The notes under the pieces: generated by a model | The model's database searches: none | Told to the model about the DNA's origin: nothing | The model's input: only the letters and a program-made list of their open reading frames with translations | Program-made: the position numbers and the translations under genes | Shown here: piece by piece, positions 1 through 64,000 of the stretch | Layout of the letters: every line of letters starts with the position of its first letter | How positions within the stretch are numbered: the first letter of the stretch is position 1 | DNA from: a candidate division FCPU426 bacterium | Lineage (GTDB): Bacteria > Oederibacteriota > Muellerivitia > Muellerivitales > Muellerivitaceae | NCBI GenBank assembly: GCA_963796105.1 | Contig: CAWCKJ010000006.1 | Coordinates: forward strand, 192,001 to 256,000 | DNA: 64,000 nt | Direction: 5' to 3'

Positions 1-856
1 CCGCGTAGGCCCTTTGGGTTTCCTTTTCGAGGGCCTTCAATTCGCGCACGGTCGCCCCGCTGGCCCTGACGGTCTTTAATCCCGCCAGGCTTTCGGAGAT
101 CCTGCCGGAGATGGATTGCCATTGCTCGTAGTAGGAATCCAGGTTGACCCCAAGGCGCTTGGTGGAAGCCACAGCCACCCAGGCGTAAAAGGGAAGGGGG
201 GCCAGCGCCAGGGCCGCCAAGAGGGGGCTTTGGTAAAGCATGATGGCCAGGATGCCAACCAGGCGGACTGCTTCTGGGCCGACCCTTAAGGCCAGCATCG
301 TCACGACCGGCTCGACCTGTTCCACCTGATCGACTTGCTTGGTCAAGAACGAGGCCCTGTCCGTACTGCCACGGCTTAAAGGCAAGTGAAGGGCCTTTTT
401 GAAAGCGGCCAGGATGACCGCCCTTTCCATGCCGTGACCAGCCCGGCTGGTCATGATTTCCGCCCAGGCCGAGGTGAAGGACGCCAAAAGGGAAATCAAC
501 GAGAGGAGAACTACGACCACCGTCAGGGTGGTCATGGCCTGCTTGACGGTGCGGTGCGCCACTGTGTGGCGCGTGTGGGGTTTTTTCGCCTTCCAGGCCT
601 CCAGCAGGGTGGCCTCAACCTTCTCCAGGGAGCCCTCGTCCTTGCTGTTGCTGACAAACACCCCTGCGACGTCATTCACCGCTTCCCGGTAAAGCAAGGG
701 TTGCAGAAGGAGAAGGAGGCTGGAAAAGCCTGCCAGGACCAGGATGCCGATAAACAGGCCCCTTTGCCGTAAGGCCATTTTAAAGAGGCTTGCCACAGGA
801 CGGGCCGCGTCCAGGTCTGTTTCCAAAGCCGGACCCAATCCAAATTCAACCTTCAA
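1..856 (-). CDS. ABC exporter, transmembrane domain (partial; runs off the window edge)
   Basis: My translation gives an open minus frame from TTG at 856 with several hydrophobic helices and ...SGRISESLAGLKTVRASGA..., the typical ABC_membrane 'E.l.G...v+a' segment. Missing from the ORF track because no stop lies in the window. Confidence 0.8.
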   Translation of the reverse strand, partial: MKVEFGLGPALETDLDAARPVASLFKMALRQRGLFIGILVLAGFSSLLLLLQPLLYREAVNDVAGVFVSNSKDEGSLEKVEATLLEAWKAKKPHTRHTVAHRTVKQAMTTLTVVVVLLSLISLLASFTSAWAEIMTSRAGHGMERAVILAAFKKALHLPLSRGSTDRASFLTKQVDQVEQVEPVVTMLALRVGPEAVRLVGILAIMLYQSPLLAALALAPLPFYAWVAVASTKRLGVNLDSYYEQWQSISGRISESLAGLKTVRASGATVRELKALEKETQRAYA

Positions 857-914
857 GTTCGGCCTCTTTTTCCACGGAATATTGTGATCAAATCACACCA
901 GTCAAAATATTATT

Positions 915-1022
915 TAGCCACGGATGTGCCAATCTTCCTCAAAACTTATTAAGAGATTGGTACGATACCGACCTCTTTAATTACTTATAGGAAGGTCGGC
1001 ATGCATGGGATACATGGGATTT
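915..1022 (+). repeat. Twin-hairpin mini-element copy E1
   Basis: TAGCCACGGAT-GTGCCAATCT..AGATTGGTAC-G-ATACCGACCT..AGGTCGGCAT-GCATGGGA; same architecture at five other sites. Confidence 0.85.
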
Positions 1023-1034
1023 AAAGAAACTTCG

Positions 1035-1145
1035 GATCGTGACAAGAGCATGGCTCTTGCGCCCATAGGGTGTTATGTCCCTGCCAGCGGACCTCGGAAA
1101 AACGGATTTTCCCGGAGGCCGTTGGCTGAGCCATATAACACGATC
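1035..1145 (+). repeat. 111-bp multi-stem structured motif, copy B1
   Basis: GATCGTG..CACGATC closing stem, CAAGAGC/GCTCTTG hairpin, GCCC/GGGT hairpin, GGAAAA/TTTTCC apical stem; second copy at 8281-8391. Confidence 0.8.
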
Positions 1146-1213
1146 GATAAGCAATCCTCCATTTAAAACTTAAAATTAAAAATTTAAAATTCATCATGTA
1201 AAAAATGCCTTGC

Positions 1214-1322
1214 CATCCCCCTGCATGCCGAACCTCATTAAAGCCTTCAATGAAAGTTCGGTATAGTGCCGATTTCCTTAAATGCTTCAGGGTTGAATCA
1301 GCACATCCCCTGAATCCGTGGC
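1214..1322 (-). repeat. Twin-hairpin mini-element copy E2
   Basis: Reverse complement matches 8124-8227 with one mismatch. Confidence 0.9.
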
Positions 1323-1351
1323 AAAAAACTTGGTTTTGTAAGATTAACCTG

Positions 1352-1492
1352 TTAAGGAAGGGTGCTTTCCCGGCGGCGGGCCTTTTCCTTGAGTTTGCGG
1401 CGGTTGTCCCTTTTCACCCGCTCCTGGGGTTTAATGGCCCAGACCTTGCGGATCTTGACCGGCCCTGCCTTGATTTTGAGTTTTTTGTTCAT
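1352..1492 (-). CDS. Small, very basic hypothetical protein (46 aa)
   Basis: MNKKLKIKAGPVKIRKVWAIKPQERVKRDNRRKLKEKARRRESTLP; the only plausible ORF between E2 and E3; start uncertain. Confidence 0.45.
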   Translation of the reverse strand: MNKKLKIKAGPVKIRKVWAIKPQERVKRDNRRKLKEKARRRESTLP

Positions 1493-1610
1493 GACGGTAT
1501 CCCGAAACATTAGCCCTTCTGGCAGGCCCTTTACCAATTTGGAATATTAACCCAGAGTACCCCCTTAATCCAGGTTCCAAACACGTCTGAGGCAATTGTA
1601 AGCACGGCTC

Positions 1611-1716
1611 TAGCCACGGATGTGCCGATTCACCAAAAAGCCGATATGAAAATCGGTACGATACTAGCCTCTTTTAGATGTTTTATGGAAGGTTGGCATG
1701 CAGGGGATTCATGGGA
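1611..1716 (+). repeat. Twin-hairpin mini-element copy E3
   Basis: TAGCCACGGATGTGCCGATT..AATCGGTACGATACTAGCCT..AGGTTGGCATGCAGGGGATTCATGGGA. Confidence 0.85.
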
Positions 1717-1932
1717 TAAGATTACAAACACCTAGTAAAAGTTGAGTTTTAAGCCGGGGTCCTGCCCGCATCCTCGGAAAACCCGCCCACATTACTAGGG
1801 GCATGTATCGGGAAGGTTTTCCGTTGGCCGGTGCCGGTGTTTCCGTTGGTCGGTGCCGGGTTTCAGTTGGCTGGGGAGGGGAGTTGGCACAATCGCCCCG
1901 AAATGGCACCATCCGGGATCTTGGTTTCCGCC

Positions 1933-2660
1933 AACCCAGTATTTGGAAAACCCTCAACCCAGTATTGGAGGCCCCAACCCAGTACAACCCAGTATTTGGA
2001 AAACCCTCAACCCAGTATTGGAGGCCCCAACCCAGTACAACCCAGTATTTGGAAAACCCTCAACCCAGTATTGGAGGCCCCAACCCAGTACAACCCAGTA
2101 TTTGGAAAACCCGCAACCCAGTATTGGAGGCCCCAACCCAGTACAACCCAGTATTTGGAAAACCCTCAACCCAGTATTGGAGGCCCCAACCCAGTACAAC
2201 CCAGTATTTGGAAAACCCTCAACCCAGTATTGGAGGCCCCAACCCAGTACAAACCAGTATTCGGAAAACCCTCAACCCAGTATTGGAGGCCCCAACCCAG
2301 TACAAACCAGTATTCGGAAAACCCTCAACCCAGTATTGGAGGCCCCAACCCAGTACAACCCAGTATTTGGAAAACCCTCAACCCAGTATTGGAGGCCCTA
2401 ACCCAGTACAACCCAGTATTTGGAAAACCCTCAACCCAGTATTGGAGGCCCTAACCCAGTACAACCCAGTATTTGGAAAACCCTCAACCCAGTATTGGAG
2501 GCCCCAACCCAGTACAACCCAGTATTTGGAAAACCCTCAACCCAGTATTGGAGGCCCCAACCCAGTACAACCCAGTATGGGGGGCTCAACCCAGTATTCG
2601 GAAAACCGATAACCCAGTATGGGGGGCTCAACCCAGTATTCGGAAAACCGATAACCCAGT
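1933..2660. repeat. Tandem array: 12 x 53-bp units followed by 2 x 42-bp variant units
   Basis: Unit AACCCAGTATTTGGAAAACCCTC-AACCCAGTATTGGAGGCCCC-AACCCAGTAC (1933-2568), then AACCCAGTATGGGGGGCTC-AACCCAGTATTCGGAAAACCGAT twice; no unique spacers. Confidence 0.95.
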
Positions 2661-2745
2661 TCCGTATAGCTAGGCCGGAAGCCCTGTAGGCACGATTTGG
2701 GGGTCCTGTATTCATGAGGTCGGGAGCCACCGTCGGCAGGGAGGA

Positions 2746-2835
2746 TAACCCGCCCACATTGCCGGGAACATGTGTCGGCTGGGGAGGATAACCTGCCCAC
2801 ATCCCTACTGGCATGGTGGATAAACCGCCCACATT
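2746..2835 (+). repeat. Three spaced copies of an AACCCGCCCACAT-like motif
   Basis: ATAACCCGCCCACAT, ATAACCTGCCCACAT and ATAAACCGCCCACAT; a further copy AAACCCGCCCACAT near 1779 on the other side of the array. Confidence 0.7.
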
Positions 2836-2878
2836 TCCGGCGACACCCGGCGACAAGAAACAGGGGTCACAAGAAACA

Positions 2879-2930
2879 GGGGTCAGGCCACACGCTCCGC
2901 AGCGTGTGGCAGAGATCATTCATCACTTTA
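2879..2930 (-). repeat. RAYT end motif copy M1 (with a 25-bp hairpin insertion)
   Basis: GGGGTCAGGCCAC[ACGCTCCGCAGCGTGTGGCAGAGAT]CATTCATCACTTTA. Confidence 0.75.
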
Positions 2931-2937
2931 CTGTCCG

Positions 2938-3624
2938 CGTCACAACCGCGCGGGACATTTGTACCAGGGGCGTTATAAGGCGATTTTGGTCCATAAGGAT
3001 AGTTACTTAAAGGAATTATGCAGGTATGTGGTCTTGAATCCGGTCCGGGCCAAGATGGTCAAGCATCCGAAGGAATGGAAATGGAGCAGTTACCGGGCTA
3101 CGGCAGGTTATGAGACCGAGCCGGAATGGGTGGAAAATAAATGGCTTTTGGAACAGTTTGGAAAAGTGAAACATAAGGCGCAGGGTTTGTACCGGAAATT
3201 CGTGTTGGAAGGCTTGAGGAAGAAAGAGAGCCCATGGGAGCAAGTAACATCGCAGATCATATTGGGGGGGAAAAGTTTTGAGGAGCACATTAAAGGGAAG
3301 ATTAGGGGGAAGCATCACCATGAGGCGCACAGGGAACAACAGAAATTGGGCTTGCCGGATGCCGAGGAAACGCTGAAAAAGATCGGGAAAATGCATGGGA
3401 TTATGGTGAAAGATATGGTGGTTCCGACCCGGCAGAAAAACGAAGGGCGGGAAGCGGCGGTATGGGCCTTACGTCAGATATGCCGATTAAGTTTAGGGGA
3501 AGTGGCTAAGAAGATGGGGGTAAAATACTCCGCGGTAAGCCATGCGGTGGCAAGGATGAAGAAACGCATTCGGGAGGAAAAGGGTCTTGAGGAAAAGATT
3601 CGTAATGCCGTTTACAAGACCTGA
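2938..3624 (+). pseudogene. REP-associated tyrosine (Y1/HUH) transposase with C-terminal HTH, 5'-truncated (HUH motif missing)
   Basis: Frame reads RHNRAGHLYQGRYKA..ELCRYVVLNPVRAKMV..WKWSSY with a DnaA-C-like HTH tail; homology starts abruptly just after motif M1. Confidence 0.85.
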
Positions 3625-3654
3625 CCCTTATTTTCTATATTTTTTGGGCGAGTC

Positions 3655-3681
3655 TAAGGTGATGAATGTTGGCCTGACCCC
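3655..3681 (+). repeat. RAYT end motif copy M2
   Basis: TAAGGTGATGAATGTTGGCCTGACCCC. Confidence 0.85.
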
Positions 3682-4483
3682 TTTTGTTCTATTATGTCAC
3701 GCTTGGGTATTGATGGATAATCATTACCATTTGATGCTGGAAACCCCAAGCGCGAATTTATCAGCAGCCATGAAACATTTAAACGCCCAATACACACAAA
3801 AATTCAATAAAAAGCATTATCGGAACGGGCATTTGTTCCAGGGGCGGTATAAGGCCATTATTGTGGAGAAAGACAGTTATTTAAAGGAATTAAGCCGGTA
3901 TGTGGTATTGAATCCGGTAAGGGCCCGGATGGTAAAACACCCCAAAGACTGGAAGTGGAGTAGTTATCGGGCGACAGCGGGATTTGATAGGGCGGAAAAA
4001 TGGCTGGAAGTGGACTGGTTATTAGGGCAGTTTGGAAAGGAAAGAAAAAAGGCGCAAAAATCATACAGGACTTTTGTGGAAGAGGGGATGGGGAAGAAAG
4101 AAAAGCCTTGGGATGATTTGTATTCGCGTATATACCTGGGTGGTAAGGAGTTTTTGGACAAGGTTCACGAAGTAGGGCAACGTCACAAACATTTGGATGT
4201 ACCGAAATATCAGAAACACGTGGTAAAGCAAGATCCGAAAGAAGTGCTGGAGAAAGTAGGAAGAATGTATGGTAAAAAAGCGGAGGAAATATTGAGGGCA
4301 GGCAAAAGGGAGTCGGAAGCCCGGGATATGGCGATATATTTATTGAAGAGAAAATCAGGAATGAGTTCCAAGGCGATAGGAATGAAGATGGGGGTGGGGG
4401 AAAGCGCGGTGGGAAACCGATTGATGAAGATCAAAAAAAGGTTAGCGGAAGACGAGAAGTTTGCGCAAAAGCTGATAAAGTGA
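3662..4483 (+). pseudogene. Second RAYT/Y1 transposase with C-terminal HTH; N-terminal strand missing, HUH and catalytic Tyr retained
   Basis: CHAWVLMDNHYHLMLETP (HUH), GHLFQGRYKA, RYVVLNPVRA, WKWSSY. It lacks the usual N-terminal 'YHV..RG' segment; an in-frame ATG is supplied by motif M2. Confidence 0.85.
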
Positions 4484-4502
4484 TGAATGATGGCCTGACC
4501 CC
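4476..4502 (+). repeat. RAYT end motif copy M3 (contains the transposase stop codon)
   Basis: TAAAGTGATGAATGATGGCCTGACCCC. Confidence 0.85.
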
Positions 4503-4838
4503 TTTGTTTTATTTGTAGCCGCCCGAATCCAGTATCACGGCCATCGGGATGTGGTGAGGTATTCAATCCATGATGATAGGACAGCGGGCCTATTGGGTTT
4601 CCTCAAATACCTTGATCGAAAACGATTGGAAAGACCCAGGGCGGCCTAGAAATGGCTTGGTGCAAAAAATTCTTTGCACATAAGTTCACTTCTGATGAAA
4701 ATGGCCACTGTCGGGTCCCGATTCAGGCCGATCTGGCCACGGAATCGGTAAACTTGGTGCAAAATTCAGGTATTAGTTTTATGAAAACTGCGAATCGCCA
4801 ACCAGAATTCAGAATCATGACGTTGAAAGGGGATTTCT

Positions 4839-5876
4839 ATGAATCTCTTTAAATTACAGAAAGTAATTTTTGCTTTTGTGGTTTCAATGGTTCTTATGTC
4901 GCCAATTATTGGTTTGACAGCAGAGAAAGCATCCGCCGCCAAAAAGATTACCCCGAAAGTAGACTTTCCAAAGAACCCATCTGAAGGGGTGCTGATCGCT
5001 ACCATACCCTGGAAAGCGGTAACCATTATGAGAGGGGGGAAATCTTCTAACGATAAATTGTCATTAAAAAATTGGTCTTTCGACGCAATTCCTTTAGTTG
5101 TGTATCTCATTAAAAATAATAACGGTTCAGTAATAAACCTTGGCTCAAGAAGTGGTCCGGGTTTTTTAAGAACAGATCAAAAAGGCAATTTGTTTATATT
5201 TTATGGTGGCTCGATTTTTATTTACGACATTAAAAATCAAACCGTTAAGTACAACGGAGATTTATTGAAAAAAGAAGGCGGGTCTCCCGTTGACTTGGAA
5301 ATGTATACGAATGGGGATATTAGTTTTTTGGTAAGGGACAATAAAAGCTTCGGCGACGATAGCGTGCATTATGTAAGAAAAAACCTAAAAGGCGACTTGA
5401 TCAACGAAAAAAGAGTTATTCCAAAGATAATGGCTGAACACCAACTTTCAAAATGGACCCTAAGTCGGGGCGATATTTATTATGCGAAAAGTGGAAATAC
5501 TGAGAAAATTGATTCTATTTCGAATTTAACTGAAGAAGAAAAAGATAAAATTGGAAATAAAATTATAGAATCCACGGAAACTGATTTGCGGAATATGAGA
5601 AAAACGATTGAGAAAGATATATTTCACCTTTTCATCGCACCACTCCATTTTGTGCAAGAAATGAAGGGTAGTGAATATTATTGGACTAATGGGGTATTTG
5701 ATGGTCGGGCCGAAGTTGATGTAGTTTATATTAGAAATAAAAAAGGAAATCATAAAATTTATATTTTGCCGCCTGAAAGCAAATTCTGGCGGATGGTTGA
5801 TGAAAACGGCAATTTTTATTCCAAGGTTGATACGCCAAATGCTCTTGAGGTTTACAAGTACGTTGTTAATTGGTGA
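4839..5876 (+). CDS. AT-rich secreted hypothetical protein (345 aa)
   Basis: Long ORF with AAAGGGG RBS and an N-terminal signal-like segment; composition visibly more AT-rich than the core genes. Confidence 0.8.
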   Translation: MNLFKLQKVIFAFVVSMVLMSPIIGLTAEKASAAKKITPKVDFPKNPSEGVLIATIPWKAVTIMRGGKSSNDKLSLKNWSFDAIPLVVYLIKNNNGSVINLGSRSGPGFLRTDQKGNLFIFYGGSIFIYDIKNQTVKYNGDLLKKEGGSPVDLEMYTNGDISFLVRDNKSFGDDSVHYVRKNLKGDLINEKRVIPKIMAEHQLSKWTLSRGDIYYAKSGNTEKIDSISNLTEEEKDKIGNKIIESTETDLRNMRKTIEKDIFHLFIAPLHFVQEMKGSEYYWTNGVFDGRAEVDVVYIRNKKGNHKIYILPPESKFWRMVDENGNFYSKVDTPNALEVYKYVVNW

Positions 5877-6004
5877 GGAAAAATTTGAAGGAAAAATATC
5901 TTCTTATTTTCTGGTTATTTCTGCCTGGAATTATTTACGGGGATATAACCCTTAATCCTGTTGATTCCGAAACATGGGTTTCGACAGTTGGTGTAGTTCC
6001 TGCC
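5873..6004 (+). pseudogene. 5' fragment of a secreted-protein gene cut off at end motif M4
   Basis: GTGA overlap with the upstream stop; signal-like LLIFWLFLPGIIYG; the frame then runs into the repeat. Confidence 0.5.
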
Positions 6005-6019
6005 GAACAAGAGAAATCA

Positions 6020-6046
6020 GGGGTCAGGCCACCATTCATCACTTTA
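6020..6046 (-). repeat. RAYT end motif copy M4 (inverted relative to M3)
   Basis: GGGGTCAGGCCACCATTCATCACTTTA. Confidence 0.85.
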
Positions 6047-6048
6047 GA

Positions 6049-6081
6049 CCTGAAATCTTCCGCTCGAATCCCGCGCCCCCA
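6049..6081 (+). repeat. 33-bp direct repeat, left of the TA module
   Basis: CCTGAAATCTTCCGCTCGAATCCCGCGCCCCCA; 29/33 identical to 6935-6967. Confidence 0.75.
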
Positions 6082-6098
6082 TACATCTTTTTTTAAGT

Positions 6099-6138
6099 GT
6101 CAAGTGCACTTGACGAAGACGGGACGATAGCCTATCAT
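6099..6138 (+). promoter_or_regulatory. sigma-70 promoter of the TA operon with a palindromic operator
   Basis: TTGACG-17 nt-TATCAT; perfect 16-bp palindrome GTCAAGTGCACTTGAC overlaps the -35. Confidence 0.65.
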
Positions 6139-6156
6139 TTTATTGGAGGGGCCGGC

Positions 6157-6519
6157 ATGGAAGCTTTTCCTAGAACTATTGTTTACTATTAAACCGCCGA
6201 CGGGAAAAGACCATTCATCGAGTGGATTGAGGAACAAGAAGATGCACTGAGACACCGGATCAACACACGATTTTTACACGTTGAAAATGGGAATTTCGGG
6301 GTCCACCGCAAGGAAGGTAATGGGGTTTTTGCACTGATATTTGAATTTGGACCGGGTTATAGGATTTATTACGCGTTAACTGAGGAACAAAAGGTTGTTT
6401 TGCTATTCACGGGGGGCACGAAGAAAAGGCGGGAAAGTGATATTGCGAAGGCCCACGAGTATTGGGCGGATTTAAAGGCGAGAAAAGCCATGGAAGCGAA
6501 GGGGAAAAAGAAGGATTGA
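6157..6519 (+). pseudogene. RelE/ParE-superfamily addiction-module killer protein with a nonsense codon
   Basis: MEAFPRTIVYY*TADGKRPFIEW..GNFG..FGPGYRIYY..VVLLFTGGTKKRRESDIAKAHEYW; TAA at 6190-6192; GGAGG RBS. Confidence 0.85.
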
Positions 6520-6544
6520 TCATCTGATAAATGGAGGTTTCGTT

Positions 6545-6871
6545 ATGGGTAAAACATCGGGAAGCTACAAGGAATATTTGCTTAAAAAACTGAAAGATCC
6601 GAAAGAAAGGGCCGGATATTTAAACGCCGCTTTGGAGGATGGCGATCCCGGAATTCTCCTGGCCTGCCTCAATGATTGCGCTAAAGCAATGGGAGGAAAA
6701 ACTTGGCTTGCCCGCGAAGCCCATTTGTCCCGCCAAGCCATTACCGCGATTGTTTCGAAGGATGGAAACCCCATGTACCGGAACCTAACGCGTGTATTGG
6801 CTCCAATGGGTTTGCGCTTCAAAATTGTGACGGGTGTTGGCAATCGAACGAAACAATTAACCCACGCTTAA
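6545..6871 (+). CDS. Addiction-module antidote protein (HTH antitoxin)
   Basis: YLNAALEDGDP..LAREAHLSRQ..DGNP..VLAPMGL pattern; directly downstream of the toxin; GGAGG RBS. Confidence 0.88.
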   Translation: MGKTSGSYKEYLLKKLKDPKERAGYLNAALEDGDPGILLACLNDCAKAMGGKTWLAREAHLSRQAITAIVSKDGNPMYRNLTRVLAPMGLRFKIVTGVGNRTKQLTHA

Positions 6872-6934
6872 AGTTCTTCGGGGAAATAATTGTCCCGCTT
6901 ATTCCAGTTGTTTAACAACGGAATCACTTAAGGC

Positions 6935-6967
6935 CCTGAAATCCCCCGCTTGAATCCCGCGTCCCCA
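6935..6967 (+). repeat. 33-bp direct repeat, right of the TA module
   Basis: CCTGAAATCCCCCGCTTGAATCCCGCGTCCCCA. Confidence 0.75.
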
Positions 6968-7020
6968 AGTTGTCCATGAGACGCCGCTTTCTTGTTTGCG
7001 TCCGCCGAATATCCTTGTTC

Positions 7021-7665
7021 CTAAAAAGGTTTTCCGCAGTTGGGGCAAACCAGGCGGGCGGCGAACCAGTGGCCGTCGGAGCGGGCGTAATCAGGGAAAA
7101 ATTCCGCTTCCAGGACGACCAGGCATTGGGCGCACTTGAGGCCGGCTTCCATCCCTAGATCCTGCTGGAGCTGGGGCTCGTTGCCCTGGCCGGTCTTGAT
7201 ATGGAGCCGGTAGGAATTTTTCACGGCTTTTTTCTGGCGGTCGTGCAGGAGATCCCGGATCTTGCTCAGGATCTGCCTGGGCGTATAAAACCCCTTGACG
7301 GTATAGTCGTTGGCGCCCATTTGAAGGGCTTTTTGGACATCCCGGGGCTCCCCAAGGACCGAGAAAATAATGACGGGAATATCCTTGGTCTGCCCGCTCC
7401 GGCGGATTTTCTCGAGGACCTGGAATCCGTCCAGCACCGGAAGCCCCAAGTCCAAAAGAACCAGGTCCGGCTTATGGGCCAGGATCATATCCCAGCCTTC
7501 CTCGCCGTTGGTGCTCTCAATCACCGCGTAACCATCCGCCTCCAGGACATCCTTGTAAACCCTGCGAAAGCCGCGCTGGTCCTCCATGATCAGTATGGTT
7601 CCTTTTTTCCCCTTCTCGGCCAAAGGTTTAACCTCGTTTGGGGATTGAGTAGTTTCATTTTGCAT
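7021..7665 (-). CDS. Response regulator: receiver domain plus C-terminal CxxC..CxxC zinc ribbon
   Basis: ILIMED, PDLVLLDLGLPVLDG, GANDYTVK; CAQC..CPNC. Confidence 0.9.
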   Translation of the reverse strand: MQNETTQSPNEVKPLAEKGKKGTILIMEDQRGFRRVYKDVLEADGYAVIESTNGEEGWDMILAHKPDLVLLDLGLPVLDGFQVLEKIRRSGQTKDIPVIIFSVLGEPRDVQKALQMGANDYTVKGFYTPRQILSKIRDLLHDRQKKAVKNSYRLHIKTGQGNEPQLQQDLGMEAGLKCAQCLVVLEAEFFPDYARSDGHWFAARLVCPNCGKPF

Positions 7666-8046
7666 GATGGTTCCTCCTGGAATGATGATTGTGGCTGGGA
7701 TCTCTTGATGTAAATGGGTTGCCGGGAAACAGCAAGCTTATTCCAAAAAATTCATGGGGTGCTAAAGAAATAAAGCGGGGAAAAGCTTGCTTGGTATTGA
7801 CGGCGTCCTGGCAGGATGAAGGCAATCACGCGCCGAGATAAGAAAATTATCCCTCGGGTCCTGGGGAATTCCCAATTTATTCGACGTTGTCATGACGATA
7901 GTGGAGCAGGGGGCATTTGCACATTTTCGGAATTGAATGACAAGTTTCATGGCTTTCCAAATAACAACAAAATCTAGCTAATTAAGATAAATAAAATTAG
8001 ATGTTTTTAATTCTAAAAGGCGTTAAGCAAGACAAGTCTTTGCCAC

Positions 8047-8123
8047 GTGCCAGCCTGCCATAAGGCAATAGAAGAAGGCTGGTACAGTACCGATCTCAAT
8101 ATATCTTTATGGATGATCGGCAC
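8047..8123 (+). repeat. Twin-hairpin mini-element copy E4
   Basis: GTGCCAGCCT..AGGCTGGTAC-A-GTACCGATC..GATCGGCAC interrupting GCCAC|GGATTCAGGGGA. Confidence 0.8.
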
Positions 8124-8227
8124 GGATTCAGGGGATGTGCTGATTCAACCCTGAAGCATTTGAGGAAATCGGCACTATACCGAACTTTCATTGAAGGCTT
8201 TAATGAGGTTCGGCATGCAGGGGGATG
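8124..8227 (+). repeat. Twin-hairpin mini-element copy E5
   Basis: Near-identical inverted copy of E2. Confidence 0.9.
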
Positions 8228-8280
8228 AATAAAAATGAACAAAATGAAAAATGTACAATGAATAATTCAAAAATGTCTCA

Positions 8281-8391
8281 GATCATGACAAGAGCACGGC
8301 TCTTGCGCCCGATGGGCGTTATGGTCAAGCCTACAGACCGTGGAAAAATTAATTTTTCCATCGGCTGTCAGCTTAACCATAGAACATGATC
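8281..8391 (+). repeat. 111-bp multi-stem structured motif, copy B2
   Basis: GATCATG..CATGATC, CAAGAGC/GCTCTTG, GCCC/GGGC, TGGAAAAA/TTTTTCCA. Confidence 0.8.
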
Positions 8392-8400
8392 AAAATGCGT

Positions 8401-8512
8401 TTTAAATCCCATGAATTCCATGCATGCCAGCCTTCCATTAGGATGATATTGGGGCTGGTATCGTACCAATCTCCGTAAAGGTTTTTGGAAGATTGGCACA
8501 TCCGTGGCTAAA
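8401..8512 (-). repeat. Twin-hairpin mini-element copy E6
   Basis: Reverse complement begins TTTAGCCACGGATGTGCCAATCTTCC and ends CATGGGATTTAAA, as E1 does. Confidence 0.85.
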
Positions 8513-8536
8513 TTCTTTGGGTAGGGGTGGGTTAAT

Positions 8537-9130
8537 TTAATAGGCTTTGTTGCACTTGCCGCAAAGGAAGTGCGCCGTGAACCAATGGCCCTCATTGTGG
8601 ACATAGTCCGGAAACAGCTCCAATACCAGTTCACCCTGGCACTGGGGACATTTGTTCTTGCTGGTAAACCCCAATTCCGACCAAAGAAGGGGAGCGTCCT
8701 CCGTGCCATCCATCACCTTCACCTTGAAAGAAGCGCCCCCTTTTGCGGGGCCGGCTTTCGTCATCAAATCCTTGATCTTGCTGAGGATTTGACGGGGAGT
8801 ATAAAAACCCTTCACGGTGTAATCGTTGGCTCCTAAATCCATCCCTTTTTGGATGTCCTTTTGTTCCCCCAGGACCGAGAAAATGATGACGGGCACGGCT
8901 TTAGTATCAGCGTCGGCGCGAATCCTCTTGAGGACCTCGAAGCCGTCCAGCACCGGGAGCCCCAAGTCCAGCAATACCATTTGGGGTTTCCGGGATTTTG
9001 TCATGGCCCATCCGGTCTCGCCGTCGCCGGCCTCCAAAACCTCATAGCCCTCGTTCTCCAACAGGTCCCGGTAGATGCGCCTGAAACCCTGCTGGTCCTC
9101 GACAATCAGAATGGTACCCTTGCCCCTCAT
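8537..9130 (-). CDS. Response regulator: receiver plus zinc ribbon (paralog of 7021-7665)
   Basis: VLLDLGLPVLDG, GANDYTVKGFYTPRQIL; CPQC..CGKC; overlaps the kinase stop (ATGA). Confidence 0.9.
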   Translation of the reverse strand: MRGKGTILIVEDQQGFRRIYRDLLENEGYEVLEAGDGETGWAMTKSRKPQMVLLDLGLPVLDGFEVLKRIRADADTKAVPVIIFSVLGEQKDIQKGMDLGANDYTVKGFYTPRQILSKIKDLMTKAGPAKGGASFKVKVMDGTEDAPLLWSELGFTSKNKCPQCQGELVLELFPDYVHNEGHWFTAHFLCGKCNKAY

Positions 9131-12003
9131 GACGGCTCCTTTCCAACGATTGGAATTTTAACCCGGAAAGTGCTCCCTTTGCCAGGCTTCGATTCGACCG
9201 AAATATCCCCGTTTTGCAGGTTCATGAACTTCTTGGCGATGAACATGCCCAAACCCGCCCCGGACCTGGAAGCTTCGTTGCCCATTACCCGGTCCCGCGT
9301 GAAAATCTTTTCCATGACCTGTGGGGTCATGCCGATCCCGGTATCCTTCACTTCCAGGAAGGCGTAATTATCCTCGGTCTTGGACCGGATGGTGATGGAA
9401 CCCCGGTCGGTGCACTTGATGGCGTTGTTGATGACATTCCTCATGGTTTCCACGGTCTTGTCCCGGTCAGCCATGACGGCCAGGCCCTCCGGAAGATCAT
9501 CCAGGATCAAGTCTAACCCCTTTCGCTGGATTTGGGACTCGTAATCCCGGATGGAAGCGTCGACGATTTGCCGGAGGGGAACCACCTGAACGTCCACGGT
9601 CAAAACCCCCCTTTCGATCTTGGACATGCTCAGGAGATCGGAGATCAAACGGTAGTTTTCCACCCCGATGTCCTTCATATCGGTCAAGTACTCGCGCTGT
9701 TTCGGGTTCAAGCCGCCTGTCAGGCCTTCCAGCATGTTCTCGATGTACCCGTTGATCTCCGCCACGGGCGTCTTGAGCTGGTGGGAAACCACCGAGATCA
9801 GGTCCCTTTTCATCTCGTCGATTTGCTTGCGCGCGGTGATGTCCCTGAGAATTCCCGTGAAGAACAACCCCTGGGGCGTTTTCCAGGAGAAATAGGAAAT
9901 CTCCACGGGGATTTCCTGGCCGTCCTTGCGCAACCCGACCCACTCCAGGGTCTGGTTCGGCAGGGTGGCCCTGCCGGTGGCCAGGTAATTTTGGACCAGG
10001 TCCAGGTTCTCCCGGACGGTTTTTTTGGACATCAAGGAAAAGATGGTCCTGCCGGAGAGCTCGTCGCTGGTGTAGCCGAAGATGCGGCTGACGGCGGGAT
10101 TGGTGAATATGATATGGCCGCTGCCGTTGGTGGAGACAATGCCCTCATTGGCCGACTCGGCCAGGGTCCGGAAGCGCTCCTCGCTGGTCCTGAGGGAAAT
10201 TTCGGCCTCCTTTTGCTCGGTGATGTTCTCGACGACCGCCAGCCGGAACATCGGCTGGCCGTTCAGGTCGAGGATCACGGAGGCGGTCACCATGCACCAT
10301 ATCGGCTGGCCGTCGCTGCCCACGTAGCGTTTCTCGATCTGGTAGCGCGGAAGGGTCTTGTCGAAAATCTTTTGCGAGAGGGCGGATTCGGCCTTGGCGT
10401 CCTCGGGGTAGGTGAATTCCAGGAACGATTTCCCGACCAGGTCGTCCTTGGAATAGCCCAGCATGCCGCAAAAGGCCCGGTTGACGTTGGCGAAGACGTT
10501 GTTGGGGAATGTCAGGGTCAGCCCGATGGGCCCCTCCTCGAAAAGGTTCCGGAAAAATTCCTCCCTTTCCCGGAGGGATTCCATGACGCCCTTTTGGCGG
10601 GTGACGTCGATGAAGGAGGTCAAGGCGAACTTCACCATCCCATGCTCATCCAGGATGGGGGCGCCCCAGGCCTGGAGGGGGATGGTTTTACCGTGGCGCC
10701 GGATTTCCATGTCATCCACGAAGGATTTTTCCCCCGCGATGGCCCTGCTGATGGGGTGTTTCTGGCCGGGGTATGGCTGGTCGCTGGACTCCAGGTATAA
10801 ATTACGGAACTCGGGGGATTGCTCGCCGGGATCATGGCTTTTAATGATGTCCGAGCCGAAAATTTCCTGGAGGACGTGGTTGGCGAAATAGAGCGCCCCG
10901 AAACGGTCCCGCACCAGGACCCCCACGGGAATCTCATCCAGGAACTGGAAGAGCCTGCGCTCGTTGTTCAGGAGGGTCTTGACGAAGAATTTCCGGTCGG
11001 TGATATCGCGGAGAATGGCCGTGTAGAAAGTGCCCTCCGGGGCTTCCCACCTGGAGAGGGACGCCTCCAAGGGGAATTCAGAGGTATCCTTGCGGCGGCC
11101 GTAAATTTCCATGGCCCCGGATTCGGCCGCGGAGGAGACGAATTTCTCGAAGGAAAAGTCCCCGGGATTTTCGGAGGGGCCCTGCGAGATTAAATCGGCG
11201 AGGGGTTTCCCGGCCAGCTCTTGGCTGGAATAACCGAATAGGGTCTCAGCGGAGGGATTTACCCCGTGGATTTGACCCTTGCCGTTCATCGTGATGAAAG
11301 CGTCGTTGGCGGTATCCGTGAATAACTTGAATTTTGTCTCGCTCGCCTTGAGGCGGTTCGCGGTGTTCAGGTTGACGCTGATTTGCCGCTTGATGAAAAG
11401 GTAGGTGGCGAAGCAAATCAAGAGTCCCAGGATGACGGTGAAAACCGTGTAGCCGATGTTTTTCTGGGCGTTTTTTTCCGCCGCGGACCTGGATGTTTCC
11501 TCGAGCCAGGCCTGGATTCCCGCCATGCTCCCCATCAATCTTTTCAACTCGCGGGTTTCTTTTTGCCCGTCCTTTTTTCCAATGTCCGAAACCGCGAGAT
11601 CGAACCGGCCAGCCCGGCACATCGCGAGCCCCTTTTGAATACTTTCCAGTTTTTGCTGGATGAGGAGCTGCAGGCTGTCCGTTTTCCGCTGGAGATCCGA
11701 TTTCCCGGAGGTGACGCGGGACAGTTTTTTAAGGTCCTTTTGAAGCCTCGACATGGCGTCGGAGCAGGAGCCGGCGTAACCCTCGCGCTGGGTCAGCAGG
11801 TAATCGCTGTAATGGGTCTGGGTTTCGAGAAAATCCGAGTAGGTTTTTTGGAGGGTTTGCACGAGGGAACTGGTGTCATCCGACCAGTCCGCGGCGCTTT
11901 GAAGCCAGTCGAAATTGAAATAAGACAACCCGACCACGATGAGAAGGAATAAAAGGATCAGGCTGAAAATCAGGTCGGGTTTTTCGCCGATTTTAAATTT
12001 CAT
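9127..12003 (-). CDS. Membrane sensor histidine kinase (CHASE3-like periplasmic domain, 4 PAS, HisKA, HATPase)
   Basis: Two TM segments; repeated PAS/PAC ending RDIT; VSHQLKTP H-box; NNAIK, DTGIG and GAGLG boxes. Confidence 0.93.
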   Translation of the reverse strand: MKFKIGEKPDLIFSLILLFLLIVVGLSYFNFDWLQSAADWSDDTSSLVQTLQKTYSDFLETQTHYSDYLLTQREGYAGSCSDAMSRLQKDLKKLSRVTSGKSDLQRKTDSLQLLIQQKLESIQKGLAMCRAGRFDLAVSDIGKKDGQKETRELKRLMGSMAGIQAWLEETSRSAAEKNAQKNIGYTVFTVILGLLICFATYLFIKRQISVNLNTANRLKASETKFKLFTDTANDAFITMNGKGQIHGVNPSAETLFGYSSQELAGKPLADLISQGPSENPGDFSFEKFVSSAAESGAMEIYGRRKDTSEFPLEASLSRWEAPEGTFYTAILRDITDRKFFVKTLLNNERRLFQFLDEIPVGVLVRDRFGALYFANHVLQEIFGSDIIKSHDPGEQSPEFRNLYLESSDQPYPGQKHPISRAIAGEKSFVDDMEIRRHGKTIPLQAWGAPILDEHGMVKFALTSFIDVTRQKGVMESLREREEFFRNLFEEGPIGLTLTFPNNVFANVNRAFCGMLGYSKDDLVGKSFLEFTYPEDAKAESALSQKIFDKTLPRYQIEKRYVGSDGQPIWCMVTASVILDLNGQPMFRLAVVENITEQKEAEISLRTSEERFRTLAESANEGIVSTNGSGHIIFTNPAVSRIFGYTSDELSGRTIFSLMSKKTVRENLDLVQNYLATGRATLPNQTLEWVGLRKDGQEIPVEISYFSWKTPQGLFFTGILRDITARKQIDEMKRDLISVVSHQLKTPVAEINGYIENMLEGLTGGLNPKQREYLTDMKDIGVENYRLISDLLSMSKIERGVLTVDVQVVPLRQIVDASIRDYESQIQRKGLDLILDDLPEGLAVMADRDKTVETMRNVINNAIKCTDRGSITIRSKTEDNYAFLEVKDTGIGMTPQVMEKIFTRDRVMGNEASRSGAGLGMFIAKKFMNLQNGDISVESKPGKGSTFRVKIPIVGKEPS

Positions 12004-12197
12004 CGAATTTCCATCCCTGATCGACGCCGATGAAGTTGGAATTTCACTCTGGAAAAATGGATTATCACAGTCTTAGGTTAAACCAAGAACTGGATTAATG
12101 CCACTTTTGAAGATTCCTTATGGATGCGCGGAAATCGCCCTGTTTATGGGGTGGGGGATGATTCGCGGGGAATGAAATAGTCCGTCTTGATCAAAAG

Positions 12198-13733
12198 CTA
12201 GTTTCTCCAGACGCTTCGATCAAGATTCCGATATTGGATTGCCTCCGCCACGTAAGAGGGCTTGATGGCTTCCTCGCCGTCCAAGTCCGCGATGGTGCGG
12301 GCGACCTTCAAGATGCGGTCATAGGCCCTGGCGGAAAGCCCGAATTTTTCCATGGCGGCTTTTAACAAGGATTGGGACGGCTCATCAAGGGCGCAGAACC
12401 GCCTCAGGTGCTGGGTGGTCATCTGTGCGTTGCAATGGATGCCCTCGCTGGAAAACCGGTCTTGCTGAATCTTTCGGGCCTTTTCCACCCTTTCACGGAT
12501 ATCCGCGGAGGATTCCCCTGCCTGATCGCCCGTAATTTCCTTCCATTTCAGGGAAGGAACCTCAATGTGGAGGTCGATGCGGTCCAGGAGGGGACCGGAG
12601 ATTTTGCTGAGGTACTTTTGGATCTGGTGCGGGGTGCAGGTGCATTCCTTGGAATGGTCCGTGTAGTACCCGCAAGGGCAGGGGTTCATGGCCGCGGCCA
12701 GCATGAATTGCGCCGGGAAGGTGAGAGTGGACTGAACCCTGGATATGGTGACCATGCCGTCCTCCAGGGGCTGCCGGAGGACCTCCAAGACGTTCTTGTT
12801 GAACTCGGGGAACTCGTCCAAAAAAAGAACCCCATTGTGGGAAAGGCTGACCTCCCCCGGCTTTGGAATGGTGCCCCCGCCGATGAGTCCCGCGTCCGAG
12901 ACCGTGTGGTGGGGGGAACGAAAGGGGCGGATGGCCGTCAGGGCTTTTCTACGGCCCAGGGTTCCGGCGATGGAATGGATCTTGGTGGTTTGGATGGCCT
13001 CCTCCAAGGATAAGGGAGGAAGAATGGTGGGAAGGCGCTTGGTCAGCATGGTCTTGCCCGAACCGGGCGGGCCGACCAGCAGGATATTATGGCCCCCGGC
13101 CGCGCCGATCTCCAAACCCCGCTTGGCGTTTTCCTGGCCCTTCACATCGGAAAAATCGACTTTATAACTTGAGTGCTGGCGGAATTCCTCCTCCACGTCC
13201 ACGTGGACGCGGGGAAGGGTCTTGGCCCCGCGCAAGAGCTCGTAAGTTTCCCTCAGGGTTTTCACCGCGAAAACCGGCACCTCGCCCACCACCGCGGCTT
13301 CCTTAGCATTTTCGGCCGGAACGAGCAGGCCTTTTACCCCCGCCTCCCTCGCCGCGAGGGAAATGGAGAGGGCACCCCGGATCGGCCGGATTTTCCCGTC
13401 CAAAGCCAGCTCGCCGACCATCCAGTATCCATCCGCGGCTTTTTGAGGGAGCTTGTCCGAGGCCACCAGGATGCCGATTCCCATGGGCAGGTCAAAGGAG
13501 GGCCCCTCTTTTTTGGTGTCCGCCGGGGCCAGGTTGACCGTGATTCTCTGGATGGGAAATTGAAACTGAGAATTGGAGATGGCGCTTTTGACCCGGTCCT
13601 TGGATTCCTTCACCGCGGCGTCGGGAAGCCCCACTGTCTGGAAAGTGGGTAAGCCCGGGCAAATATCCACCTCGCATTCGATGGGATAGGCGTCGATTCC
13701 CAGAAGTGCCGCGCTTCGAATATTCGCTAACAT
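12198..13733 (-). CDS. comM: YifB/ComM family Mg-chelatase-like AAA+ ATPase
   Basis: GLPDAAVKESKDRV, NLAPADTKKEG, GPPGSGKT, RSPHHT, LFLDEFPEF, NPCPCG. Confidence 0.95.
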   Translation of the reverse strand: MLANIRSAALLGIDAYPIECEVDICPGLPTFQTVGLPDAAVKESKDRVKSAISNSQFQFPIQRITVNLAPADTKKEGPSFDLPMGIGILVASDKLPQKAADGYWMVGELALDGKIRPIRGALSISLAAREAGVKGLLVPAENAKEAAVVGEVPVFAVKTLRETYELLRGAKTLPRVHVDVEEEFRQHSSYKVDFSDVKGQENAKRGLEIGAAGGHNILLVGPPGSGKTMLTKRLPTILPPLSLEEAIQTTKIHSIAGTLGRRKALTAIRPFRSPHHTVSDAGLIGGGTIPKPGEVSLSHNGVLFLDEFPEFNKNVLEVLRQPLEDGMVTISRVQSTLTFPAQFMLAAAMNPCPCGYYTDHSKECTCTPHQIQKYLSKISGPLLDRIDLHIEVPSLKWKEITGDQAGESSADIRERVEKARKIQQDRFSSEGIHCNAQMTTQHLRRFCALDEPSQSLLKAAMEKFGLSARAYDRILKVARTIADLDGEEAIKPSYVAEAIQYRNLDRSVWRN

Positions 13734-13922
13734 ATATGGAAGATCCTGAACCAAAGGGGTAAAGGGACTGTTTTATTGATAACAAGAGCCATCGGAAGAA
13801 TCAAGAAAATATGCGCTTGAAACACAACAATTATCAGGACGCGCCTCCCCAAACACTTGAAAAACCCCCGGGGGGTGGGTAAGATACGGCCCGCGTAAAA
13901 TCCATGGAAAACAAGGTACTTT

Positions 13923-14210
13923 ATGGCCCCCTCCGTCGAAAAAGTAAAAGTGACTGTTCATGAAAAGGAATATATGGTCGAGCTGTACTTGGAAAAAGGC
14001 AAGACCTTCGCGAAAACCCACATCAATAATTTCGGCGAGGTGGTGGTCCCTGATTTCGGGGGAGGAAATGAAAAGGCCCTGAAGAACATGCAGGCCCGCA
14101 TCGGGAATATCGTCGGGACCATGATGAAGGATGAGGAGCGGGAAAATCGCAGACTGCAATGGAAGCTGGAACAAGAGGCCAAGAAAGAAGAACCGAAACC
14201 AGCCGTATAA
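13923..14210 (+). CDS. Hypothetical protein (95 aa)
   Basis: AAGGT RBS, typical codon usage, followed by a terminator. Confidence 0.7.
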   Translation: MAPSVEKVKVTVHEKEYMVELYLEKGKTFAKTHINNFGEVVVPDFGGGNEKALKNMQARIGNIVGTMMKDEERENRRLQWKLEQEAKKEEPKPAV

Positions 14211-14242
14211 TTTCTCATAAAAAGAAAAATGTTTTGGGTGTC

Positions 14243-14272
14243 AAAGCCCCGGGTTCACGCCGGGGCTTTTTT
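14243..14272. terminator. Intrinsic (probably bidirectional) terminator
   Basis: AAAGCCCCGG-loop-CCGGGGCTTTTTT between convergent genes. Confidence 0.85.
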
Positions 14273-14310
14273 ATTTTCCGAGGTTCCCCAAAAAACAGAC
14301 TTCGTTACAA

Positions 14311-14766
14311 TTATTCAATCCAGAAACTGATGACTTCGAGGTTCTTGTTCGCCTGGCGGAGCCGGTTTGAAAGAACCTTGATGATGACATCCATCAATTT
14401 CAAAGCCGTCTGGGGTTTCTCCATCCTCAGGCCCTGGTATCCCTCGAGGGTGATTTGGAAAAGCCCGCAATCGCTTGTGGCGCGGACCGCGGCGGAACGG
14501 GGAAGGCCGTCCAATAGCGCCATTTCGCCGAAGAATTCACCGGCGTTCAAAACCGCGATGGTGTTCTCCTGGTTCTTGACCTTCTTGATGATCTTCACCG
14601 ACCCGGATTTCAGGATGTACATGCTGTCCCCTTTGGAATCCTCATCGAAGACCAATTCGTCTTTTTTAACCGGGATTTCCTCCCCTATGGAAGCCAGCGC
14701 TTCCAGATCGTTTCCGTTGAAACTCTTAAAAGGTCCGTACTTGGTAAGGTAACTTAAATCGGGCAT
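14311..14766 (-). CDS. Stand-alone cyclic-nucleotide-binding domain protein
   Basis: GEFFGEMALLDGLPRSAAVRA phosphate-binding cassette; no HTH; AAGGAG RBS before ATG 14766. Confidence 0.9.
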   Translation of the reverse strand: MPDLSYLTKYGPFKSFNGNDLEALASIGEEIPVKKDELVFDEDSKGDSMYILKSGSVKIIKKVKNQENTIAVLNAGEFFGEMALLDGLPRSAAVRATSDCGLFQITLEGYQGLRMEKPQTALKLMDVIIKVLSNRLRQANKNLEVISFWIE

Positions 14767-14941
14767 TTGAGGCTCCTTGATTTTCCAACCATTGGCCAAT
14801 ATTTATCACGTCATTGAAAGTCGTAACATAAAACGAAAAGAAACACAATATCACGGCGCGGATTCACAAACCGCATAGTTGTTCCTCGAGCCTTGGAAGC
14901 GCAATATACAAACAGATTCAAGCCTTTTGAAAACAGCGATC

Positions 14942-16855
14942 TTAAAAGAAACCACGCTTTATATTAAATTTGGAAGGCAAGTCAGGCGGCGGGGGAGGGG
15001 GCGGCTCCTTGTTGATGGGCGGGGTTTTATGCTCCGCCACGGGCGGTATGGAGGCCGCGATGGGTTCAGGAGTGGTATCCTCCAGCAGATCATCCCCGCT
15101 GGGATAACCATGCGACTCCTGGATCACCTCGACCGCTTCCAATACCTGGGCTTCCTGCTCCACGTTTTGGGTATCCACCTGCGCGATGGCGTTAAACACC
15201 TCATGCTCGTCCAGCAAGTACCCATCCAAGGCTGAGGCTGGGATAGGCTGGCCCGGGGTGTAAACCGGGATCGAAGAGGGTGTTTCCTCCTCGCCCCCGA
15301 AGTGGATAGGGACGACGTCCAATTCGGGGGGATGAAGGGCCGGATCCTGAGGGTTGTTTTGAGAATTCCCATCTTTCCCCCCTGGAATGGGTGGATTTTC
15401 AGCCATTTTGGACGGGGATGAAACAGCCTCATTCGAGACTGAAATAGGTTCGATGGACTGAGTTGATTGGATTGGGGAAGGAGCGGGAGAAGGCCCCTCC
15501 CCTAATGCCATTCCGGGCTTGGGAGTTTCAACAGCGGTCCCGGTGTTTTTCGACCCTAACGGAAGCGAGGGTTTCTGGGAGGCGGGAGCTGTTCCGGAGG
15601 GAGGGGATGAATCGGTTTTTTCCCCGGGTCGTGGGGGAGTGTCAGACTGGGCCGTCTTCGCGGCCTTGGCTTTAGCCAAGACTTGCTTCAGGTACTCCTT
15701 GGGATCAGTCAGCTTGACGCCGAATTTTTCCTGGGCCGCTTGGGTGGCGGTGACCCCGCTTTCCTGCTGGGGCGCCGATTCTTTTTGGACCAGTCCCTGG
15801 GTCAAATCGGGCGCGTCGTTCCTTTTCAAGTCCAAGATCCGGTCGACGTCCTCAACCGGAATATTCTTGAGCCGCGCGATATGGGATTTCGCCTCCTCCA
15901 CCATGGGGCCTTTTTCATGGATGCGGATGAACTTCTCGAATTCCCCGATGGCTTTTTGGGTAATGCCCTTGTTTTCGTAAACCTGCCCCAAAATGAAATG
16001 GGCGTTGGTATAGCTCGGCTCAAGCTTGATGGCGATCCGGTATTCATTGATGGCTTGTTTGTAGAGCTGGAGTTTGTCGAGGATCAAACCCACCGTGTTA
16101 TGGACCTTGGCGCTTTGCGGATTCAAAGTGATGACCGTTCCGAAGGTCTCGAGGGCCCTTTGCAAGTCGCCTTTTTTCTCGTAGGCGAATCCCAAAGCCA
16201 TGAACGCCCCCTCGAAACGGGGATCCAGCCGGGCGGATTCCTGGAAAGATTTTATGGCCTTATCCAACAGATCCTGCTTGGCGTAAAGGGTCCCCATGTC
16301 GAAAGCCGTCTTGGATTTGTTCTTGCCGCTTTTGGCCGCCTCCTCCAGGCGCTTCAGGGCGACTTCCATGTTCCCCGTTGTGTCCTTGCCGATCCCCAAC
16401 CGGTTGTAAGAATCGGCATAGGAAGGATCCAAGTCCACGGCGATTTGGAAAACCTGCATGGCTTGGGCGTATTGCCCCAGTTCGTAATAGACGTTTCCGA
16501 GGTTGTTATAGAAGGCCGCGACTTTCGGGTTGCGGGAGATGGCGTCCTCGAAGGTCTTGATGGATTCCTGGTACCTTTCGGCCCTGGCCAGGAAAAGGCC
16601 CAGGTTGTTCCAGGCCTCGCTGGAATCGTTGTCGATGGTAATGACCTTGCGGAAAATCTCGATGGCGTTGTCCTGCTGGCCCATGTCGGAATAAAGGAAG
16701 GCCATGGCGGTATGGGCTTCCTTGCAATCGGGGTCGATCTCAAGGGCTTTTTGAAGTTCCTTGAAGGCTTTTGTCGTTTCGCCCTGGTCCGTAAATTTTT
16801 GGGCGGATTCCAAAAGTTCTTTTTTCTTGTCGCTTTTGCTGGTGAATAGTCCCAT
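14942..16855 (-). CDS. TPR-repeat protein with a long Pro/acidic low-complexity C-terminus
   Basis: Multiple 34-aa repeats (AWNNLG, FYNNLG, VHNTVG, AHFILG). Confidence 0.9.
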   Translation of the reverse strand: MGLFTSKSDKKKELLESAQKFTDQGETTKAFKELQKALEIDPDCKEAHTAMAFLYSDMGQQDNAIEIFRKVITIDNDSSEAWNNLGLFLARAERYQESIKTFEDAISRNPKVAAFYNNLGNVYYELGQYAQAMQVFQIAVDLDPSYADSYNRLGIGKDTTGNMEVALKRLEEAAKSGKNKSKTAFDMGTLYAKQDLLDKAIKSFQESARLDPRFEGAFMALGFAYEKKGDLQRALETFGTVITLNPQSAKVHNTVGLILDKLQLYKQAINEYRIAIKLEPSYTNAHFILGQVYENKGITQKAIGEFEKFIRIHEKGPMVEEAKSHIARLKNIPVEDVDRILDLKRNDAPDLTQGLVQKESAPQQESGVTATQAAQEKFGVKLTDPKEYLKQVLAKAKAAKTAQSDTPPRPGEKTDSSPPSGTAPASQKPSLPLGSKNTGTAVETPKPGMALGEGPSPAPSPIQSTQSIEPISVSNEAVSSPSKMAENPPIPGGKDGNSQNNPQDPALHPPELDVVPIHFGGEEETPSSIPVYTPGQPIPASALDGYLLDEHEVFNAIAQVDTQNVEQEAQVLEAVEVIQESHGYPSGDDLLEDTTPEPIAASIPPVAEHKTPPINKEPPPPPPPDLPSKFNIKRGFF

Positions 16856-16961
16856 GGAAAAAAATTACCTTGGAGATAGAGTGTGAACGGGCGAATGGGG
16901 AGCCATTGTATCGCCCCGGCTTTTCAAAGGTCAACGCAAACCCTTATAAATATAGGGTTTC

Positions 16962-18341
16962 CTAACGGGGGAAACCAGGAGGCATTCCGGTGGGGAAACC
17001 GCCCAAACCCTGGCCCCCCATCAAGTTCTGGACTTTTTGCATCATGCCGCCTTTTTTCACCATTTTTCGCATGAGGTCATATTGCTTGAGCAACTGGTTG
17101 ATTTCGTCTGGCCTGGTTCCGCTACCGGCCGCGATTCTGCGCTTGCGGGAACCATCCAAAAGTTGCGGGAATTTTCTTTCTTTATTCGTCATGGACAACA
17201 AGATGGCTTCCATGCGTTTTATTTTTTTCTCATCCGGGGCGCCGGCCATCATTTGCTTTTTTTTCGCGGCATCCCCCGGCATCATGGAAATCAGCTCCTC
17301 CATGGACCCCATTTTTTTTAACTGGCGGATTTGCTCCAGCAGGTCGTCCATGTTGAAATCGGACGGCTTCGATAGCCTTTGCTTCTCGAAATTGGATTGG
17401 CGGGCGGCTTCCTCCACTTTTTCCACCAGGGACAGGATGTCCCCCAGGCCGAGGATCCGCGAGGCCATGCGGTCCGGATAAAAGGGCTCCAGGCCCTCCA
17501 TCTTTTCGCTGACTCCCACGAACTGAATGGGTATTCCCGTGACGGAGGTGATGGAGAAAACGGCCCCGCCGCGGGCGTCCCCATCCGCCTTGGTCAACAC
17601 CAGACCCGTCAAGGCCAAGCGGGAGTGGAAAGCCTTGGCCACGTTGACGGCGTTTTGTCCCGTCATGGCGTCCACGACCAGCATGACATTCGTGGGTTTA
17701 AGTTTTTGGTGGATCGAGGCGATCTCATCCATCATTTCCTGGTCGATTTGGAGGCGGCCCGCCGTATCCAGGATGAGGATATTGGCGTCGTTCCGAAGAC
17801 AGGTCTTGACGGCTCTCTGGCAGACCTCCAAGGGAGTCTCGCCGGCCTCGGGCCGGAAGAAGGGGACTCTGATTTCCTCGGCGAGGACCGCCAATTGGTC
17901 CACGGCCGCGGGCCGGACCAGGTCCGCCGCCACCAGTCCCGGTTTGCGGCCGTCCTTCTTGAGCCATAAGGCCAGCTTCGCGGCGGTGGTCGTCTTACCT
18001 GTCCCTTGAAGACCCGCCAGCAGGATGAGCGTGGGGGGGGCGGGGGCGAATTTTAATTTGACCGCGTTCCGGTCCTTTGGCGTCAGCAACTGTATCAATT
18101 CATCATGGACAATTTTCACCATGACTTGGCCGGGGGTCAGGCTGAGGGCGACTTCCCGTCCGAGCGATTTTTCTTTCACTTTTTCAAGGAATACCTTGAC
18201 GGTCTCCACGTTCACGTCCGCGTCCAAAAGGGCGAGACGGACCTCCTGCAGGGCCTCCTGGACGTTTTCCTCGGATAATTTTCCATGCCCCCGGAGGTTC
18301 TTGAAGACCTTTTGAATTTTCTCGGTTAACTGCTCGAACAT
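16962..18341 (-). CDS. ffh: Signal recognition particle protein
   Basis: GLQGTGKTTT, DTAGRL, TKADGDARGG, PDRMASRILGLGD, Met-rich M domain. Confidence 0.97.
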   Translation of the reverse strand: MFEQLTEKIQKVFKNLRGHGKLSEENVQEALQEVRLALLDADVNVETVKVFLEKVKEKSLGREVALSLTPGQVMVKIVHDELIQLLTPKDRNAVKLKFAPAPPTLILLAGLQGTGKTTTAAKLALWLKKDGRKPGLVAADLVRPAAVDQLAVLAEEIRVPFFRPEAGETPLEVCQRAVKTCLRNDANILILDTAGRLQIDQEMMDEIASIHQKLKPTNVMLVVDAMTGQNAVNVAKAFHSRLALTGLVLTKADGDARGGAVFSITSVTGIPIQFVGVSEKMEGLEPFYPDRMASRILGLGDILSLVEKVEEAARQSNFEKQRLSKPSDFNMDDLLEQIRQLKKMGSMEELISMMPGDAAKKKQMMAGAPDEKKIKRMEAILLSMTNKERKFPQLLDGSRKRRIAAGSGTRPDEINQLLKQYDLMRKMVKKGGMMQKVQNLMGGQGLGGFPTGMPPGFPR

Positions 18342-18454
18342 GGCGGCCTCACGAGTTGAAATTGAAGAAGGGTAATTTTAAGGGGCTTTCCTGGAAAAGA
18401 AAAGCTGTTCCGCAAACGCGCAAAATACAGCAAGTTGCCATGCTGAAGAAATGG

Positions 18455-18505
18455 AAAGAAAAGACAAGAGTCCACTCGGAATTTCATTTCGAATGGGCTC
18501 TTTTT
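18455..18505 (-). terminator. Probable terminator of the 19941-18525 unit
   Basis: Minus-strand AAGAGCCCATTCGAAAT..ATTCCGAGTGGACTCTT stem followed by a T-rich tract. Confidence 0.55.
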
Positions 18506-18524
18506 ACTTGGCGGGAATCTTCTT

Positions 18525-19514
18525 TTAATGGATTAGAAATTGAGTTCCGAAAATATAGGTGGGACCAAGGGATTGAACCCCGATGAGATGGGTCAAAATA
18601 GGAATCTGAATTTTGGCGTATAGCGTGGAATCCCCGCTGATATTCCACCAAATCCCCGGGGTGACATCCACTACCGTCCCTCCCGTATTAGGAGTGTCCC
18701 AAATCCCTGTGCCGCCCATTTTGAGCTCGGTGTCCGAGTCCGCGTAGCGTCCCTCCAGGGCCGCGGAAAGCGCGATGGAATCAAACGCCTGAAGTTGACC
18801 TTGGATCCCGCCGGTATAAGAAGTGCCGAAAGTGTAGTCGTAAACGGGAGAACTCGGGTCGTTCGTGAGGGCCTTGGTGCGGGTGACAATGTTAAAATTA
18901 GCGCTGAGGCTGAAGGTTTCCAAGCGAAGGTTGTAAAGCAAACCCCCATAGATGCCGAGCGCGCCCGTCCCCAATTGGGCGTGTGTATCCAAGTTGTCCC
19001 CCGTGATCAGTGAAGTGAAGTTGGTTTCCCCTGTAGGAAGATAAGTACCCGCGGAAATGGCCAGATCCTGGTGCCGCTTGTTCTTGATATCGGTATCGCT
19101 CAGGAAGAAATAACGGACTCCTATCATGATATCCCCGACCCCGAAAGGCGTACCCTCATCGGGACCTATCTGTTGGGAAAGTGCGAAGGCGGAGGGTGTA
19201 TAAGACCAATACTTTTCCACCAGGGGAAACATGGCGGTCAAGGTCAAATCATCCGTGGGATTATAGGAAAGCGTGGTATTGAGATTGACCTGGCGGACTG
19301 ATTCGGTACTTCCGGTCATATCGTCGCTTTGCGCGCTGGCCGTCAGGTAAATATTCTCGAAAGAAACGCGCCATGAGCCTGTCAAGGGATGAGCGGTTCC
19401 GCAACATGCCATGGGATCCCCGCAGCCGCAGACCGAGCAGGCCAGGAGGGAACTTGATGGAATTAATAACAACGTCTCTGCGATAAAAAATAATAAAACT
19501 TTAAATTTAAGCAT
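18525..19514 (-). CDS. Probable outer-membrane beta-barrel 'transporter' with an N-terminal Cys cluster
   Basis: Signal peptide then ACSVCGCG..CC; GVGD, LPTG and QLGTG motifs of MetA-pathway-like barrels; amphipathic strands. Confidence 0.7.
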   Translation of the reverse strand: MLKFKVLLFFIAETLLLIPSSSLLACSVCGCGDPMACCGTAHPLTGSWRVSFENIYLTASAQSDDMTGSTESVRQVNLNTTLSYNPTDDLTLTAMFPLVEKYWSYTPSAFALSQQIGPDEGTPFGVGDIMIGVRYFFLSDTDIKNKRHQDLAISAGTYLPTGETNFTSLITGDNLDTHAQLGTGALGIYGGLLYNLRLETFSLSANFNIVTRTKALTNDPSSPVYDYTFGTSYTGGIQGQLQAFDSIALSAALEGRYADSDTELKMGGTGIWDTPNTGGTVVDVTPGIWWNISGDSTLYAKIQIPILTHLIGVQSLGPTYIFGTQFLIH

Positions 19515-19548
19515 GATTTTCTCCTCGGTTGATTTTAAAACCGGATGA

Positions 19549-19941
19549 TTAAACGAGAAAACCTGTTTCAGGAGGGGGAGATGGAGGCTCGGCTGAACAA
19601 CGGAGGATGGAATTTTGAATTGAAAAAAAAGTCAGCTTGGAAAAAACCGCTGGGATGATATAGCTGTTGGAATGAATCCACTTGGTTGGCGTATTGGGAG
19701 AGAGCAGAGAACGGGAATGATCCGGTGAACAGCCGGAGGCATAAAGCCCCGGCGATCTTTGACCGCAGGGGGCTGTGGCGGCCTTTCCGGCGCAACAACA
19801 GATATCCCCGCAGGTATCTTTCATGCCGCAAGTCGCGCAGACCCTTTGCCTGGCCTGCCGAGCGGGGCTTGAAAGATTCAAGAACGGATCGGCAACCGAA
19901 AGGAAAATTAAAATAAGAAGAAGCCCTTTATTAAAAGCCAT
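19549..19941 (-). CDS. Cys-rich, Pro-tailed small exported/leader protein (DUF2946-like architecture)
   Basis: Hydrophobic N-terminus, CATC..C..CCC..C..C, C-terminal EPPSPPP; AAGGA RBS. Confidence 0.7.
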   Translation of the reverse strand: MAFNKGLLLILIFLSVADPFLNLSSPARQARQRVCATCGMKDTCGDICCCAGKAATAPCGQRSPGLYASGCSPDHSRSLLSPNTPTKWIHSNSYIIPAVFSKLTFFSIQNSILRCSAEPPSPPPETGFLV

Positions 19942-20022
19942 GTCCTTAAGTTAAATAGGCTTACTTGGAATTGCAAGGGGATGCATTGGCCCTTCCTGGG
20001 CGGCAAGAAAAGCCGTGGAATA

Positions 20023-23013
20023 TTATCGGAGGATAAGCCATTTCAAGATGGTGCGGCCCGCTGAGGAGTCCACCGCGATGTAATAAAGGCCATTGGCCAG
20101 TGGTTTGCCCTGTTTGTCGATTGGGGAAATGGGAACTTGGAAACGGACAAGTCCCGCCGGAACACCATCATATTCTTGTCTTTGAACCATCCGTAAGACG
20201 GTGGTGAAAAGTCTGACGGTAACCTTTGAGGGTTTGGAATTGTTGAGGGTGAGTTGAAGGGTTACAGGGCCTGAATTCCGGAGCGGATTGGGCCAAACAA
20301 CCGGGGGACCTACCGTGATTCCAATCGTGGGAGTGATTGTCAGGTTCGGGGTGGGAGTCGCGGTGGGTGAGTAGGTGCCAGTTTGGGTCCAGGTGATTGT
20401 CAGTGACGGCGTTGAAGCCGGGGTGTCCGTTGAAATCAAGGTATCCGTAGCGGTCGGGGTGTCGGTATAAGTATAGGTTGGTACACCCGTCGGCCATGGA
20501 GTGGGGCTCATGGTTAAGGTGGGAGACAGGGTCAGGGTGGGAGTCAAAGTAGCCGAGGGAGAGGGAGTCCGAGTGGATGTAAGGGATGGAGTTGAGGTTA
20601 TCGCGGGGGAGGAAGTTGGGGAAAAGGTCGGGGTGGAAGTGAAGGGACAGGGTGACTGGACCAGGCGGATGTTATCCAAATAGAATGTTCCTGTTCCGGT
20701 GGAATCGGTGTTGAAAATGAAATAAAGCTCGGTCAAGGTATCCGTCCTGGAAAGCCCTCCCGCCGAATAATCAATATTCAAAGTCACGCTATTGGCTCCG
20801 GTGTTAAGCCAGGCATAGTTTGAAATTTGCCACTGCCCAAGAGCCGCGGAACTGGCGGCGAGGACCAATTGGGAATAAGTGGTTCCGGACGAAATAAGGG
20901 ATGGGGAGACATAGACATCCATGATCACTTGGCCCACCCCGGTCCAAACGTTTGGGGAAAAACCGGTCAAGTTCATGATTTCATTGTTCCAACGTACGTT
21001 CGTGGTTACGGCGACCGCCAGGGAATGACTGCCCTGGGTCACATTGAGGGTGGAAAGGGAAAGAGCGGAATGGTAAGTGACGCCGCTTGTGGGCGGGTTC
21101 CACGTGCCGTTATCCGTCAGGGTATCGCAGGCATTAAAGAGCACTGGGCATCCCGGCGGAGTGGCGGTCGGGGTCCAGGTCGGGGTGAGGGTCTTGGTCG
21201 CGGTGGGAGTCGGGGTTGGGCTTGGGGTAAAGGTGTAGGTGGGGATTGTTCCTGTGGAGGTGGGAGTGGCGGTGTGGGTTGGGGTGGGCGTCCCCGTGGA
21301 AGTGGAGGTGGAAGTAGGAGTGAGGGTGTTAAAAGATTGGCTCAGGGTGATTTCATAGAGAGTACCGGAGCGCCCTGGAAGGCTGTCGGAGAAACTGGCC
21401 GCCGAGGCTGTGACGGGAGCAGTCGTTGGGCTGTAGAGGGTGGAATGGGTGGAGTCAAACCGGTAGGACTTGATCGAAGAAATTCCCTGTCCTCCCGACA
21501 AGTTAGCAATTGTGAAACTTCCCGTGTCAGTGACGGAGGCCGAAGAATAATTCCGGCTGAGGGCCACTATCCAGATTTTGTTGGGCTGGATGTTGCTCCG
21601 CGCCGCGTAACCGGAGGCCAGGGTAATACTGGCGCTGGGAACCGAGACAGGCATGGAAAGGTTCCCGAAGCTTGCCCCGGCCCCGTTGTAATTGAGGTAA
21701 AGGTTGTATGCCGCCCCGACATAGGCGTTGTTGGTGCCGTCGTCCCAGCGGCAGGCTCCCACCCCGTATTTCCCGAAAATTCCCAAGGCGTCCGCCTGGG
21801 CCACCCCTCCGGAGACGTCCTCGCCGGAACCGTATTGGTACTCGGAAAAAAATAATTTTGTCCCAGGATAATATTGGCTGACCGCGGCTTGGAGTCGTGG
21901 AATGAGGGTGACGGGGGTGTTGGGAAGCGAGTTTTGGGCGATCCAGCTGATTTCGGTATAAGAAGGGTCCCAAAGGGAACGCGGCGCCTGCATGCGGGCG
22001 ACGGCGACTCCCTGGCTGGTATCATCGTTGGTGATTCGAACCTGGCTGGCGCCGTTGCTCCCGGTGGCCTCGGGGTACCAATGGAGGTCCAAGTAATGTA
22101 AAAGGCGCCGGCCGGCGGAGTTGGAAGCTGAGCTCATGGTGGCCAAGTAATAATTCAAGTAGGGAACATAGTTGCCGTTGTCGTAGGAAGATAGATTTCC
22201 AGCGTCCGGCGCGCCCTGGTTGTTGGTGTACTCCCCCCAGCCATAAGCCACTGGCCCCAGGACCTGGGCTACGGGATCAATAGAGGTGATCACGGTTGCT
22301 AGGCTGACCCCTTTTCCGGCCACTTCGGAGCAGGCGGCTTGGGCTGGATGTACGAGGGGATGGGTGCCGCTCCAAATACCCGGCTCATTGTCCAGATCAT
22401 AAAAGAGGGCCCCCCCGCTACTGGCGGAACCCACAGTGGCCAATAGGTAATACATTTCCTCATCCATATAAACTACGTTGTCGGTGGTGACCGGGGCACC
22501 TGAGGAAGGTCCACCTGAAAAACTCACGGCTTTCCAATAGGTCCCGCTCGTGTCCGCCGCCCCGGTGATCGTCACGTCGCAATTGCAATTGCCGTCAGCC
22601 GAGACATAACCCGCCATTTGCAGGGTGACAAGTGAGGCGGCAGTAACCGCGTTGTTGTTTAGGATGAAATTGGTCAGGGTGGTCGCCGGCAATCCGGGGG
22701 GGGTGACATTACCGGGAACCATATACCAGTCCTCATGGTTGGGGCCCCAATCCATGCCCGCGTTGGAGGCGTTATTTTCCCAGTTATATGCCGTCAACCG
22801 GTTGCCACCCTGGCGGTAAAGGGGAATGTTGTTGACCAGGGTGAAGGTGGGGGTTGTTTGGGTGGCTGGGTTGTTGGTGATGACGTCGTTGGATCCGTAA
22901 CAATAAGGGGGGATCACCGATACGGAAGCGCCAGCGTCCACGGTGAATGTGATCGTGGCGGCGCGCAGGACAGCGCAAAAGAAAAAGGAAAGGAAAAAGA
23001 AAGTTTTTTGGAT
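20023..23013 (-). CDS. Secreted glycoside hydrolase family 44 with Thr/Pro linkers, a CBM-like module and a C-terminal Ig-like domain
   Basis: RQGGNRLTAYNWENNASNAG, LDNEP (acid/base), SEY (nucleophile), QAPRSLWDP; the frame extends upstream of 22941 through a signal peptide to ATC 23013. Confidence 0.88.
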   Translation of the reverse strand: MQKTFFFLSFFFCAVLRAATITFTVDAGASVSVIPPYCYGSNDVITNNPATQTTPTFTLVNNIPLYRQGGNRLTAYNWENNASNAGMDWGPNHEDWYMVPGNVTPPGLPATTLTNFILNNNAVTAASLVTLQMAGYVSADGNCNCDVTITGAADTSGTYWKAVSFSGGPSSGAPVTTDNVVYMDEEMYYLLATVGSASSGGALFYDLDNEPGIWSGTHPLVHPAQAACSEVAGKGVSLATVITSIDPVAQVLGPVAYGWGEYTNNQGAPDAGNLSSYDNGNYVPYLNYYLATMSSASNSAGRRLLHYLDLHWYPEATGSNGASQVRITNDDTSQGVAVARMQAPRSLWDPSYTEISWIAQNSLPNTPVTLIPRLQAAVSQYYPGTKLFFSEYQYGSGEDVSGGVAQADALGIFGKYGVGACRWDDGTNNAYVGAAYNLYLNYNGAGASFGNLSMPVSVPSASITLASGYAARSNIQPNKIWIVALSRNYSSASVTDTGSFTIANLSGGQGISSIKSYRFDSTHSTLYSPTTAPVTASAASFSDSLPGRSGTLYEITLSQSFNTLTPTSTSTSTGTPTPTHTATPTSTGTIPTYTFTPSPTPTPTATKTLTPTWTPTATPPGCPVLFNACDTLTDNGTWNPPTSGVTYHSALSLSTLNVTQGSHSLAVAVTTNVRWNNEIMNLTGFSPNVWTGVGQVIMDVYVSPSLISSGTTYSQLVLAASSAALGQWQISNYAWLNTGANSVTLNIDYSAGGLSRTDTLTELYFIFNTDSTGTGTFYLDNIRLVQSPCPFTSTPTFSPTSSPAITSTPSLTSTRTPSPSATLTPTLTLSPTLTMSPTPWPTGVPTYTYTDTPTATDTLISTDTPASTPSLTITWTQTGTYSPTATPTPNLTITPTIGITVGPPVVWPNPLRNSGPVTLQLTLNNSKPSKVTVRLFTTVLRMVQRQEYDGVPAGLVRFQVPISPIDKQGKPLANGLYYIAVDSSAGRTILKWLILR

Positions 23014-23112
23014 GGAAGTGCCTCAGTTTTACTTGTGAGGGAAGTTTATCATGGAAATGTCCGGGTTTTAGGGTGAAAAGAGGATTAAGTTAAACAGCGT
23101 GATTGTAACTTA

Positions 23113-25191
23113 TTATTCTTTCTCGGCTTTAAAAGGCGTCCGGTCCTGTTTCAAAACGATTTGGTAAAGGTCCAAAAGATTTTTATATTCAATGCCTGGG
23201 AGGAAAGTGCGCTGTTTCAAACCCAAATAACGCTCGTAAACAAGCGTGTCAAATTGCACCTTTGAGTCGGAGGAGAACTCGGCGGCTTGGTTGGTCAAGG
23301 CCACATCCTTGGGGAGATCCCCTGTCTTGAAACCGTTGGGCAGTTTAACAATGGCCTGAGTTTCCGAGTTGAAATTTTGGGGAATGACAACAGGCGTTTG
23401 GCGGCTTTCTTTCAGGGCGGCGAAGAAGTCGTCAATATCCTCGAAAACCAGCGGATAAAAAGTCATGGAGCCGTCCGCCGCCAGTTTGGCGTAACGGGGA
23501 ATCTCAAAGGTGTAATGGACATCCAGCGGGGTGGTTAAATCCCGGTAATCCCCGAAATGGTAATCCAGCAATCGGACGCCCGGAAAACGCTTGGAAAGGG
23601 ACTTCCAGACGGCTTGACGGCGGTTGTCCCCGGGGTTGGCCCGGAAAAAACGGCGAAGGGCCAATTCGGAAGAACCGAAGGCCCTCAAATCGACGGTGCA
23701 CTTCAGCTTGCCAGCCGTATCGAAACTCATGGTGAGATCCCGATGCTTGCGATGTTCCCTGGCCGTGAAGGGGGGAAGGGTTTTCCAGGTCAGGGGTGAA
23801 AACACGGAAAGAGCCTGCCGGCCCAACGCCGAAAGGGGAAGGATTTTTGGGGGGGCAAGGGGTTCGGTTGGATCCATCCAGACCCAGTCCTTCCCATTTG
23901 AGACGGCTATCAAGACCCCGTCCAATTGAGAAAGCGCAGGAAGATCCCCAACCAGATCGCCGCTTGTGGATTGCCGGTAAAGGAAGACTTGGGGATTCAG
24001 TTTGAGGGCTTTCAGGGCCATGGCAAAAAGCACAGTCAAGTCATGGGAAGTACCTTTGCCGCTCTCGATAATCTCGGTCACCGGCCGGTCCGGATTAAGG
24101 TACACCGGCAGGCCCGTGTCCACCCATTCAACTTTCTGGTGGATGACCTCCTTCAATTTGGAGAGCCGGTCAATGAGGGGCAGGGTGGTGTTTCCACAGG
24201 CGTCACCCAGCAGTTCATATATCGGTCCGGGCTCCGAATCCAAGTACATTTTGACCCTTTTTCGGTAAGGTGAAACGGCCGATTCCCAGGTTTTGTTTAT
24301 AGTGAAGGCGGCCAGCGGAGCCAAGTCCGCGAGGGAGGGCTGGAAGCTTTCCACCGGGATGGGGTCGGAGGGGGGGTCCATGGAAAAATGGATTGTTTTT
24401 TCCTTGGAATGCTTTTCCTCGGTGACCAGGAGATTTTGGGGCATCCGAAGCCTGACAGCGTAGAGGTAAAGATCCGAGGGCATCTTCAAGGTCAAATCCC
24501 TCTTGAGGGAGGGAGAGTAGTCGTTCCAGGAAAAAGCGAAACTTCCCTCCGCGGGTACGGGATGGGGTTTCTTGAAATCCTTTTTAAAGTCCCTCTCGGA
24601 CATGAGGCTGGAAATTTTGGTTTCGAGGGTAAAGGCCACCTCCAGGGCTTGATGGGCGCCGAGGGATGGCAGGTGAACCGTCGCGATTTTAGATAAACCC
24701 CCCGGCAGATTCGGCTCAGGAGATGACCAATCCAACGTGACTGGAGTGGAAACCCGGCTCAGTGTTCCATCGTTATTCAAGTCGTACAAATTCAGGGTTT
24801 GCACTGAGAGTGTTTGGGAATCCTGGTTGAGAGTGGCCAGGGGAGGAAGGGGAAAATCGGGTTTGGCGGCTGCGGCCCATACCCGGTGTACCGTGATCTT
24901 CATGCTTTTGTCTTGATTCCAGTCCACTTGGGCTTGATCTAACACGTTCAGGAATTTAGGGGAGTCTGGTTCCCGCAATTGAGCCGCGGATTGTGAAATG
25001 AGGCGCTCGGTTTCGGATAACTCACCTGATGGTTTTTTTTCGGATGGCGCTGTCGCGCATCCATTGATCAGGATTATGAACAGGAAGGCTCCGGCCCAAT
25101 TCCGAATGGCCGAAAAAATAGCTCCGACGAGGAGTCCTCGTTCCGATGCTTGAGAGGTCTCTTTCCCGGCTGAATTGTTTATATGATTCAT
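23113..25191 (-). CDS. DUF3857/transglutaminase-like/DUF3858-type protein, probable lipoprotein
   Basis: LINGC lipobox-like; P..EIIESGKG..D, WVWMDPT, and a C-terminal 'IVKLPNGF..LPKD' pattern. Confidence 0.7.
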   Translation of the reverse strand: MNHINNSAGKETSQASERGLLVGAIFSAIRNWAGAFLFIILINGCATAPSEKKPSGELSETERLISQSAAQLREPDSPKFLNVLDQAQVDWNQDKSMKITVHRVWAAAAKPDFPLPPLATLNQDSQTLSVQTLNLYDLNNDGTLSRVSTPVTLDWSSPEPNLPGGLSKIATVHLPSLGAHQALEVAFTLETKISSLMSERDFKKDFKKPHPVPAEGSFAFSWNDYSPSLKRDLTLKMPSDLYLYAVRLRMPQNLLVTEEKHSKEKTIHFSMDPPSDPIPVESFQPSLADLAPLAAFTINKTWESAVSPYRKRVKMYLDSEPGPIYELLGDACGNTTLPLIDRLSKLKEVIHQKVEWVDTGLPVYLNPDRPVTEIIESGKGTSHDLTVLFAMALKALKLNPQVFLYRQSTSGDLVGDLPALSQLDGVLIAVSNGKDWVWMDPTEPLAPPKILPLSALGRQALSVFSPLTWKTLPPFTAREHRKHRDLTMSFDTAGKLKCTVDLRAFGSSELALRRFFRANPGDNRRQAVWKSLSKRFPGVRLLDYHFGDYRDLTTPLDVHYTFEIPRYAKLAADGSMTFYPLVFEDIDDFFAALKESRQTPVVIPQNFNSETQAIVKLPNGFKTGDLPKDVALTNQAAEFSSDSKVQFDTLVYERYLGLKQRTFLPGIEYKNLLDLYQIVLKQDRTPFKAEKE

Positions 25192-25853
25192 TTTTTTTCT
25201 CCGGCGTTTTTCAGGGCCCTGACAGCCACTTCCATGTCCGGGGCCTTGAAGAGAGCCGTGGCGGCCACCAACATGTTGGCGCCAGCCTCAATGACTAAGG
25301 GAGCTGTTCGGGGAGAAATTCCACCATCCACGGCGATATCCAGGTCCATGTTTTCCCCGCGGCACCATTTGGAAAAACGGGCTATTTTCGGAATAACCTG
25401 GGGCATGAAGGCTTGGCCCGCGTATCCCGGATAAACACTCATGAAGAGAACTGAGTCTAGTTTTCCGGCGAAAGGTTTCAAAATGTCCTCCGGCGTATCC
25501 GGATTGAGAACCATGCCGGCCCTGCATCCGTTGGTATGGATCATGTGGATCAGGCGCAACGGATCCTCGACAGCCTCGGCGTGGAATAAAATGGCGGTAG
25601 AGCCGGCCTTGGCATATTCAGGGATGAATTTTTCCGCGTTCTCGATCATCAAGTGCGCCTCGATGGAGGCCTTGATCCTGTCCTTCAGTCCCGCGATGAC
25701 TGGCGCGCCAAAGGTGAGATTGGGGACAAAATGTCCATCCATCACATCCATGTGAAGAATGTCAGCCCCCGCTTTCAGGGCCCTACGGCTCTCCTCCAGG
25801 AGATTTCCAAGGTCAGCGGCCAAGATGGATGCGGAAACTTGAATTCGTTTCAT
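25188..25853 (-). CDS. rpe: Ribulose-phosphate 3-epimerase
   Basis: SILAAD, HMDVMDGHFVPNLTFG, HLMI, MSVYPGYAGQ, VDGGI. Confidence 0.97.
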   Translation of the reverse strand: MKRIQVSASILAADLGNLLEESRRALKAGADILHMDVMDGHFVPNLTFGAPVIAGLKDRIKASIEAHLMIENAEKFIPEYAKAGSTAILFHAEAVEDPLRLIHMIHTNGCRAGMVLNPDTPEDILKPFAGKLDSVLFMSVYPGYAGQAFMPQVIPKIARFSKWCRGENMDLDIAVDGGISPRTAPLVIEAGANMLVAATALFKAPDMEVAVRALKNAGEKK

Positions 25854-26096
25854 AAAAATCCTTCGCGTATTTAGGCGTTTTTTAAGCAAAAATCAAAAAT
25901 GCTAGAATCACGGCGTTAATAGGGCTGAGTCACAAGATACTTGACCCCGTTCAAAATTAATAATGAAACCATAAGGGCGGAGTTATACTATCAAAACGAC
26001 AACAAAATATCCAAAGTCCCGGATGAATGTGATTTCCCTGGATTTTGAATGTTCGTTTTATTACGACCATTCTCTTGATGGCCTTCCGAGTGTGGT

Positions 26097-29000
26097 ATGA
26101 AACACAAAAGAACTAAAATTTCTCCCAAACCCCGATCCAAAAAATCCCCGAATAACAATAAAAAAATTGACTCAAAAAGTATTTCCCGGACGAATGACGG
26201 GATTTTTCCCGGAATCCTTTCTCCTGTTGTTGTTCCCTCTGATAAACCCGGTAAAGCCAAAATCAAGGTCCGGCAATCGGATCAATATCGGGACTTAGTG
26301 GAAAAATTCAGCGACGGGATCATGATTGTTGGGATGGACGGCCGCGTTCATTACGCCAGTCCCTCGCTGGAAAGAGTCCTTGGAAACCCCGCGAAAGACT
26401 TGGTGGACAAAAATGCCCTCAAGGCCCTCCGTCCCGATTCCATGGGTAAAGTCGACGCTTTTGTCCGAAAACTCTTAAAAACCCAAGGCGTCGTGATTCA
26501 CGAGGAATTCAAGGCCCGCCACAAGAGCGGATCTTGGAGGGATTTGGACGTCACCGGCATCAACCATTTCAATGATCCCAGGGTAAAGGGATTGGTCCTT
26601 AATTTCCGGGATATCACCGAGAGGAGAAGCGCCGAAAAAGCCCTCCGGGGCTCCGAAGAGCTTTTCCGGAGCCTGACTGAGAATTCCCATGATGTCATAT
26701 CCCTGGTGGGCGCCGATGGGTTGGTCCGTTATATCAGCCCCTCCCAAAAAAAGGTGTTGGGATATGACCCGACGGAATTGACGGGAAAAAAGATGGATGT
26801 TCTCATCCACCCGGATGATTTGGACCGCCTTCATAAGATATTTCGATCGTTCATTCAAAGAGTGGGAGAGACGATCACGGTGGATGTGCGCGCCAAACAC
26901 AAGGACGGTTCCTGGCGGGTCATGGAAGCGACGGCCATTAACCACCTGAATAATCCCGCCGTCCATGGGATCATCGTTACCCACCGGGATATCACCGACC
27001 GGAAGCTGACTCAGGACGCGATCAAGGCTTCCGAGGAAAAATTCCGGGCTTTGATCGAGAAATCCCATGAGGGAGTCAAGATCGTCGGGCCCGACACTTT
27101 GGTCCGCTATGTCAGCCCCTCAGTCCAGGGAGTGCTGGGCTATGTCCCCGAGGATTTGTTGGGAAAGAGCTGTTTTGAGATTCTCCATCCGGAGGACCGG
27201 GAAATGGCCAAGGCGTTTTTCCAGGAACTGGCCGGAATGCCGGGAATCGCGAAGCAGGGGGAGTTAAGGGCCCTCCACAAGGATGGAAGCTGGAGAACCT
27301 TGGAAATCACCGGCACCAACCATTTCAATGAACCTATGGTGGGGGGATTGGTCCTGAATTACAGGGATATCACCGAAGTGAAGAAGACGAGGGAAGAACT
27401 CCGGCAATCCGAGGAAAAGTTCAGGACCCTCATCGAGAATTCCAACGACGTTCTTGCCGTCATCAATCTCCGGGCCGAAGTGAAATATGTCAGCCCTTCG
27501 GTGAAATATGTCTTGGGATATTCCCCGGAAGAATTAGCGGGGCATAGGGACGAGGATTTTATCCATCCGGATGACCGTGATGTGTTGGGGAAAATCGTGG
27601 AAGTTGTCACAGCCAATCCTGGAAAAGCCATTGGATTTGAGCTGAGGGGAAAACACAAAAATGGATCCTGGAGGAGGCTGGAAGGAACCATCACCAACTT
27701 GTTGAACAATCTTCCTGTCATGGGATTCGGGGCGGTTTTCCGGGACGTCACTGAGAAAAGGAGAGCTGAAGAGGAAGTCGTCAAATCCGAGAAAAGATTC
27801 CGCAGTCTTATCGAGCACTCCCACGATTTGATCCAGATTTGGGGCCCCAAGGGCGAGAGGCTTTATGAAAGCCCCACCATAGAGAGATTGCTGGGATACC
27901 GCCCGGGCGAAAGAAGGGGCTCGGCGATGGATGCGGGTGTTACTTCCGATGATGATAAAGCCCAAAAGTTCCTGAAGCATATCCTGGCCGCACCAGGCTT
28001 GCCGCTTCGGGCGGAGATCAAGGCCCGGCATAAGGACGGTCATTTCATCGACATGGAGGTAGTCGCCACAAACCTTCTCCATGATCCGGCTGTCGGGGGC
28101 ATCGTGGTCAACTCCAGGAATATTGCGGAGAAAAAACTCGCGGAGGAGGCGCTAGTCAAGTCGGAGGAGAAATTCCGCAGCCTCATCGAGAAATCCTATG
28201 ATGGAATCCACATGGTGGACGCCCAAGGGAAACTTCTCTACGTCAGCCCCGCTATCAAAAAAATCCTGGGTTTTGATCCCGAAGAGCGGATTGGGCGCTC
28301 TTTTTTGGAACTTCAACCCAAAGAAGACCGGGAAGGCGTCCGAAGGGAATTCGAACGGTTTGTCCAAAATGTTGGCGGTACAGGGACCATTCGAGTGCGG
28401 GTGCGGCACAAGGACGGCTCTTTGAGGTATCTGGAGGTGGCCGGTACCAACCTGTTGAACCACCCGGCCATCCAGGGGATCGTTTTCAACTATCGTGACA
28501 TGACTGAAGGCATTTTGGCAGAGGAGTCTATCAGGCAGTCTGAGGAAAAATTCCGGAATCTTTTGGAAATGATTCCTTACGGAATATGGGTGCACCGCCA
28601 GAAGAAAATCACCTATATCAATGAGGCGGCCTTGCGGATCTTGGGTTATCGGAAAGCCGGGGAATTGATCGGAAAAGAGTCCTTGGAATTGGTCCATCCC
28701 GAGGAAAGGGATGCGGCGAAAAAGAGAATCGACCATTTGAAACCCGGAGAACATAATCCTTCCGTTGAAAGGAGGTTTCTTCGCAAAAATGGTGAGACGG
28801 TTTACACCGAAGTCATGAGCCTTTCGATTTTATCTGAAGGGCAACCGGCTGTTTTGGTGGTGATCCGGGACCTTACGGAAAGGAAAAAAAATGAGGCGGA
28901 ACTCCGGAGGTCGGAGGAAAATTTCCGCTCTTTGGTAGAGAATTCACCTGACGCCATCCTGATTCACTGGGGAGAGGTGATTTATTACGCCAATCCTTCC

Positions 29001-29969
29001 TTCTTGAAGCTTACCGGTTACGCAACCCGCGAGGAAGTGATTGGACAACCCTGGGATTTTCACCTTCATCCGGATGAAAAGAACGCGGTCCATAACAGGA
29101 TAAAAAACGCGATGGAATTGGGGGAATTCAATCCTCCTGCCGAGCGGAAAGTGGTCCGGAAAGACGGTTCTGTGGTCCTGGTGGAATCTCTGAGCTTTGG
29201 GATCCAATATGGGACTGAAAAGATGACCGTCGCTGTTTTGCGGGACTTGAGCGAGAGAAAGAACGCCGAACAAGCCGTCATGAAATTCGAGCGCTTGAGC
29301 ACGATAGGAGAAATGGCCGCCGCTCTGGCCCACGAGATTCGAAATCCCCTCTCTGGCATATCCCTTTCAGCCCAATACCTCCAAAGGAAATTCGGGAGCC
29401 AGCCGGAGGTTGTGGAGCAGGCCAAAAATGTCCTGGAGCAGTCCGAACGCCTCAAAAAACTCGTGGACGATACCTTGGATTACGCTCAGGATCGGCCGGC
29501 CGAGGAAAAAATGGTGAAAGACACTCGGGATCTGATGGCCCTATCCCTCCGCCAAGCGCAGGTCCAATTCGGGCCCAAACATGCCAATTTCCAAGTCCGG
29601 TGGGAATTTGAGCGTGACCAGTTTCACTTATTCGTCAACCCCTATCGAATCCAGCAGATACTTTCCAACCTAATCCTGAACGCATTCCAGGCCATGGGCG
29701 AGAATGGGATTTTGACTTTGAAGTGCTGGAAAAATGAAAAAGACGTTTATTTGGCGGTCCAGGACGACGGTCCAGGCGTCAATGATGAGGCGCTCTCCAG
29801 GCTTTTCGAGCCGTTTTTTACCACCAAATCCAACGGGTCTGGACTCGGGCTTTCGGTCAGCCGTAAGATTGCCGAATCGCATGGCGGAGACCTGAAGGTT
29901 GAGCGGCTCCGCCCCAAGGGCACCGTGTTTGTTCTTCGCATTCCTTGTGAAAAGGGAAAGCCGGCGTGA
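26097..29969 (+). CDS. Cytoplasmic histidine kinase with 8 tandem PAS domains
   Basis: Eight SEExFRxLxE..RD(I/V/M/L) units; AHEIRNPL H-box; NLILNA, DDGPG, FFTTK, GSGLGL. Confidence 0.95.
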   Translation: MKHKRTKISPKPRSKKSPNNNKKIDSKSISRTNDGIFPGILSPVVVPSDKPGKAKIKVRQSDQYRDLVEKFSDGIMIVGMDGRVHYASPSLERVLGNPAKDLVDKNALKALRPDSMGKVDAFVRKLLKTQGVVIHEEFKARHKSGSWRDLDVTGINHFNDPRVKGLVLNFRDITERRSAEKALRGSEELFRSLTENSHDVISLVGADGLVRYISPSQKKVLGYDPTELTGKKMDVLIHPDDLDRLHKIFRSFIQRVGETITVDVRAKHKDGSWRVMEATAINHLNNPAVHGIIVTHRDITDRKLTQDAIKASEEKFRALIEKSHEGVKIVGPDTLVRYVSPSVQGVLGYVPEDLLGKSCFEILHPEDREMAKAFFQELAGMPGIAKQGELRALHKDGSWRTLEITGTNHFNEPMVGGLVLNYRDITEVKKTREELRQSEEKFRTLIENSNDVLAVINLRAEVKYVSPSVKYVLGYSPEELAGHRDEDFIHPDDRDVLGKIVEVVTANPGKAIGFELRGKHKNGSWRRLEGTITNLLNNLPVMGFGAVFRDVTEKRRAEEEVVKSEKRFRSLIEHSHDLIQIWGPKGERLYESPTIERLLGYRPGERRGSAMDAGVTSDDDKAQKFLKHILAAPGLPLRAEIKARHKDGHFIDMEVVATNLLHDPAVGGIVVNSRNIAEKKLAEEALVKSEEKFRSLIEKSYDGIHMVDAQGKLLYVSPAIKKILGFDPEERIGRSFLELQPKEDREGVRREFERFVQNVGGTGTIRVRVRHKDGSLRYLEVAGTNLLNHPAIQGIVFNYRDMTEGILAEESIRQSEEKFRNLLEMIPYGIWVHRQKKITYINEAALRILGYRKAGELIGKESLELVHPEERDAAKKRIDHLKPGEHNPSVERRFLRKNGETVYTEVMSLSILSEGQPAVLVVIRDLTERKKNEAELRRSEENFRSLVENSPDAILIHWGEVIYYANPSFLKLTGYATREEVIGQPWDFHLHPDEKNAVHNRIKNAMELGEFNPPAERKVVRKDGSVVLVESLSFGIQYGTEKMTVAVLRDLSERKNAEQAVMKFERLSTIGEMAAALAHEIRNPLSGISLSAQYLQRKFGSQPEVVEQAKNVLEQSERLKKLVDDTLDYAQDRPAEEKMVKDTRDLMALSLRQAQVQFGPKHANFQVRWEFERDQFHLFVNPYRIQQILSNLILNAFQAMGENGILTLKCWKNEKDVYLAVQDDGPGVNDEALSRLFEPFFTTKSNGSGLGLSVSRKIAESHGGDLKVERLRPKGTVFVLRIPCEKGKPA

Positions 29970-31306
29970 AAATTTTAGTCATTGACGATGAAAAATCCAT
30001 GCATGTTTCCATGGTCCCTTTTTTCAGGGATGGTGGGCATGTGGTGGAAAGCGCCTTCACTGGGTCGGAGGGAAGCGAGAAAGCGGAAAAATTCCGGCCC
30101 GACCTAATTCTCCTGGATCTTTACCTGCCGGACGGAAACGGATTGGATCTCTTGGGACAATTCCGGACCCGATTCCCAAACTCGTCGGTCATCATCATGA
30201 CGGCCGCCGCGGGGGTAAAAACAGCGGTGGATGCCATCAAGGCCGGGGCTGAGGATTACCTGCAGAAACCCCTCAATTTGGACGATCTTCAAATTGTCCT
30301 GGCGAGATACGAGAAAAAACAAGGGCTGGTGGAGGAAGTGACGGCCCTGAAAAAATATCTCCAGGACCAGTTCGCCAACGAATATCTCTATCTGCCTGAT
30401 CCCGCTATGCGTGATGTTTACGGGCGCATCGAGCAGTTGTCCCAGCAGGACCAAGTGTCGGCCTTGATCCTGGGGGAAACCGGGACCGGAAAAGAGCACG
30501 TGGCCAAGCTGATCCACTTTCTTTCCGGCCGAAAGGCGAAGCCTTTCGTGGAGCTTCATTGCGGCGCCTTGCCGGAAACGCTTATGGAATCGGAACTCTT
30601 TGGCTATGAAGCCGGCGCCTTCACGGACGCCCGCAAACAGAAACTGGGACTATTCGAGGCGGCCCATGGAGGAAGCATATTCCTGGACGAGGTGGGTGAG
30701 ATGCCGCTTTCCACCCAAGCCAAGCTGTTGAAGGTCCTAGAGGAAAAAAAATTGCGCCGTTTGGGAAGCGTGAAGGAAATCCAGCTTGATGTCCGCGTGA
30801 TCGCGGCTACAAACCGGGATCTGGAGAAGGAAAGCCGTGAGGGTAGATTCCGCCTTGATCTTTACTACCGATTAAACGTCATTCCATTGACCCTGCCCCC
30901 CTTGAGAGGCCGGTCCAAAGACATCGCCGAATTGGCCAGGTTTTTTTGGGCCGAAGCCTGCAGGGTTTACAACCGAAAACTCGAGCCCCTTCAGGAAAAA
31001 ATCCTTCGGAAGTTTGAATCTTATACTTGGCCAGGGAACGTCCGGGAATTGAAAAACGTGGTGAACAGGATGGTTTTGTGCTGCAAAGGAAGCCGAGTGG
31101 GCTTGGAGGATGTTCCTGAGGAGATTAGGGTTGTTGGCGCGTCCCCGGTTATATCTCCCCAAGGTGTCTTTCAAAAGGTGGACGATGAAAAAGGGAATTT
31201 GGAGCAAGCCCTTCAACAATTTAAATGGAACAAGACTAAGACCGCTGAATTTCTCGGAGTCACTCGAAAAACGCTATTTAATAAGATGAAAAAGCACGGA
31301 CTCTAA
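29966..31306 (+). CDS. NtrC-family sigma-54-dependent response regulator
   Basis: Receiver; GETGTGKE; ESELFGYEAGAFTDA; FLDEV; WPGNVREL; Fis-type HTH. Confidence 0.96.
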   Translation: MKILVIDDEKSMHVSMVPFFRDGGHVVESAFTGSEGSEKAEKFRPDLILLDLYLPDGNGLDLLGQFRTRFPNSSVIIMTAAAGVKTAVDAIKAGAEDYLQKPLNLDDLQIVLARYEKKQGLVEEVTALKKYLQDQFANEYLYLPDPAMRDVYGRIEQLSQQDQVSALILGETGTGKEHVAKLIHFLSGRKAKPFVELHCGALPETLMESELFGYEAGAFTDARKQKLGLFEAAHGGSIFLDEVGEMPLSTQAKLLKVLEEKKLRRLGSVKEIQLDVRVIAATNRDLEKESREGRFRLDLYYRLNVIPLTLPPLRGRSKDIAELARFFWAEACRVYNRKLEPLQEKILRKFESYTWPGNVRELKNVVNRMVLCCKGSRVGLEDVPEEIRVVGASPVISPQGVFQKVDDEKGNLEQALQQFKWNKTKTAEFLGVTRKTLFNKMKKHGL

Positions 31307-31333
31307 ATTTAAAATTCATCTAGTCTAATTTTA

Positions 31334-32321
31334 AATGCCTCTCCAAACGGTACCTGTTGAAATAAAGGAATACAGGAGTATACTCATTGTTGGAGGGGCA
31401 AATTATGAACTACCAACGGATGAAGGGGATTGAGATTTTCAAGGAAATCGATACAGAAGAAAAGGCACGTCAATGGGTGTGGAAGAGCCGTTTTGCCGGA
31501 AAAGACTTTGTTTGCCCACAATGTGAAGGAGAAAGTTTCTGGCAACACAAAAACCGCCCCGAAGTGCGGGAATGTGACTATTGTCGAAAGCAAATACGGC
31601 TTCGAGCCGGAACGATCTTCCGGAAATCCAAGATCCCAATCTTAACCTGGTTGAGGATGATTGGATTGGTGATGCAAGGGAAAAGGGGCATTTCAGCCCT
31701 GGAACTTCAGCGGCAATTGGGAATGCCCTCCTACGATACCGTTTGGAGGATGTTGCATAAGATTCGGGAAAGTCTTCGACAAAGGGATGAAAATTACCAA
31801 CTCAAGGAAATCATTGAGTTGGATGGGGCTGTATTCGGCAAGAGAGAAAAGGAAAACCAGGCTGAAGTGCTGGTGGCGGTTGAAAGCAAAGAATGGATAG
31901 ATGAGAAAGGGCGCAAAAAAGAGAAAGCGGGTTTTGCAAAGATAAAGGTGACCGCAGAAACCAAGTGGGAAGCCCAAGCATTCGTCGATCAAGCAATCCA
32001 GAAAGGCGCCATGATAAACACGGATGCCAGTCCCAGCTTGAGAAACTTGGAAAACGTGGATGTGGAGTACCAGGTAACAGCCAATGACCCAGTGGTGTTA
32101 AATCACTGGTTACCTTGGGTCCACCGATTCATTTCCAACGCCAAGGCTTGGATCCTAGGAACCCATCATGGAGTCAACGTGAAATATCTGCCTGGATACT
32201 TGAGCGAATATACTTATCGGTTCAATCGTCGCCATGACCCAGATTCCTTATTTCACCGGGCCTTAACCGCTTGCGCTTTGGCAAAACCCATTACTGCGCA
32301 AGCGTTGTTCGGATAGGCATG
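31334..32321 (+). mobile_element. IS1595-family insertion sequence (988 bp)
   Basis: Imperfect TIRs AATGCCTCTCCAAAC / CATGCCTATCCGAAC; 8-bp TSD TAATTTTA at 31326-31333 and 32322-32329. Confidence 0.88.
31405..32316 (+). CDS. IS1595-family DDE transposase
   Basis: CPQC..CDYC zinc ribbon, GISALELQRQL HTH, ELDG, NTD, YLSEYTYRFNRR. Confidence 0.95.
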   Translation: MNYQRMKGIEIFKEIDTEEKARQWVWKSRFAGKDFVCPQCEGESFWQHKNRPEVRECDYCRKQIRLRAGTIFRKSKIPILTWLRMIGLVMQGKRGISALELQRQLGMPSYDTVWRMLHKIRESLRQRDENYQLKEIIELDGAVFGKREKENQAEVLVAVESKEWIDEKGRKKEKAGFAKIKVTAETKWEAQAFVDQAIQKGAMINTDASPSLRNLENVDVEYQVTANDPVVLNHWLPWVHRFISNAKAWILGTHHGVNVKYLPGYLSEYTYRFNRRHDPDSLFHRALTACALAKPITAQALFG

Positions 32322-32363
32322 TAATTTTAAGTTTTGTAGAGCCTTTTCACACTTTGGAACAAT

Positions 32364-32382
32364 TTTACCCACATTGGGTAAA
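32364..32382. promoter_or_regulatory. Palindromic candidate upstream activator site
   Basis: TTTACCCA-cat-TGGGTAAA about 100 bp upstream of the predicted sigma-54 start site. Confidence 0.5.
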
Positions 32383-32449
32383 TAGTAATCCTTAAATTTT
32401 TCCCACCTAAAATTTTCGATATATAAAGCCATTTTCATCCCAAAGTTCT

Positions 32450-32465
32450 TGGCATGTCACTTGCT
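32450..32465 (+). promoter_or_regulatory. sigma-54 (-24/-12) promoter
   Basis: TGGCATGTCACTTGCT matches TGGCAY-N5-TTGCW with exact GG-N10-GC spacing; adjacent to an NtrC-type gene. Confidence 0.75.
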
Positions 32466-32672
32466 TTGTTAATCTTATAGGTGAGTGGTTTTTTTGCTCA
32501 TCCAAATATTCAATGAACTCACGACGCCCACCTATCTTTTTCCTGACAGGGTTCCAGTGATTGAGATGCAATCCACAACCGTAACAGTCCCTTCCCAAAA
32601 CCTCCCGAGGCTGGAATTTGTGTTTCGCCATCCTGAAAAACCATTCCATTTCAATTTGAACGCGAGTCAACC

Positions 32673-33041
32673 GTGATCAGACCCGTTTTAAATTTCTTAA
32701 GGGAATTGGACAGGGATTTAGATTCCCTATCCATGCGATTGGCATGGTCTCCCGGGTTGAACCAAAGAATGCTTATGAACTCTTGCCTGGAATTGGAGCA
32801 ATGGTTGTACCGGGTTCGTGAAAGGGATAACCATTGGCCCGGTTTGTTTTTAAAAAGGGTTCGAAAAATCGACGAACTTGTCCGGGAAGGAATTCCTTTG
32901 ACTGAAATTCAGGACCAGCTTATCAGCTTGATTGGCCTCGTTTCCGGGAAATTCCATGAAGCAAGGTTTTTCGGGTTGTTCTCTCTCAAAGAAGCCTCCA
33001 TCCCTGTGGAACCTTTCGCGGCCAGGGCGGGAACACTATGA
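32673..33041 (+). CDS. Hypothetical helical protein (paralog of 33621-33992)
   Basis: ATGA overlap with the next gene; colinear similarity to the downstream ORF. Confidence 0.7.
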   Translation: MIRPVLNFLRELDRDLDSLSMRLAWSPGLNQRMLMNSCLELEQWLYRVRERDNHWPGLFLKRVRKIDELVREGIPLTEIQDQLISLIGLVSGKFHEARFFGLFSLKEASIPVEPFAARAGTL

Positions 33042-33508
33042 TCGCCAATATCAATAAGGAAAAAGACGTGCTTAAGAGGGCGGCTAAACATCACCCGGGG
33101 TCCAAGAAGGGAATGAACGTCAAAGGATCGTCTCGAATCCTTTTGTTGCAAGACAGCGATGAAGTGCGGGATTTCGCACTTAAATTCATCCGCAGGGCTT
33201 TGGGTTGTTGCGACATTCTTGAAATATCCAAGATAGGCCCCGCGCTCTTGACCATGATTAAGGAAAATTTTGATCTCATCGTCATCGATTTGGAAGCCCA
33301 GGGTCTAGTGGGGGGGTCTTTCTTAAGAGAGGCGAGATCCGTTATCAGGATACAAGAGAAACCCATCCTTGCTTTGACCGAGAATATTACGCCCCAACTT
33401 CTAAGGGAATTTAAGGAGGATCGGGAGACTTGGTTTATAGAGAAGAGCGTTCCTGTGAAAGAAGCGTCCGAATTGGTCCGAGTTTTGTTGAACCTTCAAA
33501 AGGCTTAG
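33038..33508 (+). CDS. Atypical single-domain response regulator
   Basis: RILLLQD, FDLIVID, PILALT and FIEK follow receiver topology. Confidence 0.75.
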   Translation: MIANINKEKDVLKRAAKHHPGSKKGMNVKGSSRILLLQDSDEVRDFALKFIRRALGCCDILEISKIGPALLTMIKENFDLIVIDLEAQGLVGGSFLREARSVIRIQEKPILALTENITPQLLREFKEDRETWFIEKSVPVKEASELVRVLLNLQKA

Positions 33509-33620
33509 TTATCGGCTTTAAACCCCGGCGGTGAGCGGGAAGGGAATCGAGAGTTTTTTCGGTCAAGGTTTCTCAGACGTTCGGGGGATTTGCGTTAATA
33601 AAGAAAAATGGGAGAGTGTG

Positions 33621-33992
33621 ATGAACCTCACTCCGGATGAATGGCTAGAGCAAATGGAAAAAGACCTGAATACGCTTGGAACGCAAGTGGCCTTGACCCA
33701 TTCGGCCGATTCCCAAAAACTCAAGACTATCATGGGTAATATGGAAGCTTGGGCGGGAAGGGCAAGGGAGCGCCGCGTTCAATGGGCTGGATCTATTTTG
33801 GAGGAAATCCGGAATTTAGTTCATCAACTCGACGCGGGCCACGCCTGTGAACATGTCCTATTAAAAATGATGCATTTGGTGATTGAATCTTCCCGGAATC
33901 TTTACCACCTTCGGCTGGACATGGAATTGGAAAAGGAAGCCCGAGCCAAGAACAACCACGCGGGAACAGGCAACAATGTTTTCGCGTCCTGA
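33621..33992 (+). CDS. Hypothetical helical protein
   Basis: GGAGA RBS; similarity to 32673-33041. Confidence 0.7.
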   Translation: MNLTPDEWLEQMEKDLNTLGTQVALTHSADSQKLKTIMGNMEAWAGRARERRVQWAGSILEEIRNLVHQLDAGHACEHVLLKMMHLVIESSRNLYHLRLDMELEKEARAKNNHAGTGNNVFAS

Positions 33993-34222
33993 TTGGGGAT
34001 AGTTTCCGGGCTTTTCAATTAAAAAGGCGTTTTTATTACCGCTGAAAAAGCATAAGAAATTAAAAATTCAATCAAATTAAATTATTTTTACGGAAATCCC
34101 CACCCCAACCCTTTCTTTAAGCAAGGTCCCTGGTTTTTCCCATGATGCAATCCGCCTGAACTTTGACGATAATGGAAAGACCAGAACGGTCCTGGTAATA
34201 CCGTTCTTTCCCAGGGGGTTGC

Positions 34223-35605
34223 ATGCCGCGACTATTCACCTGGCCTTTGGGCCAAGTCGTTTTGATCCTGAATTTTCTTTTAACCCTCCTTTTCGTGTCT
34301 TTTGTACTGCGTTCCAAGCGGCCTCCCGGAAATACACTCGCCTGGCTGTTGTTCATCGTGCTGGTTCCTTATATCGGGATCCCCCTCTATGTTCTCTTGG
34401 CGGACCGGAAGTTTCAGACCCGATTGCGGAAGAAAAAACACTTATACCAACCCAACCCCGAGGAAGTTCCAAGGCAGGAAGATACGGTGGATAAGCTCCT
34501 GGCGGGTTTGGGATTGCCGCCCTCCTGCTCGGGGCAAAAAGCCCGTTTGATCCTCAATGGGGAACAGGCATACAAGGATATTGTCGAGTTGATCGAGTCG
34601 GCCCGCAAAAGGATTCACTTGGCGACTTTTATATTCGCCGATGACGAGGTTGGAAAATCCCTCGCTGGACTCCTTGAAAAAAAGGCCGAGCAGGGCGTCC
34701 AGGTTCGTTTGCTTTTGGATTCCCTGGGTTCCTTCATGGTGCGACACCCCTCATTCAAGGGGTTGAAGTCAAAAGGGGGTGAAGCCGTTTTTTTCAATCC
34801 GGTCATCCATATGCCCCTCAGGGGAAGAGCCAATCTGCGCTATCACCGGAAACTCCTGATCATTGATTCCCAAAAAGCCCTTCTGGGAGGGATGAATATC
34901 GCGAAAGAGTACATCGGGCCACAGCCCGATTCAGGCCGTTGGATCGATCTCGGCCTGGAGGCGGAGGGCGCCTGCGTCCGGGACATGGAAGCCGTTTTCG
35001 GGGAGGACTGGAAATTCGCGACCGGGGAAAAGCCAGGCAGGGAAATTGTTGAGGGGCCTGAGGCCCCCGGGGAATCCAGCCTGCGGGTCATAGCCGGGGG
35101 CCCGGATGTCATGTGGGACCCCCTTTACGACACCTTGATCTCGCTGATTTACCAGGCGTCAAAAAGAATCTGGATCGCGACTCCCTATTTCATTCCCGAT
35201 GACGCCCTCAATATGGCCTTGAAGCTGGCGGCCCGGAGGGGAGTTGATGTAAGGGTCTTGGTCCCCCGGAAATCGAATCATTTCCTCGCAGACCTGGCCC
35301 GCGGCACCTACTTGCGGGATCTCCTGCGCTCCGGCTGCCAGGTCTCGCTGGTGGAGAAAATGATGCATGCCAAGGCGGTGCTGGTGGATGGGGACTACGC
35401 CATCTTGGGCTCAGCCAACTTCGACATGAGAAGCCTGCTATTGAATTACGAGATCGGCGTCATGATCCGGTCAGGAGCCCCTTTGGAAGCCCTGCAACAC
35501 TGGTTCCAAAAACAGTTCCATGAGGCTGGGAGACCAGAGCACAAAGTGGGGTACTGGCGGGATCTAGCCGAGGGATTGGGAAGGGTTTTAGGTCCCCTTA
35601 TTTAA
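34223..35605 (+). CDS. cls: Cardiolipin synthase (PLD family)
   Basis: N-terminal TM pair; two HKD motifs HRKLLIID and HAKAVLVD; TPYFIP; GSANFDMRS. Confidence 0.92.
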   Translation: MPRLFTWPLGQVVLILNFLLTLLFVSFVLRSKRPPGNTLAWLLFIVLVPYIGIPLYVLLADRKFQTRLRKKKHLYQPNPEEVPRQEDTVDKLLAGLGLPPSCSGQKARLILNGEQAYKDIVELIESARKRIHLATFIFADDEVGKSLAGLLEKKAEQGVQVRLLLDSLGSFMVRHPSFKGLKSKGGEAVFFNPVIHMPLRGRANLRYHRKLLIIDSQKALLGGMNIAKEYIGPQPDSGRWIDLGLEAEGACVRDMEAVFGEDWKFATGEKPGREIVEGPEAPGESSLRVIAGGPDVMWDPLYDTLISLIYQASKRIWIATPYFIPDDALNMALKLAARRGVDVRVLVPRKSNHFLADLARGTYLRDLLRSGCQVSLVEKMMHAKAVLVDGDYAILGSANFDMRSLLLNYEIGVMIRSGAPLEALQHWFQKQFHEAGRPEHKVGYWRDLAEGLGRVLGPLI

Positions 35606-35638
35606 GGTGCTTTACGCAGTCTGGATGATCTATCTGGC

Positions 35639-36622
35639 TCAATCGATGGGTATTTCCTTCATGAACTGCTGGTTGAGGTAGATTTGCGCTGAGGCCTTTC
35701 CGGTCACGCTGACCCCCACTTCCACATGATCCTTGGATGATTCCATCCGGTTATAAATTGTCCGGGTTCCAGTACTGTCGAAAACATCGATCTGCAGGCG
35801 TTTGGGTCCGCCCTCGGGAATATCGTAGGAAATCCTCGAGTAACGGGCTTTGAGATCCCTCTCGCCAGACTTGGCGCTGACCACGAAGGATACGGAATCC
35901 TTGGGGAGGATCCGCACTCCCGGCTCCGGGGTTTGTGAAAGAATGGTTTCCGAGTCCAGGTCGTCATGGACCTCGCTGGTGATTTTCTCGATGGTAATCC
36001 CTGCGGGCCTCAAGGCCTTAAACGCCTTTTCCAACGGCTGGTTTTTCATGTCGGGCATCACGTACGAAGGGTCCTGTGGCCCCGTGGAAACCAGCAGATT
36101 CACTTCCGCGAAGGATTCTGCGGTCGTCCCAGGTTCGGGAACCTGGGCCATGACCGTATCCTTAGGCTCCGTAAAAGAGGAGATCATGGATTCGCGCCCC
36201 ACCCTCAGCCGGTTCGCCGCCAGCTGAATTTGCGCCTCTTGAAAGGACAAACCCGCGACCAGGGGAATCTTGACCATCGGGCTGCCCTTGCTGATGACCG
36301 CTTCCACGACCTGCCCCCGCTTGGCGTAATTATTAGCCTTGGGGATTTGCTCGCTGACCAGCCCGGCCGGGACGTGCTCATCGAATTGTGAACGGATAAT
36401 CTTTAATCCCAAACCCTTGGATGATACCAATTTTTCCGCTTGGGCTTGATCTAGGCCGATTATTTTCGGCACGATCATGGGCTGGTGGCGTCGCATGAAG
36501 TACATGGCCCCTGAACCCGCAATCAGGGTGACCAGGGTGAAAATTCCCAGTAGAGCAAGGGCGTTTTGCAGCAATTTTTTCTCGGCGGGAGTCCATTGGT
36601 TTTTTGAAAAAGATGGCTGCAT
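35639..36622 (-). CDS. Membrane-anchored protein with three PASTA domains
   Basis: TM helix then VPKIIG../IPLVAG../MPDMKN.. repeats, each ending Q.P..G....V....VS.G. Confidence 0.88.
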   Translation of the reverse strand: MQPSFSKNQWTPAEKKLLQNALALLGIFTLVTLIAGSGAMYFMRRHQPMIVPKIIGLDQAQAEKLVSSKGLGLKIIRSQFDEHVPAGLVSEQIPKANNYAKRGQVVEAVISKGSPMVKIPLVAGLSFQEAQIQLAANRLRVGRESMISSFTEPKDTVMAQVPEPGTTAESFAEVNLLVSTGPQDPSYVMPDMKNQPLEKAFKALRPAGITIEKITSEVHDDLDSETILSQTPEPGVRILPKDSVSFVVSAKSGERDLKARYSRISYDIPEGGPKRLQIDVFDSTGTRTIYNRMESSKDHVEVGVSVTGKASAQIYLNQQFMKEIPID

Positions 36623-36623
36623 T

Positions 36624-37709
36624 TTAGGACCTGCCTTGTTTTGGAGCCCCGGAGGCATTCTCAAACCCTAATTGACCGCAGGCCGCCGCGATATCCTCGC
36701 CTTTTCTTTCCCTTAAAAACGCCTTTAATCCCCGCTCCCTTAATCCGTTTTTAAATTCCTGGACCTCCTCCGCTCCGGGGGACTCGAAGGGAAGGGAAGG
36801 AACGGAATTGTAGCGAATCAGGTTTACCTTGCAAAGCAGATCCTTACAAAAACCCGTTAATTTGTCCAAGTCCCTGGGACGGTCGTTTATACCTTTGAGA
36901 AGAATATATTCCAAAGTGACGGGGAGGCGCCTTGTGAAAGTAAACTGCCGGAGGAGTTTTTTCAATGGGATCAGGGGATTGGACCGGCTGACGGGCATAA
37001 GGCGGTCCCGGATTTCCTGGTCAGCGCTATGAAGGGAGAGAGCCAAGGAAACAGGCCAGTCATCCTTGATGAAACGCTTGAGGGGCTCCATCAATCCCGA
37101 GGTGGATAGGGTAATCCGCCGCCGTCCCAGCCCCAAGCCCTCCGGATCGTGAAGGATTCGCATGGCTTTCTCGGTTGCCTCGTAATTGTCCAGGGGCTCT
37201 CCCATGCCCATGACCACGACGTTATTGAACCTAGTGTTGGAGTCCCGCTCCATCCCGAGGGCTTGGGCGATGATCTCGCCTGTAGTGAGGCTCCTTTGGA
37301 ACTTTGGGACGCCTGTGGCGCAAAAGGCGCATTTCATTCTGCATCCGGCCTGGGTGGAAAGGCAGTGGGTGTAATAACCAGGTTCCCCGCCCTCTTCCTG
37401 GGACATCGGCAGGAGCACGCTTTCCACCAGCGGGGCAAATTCCCGGGAGTCAGGTCCCAGGCTCCAAAGGTACTTGACCGTGCCGTCGGCGGATACTTTT
37501 TTTTCGACTAACGTCATGGGTGTGAGGAGGGCTTTTAAGGAAAGCTCTTCCCTTAGGTCCTTGGGAAGGTCGGTCATTTCCAAGAAACTTCCCGCTTTCT
37601 TCCGGTAAAGCCACTGGAAAACCTGCCCCCCTGTATAACGGGGGGATCCCCATTCCATTAGTAGTCCAGTTATTTCCTCACGGGTAAGATTGTAAAAATC
37701 GGCAATCAT
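36624..37709 (-). CDS. rlmN: 23S rRNA m2A2503/tRNA radical-SAM methyltransferase
   Basis: CLSTQAGCRMKCAFC, MGMGEPL, AACGQL. Confidence 0.96.
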   Translation of the reverse strand: MIADFYNLTREEITGLLMEWGSPRYTGGQVFQWLYRKKAGSFLEMTDLPKDLREELSLKALLTPMTLVEKKVSADGTVKYLWSLGPDSREFAPLVESVLLPMSQEEGGEPGYYTHCLSTQAGCRMKCAFCATGVPKFQRSLTTGEIIAQALGMERDSNTRFNNVVVMGMGEPLDNYEATEKAMRILHDPEGLGLGRRRITLSTSGLMEPLKRFIKDDWPVSLALSLHSADQEIRDRLMPVSRSNPLIPLKKLLRQFTFTRRLPVTLEYILLKGINDRPRDLDKLTGFCKDLLCKVNLIRYNSVPSLPFESPGAEEVQEFKNGLRERGLKAFLRERKGEDIAAACGQLGFENASGAPKQGRS

Positions 37710-38121
37710 TTCCTGGAGCCTTTTCCTTCAATTGAGGGATTAGCATACCAAAAGAATCGGCGGGAGTTAAAGATTCAGCGGGGAATAAAAGATGCGATTC
37801 GGTAAGTGTTTGAACCCTCGGGAAACCAATCATTTTCCAGGAAAAGTAAAAGTTGTTTTGGGTATCTTGGGTTTATGCCCTTTAGGAATTTGAGATGGAA
37901 TGGTTCAAGGCGAATCACCCGAGCGTGAGGAAGTTAGTGGATAAGTCCGGCAAACAAGCCTTGCCAAAGCTTGAAACGGGCTGTTAAATTAAGTGAATTC
38001 AAGGAAACTTCATATTCTCCAAATCGGATGGAATCCGGCGGGAAACAGCGAAGCGTGGCTTTGAAAACTCCCGACGGATTTTGAAGTTTTCTTTTGAAAA
38101 AAATTCAAAAGGAAAGACGAA

Positions 38122-38997
38122 ATGTCAAATATGCTCAAATTGGGATTGCCCAAGGGAAGCCTCCAGGAGTCCACGTTTCATCTCTTCGCCAAGGCTGGTT
38201 ACAAAATCTCGTCAACCTCAAGATCCTACTTTCCTTCCATCAACGACCCGGATATGAAGCCCATGCTTATCCGCGCCCAGGAAATGAGCAGGTATGTGGA
38301 GGATGGAACTTTGGATATAGGCATTACGGGAAGGGATTGGGTGAGGGAGAACGGCTCGGATGTAGTGGAAATGGCCGAGCTCATTTACGCCAAACAGGGC
38401 CTCCGCCCCGTCCGCTGGGTGCTGGCGGTGCCTGCGGGTTCCCCGATCAAGTCGGCCAAGGATCTGCAGGGAAAAAAGATCGCTACGGAACTTGTAAACG
38501 TGTCCAAGGAATACCTGAAAAAGAACGGGGTGACGGCCCACGTGGAATTCTCCTGGGGCGCCACCGAGGCCAAACCGCCGGAGCTGGCTGACGCCATTAT
38601 CGAGGTGACGGAGACAGGCTCCTCCTTGAAGGCTAACAATTTGATCATCCTGGAAACGGTGATGGAATCCAACACTGTGGTCATCGTCAATAAGGCTTCC
38701 TGGGCCGATCCTTGGAAGAAGAAAAAAGCCGGGGACCTGGTCCTTCTCTTGAAGGGGGCTTTAGCGGCGGAGGAAAAAGTGGGCTTGAAGATGAATGTGC
38801 CGCGAGCCAAACTGGAGAAAGTGCTGAAAGTCCTCCCGTCCATGAATTCCCCCACCATCGCGGATCTCACCGATAAGAACTGGGTGGATGTGGATACGGT
38901 GGTGGATGAGAAGACCGTACGCGAGATCATACCCAAACTCAAGGACGAGGGTGCCGAGGGGATCGTGGAATATCCTCTCAATAAAGTAATTCCTTAA
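38122..38997 (+). CDS. hisG: ATP phosphoribosyltransferase (long form)
   Basis: [32 protein letters not shown]-terminal SPTI regulatory domain. Confidence 0.96.
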
Positions 38998-39083
38998 AAC
39001 AAAATAATCGCTTCCTATTCATTGGGTGTGGATTTTTAAAACTCATATTTTCGTCCATTATCGAATAGACATCAGGGGTTTGA

Positions 39084-39584
39084 ATGTCCGACGCAGCAGA
39101 GCTTAACAAACAAGCGGTTCAGCTTTACAAGGACCAGGATTTATCCGGCGCTGAAAAGCTTTACCGGCAAGCCCTCCATCTCGATCCCTCCTATTTCCCG
39201 GCACAGCTAAACCTGGGAATCGTCCTGTTCAAAACCGGTCATTTCGATGAATCGGTCAAGGAATGCACAAGAGCCGTATCCTTGAGGCCTGAGAACCCTT
39301 CCGCCCATTTCCATCTCGGCAACGCCTATTACGCGAAAATGTGGTGGGAAGAGGCCATGGTGGAGTACGAGAAAGTATTCTTGCTTGACCCCAACCATAT
39401 CGACGTTCATTTCGCGCTGGGCGGCATCTATCTGAACCGTGGGTACAAAGACAAGGCTGTGGAGTGCTGGAAAAAATACCTGGAATTGGCCCCCCTCAAC
39501 ACCCCCAAGGCCAAGCTGGCGGATGAATACGTGCAGGGGACCATCGCGAACCGCGTGAATATCGGCAAATACATCGCCGAATAA
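39084..39584 (+). CDS. TPR-repeat protein
   Basis: AQLNLG, AHFHLG and VHFALG repeats. Confidence 0.88.
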   Translation: MSDAAELNKQAVQLYKDQDLSGAEKLYRQALHLDPSYFPAQLNLGIVLFKTGHFDESVKECTRAVSLRPENPSAHFHLGNAYYAKMWWEEAMVEYEKVFLLDPNHIDVHFALGGIYLNRGYKDKAVECWKKYLELAPLNTPKAKLADEYVQGTIANRVNIGKYIAE

Positions 39585-39660
39585 TATTGTTTGCCAACTC
39601 GGGATTGTAAATAGTTCAAGGGAAAGCCTGGAAGCGGCTCAAGGGAAATTAAGTTATAAT

Positions 39661-39702
39661 AAAAAAGTCGCCATCCGGTTGAAATCGGATGGCGAATCTT
39701 TT
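39661..39702. terminator. Intrinsic terminator-like hairpin
   Basis: TCGCCATCCG-loop-CGGATGGCGA flanked by A and T runs. Confidence 0.6.
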
Positions 39703-39750
39703 ATGGGTCAAGACTTATGACGGTGAGACTTGATTTGGAGATTAGGGAAA

Positions 39751-41118
39751 ATGCGGTATTTTATCAAAAAAACTCTTGTTGATGTCCCGGCCAAGGCTTC
39801 GTTTGCGTGGCATAACCGGCTTCCCGTTTTCCGCAGATTATGCCTCCCCTATGAGAAATACCATCCTTCCATCGGCTCCTCGGATGTTGGGCGTCTTGTT
39901 TTGGAGAACCGCTGCGGAATGTTTACCCGCCGTTTTGTCGGCATACAAAGCGATTTCGCGGGAGGGAAACTCCTTTGTGATGAGACGGTCCAGGCGCCTT
40001 TCCCGAATTGGACCCATCACCATCAATTCCTGCCGGAATCGGAGGATGCCTGCCTGATTACCGACCGGGTTGAGTACTCCCCGCCCCTTGGACAATTGGG
40101 GGCGCTGGTCCTGGGAAAATCCGTCGAGAAAAACCTGGACCGTCTCTTCAAATTTCGCCATCAGCGGACCCAAAATGATCTGGGGCGTTATTTCCCTTAC
40201 TCGAACAAGGGGTTATTGAAGATCGCGTTGAGCGGGGCCTCTGGAATGATCGGTTCGGAGCTGGATCTTTTCCTAAATTGCGGGGGTCACCTGGTCAGGC
40301 ACCTTGTCCGCAGAATGCCGAAACCCGATAGCAGCGAGATTTTTTGGGATCCCAACAACCGCCAGCTGGACCCCAATGAAATGGAGGGCCATGACGCGGT
40401 GGTCCATCTCGCGGGGGAGAATATCGGGGCTGGGAAGTGGACAAAGGAAAGAAAAGAAAAGATCCGCAAGAGCCGTGTGGAAGGAACCCGCTTTCTATCG
40501 GGCGTTCTCGCCGGGTTGAGAAACCCTCCAAGGGTTTTGATTGTGGCCTCCGCCATCGGTTATTACGGAAACCGGGAAGAAGAGGCGCTGGTGGAGGAAA
40601 GTCCCGCTGGAAAGGGTTTCCTTCCGGAAGTCTGTCAGGAGTGGGAAGACGCCGCCGAGCCCGCGAGGAAGGCTGGTATCCGCGTGGTTCATCTACGTAC
40701 TGGAATAGTGCTTTCCCCACGGGGAGGGGCTTTGCCCAAGATGCTGGCTCCCTTTAAATGGGGTATGGGGGGGCCTATCGGGAATGGGAAGCAATGGATG
40801 AGCTGGATTTGCATGGAAGACTTGATTGGAATCATCCATTATTTAATTTACTCCGAAAATATCGCGGGTCCCGTGAATGCCACTGCTCCTGATCCTGTGA
40901 GAAACATTGATTTTGTCAAAACCCTGGGAAAGGTCCTGAACCGTCCCGCGGTATTACCTTTGCCTGGATTCGGGGTAAAGGTGTTGTTCGGGGAAATGGG
41001 GGAGTCCTTGCTTCTGGAGAGCCAAAAAGTCCTGCCCGGCTGTTTAAATAAAAACGGCTTTTCTTTCCTCTATCCGGACCTGGAACAGGCCCTTCGCTGG
41101 GAATTAGGCCGCTTTTAA
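39751..41118 (+). CDS. TIGR01777-family NAD-dependent epimerase with an N-terminal SRPBCC domain
   Basis: WTHHHQF..DRVEY (SRPBCC); SGASGMIG, HLAGENI, ASAIGYYG, GGPIGNGKQWMSWI. Confidence 0.9.
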   Translation: MRYFIKKTLVDVPAKASFAWHNRLPVFRRLCLPYEKYHPSIGSSDVGRLVLENRCGMFTRRFVGIQSDFAGGKLLCDETVQAPFPNWTHHHQFLPESEDACLITDRVEYSPPLGQLGALVLGKSVEKNLDRLFKFRHQRTQNDLGRYFPYSNKGLLKIALSGASGMIGSELDLFLNCGGHLVRHLVRRMPKPDSSEIFWDPNNRQLDPNEMEGHDAVVHLAGENIGAGKWTKERKEKIRKSRVEGTRFLSGVLAGLRNPPRVLIVASAIGYYGNREEEALVEESPAGKGFLPEVCQEWEDAAEPARKAGIRVVHLRTGIVLSPRGGALPKMLAPFKWGMGGPIGNGKQWMSWICMEDLIGIIHYLIYSENIAGPVNATAPDPVRNIDFVKTLGKVLNRPAVLPLPGFGVKVLFGEMGESLLLESQKVLPGCLNKNGFSFLYPDLEQALRWELGRF

Positions 41119-41151
41119 CCGGACCTGAATATTCAATTGCCCCTGAGTAAC

Positions 41152-42387
41152 TCAAACGAGTTTGTCCAACCCTTTCAACCTGATGACTTCCGGCCACAGC
41201 GCCATTACCCCCAATACGACCAAAAAAGTTCCAACTCCCCCCACTAAGACCGATGGAATCAAACCGAACCATGCTGCTGTCATGCCGGACTCGAATCCGC
41301 CCAACTCGTTGGAGGAATGGATGAAGATATAGCTGACCGAGGTGATGCGGCCGCGCATGGAATCGGGAGTAAGGACCTGTACCAGCGTGTGTCTCACGAT
41401 GACGCTGATATTATCGAAAGCTCCGGCCAGGAACATCATCAAGAATGAAAGCCAGTACCAACGGGACAAGGCAAAGATGATGGTGACGGCCCCGAACCCA
41501 GCCACGGCCCAAAGGAGGCTCTTTCCAGCCCTTTTCATGGGAAGGTGGGCCACCAGGAAGGATGTGGTAAAGGCCCCCGCGGCGATGGCTGTTTGAAGCA
41601 AGCCGACCCCCGGGGCCCCGCAGTGAAGGATCTTGTCGTCGAAGGCGGGAAAGAGGGCTGTGGCTCCCCCCAGGATGACGGCGAAGAGGTCCATGGTGAT
41701 GGTGGCCAGGATAAGTTTGGTGTCGCGCACGAATTTCAGCCCCTGGAGCAGGGAATGGAGGCTGATGGGTTCTTTTTTATTTCGGGAGGCGTTTTGCCGC
41801 ACAGTTAGGATGAAAATAAAGAAAACAACTTCGATCAAGACATCAATCCAGCAGACCCTCGAGAATCCCAGCCACGTATAAAGCAAACCTCCCATGGCGG
41901 GGCCGGCCACGGACGCAATTTGGAAAATATTGCTGTTCCAGGTGATGGCGTTTGAGAAATGTTTCTGAGGGACGAGTTCGGGCAAAAGGGACTGTTTGGG
42001 GGGATCGCTGAAGGCGCGGGCGATACCGATGAGAAAGAGGAATAAGAATATCAATTGAACAGGCTGGGGCATATGGGCCGCTACCGCCAGGCCCCCGGCG
42101 CAAAGGGCGAACAAAAGGTTGCAGGCCAAGACCAGGACTTTGCGGTTGAAACGGTCCGCCATCATTCCGCCGGGAAGCATGAAAATGAATATGGGAATCC
42201 AGATGAAAAAGCCGATGAGTCCGGAGGCCATCATGGAATGGGTTTGGTGATAGACCTCATAATTCACGGCTACCCTCAGCATCTGCTGGCCCAATACCGA
42301 TAGGAAGTTGCCCAGGGTGTAATACCGGTAATTCGGGAAACGAAAGGCAGCGTAAGGGTCGTGGGTTTTGGCGTTGGACGTTGTCAT
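41152..42387 (-). CDS. MFS transporter
   Basis: GGMMADRFNRK motif A; about 12 TM segments; SSNELGGFESG. Confidence 0.92.
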   Translation of the reverse strand: MTTSNAKTHDPYAAFRFPNYRYYTLGNFLSVLGQQMLRVAVNYEVYHQTHSMMASGLIGFFIWIPIFIFMLPGGMMADRFNRKVLVLACNLLFALCAGGLAVAAHMPQPVQLIFLFLFLIGIARAFSDPPKQSLLPELVPQKHFSNAITWNSNIFQIASVAGPAMGGLLYTWLGFSRVCWIDVLIEVVFFIFILTVRQNASRNKKEPISLHSLLQGLKFVRDTKLILATITMDLFAVILGGATALFPAFDDKILHCGAPGVGLLQTAIAAGAFTTSFLVAHLPMKRAGKSLLWAVAGFGAVTIIFALSRWYWLSFLMMFLAGAFDNISVIVRHTLVQVLTPDSMRGRITSVSYIFIHSSNELGGFESGMTAAWFGLIPSVLVGGVGTFLVVLGVMALWPEVIRLKGLDKLV

Positions 42388-42611
42388 AAGCCCGGCATTG
42401 TATGGATTGAAATTCAAAAAGAAAAGGGCTGAGACGAAGCGTTTATTTAACTGGTATTAATAAAAGCCTCTCTGGCTATTCTTTGAGGCTTGATAGACAA
42501 TCCAAATGGGCGTACCTTGTTGTCCTTCTCCTTAGCGGTCTAGGGATTTCAAGGTTAGGTTTAAGAATTTTTAATCTTTTAATTTTTTTACCATTTTCAG
42601 GAGGTTGAGAA

Positions 42612-44279
42612 ATGATTTCCGATACCGTCAAGAAGGGCATTGACCGCGCGGGACACAGGGGCCTGTTGAAAGCCACCGGCGTGACCGACGGGGACATGAA
42701 GAAACCCTTCATCGGAGTGGCCAATTCTTATACCGACATCGTGCCGGGTCATATCAAATTGAACGTCCTTGGCGAGAAGATGAAAAAGGCTATCCGAGAG
42801 GCGGGCGGGGTTCCCTTCGAGTTCAATACCATCGCGGTGGATGATGGTATCGCCATGGGTCATGTGGGCATGCGTTATTCCTTGGCCAGCCGGGAGCTCA
42901 TTGCCGATGGAGTGGAGACCATGGCCATGGCTCATTGCTTCGACGCCCTCGTTTGTCTTTCCAACTGTGACAAAATCACTCCGGGCATGATCATGGGAGC
43001 CCTAAGAGTGAACATCCCGACCTTGTTCCTGACGGGCGGTCCCATGAAGGCGGGAACCGCCGCGGATGGGACCAAACTGGACTTGATCCATATTTTCGAG
43101 GGAGTCGGGAAAGTACAGGCTGGCCAAATGACCGAGGCCCAGTTGAAAGTTCTGGAAGACACAGCCTGCCCGACTTGCGGTTCCTGTTCCGGAATGTTCA
43201 CCGCCAATTCAATGAACTGCCTTTTGGAAGCCGTGGGTCTGGCTTTGCCCGGAAACGGCACGATCCTGGCAACGGATCCCGCCCGGGACGCTTTGATTCC
43301 CCAAGCGGCTAAAGCCATCATGGAAATGGTGAAGAAGAACGTAAAACCGCGGGATATTGTTGACCTGGAATCCCTGGACAACGCTTTCGCGCTGGACATG
43401 GCCATGGGCGGATCCACCAACACCGTCCTGCACACCCTGGCGATCGCCATTGAGGCGGGCATCGAATATCCCCTGGAGCGCATCAATGAGATCTCCGCCC
43501 GAACCCCATGCTTGTGCAAGGTATCTCCATCCCGCATGGACGTGCACATGGAGGATGTGGACAAAGCCGGCGGCATCAGCGCCATCTTGAAGGAACTGAG
43601 CCGTAAAACTGGAACCCTCAATCTCAAACGGCCAACAGTGACAGGAAAAACCCTTGGCGAAAATGTGGCATCCGCAAAAAGTCCGGACGGCAATGTGATT
43701 AGAACGATCGAGAAGCCATTCACCCAGGATGGGGGATTAGCCGTGCTTTTTGGGAATTTGGCACCCAAGGGCGCGGTGATCAAGACCGCAGGGGTAGATC
43801 CGGAATGTTGGACTTTCGAGGGGAATGCCGTGGTATTTGAGTCCCAGGATGAATGCCTCGCGGCGCTGGCCAAGCGGGCCGTACAACCGGGCGATGTGGT
43901 GGTCCTGAGATACGAAGGGCCCAAAGGCGGACCGGGAATGCCCGAGATGCTATCCCCTACTTCCATGATCAAGGGCCAAGGCTTGGGGAAGAAGGTCGCC
44001 CTGATCACCGATGGGAGATTTTCCGGCGGGACTTCAGGAACCTGCCTGGGGCATATCAGCCCCGAGGCTGCGGAGGGAGGGCCCATCGCTTTGGTAAAAA
44101 ACGGGGACCGCATCCTCATCGACATTAACAATCGAAGCTTGACCTTGAAGGTGGATGATGGGGAGCTTTCACGCAGAAAAGCCTCGTGGAATGCCCCGGC
44201 TCCCAAGATCAAAACAGGCTGGCTGGGACGTTATTCCCGCATGGTCACCAGCGCCAACAGGGGCGCGGTGCTTGAGTGA
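42612..44279 (+). CDS. ilvD: Dihydroxy-acid dehydratase
   Basis: [53 protein letters not shown]. Confidence 0.97.
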
Positions 44280-44532
44280 CCTGCCGGTGAAAAGGTCGTA
44301 ACAGGACCTTTTTACCAGCTTAACTTTTGTTTGGCGTGGAGGGGATAAACCTCCAATCAAGTTTACATTTACGGCCCTTGAGGCAGTCTTGATTGCCCCA
44401 AATCCCTGTTATTTCCTAGACCTTCTGATATACTTTCGCCTCCCCAAAAGCGGTATTTGATTACCGGCTTTCCCTTTTTAGTTTGCCGGCAAGTAAACGG
44501 ATAATAATCAGTTAAATGAATGAGGTTTTTGA

Positions 44533-46377
44533 ATGACTCTGCGTGAAGATTTAAGAAACATCGCCATCATCGCCCATGTCGACCATGGCAAAACCACCCT
44601 GGTGGATGCTCTCTTTAAACAATCCGGAGTTTTTCGCGCCAATGAGCATATGGAAGAGCGCGTGATGGATTCCAACGCCCTGGAAAAAGAGCGCGGCATC
44701 ACCATTTTTTCCAAGAACGCCTCGGTGGTTTGGAACGGGGTCAAGATCAACATTGTGGACACTCCCGGCCATGCCGACTTCGGCGGGGAAGTGGAGCGAA
44801 TCCTTTCCATGGTGGATGGTGTGCTTCTTTTGGTGGACGCGGCCGAGGGGCCTCTGCCCCAAACCAAGTTCGTCCTTCGAAAGAGCCTGGAAAAGAACCT
44901 CGACGCCATCGTGGTCATTAACAAAATTGATCGGCAGGACGCGAGAGCCCACGAGGTAGTGGACGCGGTTCTGGATCTTTTCATCGCCCTGGGCGCCAAT
45001 GAGCACCAGATAAGTTATCCGGTCATCTATACGGTGGCCCGCGAGGGAACAGCCACCCATGATTTGGCCAAGCCGGGAAAGGACCTGACGCCCCTCTTCG
45101 AGACCATCCTCAAGCATTTCAAACCCATAGATGTGGACATTGTGGGCCCATTCCAAATGCTGGTGACGACCACCGCTTACAACGAGTACCTAGGCCGCAT
45201 GGCCATTGGGCGTATCAAGCGGGGAAAAATCAAGTTGAATGATCCCATCAGCCTAATCAAGCTCGACGGCCGCAAGATCGAAAGCAGCGCCACCAAGCTT
45301 TTTACCTACCAGGGAATCAAGCAGGTGGAATGCCAGGAAGCCTCAGCGGGAGACATCATTTTGCTGGCGGGTTTGGAGGATGTCCAGATCGGAGAAACAG
45401 TGGCATCCACCCTCTTCCCGGAGGCTCTTCCCCCAACCACCATCGATGAGCCCACCATGTCCATGGTATTTTCCGTCAATAACAGCCCCTTCGCCGGGAA
45501 GGAAGGCAAGTTCGTCACTTCCCGGCACTTGAGGGAGCGATTGAACAAGGAATCGGAGGCCAATCCAACGCTCAAAATCTCGGACACGGAAAGCCCGGAC
45601 GCCATCCAGGTTTCCGGCCGGGGCGAACTGCATTTGGGAATCCTGATCGAGACCATGCGGCGCGAAGGATACGAGTTCCAGGTTTCCAGGCCGAAGGTTA
45701 TCTATAAGGAAGTGAACGGCAAGACCCAGGAACCCTATGAAAACCTGGTCATTGACGTGCCCAACAACTCTGTGGGCGTGGCGATGGAGAAGCTGGGATC
45801 CCGCAAGGGCGAGATGAAAAACATGCTTCCCCTCTCGGAGGTGACCACCCGCATCGAGTTCCTGATCCCTTCCCGGTGCCTGATGGGTTTCCGGACGGAA
45901 TTCCTGACCGACACCAAGGGAGAGGGTATTCTGCACCATGTTTTCTCCGGCTACGGAGAGTTCAAAGGCGAGGTCGCCGGGAGAACCCGGGGAGTGTTGG
46001 TGGCTTTCGAGCCGGGTGTCACGGCCGCCTATGGTTTGTTCCAATTAAAGGACCGGGGAAGGTTTTTCCTGGGAGCCCGCGTGGAGGTTTACGAGGGAAT
46101 GGTGGTGGGGGAGCATACAAGGGAGAACGATATCGCGGTGAATCCCTGCAAGACCAAGCACCTCACCAATATGAGGAGCAAGGCTTCAGACGAGGCCCTG
46201 ACCCTGGAGCCCCCGACCCTATTCTCGCTGGAACAATGCCTGGAATATATCCAGGACGACGAGCTATTGGAAGTCACCCCCAAAAGCCTGAGGATGCGCA
46301 AGAAGATCCTGAACAACAACGAGCGCATGAAGGCCGAGAAATGGTTCTCTAAAACCACTCAAAACGCCCGGGCTTAA
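44533..46377 (+). CDS. typA: Translational GTPase TypA/BipA
   Basis: AHVDHGKTT, DTPGHADFGGEVER, NKID, GRGELHL, EVTPKSLR. Confidence 0.97.
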   Translation: MTLREDLRNIAIIAHVDHGKTTLVDALFKQSGVFRANEHMEERVMDSNALEKERGITIFSKNASVVWNGVKINIVDTPGHADFGGEVERILSMVDGVLLLVDAAEGPLPQTKFVLRKSLEKNLDAIVVINKIDRQDARAHEVVDAVLDLFIALGANEHQISYPVIYTVAREGTATHDLAKPGKDLTPLFETILKHFKPIDVDIVGPFQMLVTTTAYNEYLGRMAIGRIKRGKIKLNDPISLIKLDGRKIESSATKLFTYQGIKQVECQEASAGDIILLAGLEDVQIGETVASTLFPEALPPTTIDEPTMSMVFSVNNSPFAGKEGKFVTSRHLRERLNKESEANPTLKISDTESPDAIQVSGRGELHLGILIETMRREGYEFQVSRPKVIYKEVNGKTQEPYENLVIDVPNNSVGVAMEKLGSRKGEMKNMLPLSEVTTRIEFLIPSRCLMGFRTEFLTDTKGEGILHHVFSGYGEFKGEVAGRTRGVLVAFEPGVTAAYGLFQLKDRGRFFLGARVEVYEGMVVGEHTRENDIAVNPCKTKHLTNMRSKASDEALTLEPPTLFSLEQCLEYIQDDELLEVTPKSLRMRKKILNNNERMKAEKWFSKTTQNARA

Positions 46378-46419
46378 CCAGGTCTCTCCCGTTTTAACTA
46401 AATGAGATAAAATATTCCC

Positions 46420-47397
46420 ATGTGTAAACGCGCGATTTTCTTTTTGGTTTTGGGGTTTAGTTTTTTTCCGACGGTCCCCATTCAAGCCCAAACCTACCAG
46501 GTGGCATCCGCTTCTGCTACCTTGCGGGACTCCGCCCGCAATCGAAGCCTGCCCATCAAGGCCTATTACCCAAAGACTTCCGGGGAAGAGCTTTTTCCTG
46601 TCCTAATTTTTTCTCATGGAGCCGGAGGATCCAAAGATGGATACGGCTATCTTGGCCGTTATTGGGCTGCACATGGTTATGTGGTTTTACTGCCGACCCA
46701 TTTGGGGAGCGACAAATCCCTCCTGAAGCCTGGAAGACCTCTTTATAATTTGCGCGCCATAAAAGGAATGATCCATCAAGAGGATAATCTTTCCAACCGT
46801 CCCAAGGACATTTCTTTTCTATTGGATTCCCTCCCGAACATCGATCGATCTTTTCCTGGCTTGAAGGGCCGGATCGACCCGACCCGGGTGGGTGTCGGAG
46901 GGCATTCCTTCGGCGCCTATACCTCTATGGCGGTGGCCGGAGCAGGAATTTATCTTTCGCCCAGTGCGGAAAAACCAGTCCGGTTCACCGACACCAGGGT
47001 GGTCGCTTTCCTGGCCTTGTCCCCGCAGGGACCGGGCCATTGGGCTTTTCGGGAGGATTCCTGGGAAAGCATCCGTCGCCCCGTATTCATGGCCACGGGC
47101 ACCCAGGACAGGGGATTCGAGAATAACGAGGCACCGGATTGGCGGAAGAAAGCCTTTAAGAATCTAAGACCAGGGCATAAATTCCTGGCCGTGATCAAGG
47201 GCGCCAACCATATGGATTTTTCCGATACCCAATTTAACGGCAAGCTGAGAAATCCCAAGACCCATGATTGGCTTCAAAAAACAACCACCTTGTTTTGGGA
47301 CGCTTACGTCAAGGGCGATAGGATATTGCAGAAACAACTAAAGGAAAAGAAACTGCCCAAGGTTTCAAGCGTCCAAATACAGTGGGCGATCAAATAA
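46420..47397 (+). CDS. Secreted alpha/beta hydrolase
   Basis: Signal peptide; FSHGAGG; GHSFG nucleophile elbow; GTQD; GANH. Confidence 0.88.
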   Translation: MCKRAIFFLVLGFSFFPTVPIQAQTYQVASASATLRDSARNRSLPIKAYYPKTSGEELFPVLIFSHGAGGSKDGYGYLGRYWAAHGYVVLLPTHLGSDKSLLKPGRPLYNLRAIKGMIHQEDNLSNRPKDISFLLDSLPNIDRSFPGLKGRIDPTRVGVGGHSFGAYTSMAVAGAGIYLSPSAEKPVRFTDTRVVAFLALSPQGPGHWAFREDSWESIRRPVFMATGTQDRGFENNEAPDWRKKAFKNLRPGHKFLAVIKGANHMDFSDTQFNGKLRNPKTHDWLQKTTTLFWDAYVKGDRILQKQLKEKKLPKVSSVQIQWAIK

Positions 47398-47459
47398 ACA
47401 TTGATAGGCGGGCGGGTTTGAGGGTTTCTTTAAAAGAACTTCAACGTTACAATAAACCC

Positions 47460-47951
47460 ATGTTTTCCAAGCATACCAAGTTCTTCCTCATTTCGGCCTT
47501 CCTCGTGTTGGGAGGACCCACTTTGGTATCCGCCCAAACGGCGGGCGCGTCTAATCAGCCCGTTCAAGGGAGCCAAAGTTCCCCGGAAGGCTTCGCCAAG
47601 CCCTATGAGTACGAGCGTCAGGCATATGGGTATGATCCCGAGGGTGTCGAATACAACGAAAACCAAACTGAGGATTTCCAGGTGGTTTTCATCACTTCCA
47701 TGCCCTTCACGGCTTTGGCAAGTTTCTGTCTGACTGGGGTGGTGTCCCTGGCGGCCAGAAACAACTTTTCCGTCAATGGGGATTACTTTTGGCCTTTTCT
47801 GGCAGGGGTCGTGGGAGGATCGACCACCATTGCCTGCGTATCGGTCCTGACGAATCGTTATCCTCCCCCTTCCTCCCAATATTATGTCCAAGAGAGCCCC
47901 AACAAACCCATGTTGGCTTGCCAGATCCCGCTGGTTACGGCCCGGTTTTAA
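47460..47951 (+). CDS. Hypothetical membrane protein
   Basis: Signal peptide plus two hydrophobic segments; ends in Phe. Confidence 0.7.
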   Translation: MFSKHTKFFLISAFLVLGGPTLVSAQTAGASNQPVQGSQSSPEGFAKPYEYERQAYGYDPEGVEYNENQTEDFQVVFITSMPFTALASFCLTGVVSLAARNNFSVNGDYFWPFLAGVVGGSTTIACVSVLTNRYPPPSSQYYVQESPNKPMLACQIPLVTARF

Positions 47952-48041
47952 CTTATAAAGATTTTTGTTTTGGCTTTTCAAGATCGGGTTAAAATAAGTA
48001 GCTTTCCGGAAGGCTTTATCTCTCTGCAAGGAGCGTCTGGC

Positions 48042-49259
48042 ATGTTTAAAAGAATTTTAGCCATGGGTATCTTTTGGTTAGGTTTGAGTTTGGCATGGGC
48101 CCAGGATATGCCCCCGCTTCCATCTCTGCCTGGCGATCAGAATGCCGCCCCAGCGGGCAACAGCACCGCCGCGCCATTGCCCGCATTGCCGGGCCAGTCC
48201 ACCGCTCCGTCCGCGGACAATTCCGCTCCCTTGCCCGCTTTGCCCGGACAGACAGCATCTCCGTCAACGGATAATGCATCTCCATTGCCGGCATTACCGG
48301 GACAAGCGCAGGCTCCTGCCGCGGACAATTCAGCCCCTTTGCCAGCTTTGCCAGGGCAAACAACCTCCCCGTCATCTGACAATGCCGCTCCCTTACCGGC
48401 ATTGCCGGGACAGCCAGCGGGTTCTTCGACAGATAATGGAGCGCCTTTGCCCGCGTTGCCGGAGCAAGCTGCGGCACCCGCAGCGGATAATTCCAACGCC
48501 ACCCCACTACCCGCGCTGCCAGGGCAGAATGCCGTGTCTTCTGCCGATAATGCCGCCCCTTTGCCGGCTTTGCCGTCATCCGGCGGAACCCCCACTGCCA
48601 CAGGCAGTTCAGCCGCCATGCCCCCACTTCCTACCTTGGGAGGGATTTCCTCGGATAATACCAATACCGGGGCATTACCTGCACTTCCTGGAAATGGAGT
48701 CTCCGCTCAAGCCAGCCCGACTACGGCGTCGACGGTTGAGACCGCTCCTTCCAAGGGTTCCAGTTCGACAGAAGGGGAGGCGGTTTCCAAAGCGAAGGAA
48801 ACCATCGAGAAAAAATGGCATCCCCCTGTTCCTCAGCCCAACGTCATTTTCGGGGGCTGGGTTTTGGCTAAGGGCGGGAATGATGGATCCAGAATCGCCT
48901 GGGCTTCGCAGGAAATCCTGAATATATTGGAATTTAAGGGTTATAAAGTCGTTAAGGAAGAAGGCCTTTATGAAGGTCAAAAAGGCCGCCAGTGGAGGCA
49001 ATTTAGTTTTAAAAGCCCCAAATCGCATGCCCTTCTGCAGGTCTATGTCCGCACGGCGGGCAAAAAAGTTTGGATGAGGGTAGGGCCTTCCGAGCCTCCG
49101 GCTGGGGAGACGATGGCCTTCGTGAAAAAATTGAAAGCTGAAGATTTGAAGGCGTTGGGCTTATTGCGGAAGCATTTCAAAAAGCATTTGCTTCCCCACA
49201 AGTATGTGCCTCTTTGGGAGGCTTCTTACCGTTGGCACCAAGAAACGGCGGATGAATAA
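48042..49259 (+). CDS. Secreted protein with ~11 PLPALPGQ-containing 18-aa repeats and a basic C-terminal domain
   Basis: AAGGAG RBS; signal peptide; repeats conserved at protein level with synonymous divergence. Confidence 0.85.
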   Translation: MFKRILAMGIFWLGLSLAWAQDMPPLPSLPGDQNAAPAGNSTAAPLPALPGQSTAPSADNSAPLPALPGQTASPSTDNASPLPALPGQAQAPAADNSAPLPALPGQTTSPSSDNAAPLPALPGQPAGSSTDNGAPLPALPEQAAAPAADNSNATPLPALPGQNAVSSADNAAPLPALPSSGGTPTATGSSAAMPPLPTLGGISSDNTNTGALPALPGNGVSAQASPTTASTVETAPSKGSSSTEGEAVSKAKETIEKKWHPPVPQPNVIFGGWVLAKGGNDGSRIAWASQEILNILEFKGYKVVKEEGLYEGQKGRQWRQFSFKSPKSHALLQVYVRTAGKKVWMRVGPSEPPAGETMAFVKKLKAEDLKALGLLRKHFKKHLLPHKYVPLWEASYRWHQETADE

Positions 49260-49268
49260 TAGATCCTG

Positions 49269-49454
49269 ATGTTCCGGCATACTCTTTCCTATTTTCTTTT
49301 CGGCATCGGTATCGCGGGGTTTATGTTTGCCCTTGGCAGGACCTATTACATGGTATGGAAGTCCCGCAAGGAAAGGGAGTCCCGGAGAAGTCCGCGGGGA
49401 GCAAAAGATTTAAAAATCCATTTGATGTCGGGGCAGGACAAGCCTGAGGATTAA
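49269..49454 (+). CDS. Small single-TM protein
   Basis: Fills the operon gap; TM helix followed by a basic tail. Confidence 0.55.
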   Translation: MFRHTLSYFLFGIGIAGFMFALGRTYYMVWKSRKERESRRSPRGAKDLKIHLMSGQDKPED

Positions 49455-49501
49455 ATACCTGATGCGAGAGCATTACATCCTGAAATGGATTGGGGAACGA
49501 C

Positions 49502-49972
49502 ATGGCTATTCGCAAGGATAATTTCACCGATTTTTTAAAGGAAGTGAGCTTGTTTGACGGGCTTCAGGATAAGACTTTGAGTCTTATATTTAGGCTGGGA
49601 AAGGTTCAACAATACAAGGCCGGGGATCTCATCATCCGGGAGAACCAGGAGGGCGGAAACCTATATATTATTATTACGGGCCGCGCGGAGGTTGTGAAAT
49701 CCGGCAAGGACCCCGGCAGTAACAAGCATTTGGCGGATTTGGACCGAGGCTCCGTTTTCGGCGAGATGAGTGTTTTTGACAATGCCCCATGCTCCGCCTC
49801 GGTTTTGGCAAAAACGGAATGTTCCGTTCACATGATCCAAGGAACGGATTTCAAGAAATTCCTGAAGAAGAATCCGGATGTGGCTTTTGAGGTTTTTTGC
49901 ACCTTGATCAGCCAGATCTCCAGCCGTCTTCGAAGGACGAATTTAGCCCTATCTCTCCTGGAATTCAGTTAA
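49502..49972 (+). CDS. Stand-alone cyclic-nucleotide-binding domain protein
   Basis: GSVFGEMSVFDNAPCSASV; no HTH. Confidence 0.88.
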   Translation: MAIRKDNFTDFLKEVSLFDGLQDKTLSLIFRLGKVQQYKAGDLIIRENQEGGNLYIIITGRAEVVKSGKDPGSNKHLADLDRGSVFGEMSVFDNAPCSASVLAKTECSVHMIQGTDFKKFLKKNPDVAFEVFCTLISQISSRLRRTNLALSLLEFS

Positions 49973-50152
49973 TCAAAAGCAGTCTTCCCTTCTTTTCCAT
50001 CCCATATTTTGTGGTTTGAAAAGTTTTGACATCTATAGGTGGTGATGGTACATTTGCTTGAGAATTGCTTTGTCAATTCGTTTTTGCCTGAGCGGCTTCC
50101 GATACCTTTCCTATAACCCCGCGCCGTTTCCCAAACCCGATAGGAGAAGCTT

Positions 50153-53100
50153 TTGTTCCTGAAAAAACTCGAGGTTCACGGCTTTAAGTCCTTTTCCGAC
50201 AAAACGGAACTTCTTTTTGAACCGGGAATCACGGCCATCGTGGGTCCCAATGGCTGCGGCAAAACAAACGTGGCCGACGGCATCCGCTGGGTCATGGGGG
50301 AGCAATCGGCCAAAGGCTTGAGAGCCGCTGAGATGACCGACGTAATTTTCAACGGGACCGAATCCAGAAAACCCTCCGGAATGTGCGATGTCACGCTGGT
50401 CCTTTCCAACGAAGACAAGACCCTCCCCCTCGAATTCAACGAGGTCTCCATCACCCGCCGGGTTTACCGCTCCGGGGAATCGGAGTACCTCATCAACCAG
50501 GTTCCGGCGCGCTTAAAGGACGTGAAGGAACTTTTCATGGGAACAGGCCTGGGCATCAGCGCCTATTCGGTCATGGCCCAGGGCCAGATGGAGCAAATCG
50601 TCACCTCCAAGCCCATTGAAAGACGCGCCCTTTTCGAGGAGGCCGCGGGGATCACCAAGTTCAAGTCCCGGAAAGTCGAGGCCCTGAGAAAACTCGAGGC
50701 CACCGAGCAGAATTTAGTGCGGATCGCCGATATCACCGCGGAGTTGAAACGGCAGATTCATTCCCTGGAACGCCAGGCCAAGCAGGCCGAAAAATACCGA
50801 CAGTTCAAGGAAAAACTTGGGATACTCCAGGTTCAAATCCACCTGGATAAATCCGTCAAATTGAGGGCCAAGTCGGAGAGCCTGCATCAAAAGATGAGGG
50901 AAGTCCAGGAACGCCTGGATTCCGCCCATGCGAACGCGTCGCAATTGGAACAGGAGGAAAAGCAATTCCGGGTACGCCTGGATGAGATCGAGCAGGAACT
51001 GGCGAAGGCGCGGGAAGAAGCCTACAAGGTCTCCAGCGAGGTGGAAGTCACCCAGGGCAGGATCGAAGGAACTAAACGCCACAAGAACATGCTGACGGAC
51101 CTGCGCCAGCGCAATGACCAGGAAACCGCCGAAGCCTTCGGCCGATCCGAACAACTCAAGGTCTGGGTGGAGGAACGCTCCCGCCTTCAGGCCTCAAAGG
51201 AGAGCCAGAAAAACGAGAAAGGCCTCCTGGAACAAGAACTCCAAGGGAAAATGGAGGCCCTGGAATCAGAGCTGGCCGGGAAAACCCGCGACTTGGAGGC
51301 CATGAACGTCGTCGCCGTGGATTTGGTCACCAAATCGGCCCAAATGAAGGCGGAGCTTGATTCGCTTCAGTCCCAGGACGAGGAGACCTCCCGCCGGGTG
51401 GGGGATTTGGTGGCCCAGTTGGAAAAGAACCTGGCGGAATTAAAGGGAGTTTCGGATAAACGCGAGGGATTTCTCACGGGAAAATTGGAATCCCAGGCGG
51501 AAGAAGCCCGGATTGAGGAGAATCTCCTTCGCATCCAAGGGGCCCTGGCCCAGCAGGGAGCCTTGATCGTCGATGCCGAGGAGGAATTGAAAAAGCTCAA
51601 TAACGCTTTTTCCGAGGCCCGGTCCCGCTACGGGGTTTTGGAGGAGCTCCAGAACAAGCTGACGGGCTATGACGCGGGAGTGAAGGCGATTCTCCAGGCC
51701 AGGCAATCCGAACCCCTCATGTGGCAGGAGGTCCTGGGGGTTGTCGCGGACCTGATCTCGGTGGACAAAGTCCATGAGGGCGCGGTGGAGACACTCCTGG
51801 GAAGCCAGCTTCAATCGTTGGTTGTGCGTTACCGATCTACCGCGGAGAAGGTGGTGGCTTATCTAAAATCCGAAGGCCAAGGCAAGGTTTCCCTCCTGGT
51901 TTTGGAGGATTTGGCCAAGCAGGCACAGGCTGACCAAGTCGCCCCTGCCTTGAACGAATCTGGGGTTTTAGGCTCGATTTTATCATTCTTGAAGTACGAA
52001 CCCTCCCTGGAACCCGTGGTCAAGTTCCTTTTTGGCCAGGACCTTCTGGCTTCTGAATGGGCCCTGGCGGAAAATCTCAGCGTCCTTCATCCCCGCTTGC
52101 GTTTTGTGACCCGGGACGGGGACCGGATGGGGCCTTTGGGTTCCCTGAAGGCAGGCTCCGCAGTCTCGGGTGTTTCCCTTTTGGGGCGCCACCGCGAGAT
52201 GAACGAGCTTTCCGAAAAAATGGTGGAGCTCGAGAATCAGGTTCAGCAGGGCGAGGCAAAGTTGGCCACCGCCAAAAAAGAAAGAAAGGAGATGGAGGAT
52301 TCCCTCCTGGCATCGGAAAACCGCCGCCAGCAAGTCCGCATCCTTCTCGCGGAGACTGAAAAAGAGATTGCCCAGTCCCAGGAAACCCTTCTCCGATTAG
52401 AAAACGAGAAAACCGTCCTGGAGAGGGAAAAAGCCCTCTGCGAGGCCCATTGGAATTCCGATAAGAACCGCATCGGGGAGCTGTCAACCCTGCTAAACCA
52501 AAGCGAACAGACTCAGCATTCGACACAGGAAGAGATCAACCAAGCCCGCGGCGGGCTCCAAACCCTTCAAACCCAGAAGGAGGAAATCTCCCGGCAGAAA
52601 ATGCAGGTGCGCCTGGAACTGGATTCCCTGGAGGAAGTCGCAGAAAGGGCCAAGGAAGAGGCCGAGCGTTACCAGGCGGAGCTGAACCAACTGGCCCGTC
52701 TGGTTTCCCAGAAGAAGGATGAGAACCAGCAGTTGGGCCTTCAGGAACAGCAGTTGTCCCTGGACTTGGAGGATCTGGACCGGAAAATCGGCGGCCTTTC
52801 CCAGACCAAGAGGGACGCGGACAAGCAGGCCGGCAAAGTCGCGGAGAAAAGGGCGGCTGTCTCGGCGGAGGCCGGGGAACGGGCGGAGAAGGTCCGGCAG
52901 GCCCGCGTGAGGTTCGAGGAGGTCCAAAAAGAGCTTCATGCCCTGGATCTTCAGGAAGCGCAAATCAGCGTGGAAATCCGGAACATCGAGGAAAAGCTCC
53001 AGTATGAGTACAAGGTGGACCCGGAGAATCCTCCCGTCGCCCTCGAGAAGGAGTTCGACGGGGAAGAGGCCGAAAAGGAATCTATTGAATTGCGGGCCAA

Positions 53101-53734
53101 GATCGATAGGCTGGGCCTGGTGAACATGGTAGCCATGGAGGAATACGACGAATTGTCCCAACGGTACAAGTTTCTTTCCGAGCAGCAGGAGGACCTTTTG
53201 AAGGCCAAGGATGACCTGCAGAAGGCCATCCAAAAGATCAACTTAACCTCTAGGGAGCTTTTTTCCTCCACCTTCGCCACGGTCCAAGAAAATTTTAAGG
53301 ATGTGTTCCAACGCCTGTTCGAGGGCGGAAGGGCCGAGCTGATTCTCGTGGACGAGGGGGATGTCCTGGAATCGGGCATCGAGATCGTGGCGAGGCCTCC
53401 CGGAAAAAGACTACAATCCGTTTCCCTCCTTTCGGGCGGGGAAAAAGCCCTGACCGCCATCGCCCTGTTATTCGCCCTTTTCCTGGTGAAACCCAGCCCC
53501 TTCTGCCTCCTGGATGAGATTGACGCCCCATTGGACGACGTGAATGTCGGGCGGTTCACGCACCTCTTGAAGGAATTCAGCAAAAGGACCCAATTCATCA
53601 TGATCACCCATAACAAGGTCAGCATGGAAACGGCGGATGTGATCTACGGAGTGACCATGCAGGAATCCGGCGTCTCGAAGATAGTCTCCGCTAAATTCAA
53701 GGAAAACCGTCCAGAGGAAACAGCGGTTTCTTGA
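50153..53734 (+). CDS. smc: Chromosome segregation protein SMC
   Basis: GFKSF, GPNGCGKTN, coiled coils and hinge, LSGGEK, LLDEIDAPLD. Confidence 0.97.
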   Translation: MFLKKLEVHGFKSFSDKTELLFEPGITAIVGPNGCGKTNVADGIRWVMGEQSAKGLRAAEMTDVIFNGTESRKPSGMCDVTLVLSNEDKTLPLEFNEVSITRRVYRSGESEYLINQVPARLKDVKELFMGTGLGISAYSVMAQGQMEQIVTSKPIERRALFEEAAGITKFKSRKVEALRKLEATEQNLVRIADITAELKRQIHSLERQAKQAEKYRQFKEKLGILQVQIHLDKSVKLRAKSESLHQKMREVQERLDSAHANASQLEQEEKQFRVRLDEIEQELAKAREEAYKVSSEVEVTQGRIEGTKRHKNMLTDLRQRNDQETAEAFGRSEQLKVWVEERSRLQASKESQKNEKGLLEQELQGKMEALESELAGKTRDLEAMNVVAVDLVTKSAQMKAELDSLQSQDEETSRRVGDLVAQLEKNLAELKGVSDKREGFLTGKLESQAEEARIEENLLRIQGALAQQGALIVDAEEELKKLNNAFSEARSRYGVLEELQNKLTGYDAGVKAILQARQSEPLMWQEVLGVVADLISVDKVHEGAVETLLGSQLQSLVVRYRSTAEKVVAYLKSEGQGKVSLLVLEDLAKQAQADQVAPALNESGVLGSILSFLKYEPSLEPVVKFLFGQDLLASEWALAENLSVLHPRLRFVTRDGDRMGPLGSLKAGSAVSGVSLLGRHREMNELSEKMVELENQVQQGEAKLATAKKERKEMEDSLLASENRRQQVRILLAETEKEIAQSQETLLRLENEKTVLEREKALCEAHWNSDKNRIGELSTLLNQSEQTQHSTQEEINQARGGLQTLQTQKEEISRQKMQVRLELDSLEEVAERAKEEAERYQAELNQLARLVSQKKDENQQLGLQEQQLSLDLEDLDRKIGGLSQTKRDADKQAGKVAEKRAAVSAEAGERAEKVRQARVRFEEVQKELHALDLQEAQISVEIRNIEEKLQYEYKVDPENPPVALEKEFDGEEAEKESIELRAKIDRLGLVNMVAMEEYDELSQRYKFLSEQQEDLLKAKDDLQKAIQKINLTSRELFSSTFATVQENFKDVFQRLFEGGRAELILVDEGDVLESGIEIVARPPGKRLQSVSLLSGGEKALTAIALLFALFLVKPSPFCLLDEIDAPLDDVNVGRFTHLLKEFSKRTQFIMITHNKVSMETADVIYGVTMQESGVSKIVSAKFKENRPEETAVS

Positions 53735-54846
53735 TCCGATCCCTCTTCTCCCGAACCGAAAAGATTTTCAAGGCCCTCCTTTGGCTTATTTTGGGCCGAG
53801 TCCTGGATTGGTTCCCTGGAAAAACAAATCTTCCCGCGCCTCCCAGGTCCCTTCTCCTCCTGAGGCCCGACCGGCTGGGGGATTTCATTCTTTCCTCCCC
53901 GGCATTTTTCGCGCTGCTCCGGGAGGCGGGGCCTTCCTGCCGGATCACTTTCTTGGCCGGCGAAAGAAACGAGGCCCTTGCCCGTAAAATTTTTCCGTTC
54001 GCCGAGGTCCTCCTCTGGCGGAAGGGCTGGCTATCCCGGCTTAAGGTGATATCCCGTCTCATCCTGGGCCGGTTCGACGCGGCGATTGATTTTCATTCCT
54101 TCCCCTTTTCAACAACCTCGGCCTTCTTATCGGTCCTTTCCGGAGCCTCCCGGCGGGCGGGCTTTTGGCAGGGGGGCCTGGAAGACGCCGTTTCCAGGAA
54201 GGTTTTCAATGAGGGTATTCCGTCCCCGGAGGAAAATAAACCTGAGCCCGCTAAAAGTTTTTCGCTGGTTAAAAAAATATTCCCGGAGGCGTCTTTACGG
54301 TTTCGCGATTTAAGTTCCCGGCTCGCTTCGCCCCAAGCCGCCTTAAAGGCCCGGCTTTTCTACAGCCATTGCGGTATCCGTAAGGCGGATAAGGTATTGG
54401 GAATTCATCCCACCCTAGGCAAGAAGGATAACCGGTGGAATCCAGCTAATTACGCTCGCCTGATCACGCTTCTCAAGGGAATCAAGGGATTGAAGGTGGT
54501 TTTGGTTCACGGCGAAGGGGAATCCAGGGAACTGGAACTTTTTAATAGCTCCAACCAGGGAATGCCCGGCGTCTTTCTGCTTCCTGAAAGCGATATTTTT
54601 TTTATACTGGAAGCCGCCAAAAGGTTTGGCCTTTTCGTTTGCGGGGACAGCGGCCTGATGCACGCCTGCGCCTTGGTCACGAGGGTATTCGCGGTTTTCG
54701 GGCCCAGTGATCCCGAAAGATGGGGACCCTTGGATATTCATCGAAACAGGATATTCCGGAAAAAAGATCATCTTTGTGATTCGGTCCGTTCAGAGGAAAT
54801 AGCCCGGGCCGTCAGGAAAGAAATCCTGAAACCTCTGAAAAACTAA
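53731..54846 (+). CDS. Glycosyltransferase family 9 (heptosyltransferase-like)
   Basis: DRLGDFIL, RW, DSGLMHACA, FGPSDPERWGP. Confidence 0.88.
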   Translation: MIRSLFSRTEKIFKALLWLILGRVLDWFPGKTNLPAPPRSLLLLRPDRLGDFILSSPAFFALLREAGPSCRITFLAGERNEALARKIFPFAEVLLWRKGWLSRLKVISRLILGRFDAAIDFHSFPFSTTSAFLSVLSGASRRAGFWQGGLEDAVSRKVFNEGIPSPEENKPEPAKSFSLVKKIFPEASLRFRDLSSRLASPQAALKARLFYSHCGIRKADKVLGIHPTLGKKDNRWNPANYARLITLLKGIKGLKVVLVHGEGESRELELFNSSNQGMPGVFLLPESDIFFILEAAKRFGLFVCGDSGLMHACALVTRVFAVFGPSDPERWGPLDIHRNRIFRKKDHLCDSVRSEEIARAVRKEILKPLKN

Positions 54847-55051
54847 ACTGGAGCTTCAAACAGAGGTTTCGACTCCATGCCAATTTCTACTGAAGCTTCA
54901 AAGAGATCGGAATAGTCTTGAATTCCATCGCGTTTTAACGCGATGGAGGACAAAGATTTCCACGGGAAATCGTGGGGTTATCATTAATGGTTGCTGAAAA
55001 AGCCGGCGCTATGCCGACTTTTTCAGAGCTTACATCCTATAAATTCAGGGG

Positions 55052-55982
55052 ATGAGCATGGGGTTGTTCGATAAGTTCAAAAGGGGTCTCGCGAAAACCG
55101 CCCGACAGTTGACCTCCAACCTGGGTGCCTTGATGGGGGAAAAAGCCCGCCTCTCAGACGGCGCCGCCAAGGATTTGGAGGAGAGATTGGTGTCAACCGA
55201 TATGGGCCTTGGGATGGCTCAGTCGATATTGGGAGAAGTCCAGGAAAGGCTTGAAAAAACGGGAAAAAACGAAACCCCAGCGCTTCCCGTTCTTTTGCGG
55301 GAAATGTTGATACGGCGGCTTTCCGGTTATCATACCCCATGGGAATTGGCCCGGCCCTCGGTGGTCCTGCTGGTCGGGGTCAATGGGGCCGGTAAAACCA
55401 CCACCGCAGGCAAATTGGGGGCCCGTTATTCCGGCGAAGGCAGGAAGGTTCTGCTGGCTGCGGGGGATACCTTCAGGGCGGCCGCTGAAGAACAGCTGAC
55501 GTCTTGGGCCGAACGTGCTAAAGTAGAACTCGTTCGCGGGTCCCATGGCGCGGCTTCTTCCGCGGTGGTCTTTGACGCGATTAAATCAGGTTTGCAAAAC
55601 GGCTCGGATTGCGTGATTGTGGATACGGCTGGAAGGCTCCATAATCGTTCCAACTTGATGGAAGAACTTAAAAAGATCGCCAGGGTGGCCGAAAAAGCGG
55701 CTCCAGGCATCCGCCATGAGAAATGGCTGGTTTTGGACGCCAATACAGGGCAGAATGCCCTTAATCAAACCCGTGATTTTCACCTGGGAATGGGATTGAC
55801 GGGCCTGGTAATAACTAAGTTGGACGGAACCGCCAAGGGCGGCATTGTCGTGAACCTTTGCGAGCAAGAGGGACTGCCGGTGAGGTTCCTGGGAGTGGGG
55901 GAAGGGATAGAAGATACTCATTCCTTTCGACGTGAAAATGTTCGTTGAGGCCCTGGTGCCTGATACCCTGACGATGGTTTAA
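55052..55982 (+). CDS. ftsY: SRP receptor FtsY with an apparent +1 frameshift at ~55916
   Basis: GVNGAGKTTT, DTFRAAA, DTAGRL, TKLDGTAKGG; the conserved LIPFD..FVEAL tail lies in another frame. Confidence 0.93.
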
Positions 55983-55996
55983 GAGGAGGAGTTTTA

Positions 55997-56347
55997 ATGG
56001 AACGTTTGGTGCTTGCCACTCGAGCGGCCATGTCGAACACTTCGGTCACGGTCGTCGATATCGAGGGCGTCCTCGACATCAACACTGTCGGTGATTTCGA
56101 GGCGATCCTCCAGGATCTGTTCAAAAAGAAGCAGTATAAAATAGTCCTGAATATGAAAAAGCTGACCTATATCTCAAGCGCGGGCTTCGGGGTTCTTATG
56201 AGCATCATCAAAGATGTCCGGAAGAACCGGGGCGACATCAAGATCGCCAACGTCAACGCGGATATTTACAAGGTGTTCGACCTTCTGGAGTTACCGGGCC
56301 TTTTCCATATTCTAAAAACAGAGCAAGACGCCGTAACGGAATTTTAG
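55997..56347 (+). CDS. STAS-domain anti-sigma-factor antagonist
   Basis: IEGVLD, LTYISSAGFGVL, VFDLL; GAGGAG RBS. Confidence 0.92.
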   Translation: MERLVLATRAAMSNTSVTVVDIEGVLDINTVGDFEAILQDLFKKKQYKIVLNMKKLTYISSAGFGVLMSIIKDVRKNRGDIKIANVNADIYKVFDLLELPGLFHILKTEQDAVTEF

Positions 56348-56356
56348 GTTTAACGC

Positions 56357-57361
56357 TTGTCTTCCCCTTCCTCCCGCCAACAACGTGGGTTCCATTTTCT
56401 TGTTTTGTTTTCCATTTTTAATTTATTCCTATTCCAGGCTCTTCCCCTTTCCGCCACCGAGACGAAATTCACCCTGCTATTCACGAATGACCACCAGGGC
56501 CAGGTGGAGCCCTTAGTCCTCACGGACCCCTCCAAACCAGTCGGGGGTGTCGCGCGGCGGATGGCTTTGATCCAAAAGATCCGAGAGGAGGTTGGGGAAA
56601 AGAAAGTTTTGCTTGTGGATAGCGGGGACTTGTTCACGGGAACTCTCCTTTCCGAGGCCAGCCGCGGGGAAGTCGACTGCGCGGCCTATCAGATGATGAA
56701 ATACGACGCCATCGCTCTGGGGGAGCATGACTTCGCCTATGGCACGAAAACCCTCCTGGAATACCGTAAAAAATTCGGCATGCAGTGGGTCGCGGCCAAC
56801 GTCGTTAGCGGAGTCCAGCCGTTCCTGCGTCCTTACGCGCTGAAGAACGTCGGAATTAGGGTCGGTTTGATCGGTTTCAGCCATCCGGATACCCGGACCC
56901 TGGCCGGAAGGGAAAACGTCAAGGGATTGGTGTTTAACCAGCCAGGCGCAACCGCCAAAGGCCTTCAAACGATATTTAAGAAAGACGCTGATATTTTCGT
57001 GGTTTTAAGCCGTTTGGGAGTGGAGGGAGACAAGAAGTTCTCGAAGGAAAATTCCTTCGTCCATATCATCGTTGGGGGTTACAGCCACACTCTGTTAAAT
57101 GAGCCCCTGGCCACCAAGGACGAGGACGGCAGTCTAGTGGGACCCTTGATCTGCCAAGCGGGATCCCAGGGACTTTATCTCGGGCGCCTGGACCTGACCG
57201 TGGAGGGCCATCGGGATAAAAAGACCAAGCACGCCGAATACAACATCGTGGATTACCATTATCAGCTTATTCCCATCACCGCGGATCTCCCCGAGGATCC
57301 CAAAATGGTGAAGCTTTTGGAAACCTATCGGACCCGGTATAAAGGCGCACAAGAACGTTGA
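56357..57361 (+). CDS. Secreted 5'-nucleotidase-like metallophosphoesterase N-domain with degenerate metal sites
   Basis: TNDHQG, DSGDLFTG, LGEHDF, AANV, GGYSH, YLGRLDL. Confidence 0.85.
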   Translation: MSSPSSRQQRGFHFLVLFSIFNLFLFQALPLSATETKFTLLFTNDHQGQVEPLVLTDPSKPVGGVARRMALIQKIREEVGEKKVLLVDSGDLFTGTLLSEASRGEVDCAAYQMMKYDAIALGEHDFAYGTKTLLEYRKKFGMQWVAANVVSGVQPFLRPYALKNVGIRVGLIGFSHPDTRTLAGRENVKGLVFNQPGATAKGLQTIFKKDADIFVVLSRLGVEGDKKFSKENSFVHIIVGGYSHTLLNEPLATKDEDGSLVGPLICQAGSQGLYLGRLDLTVEGHRDKKTKHAEYNIVDYHYQLIPITADLPEDPKMVKLLETYRTRYKGAQER

Positions 57362-57526
57362 GCAGGGCGTTTTCAACTTATTTCCTACATTACTGCGAAA
57401 TTAACCGAAGTTTTATCCATTCAGTTTTTTCTGACTCCCGTGAGCGCCTTTAATTAGGCATTATTACGTCTTGTTGTAATCCAACCTTTCCCACGGATGG
57501 TTTTACCGGAGGATTTCATCCATTCC

Positions 57527-57554
57527 TTGACACTCGGCTTTCACCCCATATAAT
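57527..57554 (+). promoter_or_regulatory. Consensus sigma-70 promoter upstream of glgA
   Basis: TTGACA-16 nt-TATAAT. Confidence 0.7.
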
Positions 57555-57866
57555 GCGACAGTTTAACGGCAAAGCGTTAAAAATCAGGCCCTGAATTACC
57601 ATTTTACCCTGGAAGAAACGTCGAAATGACCGATGGAATCCTGTTGGTCCGAAAGGAATTCCAAGAATAGCACTATTTTCAATCATTACCGGATCAACGA
57701 ATTCTTCCGTTGGTTAACTTTAAGGCGGGAAACCGGACGATTAATTGGGATAATGGATTAGTGAAATCAGGCTTTTGCTGTTTTGAAATGAAAATAAATA
57801 ATTAGAAAGCCGGCTGGTTTGCGGCCTAGGTTTTAACAACGCGGGAAGGGTATAAGAAGGTTTTCA

Positions 57867-59381
57867 ATGGCTCGAAATAATACAACTCAAAATGGCTCTT
57901 CCGGTCAACCGGGGGCGGGACCGTTGAAAAGACGGATCCTGTTCGTTTCCTCCGAGGTGGTCCCATACGCGAAAACCGGGGGGCTCGCCGATGTGGTGGG
58001 GGCACTTCCCCTAGCCTTGGCGAAATTGGGCTGTGAGGTGGGAGTGGTGATGCCCCGCTACAAGGCGGTCACCCAGGAGAAATTCCATCTTCGAATGGAA
58101 GTGAAAGCAATGCCCGTTCCCATGGGAATGGGGGAAATGAGCGCGGACATCCTTTCAGCCCCGTTAGGAAACACGCCCAGCAAGATTTATTTCATTCAGA
58201 ATGACCGCTACTTTGACCGGGAGGGCCTGTACGGCTCTCCTGAGGGCGATTTCCAGGATAACGCCGAACGGTTCGCTTTCTTTTCCCGCGCGGTCTTGGA
58301 AATGCTCAAGTCCATCCATTGGTATCCCCACATCCTGCACTTAAACGATTGGCAGACAGGCCTCGCTGCCGCCTACTTGAAAACCCTATACGGAAACCTT
58401 CCTTATTTCGAGAGGATCCGGACCCTTTTCACCATCCACAATATGGCTTACCAGGGCTTGTTTCCAAAGTATGTGCTTCCCATGACGGGCTTGGGATGGG
58501 AGGAATTCACCCCTGAAAAGATCGAGTTTTACGGCCAGGTGAATTACCTGAAATCCGGCCTGGTTTATTCGGATGCCCTGAATACCGTCTCCGAGAAATA
58601 CGCCCAGGAGATCCAAGCCGACGAATACGGCCACGGCCTGCAGGGACTGCTCCAATCCCGCGCCGCGGACCTTTACGGGATCGTCAATGGGATCGACTAC
58701 CTGGAATGGAACCCCGCCACCGACAAGGAAATACCCTCGCAATATACGGCCAAGAATTCCAGCCTGAAAGCCGAGTCCAAGAAGAAACTCCTGAGGGAGC
58801 TGGACCTGGAATACAAAGCCGACACTCCCGTGATAGGCCTTGTCTCGCGCCTGACGGACCAGAAGGGAATGGATTTGATCGCGGACATCATCCATGAGTT
58901 CCTCTCCATGGACGTCCAATTCGTGCTGTTGGGGACCGGCGACCCGCGCTACCACGCCCTGTTCAAGGACCTTCAGGGCCGGTTCCCGAAAAACCTGGCC
59001 GCGGCCTTCCGCTTCGACAATCCCCTGGCCAAGCTCATTTACGCGGGAAGCGATATGTTTCTCATGCCATCGAGGTTCGAGCCCTGCGGATTGGGCCAGA
59101 TGATCGCCATGAAATTCGGAACCATCCCGATCGTGCGGAAGACCGGGGGGCTTTCCGACACCGTAGAGAACCTTTCCCCTGACGGCTCGAAGGGGACGGG
59201 TTTTGTTTTTGAGAATTACAAAAGCGGGGACCTGTTGGCTTCCATCAAGAGGGCAGTGGAGGCTTACCGCCAAAAACAGATTTGGCATCCCCTCATCCAG
59301 CGGGCCATGGGCCAGGACTTTTCCTGGACTGCCTCCGCTAGGAAATACGAAGAGCTTTATGAGACGATATTGAGAAAGTAA
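57867..59381 (+). CDS. glgA: Glycogen synthase
   Basis: KTGGLADV, HLNDWQ, TIHN, NGID, SRLTDQKG, PSRFEPCGL. Confidence 0.96.
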   Translation: MARNNTTQNGSSGQPGAGPLKRRILFVSSEVVPYAKTGGLADVVGALPLALAKLGCEVGVVMPRYKAVTQEKFHLRMEVKAMPVPMGMGEMSADILSAPLGNTPSKIYFIQNDRYFDREGLYGSPEGDFQDNAERFAFFSRAVLEMLKSIHWYPHILHLNDWQTGLAAAYLKTLYGNLPYFERIRTLFTIHNMAYQGLFPKYVLPMTGLGWEEFTPEKIEFYGQVNYLKSGLVYSDALNTVSEKYAQEIQADEYGHGLQGLLQSRAADLYGIVNGIDYLEWNPATDKEIPSQYTAKNSSLKAESKKKLLRELDLEYKADTPVIGLVSRLTDQKGMDLIADIIHEFLSMDVQFVLLGTGDPRYHALFKDLQGRFPKNLAAAFRFDNPLAKLIYAGSDMFLMPSRFEPCGLGQMIAMKFGTIPIVRKTGGLSDTVENLSPDGSKGTGFVFENYKSGDLLASIKRAVEAYRQKQIWHPLIQRAMGQDFSWTASARKYEELYETILRK

Positions 59382-59527
59382 TCCGCCGCCCTTCCAGTTC
59401 CCATTCCTTGAATCACCAAGGTTTTTTCCTTATTGTCCTTTTGGATGTTTTATGAAAGCTGTCGCGGGGCACACAAAGGCGGAAAATAAGGGAACTGAAT
59501 TTTTAATGAAAAACGGTTAAAGGAAAC

Positions 59528-60814
59528 ATGATTCACACTATTAAGGAATTTTTACAAAACAAAGATGACCTGCTGAGGGAGCAGTGGAACGCCTCGTCCA
59601 GGACCCTTTCGTCCCGGGTGGACCAGTTCAAACCCGACTCGCCCATTTTCCACAAGATCCGTAAGATATTGATGGACCTGGTCGACATCGTGGAAAAGAA
59701 GGGCAGCGCTGAACAGGCCGTGGACTCGGCGCTCAAACCCATCGTCTCCGAGCTCCGGAGCCTCCAGGCCGAAAATCAGTTAAATCCCACGGAAATGGTC
59801 TTTTTCCTGTTCCTCATGAGGGATATCCTCCGGGAAACCATCAAGCGGATGGGGGAGGCCTCCGCGAAAGAAGACCAGGCCAACGGGAACCAGGCCTATT
59901 CCGATGAGCTGGACCAGGTTTCCTCCCTCCTGAACCGCCTGGGCCTGGTTTTCTTCGAAAGCGCCATGCGCTTGAAGGAGGAGGATGGGTTCAACCAGGA
60001 TGTACTGGCCATCGAGTACGCCCTCCTTTACGAGAGGACCCGGCAGATCGCCATCACCGACCGCCTGACGGGCCTTTACAACTTCGGGTATTTCCTGGAG
60101 CGCTTGAAGGAGGAGAGGGTCCGCGCCGAGAGGTACCACCGGCTCCTATCCCTGATCATTTTCGATATCGACCATTTCAAGAAATACAACGACGCCAACG
60201 GCCACCCGGCAGGGAACGAGGTTTTAATAGAGATCGCCAAAATCCTCCAGGACGAGGCCCGTGAGGTGGATATCGTCGCGCGCTATGGGGGGGAGGAAAT
60301 GGTCCTGGTGCTCCCGGAAACCAGCCGCAAACGCGCCTTCGAGATGGCGGACCGGATCAGGGAAAAAATCGCGGGGACTGTCTTCCCCCATATGGAATCC
60401 CAGCCCAAAGGTCGTTTGACCGTTTCCGCAGGAGTGGCCACTTTTCCCGTGGACGCCGCCAACGAGGATGAGTTGGTCCAATCAGCCGACAGCAGCCTGT
60501 ACGAGGCCAAGTCGAAGGGGCGTAACTGCGTGGTGGCCTTTGAGCCGCCGCTCAAAGTCACCCTGATTTATAAGCCTCACCGCGAGGTTTCCAAGGTCGC
60601 CTTGGTCGGGGATTTCAACAACTGGGACAAGGATGTGGACTCGATGATCCGCCAGCCGGACGGCAGTTTCCAGTTCATCATTTCCTTGAACCGGGGAACC
60701 TACCATTACAAGTTCGTCTTGAACGACGTGGAATGGATTCCCGATCCGGCCTGTCCGGAAAGGGTTACGGATACCCTCGGGGGCGACAACAGCGTTCTTC
60801 GGGTTGGAAGTTGA
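59528..60814 (+). CDS. Diguanylate cyclase: helical RsbRD-like N-domain, GGDEF, and C-terminal CBM48/AMPK-beta-type glycogen-binding domain
   Basis: TDRLTGLYN, DIDHFKKYND..GH..GN, REVD I-site, RYGGEEM, SAG, LYEAK; VALVGDFNNW..GTYHYKFVLNDVEW..DP..NSVL. Confidence 0.92.
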   Translation: MIHTIKEFLQNKDDLLREQWNASSRTLSSRVDQFKPDSPIFHKIRKILMDLVDIVEKKGSAEQAVDSALKPIVSELRSLQAENQLNPTEMVFFLFLMRDILRETIKRMGEASAKEDQANGNQAYSDELDQVSSLLNRLGLVFFESAMRLKEEDGFNQDVLAIEYALLYERTRQIAITDRLTGLYNFGYFLERLKEERVRAERYHRLLSLIIFDIDHFKKYNDANGHPAGNEVLIEIAKILQDEAREVDIVARYGGEEMVLVLPETSRKRAFEMADRIREKIAGTVFPHMESQPKGRLTVSAGVATFPVDAANEDELVQSADSSLYEAKSKGRNCVVAFEPPLKVTLIYKPHREVSKVALVGDFNNWDKDVDSMIRQPDGSFQFIISLNRGTYHYKFVLNDVEWIPDPACPERVTDTLGGDNSVLRVGS

Positions 60815-60969
60815 AGGGCGTTCTTCCTTAAACGCCTCCATGGGGTTTTATCACCCAATTTGGTTGTTCAAATCGCTTGATTCCAGGCCGTCTTCTCATA
60901 GAAAACACTCAACATTTCAATCGGCTTTTGATAATCTTACGGTCTTAATTCGAGTTTATTGGACCTAAA

Positions 60970-63819
60970 ATGGCCGATTACAAAGCGACCCTCAACATCA
61001 CCCAAACCGCCTTCCCCATGAAGGCCAACCTGCCACAGACCGAGCCCCTAAGGCTGAAACTTTGGGAGGACCTGGGCTATCACCAGGGCATTCGGCGCAA
61101 ACCAGGCGCTCCCCAATACATCCTTCACGACGGCCCTCCCTTCGCCAACGGCGATATCCACATGGGCCACGCGCTCAACAAGGTTTTGAAGGACATCATC
61201 GTCAAGTACCGGACCCTGAGGGGGTTCGACAGCCCTTATATCCCCGGCTGGGACTGCCATGGGATGCCCATCGAGCATAAGGTGGTCGAGAAATTGGGCT
61301 CCAAGGCCAGTACCATGACGAAAGTCGAGATTCGGAAGGAATGCAGGAAGTACGCCGATAAATTCCTCGAGCGGCAGAAGGAGGAGTTCAAGCGCCTGGG
61401 GGTTTTCGGGGATTTCCTAAAACCCTATTCCACGATGGATCCCTCCTATGAGCTCTCCCTGGTCAAGGCCCTGACCCAAATGATCTCGGAAGGCTATGTC
61501 AGCAGGCGTTTGAGGCCCATCCATTGGTGTCCCGTTTGCAAATCCGCCCTGGCTGAAGCCGAGGTGGAATACGCGGATCACGAGTCCCTCTCCGTTACTG
61601 TGGCTTTCCCGGCAAAGCTTCTGCCGGAAGGCCTGTTCCCCAATACTCCACGGAAAAACCTCTTCTTCCTGATTTGGACCACGACCCCCTGGACTTTACC
61701 GGCGAACCTGGGCATTTCCGTCCATCCCGATTTCGAGTATGTGACCGTCCAGGTGGGGGAGAACCATTACATACTGGCCAAGGTCCTGCTGGCTCAGGTG
61801 GCAGGGGCCTGCGGGTGGAATATGCCTGAAATCAAGATTGTGGATGAGGCCCGGGGACGATCTTTGGATAAGGCCCTTGCGCGCCATCCCTTCCTCGAGA
61901 AGGACTCGCTCGTCATGGTGGGCCCCCATGTCACCGCCGACACGGGCACGGGGTTGGTCCATACGGCCCCGGGACACGGCCGGGAGGACTATGAGATTGG
62001 CCTTCAATACGGCCTGGAGGTTTATTCCCCCGTGAATGAGGCCGGAAGGTACGACTCCCGCTTCAAGGAATTCGAGGGGGTTTCGGTATGGGACGCCAAC
62101 CCGAAAATCGTTGAAAAACTCAAGGGGTTAGGGCTTTTGCTGTCAGTGGAAACCCTGAAACACAGCTATCCCCATTGCTGGCGGTCCAAGAATCCCATCA
62201 TATTCCGGGCCACGGCCCAATGGTTCATCGAGCTGGACCATAAGGACTTGAGGAAGAAGTGCCTGGAAGAAATCGAAAAGGTCCAGTGGATTCCAACCTG
62301 GGGCAAGGACAGGATTAGGAACATGGTGGAAGGCCGGGCCGATTGGTGTATTTCCCGGCAAAGATCCTGGGGTGTTCCCATCACGGCTTTCTATTGCAGG
62401 AATTGTCACAAAATCGTGGATGACCAAGAAATCCTGAAAAAAATAGTCCTCAAGGTTGAGAAAGAGGGGATCGAGGGCTGGTTTGCGGGGGGCAATTACG
62501 GCTGGTTGGACAACTTAAAATGCCCCAATTGTTCCTCGAGCGAATTCGTGAAGGAAGAGGATATTTTGGATGTCTGGTTCGAGTCGGGGAATTCCCATTT
62601 CGCCGTCCTGGACAATCGGGAAGAATTGAAAAATGGGAAACCAAGCGAAAAGCCCTTTGTCCTGTACCTGGAGGGAGGCGACCAGCACCGGGGATGGTTC
62701 CAAAGCGCCCTTTGGACCGGGGTAGCCTTAAAGGGCCGCGCCCCTTTCAGCGGGGTCTTGACCCACGGCTGGGTTTTGGATGCCGAGGGAAAAGCCATGC
62801 ACAAGAGCGCTGGGAACGTGATTGATCCCATGGATATGGTGAAGAAATACGGGGCCGACGTCCTGCGCCTTTGGGTCTCCTCGGAGGATTTTACGGAGGA
62901 TGTGGCCATCAGCGAGGAAATGCTCAATCGGATGTCCGAGGCCTACCGCCGCATCCGCAATACTTTCCGCTTTATCCTTGGGAACCTTTCGGACTTCAAT
63001 CCCTCTTCACACCGGGTGGTTGAAAAGGATTTTCTTCCTCTCGACCGCTGGGCCTGGATGGAAGCCCAAAGGACCCTTTCGGCCATGACCACGGCCTACG
63101 AGCAATACCAGTTCACGAAGGTTTTCCACCAGGCTGACCATTTCTTTTCCGTGGGCTTGAGCGCTGGTTATTTCGACATATTAAAAGACCGCCTCTACAC
63201 ATTCGAGGCGGATTCCAAGGCCCGCAGGGCCTCCCAAACGGTTCTTTATGACATCCTCATGGGTTTTGTCGTGGCCCTCGCCCCCATCCTTTCCTTCACC
63301 GCGGAGGAAATCTGGCAGTCCCTCCAAGAATCCTTCAAGAAGAAAGGCGAGAAAAGTGTCTTCCTGGCCCAGTGGCCTGAGTTGGAAACCCCGAAGGACG
63401 AGGCGTTCCTCCAGGAATGGGAGGATATTTTTTCCGTCAAGAGGGCTGTCTCGAAATCCCTCGAGACCCTGAGGCAGAATAAAACTATCGGAAGCTCTTT
63501 GGAGGCTGAGGTCGATTTATACGTTGAAAACGAGAAGGTGCTGCAGGTCCTTCAAAAACACATGGAAAACCTCCGTTATTACTTCCTAGTTTCCAGGGTA
63601 GGACTCCAATCCGGGAAGGGTCCCGCTGATAGCGTGGAGGCAGAGGAGGCCCGGCTGAAGACCCGTATTTGGCCCAAAAAATCCCCGGGGCAAAAATGCG
63701 CCAGGTGCTGGAATTACTATCCCGCGGAGCAGATGGATAAGGCCCATCCCGATATCTGCCACCGCTGCGGCCCGATCGTGAAGAAACTGGGCGGAACCGG
63801 CGAGGGAACGGCCTCGTGA
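60970..63819 (+). CDS. ileS: Isoleucine--tRNA ligase (type 1)
   Basis: HDGPPFANG..HMGH, GWDCHG, WTTTPWTLP, DWCISRQR, DQHRGWF, AMHKS, C-terminal CARC..CHRC. Confidence 0.97.
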   Translation: MADYKATLNITQTAFPMKANLPQTEPLRLKLWEDLGYHQGIRRKPGAPQYILHDGPPFANGDIHMGHALNKVLKDIIVKYRTLRGFDSPYIPGWDCHGMPIEHKVVEKLGSKASTMTKVEIRKECRKYADKFLERQKEEFKRLGVFGDFLKPYSTMDPSYELSLVKALTQMISEGYVSRRLRPIHWCPVCKSALAEAEVEYADHESLSVTVAFPAKLLPEGLFPNTPRKNLFFLIWTTTPWTLPANLGISVHPDFEYVTVQVGENHYILAKVLLAQVAGACGWNMPEIKIVDEARGRSLDKALARHPFLEKDSLVMVGPHVTADTGTGLVHTAPGHGREDYEIGLQYGLEVYSPVNEAGRYDSRFKEFEGVSVWDANPKIVEKLKGLGLLLSVETLKHSYPHCWRSKNPIIFRATAQWFIELDHKDLRKKCLEEIEKVQWIPTWGKDRIRNMVEGRADWCISRQRSWGVPITAFYCRNCHKIVDDQEILKKIVLKVEKEGIEGWFAGGNYGWLDNLKCPNCSSSEFVKEEDILDVWFESGNSHFAVLDNREELKNGKPSEKPFVLYLEGGDQHRGWFQSALWTGVALKGRAPFSGVLTHGWVLDAEGKAMHKSAGNVIDPMDMVKKYGADVLRLWVSSEDFTEDVAISEEMLNRMSEAYRRIRNTFRFILGNLSDFNPSSHRVVEKDFLPLDRWAWMEAQRTLSAMTTAYEQYQFTKVFHQADHFFSVGLSAGYFDILKDRLYTFEADSKARRASQTVLYDILMGFVVALAPILSFTAEEIWQSLQESFKKKGEKSVFLAQWPELETPKDEAFLQEWEDIFSVKRAVSKSLETLRQNKTIGSSLEAEVDLYVENEKVLQVLQKHMENLRYYFLVSRVGLQSGKGPADSVEAEEARLKTRIWPKKSPGQKCARCWNYYPAEQMDKAHPDICHRCGPIVKKLGGTGEGTAS

Positions 63820-64000
63820 TCCTCCTGGGTATCGCCATGTTCGTGATGGCCCTGGACCAGACCACCAAATTCCTGATTATCCGCTCTATCCACCTCAATG
63901 ACTCCACCACAATCCTTCCGAACTATATTTATCTCACCTATATCCAGAATCCGGGAACGGCCTTTGGCTTTATGTCCAACATGGAGCTCTTCGTGCGGAT
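63816..64000 (+). CDS. lspA: Lipoprotein signal peptidase (partial)
   Basis: GTGA overlap with ileS; LDQTTK and QNPGTAFG motifs; conserved ileS-lspA order. Confidence 0.9.
   Translation, partial: MILLGIAMFVMALDQTTKFLIIRSIHLNDSTTILPNYIYLTYIQNPGTAFGFMSNMELFVR

Follow-up and report, generated by a model that had tools for sequence, protein, structure and literature searches.

What are the six similar short sequences found near one end of the 64,000-nt stretch analysed here (the window, on contig CAWCKJ010000006.1 of a candidate division FCPU426 bacterium), and what has placed them there? The first-pass annotation had described six cores with a common twin-hairpin frame, GTGCY..GGYAC-N-RTACY..GGCAY, and all six were confirmed at their places. 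The reading preferred here, to which we give a probability of about 0.55 on sequence grounds, is that the cores are a dispersed REP-type hairpin dimer, likely non-autonomous mobile DNA, which would be moved enzymatically as folded single-stranded DNA at pyrimidine|G junctions.

Cores and host modules in the window

The six cores are 76-80 bp long, within the 75-80 bp of the family at large. E1 (926-1002, plus strand; covariance model 82.5 bits, single-strand DNA fold z -3.97) has the stems AATCT/AGATT in hairpin 1 and GACCT/AGGTC in hairpin 2, and E2 (1225-1304, minus strand; 64.9 bits) is of the GATTC/GAAC subtype. Both are carried by a left host module (893-1350, no strand assigned) around a structured repeat unit X, with E1 inserted at GGAT|GCATGGGAT and the outer flank of E2 (1305-1324) forming an intact 'empty' site, GCCAC|GGATTCAGGGGAT. 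The ends of this module are inverted 9-mers (TAGCCACGGAT, GCATGGGAT ACATGGGAT ... CCATCCCCCTGC, ATCCCCTGAATCCGTGGCAA). The degenerate 9-mer background noticed earlier is real. It belongs to a second repeat family, whose terminal inverted repeat it forms, with about 35 X-bearing modules and short X-less forms elsewhere in the genome. X itself (1035-1145, plus strand) is a 111-nt four-helix unit, for which an RNAalifold consensus from 28 distinct copies has compensatory changes in helices 1 and 2, without Rfam match. E3 (1622-1699, plus strand; 77.0 bits), whose second hairpin is degenerate, sits in a solitary half host end (1611-1621 and 1700-1717).

The right host module (8028-8513, no strand assigned) is inverted relative to the left one and holds E4, E5, a second unit X' (8281-8391) and, in its other end, E6 (8424-8499, minus strand), which is of the AATCT/AGCC subtype. 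X' lies on the same strand as X, so the orientation of X with respect to the module ends is reversed. E5 (8137-8216, plus strand) is 99% identical to E2 in inverse orientation. E4 (8047-8123; the model prefers the minus strand, with 80.8 bits) is a 'filled' site that splits GCCAC|GGAT, and its subtype has symmetric ends GTGCC..GGCAC and the centre GGTAC-N-GTACC. Genome-wide, this subtype splits the same flank at 7 (strict pattern) to 10 sites, while 32 are intact. The right module and its flanks are duplicated at C7:97211-99763, the corresponding part of the window (6338-8895, containing E4-E6) being a 2.6-kb duplicate of 97.9% identity.

Twin-hairpin architecture

To describe the structure, 40 sequences were aligned, five from the window, 14 from other public MAG contigs and 21 from other contigs of this genome. 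Standard pairs fill 92.8% of the 720 pair cells and double-sided changes occur in 11 of the 18 pairs, which bears out the covariation of stems claimed earlier; none of 500 shuffles reached any of five pairing measures, and slid controls were 15-41% paired. There are two 9-bp conserved stems per core. As single-stranded DNA, five of the six window cores fold into two hairpins (z -3.0 to -4.9), and in these five one long hairpin, the REPIN-type doublet fold, is not the minimum. The degenerate E3 pairs end to end, with z -0.47 and a minimum other than the twin form. By a manual count, hairpin 1 and the reverse-complemented hairpin 2 agree at about 27 of 38 consensus positions. Two homologous REP-type hairpins, inverted and separated by a 1-nt spacer, make up the core as a dimer, each unit being 38 nt long with an A+T-rich loop of 15-18 nt. 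In the alignment the units end in RTGC and GTAY (RTAC on the other strand), and the terminal tetranucleotides GTAG and CGTC are absent from the unit ends. At the third foot pair a non-Watson-Crick combination is conserved: among 94 distinct cores it is G.T in 72 for hairpin 1 and A.C in 85 for hairpin 2 (G.T when read on the opposite strand), with the remaining eight stem positions 96-97% Watson-Crick.

Could the cores be structured RNA, such as a small RNA gene, a terminator or an mRNA-stabilising element under RNA-level selection? The strong covariation would suit this reading, and so would the third pair of hairpin 1, which permits G.U. However, outside that fixed pair G.T and A.C mismatches are about equal (22 vs 16), and because the core is nearly two-fold symmetric, each strand has one good and one mismatched hairpin. 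There is no T-run 3' of the hairpins and no bias relative to gene orientation (27 vs 39). Rfam gave no match at gathering score in the 64-kb window and, between 800 and 1800, only noise of E > 2 in a search to E 10. An RNA function is therefore regarded as highly improbable.

Insertion junctions and nesting in other repeats

Where do the cores insert? They sit at a strict pyrimidine|G junction, mostly inside other repeats. In 111 non-array copies the base before the core is T in 97 and C in 14, never A or G, and the base after it is G in 104 of 109; in other genera T precedes the core in 15 of 15 cases and G follows it in 14 of 15. The host repeats are unrelated to each other (9-mer arrays at MITE-like module ends, GAGTCYCT/GTGGTG repeats, loops of small GC hairpins) and have nothing in common but a YT|G(K)G junction, relative to which the orientation of insertion is fixed. 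For 60 of the 97 unique non-array junctions a gapless paralogous empty site was found. The filled/empty pair reported earlier for this window is a clear case, with a clean 77-bp difference between 1305-1324 and 8041-8136; over the longer alignment of 1196-1352 (reverse strand) with 8018-8240 there is a single 77-nt gap, 107 nt of flank are 99% identical, and the boundary is ambiguous by 4 nt, CACG.

The flanks also repeat the ends of the core. In 109 of 111 non-array copies the base before the core is the same as the core's last base, and the base after it equals its first base in 104 of 109; two related cores that begin with A each have A next on the 3' side. The dinucleotide match proposed in the first-pass annotation (AT..AT, AC..AC) holds genome-wide for the last base only. 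These identities are what a classical MITE of a DDE transposon might leave, if the element were TGCC...GGCA with short inverted ends and a 2-bp target duplication (TG, CG, rarely TA), and several DDE transposases are present in the genome (IS3, IS256/Mutator, IS1595, IS4-like). The flank/terminus identity is 1-4 nt. The conserved terminal inverted repeat, however, is only about 5 nt. Insertion is orientation-specific to the non-palindromic TG, with A or G at -1 in no copy, while a symmetric DDE complex with a 2-bp duplication would not give such specificity. What is more, the first and last core bases belong to the element, because each covaries with a partner base within a hairpin. In all 96 parsed copies there is three-way agreement between the base that opens hairpin 2, the last core base and the base before the core, as A/T/T in 85 and G/C/C in 11, although ten of the latter come from one host context, so that few independent events stand behind that class. 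Among the 34 partial copies no autonomous partner was seen. Two gene-sized intervals bounded by partial copies hold surface lipoproteins in one case and IS4-like, BRO and AAA genes in the other, the latter lying between two complete diverged cores. We consider a DDE origin improbable.

Copy number, genomic setting and turnover

The name 'six-copy' given at first is right for the window but understates the family: nhmmer found 189 loci genome-wide, the covariance model at least 150, and of the 189 loci 142 are full and 34 partial. Together with the empty sites, this agrees with the earlier description of a dispersed element that is non-autonomous, REP/REPIN-like and polymorphic for insertion. 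One 70-kb island has roughly one core per 1.5 kb. After arrays were collapsed, 100 of 114 loci were intergenic by a crude caller (ORFs of at least 100 aa), by which 85% of the genome is coding. The spacer types at cores (66/21/13) match the background (1249/420/302). Intergenic placement without bias of spacer type or gene orientation is the pattern of selfish DNA. Orientation is also unbiased against GC skew (38/21 vs 38/17, the skew being noisy), and the counts do not show the lagging-strand signature that marks single-strand transposons.

How far does the family extend? Within the genome's own GTDB family, Muellerivitaceae, the model matches 27 of 30 genomes; in 22 other families of the phylum it matches none of 68. 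The cores are restricted to one bacterial family, and published abstracts on REPIN populations describe a similar lineage pattern. Core positions turn over between two species of one genus: an 18-kb region (G000:C4:894-912 kb) has seven copies, while the syntenic loci of the same-genus sister species G001 have none, with about as many core matches in G001 in total. No allelic excision or insertion came to light in public reads, where the contigs were too short. The comparison of orthologous loci proposed in the first-pass annotation came out in favour of mobility; a confinement of copies to this locus, or an Rfam match, which would have spoken against a new dispersed family, was not found.

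There is a further question, whether the core moves by itself at all. It might have been spread by larger repeats, segmental duplication or gene conversion, with hairpins kept for host use, such as a site of protein binding or supercoiling, a role that has been suggested for BIMEs. The subtype of a core is indeed partly linked to its host context, the window itself contains the 2.6-kb duplicate, and the family-wide persistence, with foot and loop words conserved across genera, would fit a host function. On the other side, at least eight stem combinations are found among the cores at a single host position, ..CCACRGAT|, and these combinations recur in other, unrelated contexts; 39 of the 142 full copies lie outside all recurrent contexts; borders are base-exact in many contexts; and neither the turnover between the two species nor the lack of preference for spacer type or gene orientation is in line with it. 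As a full explanation this seems unlikely, but since subtype and context are partly linked, some of the copies may have been carried along by host modules or by segmental duplication.

Relation to Y1 transposase genes

If the cores are mobile hairpin dimers, which enzyme moves them? One candidate is a Y1 (RAYT-like) transposase, encoded nearby or elsewhere in the genome, that would act on the cores in trans as REPINs. All 16 Y1_Tnp matches in the genome could be placed, and three have a core less than 1 kb away, in repeat-dense islands (C2:159178, 191 bp from an 8-unit array; C2:98780, 680-934 bp from cores; C7:96798, 486 bp). The foot tag RTAC is one letter off GTAG, and a Marinomonas RAYT was redirected to other dinucleotides when GTAG was changed to GTAC (PMC8266576). 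Yet the near Y1 genes lie in the 70-kb island that is core-dense anyway, for the other 13 matches the 1 kb to each side is free of cores (for eight of them the same is true of 5 kb), and one Y1-bearing contig is without any core.

The 'neighbouring RAYT family' to which mobilisation had been attributed consists of two truncated Y1+DnaA_C transposase copies of TIRYT type at 2872-4508 (plus strand; Pfam Y1_Tnp and Bac_DnaA_C on paralogues), which have their own terminal repeats and are not part of the twin-hairpin element. TIRYT genes ('TIRtrons') have terminal inverted repeats beginning with a GGGGWSAS motif, as their description in Di Nocera et al. (2013, PMC3733652) has it, and the genes at 2872-4508 and 13 paralogues have terminal inverted repeats of the same kind. 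The pattern is present on both sides of four of six Y1+DnaA_C genes tested, representing three of five subfamilies, about 45 bp upstream and overlapping the stop codon; by eye, the remaining two subfamilies have variant forms of it. All five subfamilies have their own terminal repeats of GGGTCAGG type. By these sequence features the Y1+DnaA_C genes are assigned to the TIRYT class and not to REPtrons. Their terminal repeats are unrelated to the twin hairpin, and they are neighbours of cores only.

Nor do the two co-occur. Within the family, cores are found in 7 of 7 Y1-negative genomes and missing in 2 of 17 Y1-positive ones, and elsewhere in the phylum such Y1 genes are common in families from which cores are absent. 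MAGs frequently lack multi-copy genes, so absences in fragmented genomes weigh little, which counts for a Y1 driver; the core-bearing genomes without a PF01797 match, however, include G004 (99% complete, 5 contigs), G019 (99%) and G021 (98%). In two near-closed low-copy genomes, the 38 genes adjoining 19 loci include no Y1 gene and no recurrent family. The neighbouring Y1 transposase genes do not look like the driver of the cores, and mobilisation by any Y1 enzyme of the genome is judged unlikely. A resident IS200 was also considered as the source (PATE is the name for an IS200/IS605-derived miniature element) and rejected, for both IS200 copies carry CCACGGGCTTGCCCGTGG hairpins at both ends, unlike the core hairpins.

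Known systems and a possible mechanism

Di Nocera et al. (PMC3733652) describe REP dimers with 1-2 bp between the units, heterodimers, REPs that lie inside target palindromes, and CGTC REPs for which there is no dedicated transposase. The cores resemble these in having inverse palindromic units at such spacing, with partners that differ in stems and fold separately, and in being intergenic, of many copies, in clusters and tandem groups. They differ in the tags, RTAC (inner) or RTGC (outer) in place of GTAG/CGTC, in the unit and loop lengths given above, in spanning a whole family of an uncultured phylum, and in lacking a flanking tyrosine transposase. The nested or CGTC REPs of that account (Thermomicrobium roseum GTAG-23, Halothiobacillus neapolitanus CGTC-1, Anabaena variabilis GTAG-15) are close comparators: they too are without a dedicated transposase, their dimers regularly lie inside other palindromic repeats, and free target copies exist in some genomes, while the cores use several unrelated target families.

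In REPIN-RAYT systems the replicative unit is an inverted REP doublet, as Bertels and Rainey (2011, PMC3116915) report. The cores are also doublets far outnumbering singlets, with a lineage-restricted, vertical-looking pattern. In contrast to what is described there, five of the six window cores form two hairpins, and there is no single-copy RAYT flanked by the repeats. E. coli TnpA-REP requires a stem irregularity and cuts an identical dinucleotide 5' and 3' of the REP, with the tag as guide (Corneloup et al. 2021, PMC8266576). With the E. coli, Stenotrophomonas and Marinomonas REPtrons treated there, the cores share an imperfect hairpin with a conserved irregularity and the same short sequence at both borders (CT there, Y in the cores), and the 5' tag of the cores is predicted to be able to act as a guide. 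Tag and cut dinucleotide differ, and a cognate TnpA-REP was not found.

How might the cores move? We suggest that the substrate would be a folded single strand, cut and re-inserted at the pyrimidine|G junction, and that a protein might use the conserved mismatch to distinguish one strand from the other, as happens with E. coli REP and IS608. In hairpin 2, the R of the 5' foot could pair either with the last base of the element or with the base immediately 5' of it, and by this alternative pairing both cut sites would share one pyrimidine, possibly similar to the CT on both sides of RAYT substrates. Every insertion would restore the Y|G junction at both borders, so that repeated insertions at one site would build tandem arrays. 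Head-to-tail arrays of 3-8 units, spaced by 0-2 nt, are present in the genome.

Structure of the core repeat

The first-pass annotation had placed six copies of a twin-hairpin repeat, the core, in the window. A sequence reading of 1-9500 and a mechanical repeat scan agree on all six: E1 at 926-1002 (+), E2 at 1225-1304 (-), E3 at 1622-1699 (+), E4 at 8047-8123, E5 at 8137-8216 (+) and E6 at 8424-8499 (-). They share the frame GTGCY-stem-loop-stem-GGYAC-N-RTACY-stem-loop-stem-GGCAY. The covariation claimed for the stems is borne out as well. From an alignment of 40 cores (5 window copies, 21 on further contigs of the source genome, G000, and 14 on other public contigs), RNAalifold predicted both hairpins, with compensatory changes in 10 of 15 pairs. 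For pairing statistics, a separate 18-pair structure was specified by hand: 92.8% of its 720 cells are standard pairs and 11 of its pairs changed on both sides. None of 500 shuffles reached any of the pairing measures, and slid alignments were 15-41% paired. Folded as single-stranded DNA, the window cores give two hairpins in five of six cases, with z between -3.0 and -4.9, the exception being the degenerate E3 (z -0.5).

How are the two hairpins related? Hairpin 1 matches hairpin 2, read as its reverse complement, at about 27 of 38 consensus positions (manual count), both fit RTGCC-GAYC-TTCCATAAA...GAG-RTC-GGTAY, and the spacer between them is 1 base. Judged by its sequence, the core is an inverted dimer of two hairpins. 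Counted from the foot, the third pair of hairpin 1 is G.T in 72 of 94 distinct cores and that of hairpin 2 is A.C in 85, the latter being G.T on the opposite strand; at the remaining eight stem positions, 96-97% are Watson-Crick pairs. There is thus one deliberate irregularity per half, and each strand carries one wobble and one mismatched hairpin. A rival explanation gives the cores, with their covarying stems, a role as RNA. At other stem positions the two kinds occur at similar frequency (G.T 22, A.C 16), which argues against selection on one transcribed strand and thus against such a role. Rfam gave no match at gathering score on the whole window, and only noise for 800-1800 at E up to 10.

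Copy number and lineage distribution

The first-pass annotation had also proposed a genome-wide count and a covariance model. The count, by nhmmer, gave 325 hits in the genome that reduce to 189 core loci, 142 of full length, and the model (R1) found at least 150 matches; a strict pattern finds 71 sites with 55 distinct sequences. Cores also form head-to-tail arrays of 3-8 units, 0-2 nt apart, for example at C2:112810-113344, C2:120581-121188, C2:158388-158987 and C3:732528-732755 (C numbers denote contigs of the source genome). Part of the copy number is segmental, since window 6338-8895, which holds E4-E6, a small gene pair, a gene for a response regulator and the complete right host module (a larger repeat carrying cores), is duplicated at C7:97211-99763 with 97.9% over 2,558 bp.

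A pattern scan of 185,579 species genomes found at least 16 loci; among those listed, 15 are true copies, from MAGs with assorted submitter labels, and one is a chance match. Within the same GTDB family, R1 matched 22 of the 24 genomes scanned, versus none of 16 from other families. In a phylum sample of 99 genomes, matches at E 1e-6 or better occur in 27 of 30 family genomes versus 0 of 68 in 22 other families. The core doublet is thus a lineage marker of an uncultured bacterial family. The number of matches given for a relative can include both strands.

Insertion sites and the junction rule

An in-window pair of filled and empty sites had been proposed, and the alignment upholds it: 1196-1352 (reverse strand) matches 8018-8240 with a single 77-nt gap, whose border is ambiguous by CACG. 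Genome-wide, the flank GCCAC|GGATTCAGGGGAT is intact at 32 sites and interrupted by a core of the symmetric-ended subtype at 7 (strict) to 10; GCCACRGAT|GCAKGGGAT in its strict form is filled at 30-33 and intact at 28. For 60 of the 97 unique non-array junctions there is at least one gapless paralogous empty site, with a minimum of 28 nt and 90% set for the match.

Is there any rule at the borders? Of 111 non-array copies, 97 are preceded by T and 14 by C, and in 109 this base is identical to the final one of the core; G follows in 104 of 109. All 96 parsed copies show covariation among three positions, namely the opening base of hairpin 2, the final core base and the base just before the core (A/T/T in 85; G/C/C in 11, ten of them from a single host context). 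For cores of other genera, T precedes in 15 of 15 and G follows in 14 of 15. A rival explanation has the cores moved by a DDE transposase with a 2-bp duplication; a base repeated before and at the end of the core would suit it, whereas the covariation with the first base of hairpin 2, inside the core, speaks against it. Many targets are loops or feet of small hairpins, or borders within short tandem repeats. At least 8 stem combinations occur at one host position, the same combinations being found in other contexts too, and this requires repeated independent insertion or shuffling. Each insertion would restore Y|G at both borders, so that repeated hits would yield the core arrays observed.

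Host modules and other landing sites

The 9-mer background in which the cores had been said to lie proves to be the inverted ends of a second repeat family, the host module. One of its ends is built of the 9-mers GCCACRGAT, GCATGGGAT and ACATGGGAT, the opposite end of ATCCCCTGC, ATCCCCTGA and ATCCGTGGC, and its outer sequence is conserved from CACACCTGTCCAAAATAGAC... to ...TTTATCTTTGTTCC. The module is MITE-like, with dozens of copies with or without cores, and has two forms, a short one of about 100 bp (for example G000:C12:310001-310097) and a long one containing a 111-nt structured unit, X. The two window modules, 893-1350 and 8028-8513, are mutually inverse and their X units, 1035-1145 and 8281-8391, lie on the same strand, so that X is inverted with respect to the module ends. 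About 35 modules in the genome bear X, with 28 distinct X copies, in both orientations relative to the host module; one copy (C10:127362-127834) has its long hairpin inverted. The X consensus has four helices, namely a closing stem GATCRTG/CAYGATC, two short hairpins and a long imperfect hairpin with GGAAAAATTAATTTTTCC as its cap; helices 1 and 2 show compensatory changes. X has no Rfam match, and by BLASTN it is absent from all 40 relatives, the same-genus genome included. In other genera, cores stand in analogous modules with ends of CACCAAGGC-type 9-mers.

A further short-repeat family (CTGAGTCTCTGAGTCCCT ... GTGGTGAAAT), which has small GGTTTC-GAA-GAAACC or GGTGC-GAA-GCACC hairpins, is a second common landing site and the context of 24 cores (for example C4:976339, C9:12485 and C2:161141). 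Small CAGATTTAC..TAAATCTG hairpins adjoin core arrays. There are also hybrid units, in which hairpin 1 of the core and ...ATAC are followed by a different sequence (AGGCCGCATGAGGCTRCCAGCCGAG...), at G000:C2:103369-103508, 120497-120546, 154220-154269, 161022-161071, 161360-161409 and 164618-164667 and at C6:269453-269502. They look like another mini-element put into the core centre; at one such site hairpin 2 restarts 50 nt downstream.

Turnover and genomic placement

Seven cores lie in G000:C4:894-912 kb and none in the syntenic pieces of the same-genus genome, G001, whose genes are 81-93% identical; the core-holding spacers are short or different there. The three spacers compared differ wholesale between the species, so the comparison establishes presence and absence, not base-exact borders. 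At the window locus, the flanking response-regulator genes find no DNA match in G001, the matches of relative G006 are non-colinear and those of G016 cover 3-869 only; no core is found at these three loci. Among public runs, the words sampled from 6900-9300 are present in seven DNA runs, none with more than 28% of them, and the holders include no RNA run. Logan contigs (4 runs, 106-258 bp) hold no joints, and one of 256 bp, covering 7930-8185, carries the filled site. The loose ends seen at 8121 and 8030 were rejected as alleles, as they come from paralogous copies.

With arrays collapsed, the cores make up 114 loci, of which a crude ORF call puts 100 between genes. A rival explanation is that cores spread passively and came into host use; segmental copies such as the one on C7 speak for it, and a placement that follows the background speaks against it. 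The spacer classes (66 tandem, 21 divergent, 13 convergent) match background counts of 1249, 420 and 302, and the orientation relative to co-directional genes (27 same, 39 opposite) is that of the background. Orientation shows no bias relative to GC skew, itself noisy.

Candidate mobilisers

REP-type repeats are mostly known from Proteobacteria, and RAYT transposases are credited with spreading them. Then what moves the cores? Mobilisation by a neighbouring RAYT family had been suggested, and this is not supported: the Y1 genes are neither REP-flanked nor co-occurring with cores. The genome has 16 Y1_Tnp (PF01797) matches, two identical IS200 copies with end hairpins CCACGGGCTTGCCCGTGG and 14 Y1+DnaA_C genes of about 315 aa in five subfamilies. 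Seven main-group copies are 97-100% identical over a unit of about 1040 bp between GGGGTCAGGCCATCATTCATCACTTT and its complement; subfamilies b and c match GGGGWSAS on both sides, and d and e have variant forms (by eye). Passages of Di Nocera et al. 2013 (PMC3733652) describe tyrosine transposase genes with long GGGGWSAS terminal repeats as TIRYTs and set them apart from REP-flanked RAYTs. On sequence grounds, the neighbouring Y1+DnaA_C genes are exactly the class there described.

TIRYTs moving the cores in trans is a rival explanation. PF01797 is present in 17 of 24 family genomes, 15 of them with cores. Cores also occur in all seven PF01797-negative ones, including G004 (99% complete, 5 contigs), G019 (99%) and G021 (98%), and only 3 of the 16 Y1 matches have a core within 1 kb, all in repeat-dense islands. 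In two near-closed low-copy genomes, the 38 genes flanking 19 core loci are ordinary housekeeping genes, with no Y1 and no recurrent family.

Other candidates were rejected. One gene of the IS110 family (C13:24777) is about 20 kb away from the sole core on its contig. Cas12f1-like_TNB (PF07282) gave no match above cut-off. Pfam on 40 ORFs of the repeat-rich C2 island returned IS3, IS256, IS1595, TIRYT, toxin-antitoxin and polysaccharide genes, nothing specific. A 383-aa ORF adjoining an array appears to be an antisense artefact, and an interval bounded by half copies, tried as autonomous partner, encodes Thr/Pro-rich lipoproteins.

A proposed mechanism

The analysis shows the architecture of the core, its conserved irregularity and its junction rule, as well as the nesting, the arrays, the restriction to one lineage and the turnover. 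From these, the core is most likely a non-autonomous mobile REP heterodimer, processed as folded single-stranded DNA. A bolder reading, at a probability of roughly one in four, is a family-wide, RAYT-independent REP-doublet system. Its cores would insert in one orientation at Y|G via a guide-like base, the R at the hairpin 2 foot that goes with the last base and the base before the element, and would build Russian-doll stacks in other repeats. The mover might be an enzyme class not yet tied to REPs, or TIR-type Y1 enzymes acting on a second, unrelated substrate.

Parts of PMC8266576 offer three parallels. E. coli TnpA-REP requires a stem bulge and the IS608/ISDra2 transposases read irregular bases, which the third-pair irregularity of the core may parallel. 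CT is cut on both sides of a REP, and the one pyrimidine common to both core borders could be its counterpart. A guide tetranucleotide change redirected a Marinomonas RAYT; the R at the hairpin 2 foot would be positioned like such a guide.

The closest systems are those of PMC3733652, namely REP dimers and heterodimers with tight spacing, REPs that sit within target palindromes, and CGTC REPs lacking a transposase; the REPINs of PMC3116915 are likewise close. However, the core has no GTAG/CGTC tag, unlike the named REP families, and neither a single long hairpin nor a RAYT association, unlike REPINs. By tag, hairpin fold and RAYT link the core lies outside those named families, though it works like a REP doublet. 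As far as searched, we found no published account of it, and the supplementary family lists of PMC3733652 could hold a relative.

The family combines sister-species turnover and a base-exact insertion rule, yet is without an associated RAYT. It is a clean test case for how REPs move without a dedicated transposase, the same question as for CGTC REPs. The covariance model and junction rule allow about 190 loci per genome to be masked and flag nested repeats that might otherwise be taken for regulatory RNAs, and arrays and nesting explain contig breaks in MAGs of this group.

Other repeats in the window

Two adjacent truncated Y1+DnaA_C copies of TIRYT type lie at 2872-3636 and 3692-4508. The left terminal repeat (2876-2930) is broken by a small perfect hairpin (about 2890-2915, CCACACGCT-CCGC-AGCGTGTGG), and a like insert is seen in the right repeat of the TIRYT copy C12:332364. 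Directly upstream, 1826-2708 is a AACCCAGTA-rich tandem array of a 53-bp unit in 12 registers at 66-100%. Related arrays are at C3:193292-193543 (also upstream of a TIRYT gene), C4:378970-379335 and C3:594576-594862, and the TIRYT at C7:99775 is preceded by a CTACCGGCATGG-type array. The 264-bp repeat at 4512-4775 has 21 further copies on eight contigs at 96.5-99.2% identity and is probably the end of an active IS or a young MITE.

Follow-up and report, generated by a model that had tools for sequence, protein, structure and literature searches.

A pile-up of TIRYT element ends in a Muellerivitaceae genome, with junctions suggesting that each end joins new DNA on its own

Organization of the locus

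The window analysed here is a 64,000-nucleotide stretch of the genome of a candidate division FCPU426 bacterium (GCA_963796105.1, contig CAWCKJ010000006.1, positions 192,001 to 256,000), and coordinates given without a contig refer to it. Near its start, four copies of a 27-bp motif lie where the original prediction had placed them: M1 (2879-2930, inverted and with a hairpin insert), M2 (3655-3681), M3 (4476-4502) and M4 (6020-6046). A fifth end (family B, 3605-3628) and a 16-nt stutter copy (2854-2869) had been missed.

M1 is a family-A-type terminal repeat on the minus strand, interrupted by a hairpin insert with a 9-bp stem (25 nt net). It forms the left end of a 750-bp non-autonomous chimera (2879-3628, plus strand) composed of this A-type end, the 3' two thirds of a family-B gene and a family-B right end. 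The family-B TIRYT fragment (2937-3624, plus strand) is devoid of about the first 89 codons, HUH included, and keeps YVVLNP and the helix-turn-helix (HTH). Outside M1 lie a tail (2870-2878) and the stutter copy (2854-2878 for the two, minus strand), whose inner boundary is the T of TGACCCC. Since the chimera occurs three times in the genome (98.7-98.8% identity) with different flanks, it moves as a unit. The breakpoint predicted at M1 does exist as a junction with a gene fragment; it is located, however, on the inner side of the repeat, within this three-copy unit.

The right repeat of the chimera, together with a 7-nt tail (3605-3635, plus strand), is joined to the inner side of M2, of which a remnant is left (3636-3691, plus strand): 19 inner nucleotides, the repeat and a 10-nt tail fused into a family-A TIRYT gene (3692-4483, plus strand; about 98.5% identity to intact copies). 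The M2 tip joins this gene at codon 50, and as homology to intact A copies begins 11 nt past M2, the left end and the first 49 codons are lost. The cut predicted at M2 is therefore real, although the homology does not start directly after the motif. The stop codon of the gene is contained in M3, as had been proposed; M3 is the natural right repeat of family A and is followed by a 9-nt tail (4476-4511, plus strand). To the three motif copies originally seen as breakpoints M3 must be added, as its tip cuts an IS1380-type element of 1644 bp, present in 19 full copies in the genome, and leaves only the last 259 bp (4512-4770) with the 5-bp target copy (4512-4775, plus strand).

M3 and M4 had been described as facing each other across 1.5 kb of AT-rich DNA; they do, but 4512-4770 is the IS1380-type remnant and the AT-rich cargo is limited to about 4780-6000. 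There, an AT-rich 345-aa ORF (4839-5876, plus strand) has a signal peptide predicted from sequence and three homologues at 50-61%; it matched no Pfam family, and its predicted fold (mean pLDDT of 37.7) was set aside. The start of a second ORF (5870-6010, plus strand), for which a homologue search found none, runs into the M4 tail and was plausibly cut off by M4. M4 itself is a solo end made up of the repeat, a tail and inner sequence (6010-6081, minus strand). The locus is thus a pile-up of a chimera, a remnant end in an A gene, the end of that A gene in an IS1380-type element, and a solo end. Short-read contigs gave independent sight of two junctions: that at M3 was present in run X1, possibly the source sample, and an A-to-B end junction of a similar kind on contig C4 was seen in run X2. 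The read-derived contigs, which are shallow and prove nothing for the parts they leave uncovered, contained no circle junction and no new junction.

Several other features surround the pile-up. A toxin-antitoxin pair (6157-6871; weak Gp49-like match and addiction antidote), with a stop at codon 12 of the toxin, sits between M4 and a degenerate direct copy of the inner 45 nt of M4 that has no tip (6923-6967); its frame is open in another genome (G001), in a different context. Upstream, a non-coding tandem array holds 12 copies of a 53-bp repeat (1932-2660) whose family is present at several loci, and two other arrays of this family are cut directly by TIRYT tips. We rejected the idea that the elements make tandem arrays: although an array lies within 300 nt of 6 of the 65 ends, compared with 1.7% of random sites, most of the 118 arrays are far from any end. 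Abundant dispersed repeat families, each with dozens of genomic copies, occupy 882-1340, 1606-1718 and 7935-8535.

The motif is the terminal inverted repeat of a TIRYT element

When up to four substitutions were allowed, the 27-mer was found 27 times across the 4.98-Mb genome and not once in three base-shuffled genomes. Pattern searches for related types gave 65 ends in 38 scattered clusters, a list to which three ends were added by hand and from which one weak match was dropped. Outward-facing repeat pairs about 1 kb apart enclose a 312-aa gene in many copies; the motif thus forms the inverted ends of a mobile insertion element, a TIRYT. Family A has seven full copies (97.9-98.8% identity), all with an intact 312-aa frame; besides these there are one diverged A-like copy, two copies of family B (99.5% identity) and two of family C. 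The repeats measure 27 bp on A and 24 bp on B, and are alike at both sides, inverted and non-palindromic. The same polymorphisms recur among the A copies, which suggests exchange between them. A plasmid search for the element returned seven distant records and no multi-copy set.

An intact A copy matched Pfam Y1_Tnp with 50.8 bits (cut-off 23), and a Bac_DnaA_C-like C-terminal HTH gave a weak match (E of 1e-4 to 4e-4, below the Pfam curated cut-off). The family-A protein contains DNHYH and YVVLNP, and the motif set of TnpA-Y1 subclass 2.1.2 was found as NHYH, LFQ, YVVLNP and WSS. The terminal motif GGGGWSAS appears as GGGGTCAG on A and as the variant AGGGTCAG on B. Among 170 related loci collected from relatives, metagenomes and other genomes, 105 have the repeat pair. 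By its anatomy and sequence motifs, the element is classed in all features tested as a TIRYT and as a member of subclass 2.1.2. It is an unusually active TIRYT, a kind that already has a name, and not a new capture system.

Several different hairpins with a 9-bp stem and a CACT or CCCT foot replace the same three nucleotides of the terminal repeat (window 2887-2914; G000 C2:367181, C2:367357, C4:1206117, C4:1265509, C12:12595 and C12:177571). Four full A copies carry one, and the chimera has moved with one. Similar hairpins also occur outside ends, including one between two bare tips (C12:185137-185176). At G000 C2:367121-367357, two hairpin-bearing solo ends adjoin the end of a CRISPR-like repeat-spacer array.

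Most breaks fall 6-11 nt beyond the repeat

An end was testable when its flank matched DNA elsewhere at 90% identity or more, a definition that retains 19 of the 65 ends, all adjoining repeated DNA. Homology of the flank began at +6 to +11 past CCCC in 15 of these 19 ends, later in four, and never at +1 to +5, while only 8 of 973 control positions fell in the +6 to +12 band (Fisher p of 6e-14). The breaks therefore lie 6-11 nt beyond the CCCC end and not, as had been predicted, at it. The predicted tie between the motif and truncations does hold among the testable ends of the genome, and because the ends are so strongly tied to breakpoints, the test named for refuting the prediction fails to refute it. 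The intervening tail of 7-10 nt (consensus WWTGTTY in this genome) differs from the parent sequence, meaning that it travels with the element. GTTY was rejected as a target site: the parent sequences do not contain it where they are broken, and the tails differ between families.

We then looked at what lies on the two sides of the elements. The missing half of the cut DNA was found at the partner end in none of 16 junctions, the sole such hit beside any end being a tandem-array copy on another contig. Direct repeats were not in excess in 115 flank pairs (19 4-mers compared with 17.0 in shuffled sequences, and 4 5-mers compared with 4.6), and a search of the collected loci and this genome for empty sites of 106 elements gave none. 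As a control, the co-resident IS1380 element shows a 5-bp target duplication in 15 of 19 copies; its copies are about 99% identical and the A copies about 98%, so that the latter look older and have had more time for later deletions. No consensus target was seen among the 16 parent sequences. The first shared base at the junctions is C in 5 of 16 and a pyrimidine in 14 of 16 (p of 0.002-0.015, depending on the null), a weak hint of short homology. In five metagenome pairs, the element and one flank are common and the sequence differs beyond the other tail, while other pairs share neither flank; between L207 and L203, about 950 nt beside the tip are missing in L207. We did not find this junction signature described in print, our search having found no literature on TIRYT junctions within a range that left most subscription journals and supplements outside.

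Stutters, end duplications and copied host DNA

Tip stutters were present at 43 of 207 distinct ends of the 170 related loci, compared with 59 of 3000 controls. In 15 of the 43, the T of TGACCCC is the first base of the stutter unit, and in 18 the unit begins in a second cluster, at -1 to -4, so a single nick site does not explain all stutters; the new copy begins at +5 to +12 in 38. Two pairs of related loci differ in stutter number and keep the outer flank. Tandem duplications of at least 40 nt end at the tip in 9 of 11 cases in the 170 loci (six flagged by script and three read by eye, two of the nine being one locus). A 2-kb duplication in L199, bounded by another repeat, was dropped.

Copies of host DNA lie behind some tips while their parents are intact. 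The longest (2553 nt, 97.9% identity) is on contig C7, where a copy of 6338-8895 (plus strand), a single-copy segment running from the 3' part of the toxin-antitoxin pair to part of a response-regulator gene, stands between two family-B elements; its boundaries each coincide with a tip, and the genes at its two extremities are truncated. A tip on C12 adjoins a 938-nt copy (99.4%) of the first part of a gene for 537 aa, the intact version of which is on C11. A solo tip on C9 adjoins a 665-nt copy (99.7%) from inside an Rhs gene, for which conversion between paralogues could be an alternative origin. Two further tip-fused cases are truncated copies of other IS elements.

Two more complex arrangements were observed. 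In G001 (L027:1678-5738, contig C24), a TIRYT is flanked by a 1.5-kb inverted duplication of 99.8% identity, which could come from both ends joining one site on sister strands or from an assembly effect. At G000 C12:330361-332310, the DNA between facing tips is a mosaic of segments that match C11, C6 and C2 and are joined in tandem-repeat arrays.

Comparison with known systems

IS91-family elements also use HUH chemistry, make no target duplication and undergo one-ended events that move flanking DNA; their enzyme is of the Y2 type, their ori and ter ends differ from each other and they use a fixed tetranucleotide as target. We rejected this assignment, as the ends here are symmetric and the 16 parent sequences have no common target; the GTTY of the tail moves together with the element and was not seen in the broken parent sequences. 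IS200/IS605 (about 150 aa, Y...Q motif, unlike hairpin ends) was rejected because of the 312-aa protein, its Y..NP motif and the inverted ends. An integron was rejected as well: orientations are mixed and genes are cut mid-frame, whereas integrons hold whole genes in one orientation between like sites, and no integron tyrosine integrase was found among the nine ORFs scanned at 2-9130.

The TIRtron or TIRYT was described as a RAYT-like gene within inverted repeats starting GGGGWSAS (Di Nocera, De Gregorio, Rocco 2013, PMC3733652). As in that description, the gene end lies within the right repeat here, and the genome contains additional repeats that occur alone, in pairs or in clusters. The copy-number burst, the junction position, the flank analysis, the stutters, the non-autonomous chimeras and the captured host DNA are, with respect to the sections of that description available to us, particular to the present case. 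The element resembles TnpA-Y1 subclass 2.1, subgroup 2.1.2, as outlined by Quentin et al. 2018 (PMC6006769), in the NHYH, FQ, Y-NP and SS motifs, the Bac_DnaA_C-like tail and the absence of REPs. Subgroup 2.1.2 corresponds to RAYT Group 1 (Bertels et al. 2017, PMC5581495), of which 6.2% are given as duplicates in that paper. The available portions of the TIRYT and subclass 2.1.2 papers (PMC3733652, PMC6006769) report low copy number and no evidence of mobility, in contrast to the seven intact copies of about 98% identity and the mobile derivatives observed here.

The REPtron enzymes TnpA-REP (E. coli, Stenotrophomonas) share the same nuclease core; as described, they recognise GTAG-tagged hairpins, have no HTH tail and are usually single-copy (PMC8266576), whereas the repeats here are inverted and non-palindromic. 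REPtrons (RAYT groups 2 and 3) were rejected, because we found no GTAG-tagged palindromic REPs, but an optional hairpin inside the repeat with a CACT or CCCT foot. The related TnpA-REP enzymes are reported to cut C|T, the tyrosine being kept on the T, and to join a 3'-OH to this T (PMC8266576); the cut matches the stutter inner boundary observed here.

A model in which ends act singly, and its rivals

The sequence evidence leads us to favour, as probable, a reading in which the locus consists of junctions left by single ends that joined unrelated DNA one at a time. The HTH would bind the inner part of the terminal repeat, and the Y1 domain would nick the outward-reading strand, most likely at CC/TGACCCC, and stay bound to the 5' T. 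That exact nick site is proposed tentatively, and we hold it as somewhat more doubtful than not, because the stutters have a second cluster and the targets show no consensus. Extension of the freed 3' end would then copy TGACCCC together with 7-10 nt of the old flank, and the resulting 3' tip would be joined by HUH strand transfer or by a short-homology template switch. Joining to the nicked strand would give a stutter, to the element itself an end duplication, to nearby DNA an adjacent deletion, and to distant DNA a copied, truncated gene. As each end would join new DNA alone, neighbouring genes would be deleted or copied, and no cassette array would be built; a new full copy would represent two single-end events, and its two flanks would accordingly stem from different sites. 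Within the pile-up, the right tip of the chimera would have removed most of the M2 element, M2 the front of the A copy, and M3 most of an IS1380. It counts against this model that end duplications at a distance require a 3' tip able to join any DNA.

The junctions might also result from ordinary two-ended insertion without target duplication, followed by adjacent deletions and recombination between copies. Adjacent deletion and IS-IS recombination are reported to erase target duplications commonly (PMC11708052), the A copies are about 2% diverged with recurring polymorphisms suggestive of exchange, and the elements sit in variable regions among other repeats. We nevertheless regard this as unlikely: the missing half was at the partner end in 0 of 16 junctions and the co-resident IS1380 has retained 15 of 19 target duplications, while stutters with a fixed inner boundary and gene copies whose intact parents have no end nearby are left unexplained. 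It seems extremely improbable that misassembly around a repeated element of 1 kb created the junctions. The assembly is in 16 contigs with many repeats, and no compared read contig spans the whole locus; but the M3 junction and the C4 A-to-B end junction were recovered in short-read contigs of the two runs, every copy has its own substitutions and tail, and the same signatures occur in other genomes and in metagenomes.

The original prediction took the motif for the recombination site of an HUH system that splices arbitrary pieces into an array. The splicing of arbitrary pieces survives in part, since ends are indeed joined to arbitrary cut-off DNA, including other RAYT genes, with some copies of host genes; the dedicated array is not supported. 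In its integron-like form, such a system would build arrays of cargo (for example orphan Rhs toxin ends and secreted-protein genes) for the benefit of the host. Eleven facing end pairs enclose 1-11 kb in this genome, the C7 segment has a tip at both boundaries, an end is found within 6 kb of 6 of the 9 Rhs cores, a distance that takes in 8.2% of the genome, and in G016 three copies alternate with truncated Rhs fragments. The motif is, however, the repeat of a multi-copy element of about 1 kb, and we found no common orientation, uniform cassette or REP-type hairpin target. Most pieces in the window are broken transposons, the ends vary in orientation and spacing, captured genes are broken off within their frames, and intact elements multiply as an IS does; of 10 Rhs cores in five relatives only four are close to an end, these four belonging to two genomes, and mobile elements gather in such islands anyway. 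With cargo cut mid-gene and in mixed orientation, capture looks like a by-product, and a dedicated system is in our view very unlikely.

The single-end reading bears on other genomes, subclass 2.1 having been found in 14.9% of the species surveyed by Quentin et al. (PMC6006769). Because this genome shows recent TIRYT multiplication, a junction signature that can be measured and a predicted nick site, it opens the transposition of TIRYTs, and its mechanism, to direct tests. If the ends do act singly, these small elements would generate deletions, duplicated gene fragments and composite units on a wide scale, and the products, which carry no target duplication, would escape IS finders. A bolder proposal would make TIRYTs a replicative class of HUH transposon, so far unrecognised and with two origins, in which each end independently splices a copy of itself onto arbitrary DNA; hosts would exploit this to copy parts of genes and to set down cassettes of orphan Rhs toxins. 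This proposal appears quite unlikely to us. The G016 arrangement (L023, G016:C64:236389-245878) lies downstream of a long Rhs gene, and its three TIRYT copies are near-identical and alternate with small ORFs as well as with the truncated Rhs fragments.

Follow-up and report, generated by a model that had tools for sequence, protein, structure and literature searches.

A GGDEF–CBM48 fusion protein encoded behind glycogen synthase may tie glycogen to cyclic dinucleotide signalling

Locus and protein architecture

At positions 57867..60814 of the window (the whole 64,000-nucleotide stretch analysed), a glgA gene is followed by a co-oriented gene that fuses a GGDEF domain to an AMPK-type CBM48 (Table 1). 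The coordinates agree with an earlier note on this DNA, which placed the second gene 146 bp behind glgA. Pfam domains above cut-off in the fusion protein are RsbRD_N (PF14361; residues 5-105, E 5.4e-8, 33.9 bits against a cut-off of 24.3), GGDEF (PF00990; residues 175-333, E 1.2e-44, 152.3 bits against 23.8) and AMPK1_CBM (PF16561; residues 353-426, E 5.7e-10, 39.7 bits against 26.8). The CBM_48 profile itself is weak on this protein (E 0.012, below cut-off), and a genome-wide profile search returned the fusion protein as the sole PF16561 match in the source genome. The motifs listed in the earlier note are all present: REVD at 245-248, five residues N-terminal of GGEEM at 254-258, and, in the CBM, VALVGDFNNW at 357-366, YHYKFV at 392-397 and W403-IPD-P407. 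No transmembrane stretch was found (highest 19-residue Kyte-Doolittle mean 0.94), which bears out the description of the protein as soluble.

Table 1. Features of the glgA–fusion gene locus, in window positions
Feature	Coordinates	Strand	Description
Promoter (putative)	57527..57554	+	perfect sigma-70-type consensus: TTGACA, 16 nt, TATAAT; 12/12 matches
glgA	57867..59381	+	GT5 glycogen synthase, 504 aa; TIGR02095 583.7 bits (cut-off 328.45); PF08323
Spacer	59382..59527	+	146 bp between glgA and fusion gene
Fusion gene (P0001)	59528..60814	+	RsbRD_N - GGDEF - AMPK-type CBM48, 428 aa
N-domain	59528..59977	+	residues 1-150; all-helical, non-haem globin-like; PF14361 above cut-off
Stalk helix (predicted)	59993..60055	+	helix 156-176 running into the TD turn (model); conserved
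GGDEF domain	60050..60541	+	residues 175-338
AMPK-beta-type CBM48	60551..60805	+	residues 342-426

A domain-architecture search found PF00990 and PF16561 together in 117 of the 120 best homologues listed, so the architecture is not a chance one. Like the earlier note, which knew of no characterised example, our literature search found none of such a GGDEF–CBM48 fusion. Mean identity among relatives is 70% in the GGDEF domain, 66% in the linker (151-174), 61% in the CBM and 36% in the N-domain. Composition speaks against a foreign origin, which was therefore rejected: the gene (GC 0.566, GC3 0.774) resembles its neighbours (GC 0.55-0.56, GC3 0.60-0.72).

The promoter lies 312 bp before the glgA start. 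In 12 of 17 relatives a strict form of this pattern also matches ahead of glgA, and conservation within the 312-bp leader is confined to the promoter boxes (nine aligned stretches); judged by sequence, the promoter likely drives glgA and possibly the fusion gene. The spacer between the two genes is not conserved: in 17 relatives, the ends of the tblastn hits lie about 57-262 bases apart. It holds a single weak hairpin with a T run at 59406-59421, which is at chance level; terminator-like sites numbered 9, against 6.5 ± 2.9 in shuffles. Rfam and tRNA scans of the window each gave 0 matches. A complex prediction for GlgA with the cyclase scored 0.00 and was counted neither way.

Catalytic and base-reading residues of the GGDEF domain

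The catalytic residues of the GGDEF domain are intact, with D213, K218, N221, E256, E257, K328 and R332 corresponding to PleD D327, K332, N335, E370, E371, K442 and R446. Across 122 relatives with the full architecture, these metal, phosphate and general-base residues are kept in every sequence (D213, N221, E256, E257, K328) or in 121 (K218, R332). GGEE is present in 122/122, the fifth motif residue being M in 71, L in 41 and F in 10. The I-site is similarly preserved: R245 in 118, D248 in 121, and both partners, R276 and R199 (equivalents of PleD R390 and R313), in all 122. The active site and RxxD I-site claimed for the domain are thus in place, and this pattern of conservation suggests that the enzyme is very probably active.

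Both positions that specify guanine are altered. PleD D344, the guanine-reading Asp that PMC7288161 reports as essential, is Asn230 here and Asn in 122/122 relatives. In GGDEF domains without a CBM, the same position is Asp in 343 of 372 and Asn in about 6% of those sampled; none of the aligned E. coli K-12 GGDEF domains has Asn there. The cross-dimer Arg of PleD, R300, becomes F186 (Phe in 118 and Tyr in 4 of the 122); this Arg is present in 94% of predicted cyclases (PMC6456294), and in only 201 of 372 nearest-neighbour background GGDEF domains. Because N230 and F186 replace both guanine-specifying residues, the product may not be pure c-di-GMP. The name diguanylate cyclase, given in the earlier note, therefore holds for the catalytic residues and is uncertain for the product, although we lean towards c-di-GMP as the main one.

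A more tentative reading keeps the enzyme on glycogen but makes it promiscuous, as Hypr enzymes are: N230 would read either purine and F186 stack on either base, yielding 3',3'-cGAMP or a mixture and giving glycogen its own messenger channel. When aligned to 6d9m (numbering checked on Asn339 and Asp374 of PMC6456294), N230 falls on GacA Ser348 and F186 on GacA Tyr304, and the Tyr304Arg change moves the GacA product towards c-di-GMP (PMC6456294). Among PDB sequences, 6d9m also matches best, by a narrow margin (E 3.2e-35 against 3.9e-33). Among non-CBM GGDEF domains with an intact motif, F/Y/W occupies the R300 position in 17 of 23 of the Asn type against 33 of 327 of the Asp type, and the fusion protein is the sole Asn-type protein among the 13 readable-motif GGDEF ORFs of its genome. 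However, after allowing for kinship, the Asn–aromatic coupling retains one supported pair only (p = 1). Hypr enzymes, moreover, combine exclusively Ser/Thr with GGDE[F/Y], and Ser with GGEEF is inactive (PMC6456294), whereas the fusion enzyme combines Asn with GGEE; a literature search whose scope left out Hallberg et al. 2016 (PNAS) found no S347N mutant. No RF01051 riboswitch was found in the 31 family genomes (11 of 99 genomes in the phylum have a match), including the source genome, where controls gave no signal either, and the source genome encodes its own DAC-family c-di-AMP synthase. Taken together, we regard a promiscuous product as unlikely.

A putative glycogen-binding module of the AMPK-beta type

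The closest PDB matches of the CBM are AMPK beta chains (1z0n, 4y0g and 2f15; E ~2e-6). W366, K395, W403, L417, G418 and N421 align with AMPK beta1 W100, K126, W133, L146, G147 and N150, and AMPK T148 corresponds to Gly419. W366 is found in 122/122 relatives, and K395, W403, G418 and N421 in 121 each, the sole miss being a gap; 21 other fusions all carry W366 and K395 and an aromatic residue at 403. In AMPK beta1, glycogen binding is lost with W100G or K126Q and weakened by W133L or G147R (PMC6274970). With PF16561 above cut-off, AMPK beta chains as top PDB matches and the sugar-binding residues kept, the CBM48/AMPK-beta fold proposed in the earlier note is well founded. These residues lead us to expect, with high confidence, that the CBM binds alpha-glucan, and the fusion protein likely sits on the cell's glycogen store through it.

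The CBM begins about five residues past the GGDEF domain in the model. This proximity would also suit a distinctly unlikely alternative in which the CBM48, rather than anchoring the protein to a granule, senses soluble maltodextrins from glycogen turnover and passes their binding on to the neighbouring GGDEF domain by allostery. Both branched and unbranched carbohydrates are ligands of AMPK-type CBMs (PMC6274970). A GlgX-like protein and a GH57 glucanotransferase in the genome would free dextrins, and related fusions are unlinked to glgA. CBM48 domains, however, are not known to undergo a shape change on binding, and a dimer would be regulated more simply by multivalent binding to the granule; the gene also stands behind the synthase, not behind a catabolic gene.

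Glycogen metabolism and nucleotide signalling in the genome

The source genome encodes GlgB (above cut-off), a GlgX-like protein (below cut-off), three GH57 proteins and a phosphorylase, from which we conclude that it makes and breaks glycogen. Searches for glgC across 99 genomes of the phylum, which picked up 8 of 14 controls, yielded nothing at E <= 1e-50, so the sugar donor of GlgA is uncertain. Allosteric GlgC is the usual control point of glycogen synthesis, as stated in PMC10395257, and an alternative way of monitoring glycogen is more plausible in a phylum that has no recognisable glgC. The Streptomyces precedent invoked in the earlier note, c-di-GMP acting through GlgX, fails at the receptor: a pattern search of the 693-aa GlgX-like protein found no ExR(X)6R motif, and an output of the Streptomyces type is therefore not supported. 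General c-di-GMP receptors, for which the genome has 29 PilZ matches, would be likelier readers than GlgX.

The lack of a glgC match would also fit a very unlikely reading in which the fusion protein is a weak or dead cyclase serving as a c-di-GMP receptor. Its I-site would bind messenger from other cyclases, several Asp-type ones being encoded in the genome, and the protein on the glycogen would adjust glycogen synthase in place of the missing GlgC control. The near-invariance of the I-site alongside changes at D344, R300 and the motif Phe is consistent with such a role, but the metal and phosphate residues are invariant or nearly so down to about 46% identity, which is unexpected for a dead enzyme, and many GGDEF domains that are intact in other respects have the Asn-plus-aromatic pair too.

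The N-terminal domain

The helical N-domain described in the earlier note is all-helical in the predicted model as well, in keeping with its RsbRD_N match. The best natural fold match of this single-sequence model (pLDDT 68.8) is 3zta (Z 9.8, rmsd 3.1, 125 aligned), and the RsbR N-terminal domain 2bnl scores alike (Z 9.8, rmsd 3.7, 123 aligned), a Z of 9.8 being middling for helical bundles. Foldseek on the N-domain returned nothing at E <= 0.001 and weak globin rows only; the Atlas value for residues 1-170 is only 0.80. No paralogue of the domain was found elsewhere in the source genome. A haem sensor of the globin-coupled, DosC type was rejected because a conserved proximal His is absent (at most 12 of the 34 rows carry His in any N-domain column). 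The N-domain is predicted to be a dimerisation or sensor module, and helix 156-176 a coiled-coil signalling stalk.

Distribution of the glgA–fusion pair

In the family of the source genome (f1), the fusion gene lies directly behind glgA in 27 of the 29 genomes that carry it; the remaining two (G016 and G073) break at contig ends. The 27 comprise 23 in which glgA and the CBM share a contig, 2.5-2.8 kb apart, and four (G005, G009, G021 and G008) in which they are adjacent across a broken gene. Among 17 loci, L112 has an insertion ahead of glgA and L115 one behind the cyclase gene, and none separates the two genes. The pair sits in a conserved block, smc-ftsY-STAS-nucleotidase-glgA-ileS, which sister-family genome G025 (97% complete) retains with no AMPK1_CBM match and with glgA 252 bp from ileS. 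Related fusions from other families and from one Myxococcota-labelled genome lie beside genes other than glgA; no glgA is close to the GGDEF–CBM48 genes of families f3, f6 and f14 or to that of genome G099. Synteny with glg genes, a check suggested in the earlier note, is thus kept within family f1 and absent for fusions of other families.

The glgA link is accordingly one evolutionary event in one family, as read from these gene orders; it arose within a long block that is itself conserved, so the 27 genomes do not count as independent cases. With glgA present in most genomes of the phylum (91 of 99), its co-occurrence with the fusion says little. Trees of the fusion contain three groups; we do not claim independent origins, as a single clade survives the AU test (p 0.54 for two groups and 0.34 for the three together). 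A metagenome scan with generic GGDEF words yielded one partial family member among 79 loci, and in a plasmid collection 0 of 4576 matching records span 80% of the fusion protein.

In another very unlikely reading, the CBM48-like domain would mediate oligomerisation or contacts with proteins, the globin-like N-domain would be the real input, and the position behind glgA would be fortuitous, left by a single insertion into an ancient gene block. This would accord with the single event confined to f1, the housekeeping nature of the surrounding genes and the statement in PMC6274970 that the AMPK CBM also binds proteins independently of glycogen. Against it, surface sugar-stacking residues are conserved like core ones, in the 21 other fusions too, and a chance landing behind glgA among thousands of genes is unlikely.

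A proposed model of glycogen-tethered signalling

The reading we prefer, with a probability of roughly 0.52, is that the gene behind glgA encodes a soluble GGDEF–CBM48 enzyme that likely binds glycogen, is predicted to dimerise and would produce, at the granule, a cyclic dinucleotide that is most likely c-di-GMP. The sequences establish the architecture, the conservation of the residues for sugar binding, catalysis and the I-site, and the place behind glgA throughout the family. In this model, the fusion gene would be co-transcribed with glgA from the conserved promoter, and the protein would dimerise through the globin-like N-domain and stalk helix. Given the short linker, both CBMs of a dimer would be tethered to the branched granule, changing how often the two GGDEF half-sites meet, and the product would feed back through the I-site. 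We consider it probable that glycogen localises or regulates the enzyme in vivo. More glycogen giving more signal is slightly favoured, since expression would go together with that of the synthase and dimeric catalysis benefits from clustering; the reverse sign, which AMPK shows in cell-free assays, is almost equally likely.

Relation to known systems

With the canonical cyclases PleD (1w25), WspR (3bre/3i5c), DgcR (6zxm) and E. coli DosC (4zve), which have helical or globin input domains, the fusion enzyme shares the GGDEF fold (against 1w25 and 3bre, Z is 25-26 and rmsd 1.6-2.4), metal ligands, a stalk helix before the TD turn and an RxxD I-site. It departs from them in having a CBM48 at its C-terminus, Asn in place of D344, Phe in place of R300 and the motif GGEEM, and from DosC in its non-haem N-domain without a conserved His. 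Hypr enzymes (Geobacter GacA, 6d9m; Bdellovibrio Bd0367; PMC6456294, PMC9140294) are altered at the same two base-reading positions and likewise have an aromatic cross-dimer residue and an intact I-site, yet the fusion enzyme has Asn rather than Ser/Thr, GGEE rather than GGDE, no receiver domain and no RF01051 found in its family. It is doubtful, though conceivable, that these proteins represent bacterial AMPK-like glycogen sensing that writes store size into 3',3'-cGAMP or mixed cyclic dinucleotides, which would found a second, Asn-plus-aromatic class of promiscuous GGDEF enzymes.

As in AMPK beta (1z0n, 4y0g, 2f15; PMC6274970) and plant LSF1 (8j5d), a non-catalytic CBM48 is mounted on a signalling enzyme; unlike AMPK, the protein is bacterial, carries the module on a nucleotide cyclase rather than a kinase subunit and has Gly at T148, and its glycogen binding is a prediction. 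The N-domain resembles stressosome RsbR sensor domains (2bnl; 3zta) but is joined to GGDEF–CBM48 instead of STAS. Activation of Streptomyces GlgX by c-di-GMP (PMC9530166) also ties this messenger to glycogen metabolism; there, however, the messenger controls a glycogen enzyme, whereas here glycogen would control the source of the messenger. If the preferred reading is true, a storage polymer would be the direct input to a second-messenger synthase, a reverse arm using the same module as animal AMPK. The protein is small and soluble, which makes it a convenient test case, also for the product of Asn-type GGDEF domains. In the uncultured bacteria of family f1, the glycogen store would be turned into a signal, probably cyclic di-GMP.

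A GGDEF–CBM48 fusion behind glgA

The open reading frame that follows glgA encodes a three-domain protein, hereafter the cyclase, whose base composition resembles that of neighbouring genes. All of the motifs quoted in the earlier note were found in it, the coordinates bear out its co-orientation with glgA, and no membrane segment was detected, in line with the soluble protein proposed. An AlphaFold2 model (mean pLDDT 83.6, pTM 0.62) comprises a helical N-domain, a helix spanning residues 156–176, the GGDEF domain and a β-rich C-domain beginning about five residues later. No solved structure listed by our searches matched both the GGDEF and CBM domains. The N-domain's best natural fold matches, 3zta and 2bnl, are sensor domains of stressosomes (Z 9.8, middling among helical bundles), with a designed protein topping the list (Z 10.2). 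The N-domain is the most variable part of the protein (36% mean identity) and no conserved His was found in it among relatives; its likeliest role is as a non-haem globin-like dimerization or sensor module.

Features of the glgA region and domains of the fusion protein
Feature	Position	Strand	Remark
Repeat protein, 429 aa	window 47970–49259	+	predicted secreted
STAS protein	window 55997–56347	+	stand-alone
Metallophosphoesterase, 334 aa	window 56357–57361	+	signal-like start
glgA	window 57867–59381	+	named by NCBIfam
Fusion ORF, 428 aa	window 59528–60814	+	146 bp from glgA
RsbRD_N	residues 5–105		Pfam, over curated cut-off
GGDEF	residues 175–333		Pfam, over curated cut-off
AMPK1_CBM	residues 353–426		Pfam, over curated cut-off

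The product of the GGDEF domain

GGDEF residues were mapped by alignment to GacA (6d9m), with roles as described in PMC12943098 and PMC7288161. Residues that bind metal or phosphate or act as the general base, as well as the full I-site, are kept in 118–122 of 122 distinct full-architecture sequences, a set of kin that includes some near-copies. N230, at the position of PleD D344 and GacA Ser348, is Asn in 122/122, and F186, at PleD R300 and GacA Tyr304, is Phe or Tyr in every one. PMC6456294 identifies these two positions, both non-canonical in the cyclase, as specificity determinants, and an S214D substitution in Bd0367 switched its product to c-di-GMP (PMC9140294). Of 21 other CBM fusions, 19 likewise have Asn at the N230 position; it stands there in 24 of 372 GGDEF domains lacking a CBM and in none of the aligned Escherichia coli K-12 domains; both the receiver- and GAF-type CBM fusions carry the canonical Asp. 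In motif-intact domains without a CBM, an aromatic residue at the F186 position accompanies Asn in 17/23 cases and Asp in 33/327. These raw counts are uncorrected for kinship; a kinship-aware test of the possible coupling yielded one supported pair.

In Hypr enzymes Ser or Thr goes with GGDE[F/Y]; the cyclase family pairs Asn with GGEE. Ser with GGEEF is inactive (PMC6456294); the geometric argument for this should not hold for Asn, whose length equals that of Asp. Because both specificity positions are non-canonical, yet Asn with GGEE is unlike Hypr, the sequence indicates a GGDEF-family enzyme of uncertain product, neither a proven diguanylate cyclase nor a Hypr enzyme. The earlier designation of diguanylate cyclase is supported by the catalytic and I-site residues and made uncertain by N230 and F186. 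A glycogen-held enzyme that makes cGAMP or a mixture, which the altered positions would allow and the non-Hypr signature speaks against, is the foremost alternative but an unlikely one.

Predicted glycogen binding by the CBM48 domain

The top PDB matches of the C-domain are AMPK β-subunit CBM structures (E ~2e-6) and the sugar-binding positions are kept, upholding the proposed CBM48/AMPK-β fold. Counted along the PDB alignment, W366, K395, W403, L417, G418 and N421 correspond to rat β1 W100, K126, W133, L146, G147 and N150; the T148 position differs, being Gly in the cyclase. W366 is present in 122/122 of the related full-architecture sequences, and K395, W403, G418 and N421 in 121 of 122; all 21 other fusions or fragments retain W366, K395 and an aromatic at 403. 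In AMPK β1, glycogen binding is lost in the W100G and K126Q mutants and weakened by W133L and G147R, and in cell-free assays glycogen acts as an AMPK inhibitor (PMC6274970). The cyclase CBM is the single PF16561 match in its genome. From these residues we infer that the domain binds glycogen; an alternative role as a maltodextrin sensor is improbable.

The glgA link and its limits

In f1, the window's own family, the cyclase gene immediately follows glgA in all 17 fetched loci, with insertions before glgA (L112) or after the cyclase (L115) and none between. The CBM occurs in 29 f1 genomes: in 23 it shares a contig with glgA at a distance of 2.5–2.8 kb, four show adjacency across a broken gene and two break at contig ends. 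These genomes are not independent cases, since the whole block smc–ftsY–STAS–nucleotidase–glgA–cyclase–ileS is kept. The sister-family genome G025 has the same block without the cyclase, glgA lying 252 bp from ileS, so the gene has been gained or lost precisely at this slot. The synteny sought by the earlier note holds across f1, save where contigs end, and is absent from the loci examined in families f3, f6 and f14 and in G099, a genome whose phylum is that of a record labelled Myxococcota; outside f1, glgA either sits on a different contig or is distant from the fusion gene. There, the fusion gene comes before a HAD-type gene in f3 and in one f14 case, a Cof-like hydrolase directly 3′ of the fusion in L121, L220, L221 and L223 (PF08282 confirmed for L121), and the G099 fusion gene precedes an RNase D-like gene.

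A perfect σ70 consensus lies 312 bp 5′ of glgA and recurs in 12/17 relatives; the glgA–cyclase spacer contains one hairpin, at chance level. Co-transcription of the two genes is plausible. A protein without cyclase activity that receives c-di-GMP and acts on GlgA would suit the conserved I-site, and is very unlikely given the retained catalytic residues. A non-glycan role for the CBM, with an accidental glgA linkage, fits the other families' loci but not the kept sugar-binding positions, and is equally doubtful.

Upstream, the STAS protein is far more conserved than its neighbours (85–99% identity in 15 of 16 f1 loci reaching it, 67% in one; 81% in G025). RsbR fuses RsbRD_N to STAS, whereas here the STAS gene occurs even where the cyclase is absent. 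The metallophosphoesterase kept upstream of glgA resembles the N-terminal domain of 5′-nucleotidases. The repeat protein has many Pro/Ala-rich LPALPGQ-like repeats and no Pfam match at E ≤ 0.1.

Distribution of the fusion family

Both PF00990 and PF16561 were found in 117 of the best 120 homologues listed. An 81-member ESM Atlas cluster has GGDEF throughout and AMPK1_CBM in 77%, with Planctomycetota commonest among the 11 members of recorded phylum. Within the window's phylum (99 genomes), PF16561 occurs in 29/31 f1 (own genome included), 5/5 f3, 2/2 f14, 1/1 f6 and few others. In f3 and f6, the scanned matches proved to be GGDEF–CBM fusions with another N-domain, and the f14 sequences cluster with them. 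Further architectures are EAL...GGDEF–CBM (P0123), GAF–GGDEF–CBM (P0156) and receiver–GGDEF–CBM (P0159). The C-terminal part was matched in 14 of 301 genomes sampled from the phylum of the Myxococcota-labelled record, fused to GGDEF among these in G099 only. Trees part the fusions into three groups; independent origins were considered, and a single origin was not rejected (p-AU 0.54 and 0.34).

Glycogen metabolism and signalling repertoire

The genome encodes GlgB, three GH57 proteins, a phosphorylase and a GlgX-like protein (505.7 bits, below the 640.9 cut-off). A pattern search of this protein did not find the ExR(X)6R c-di-GMP motif defined for GlgX (PMC9530166), leaving the analogy with Streptomyces GlgX unsupported at the receptor. 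glgA is present in 91/99 genomes of the phylum and glgC (TIGR02091, E ≤ 1e-50) in 0/99, with 8/14 controls giving a match; Bacteroidetes likewise lack GlgC (PMC10395257). A GalT-like gene at G000:C2:378236, in the window's own genome, is preceded by one resembling galE by eye.

The genome also holds several Asp-type cyclases, one DAC-family gene and 29 PilZ matches, nearly all of which fall in short, stand-alone frames, with tandem copies in places. A second GGDEF enzyme with a weak GAF match and canonical Asp (L214:13213–14322; G000:C3:156212–157321) lies about 750 bp 3′ of a GH57–glgB pair on the same strand. Five similar 490-residue ORFs (G000:C1:46832, C2:191, C3:916678, C13:11413 and C16:27754; two near contig ends) give a split, weak GGDEF match, contain no GHxxG motif and are possibly a multi-copy element. 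No RF01051 riboswitch was found in f1. In families f4 and f11, c-di-GMP-I riboswitch matches lie 4–8 kb 3′ of glgA (L304–L307); they are probably unrelated to glycogen because they sit directly before PilB/MshE-type ATPase-like genes, as judged by eye.

A proposed glycogen-tethered signalling enzyme

Full-text searches, whose coverage largely left out subscription journals, found no characterized GGDEF–CBM48 fusion, in line with the earlier note, which knew of none, and none of GGDEF with RsbRD_N or AMPK1_CBM. The parts all come from known families; their combination appears uncharacterized. In the reading we favour, at a probability of about 0.52, a dimeric cyclase would be tethered to glycogen through its two CBM48 domains, and its c-di-GMP output would follow the glycogen store, with the I-site capping that output.
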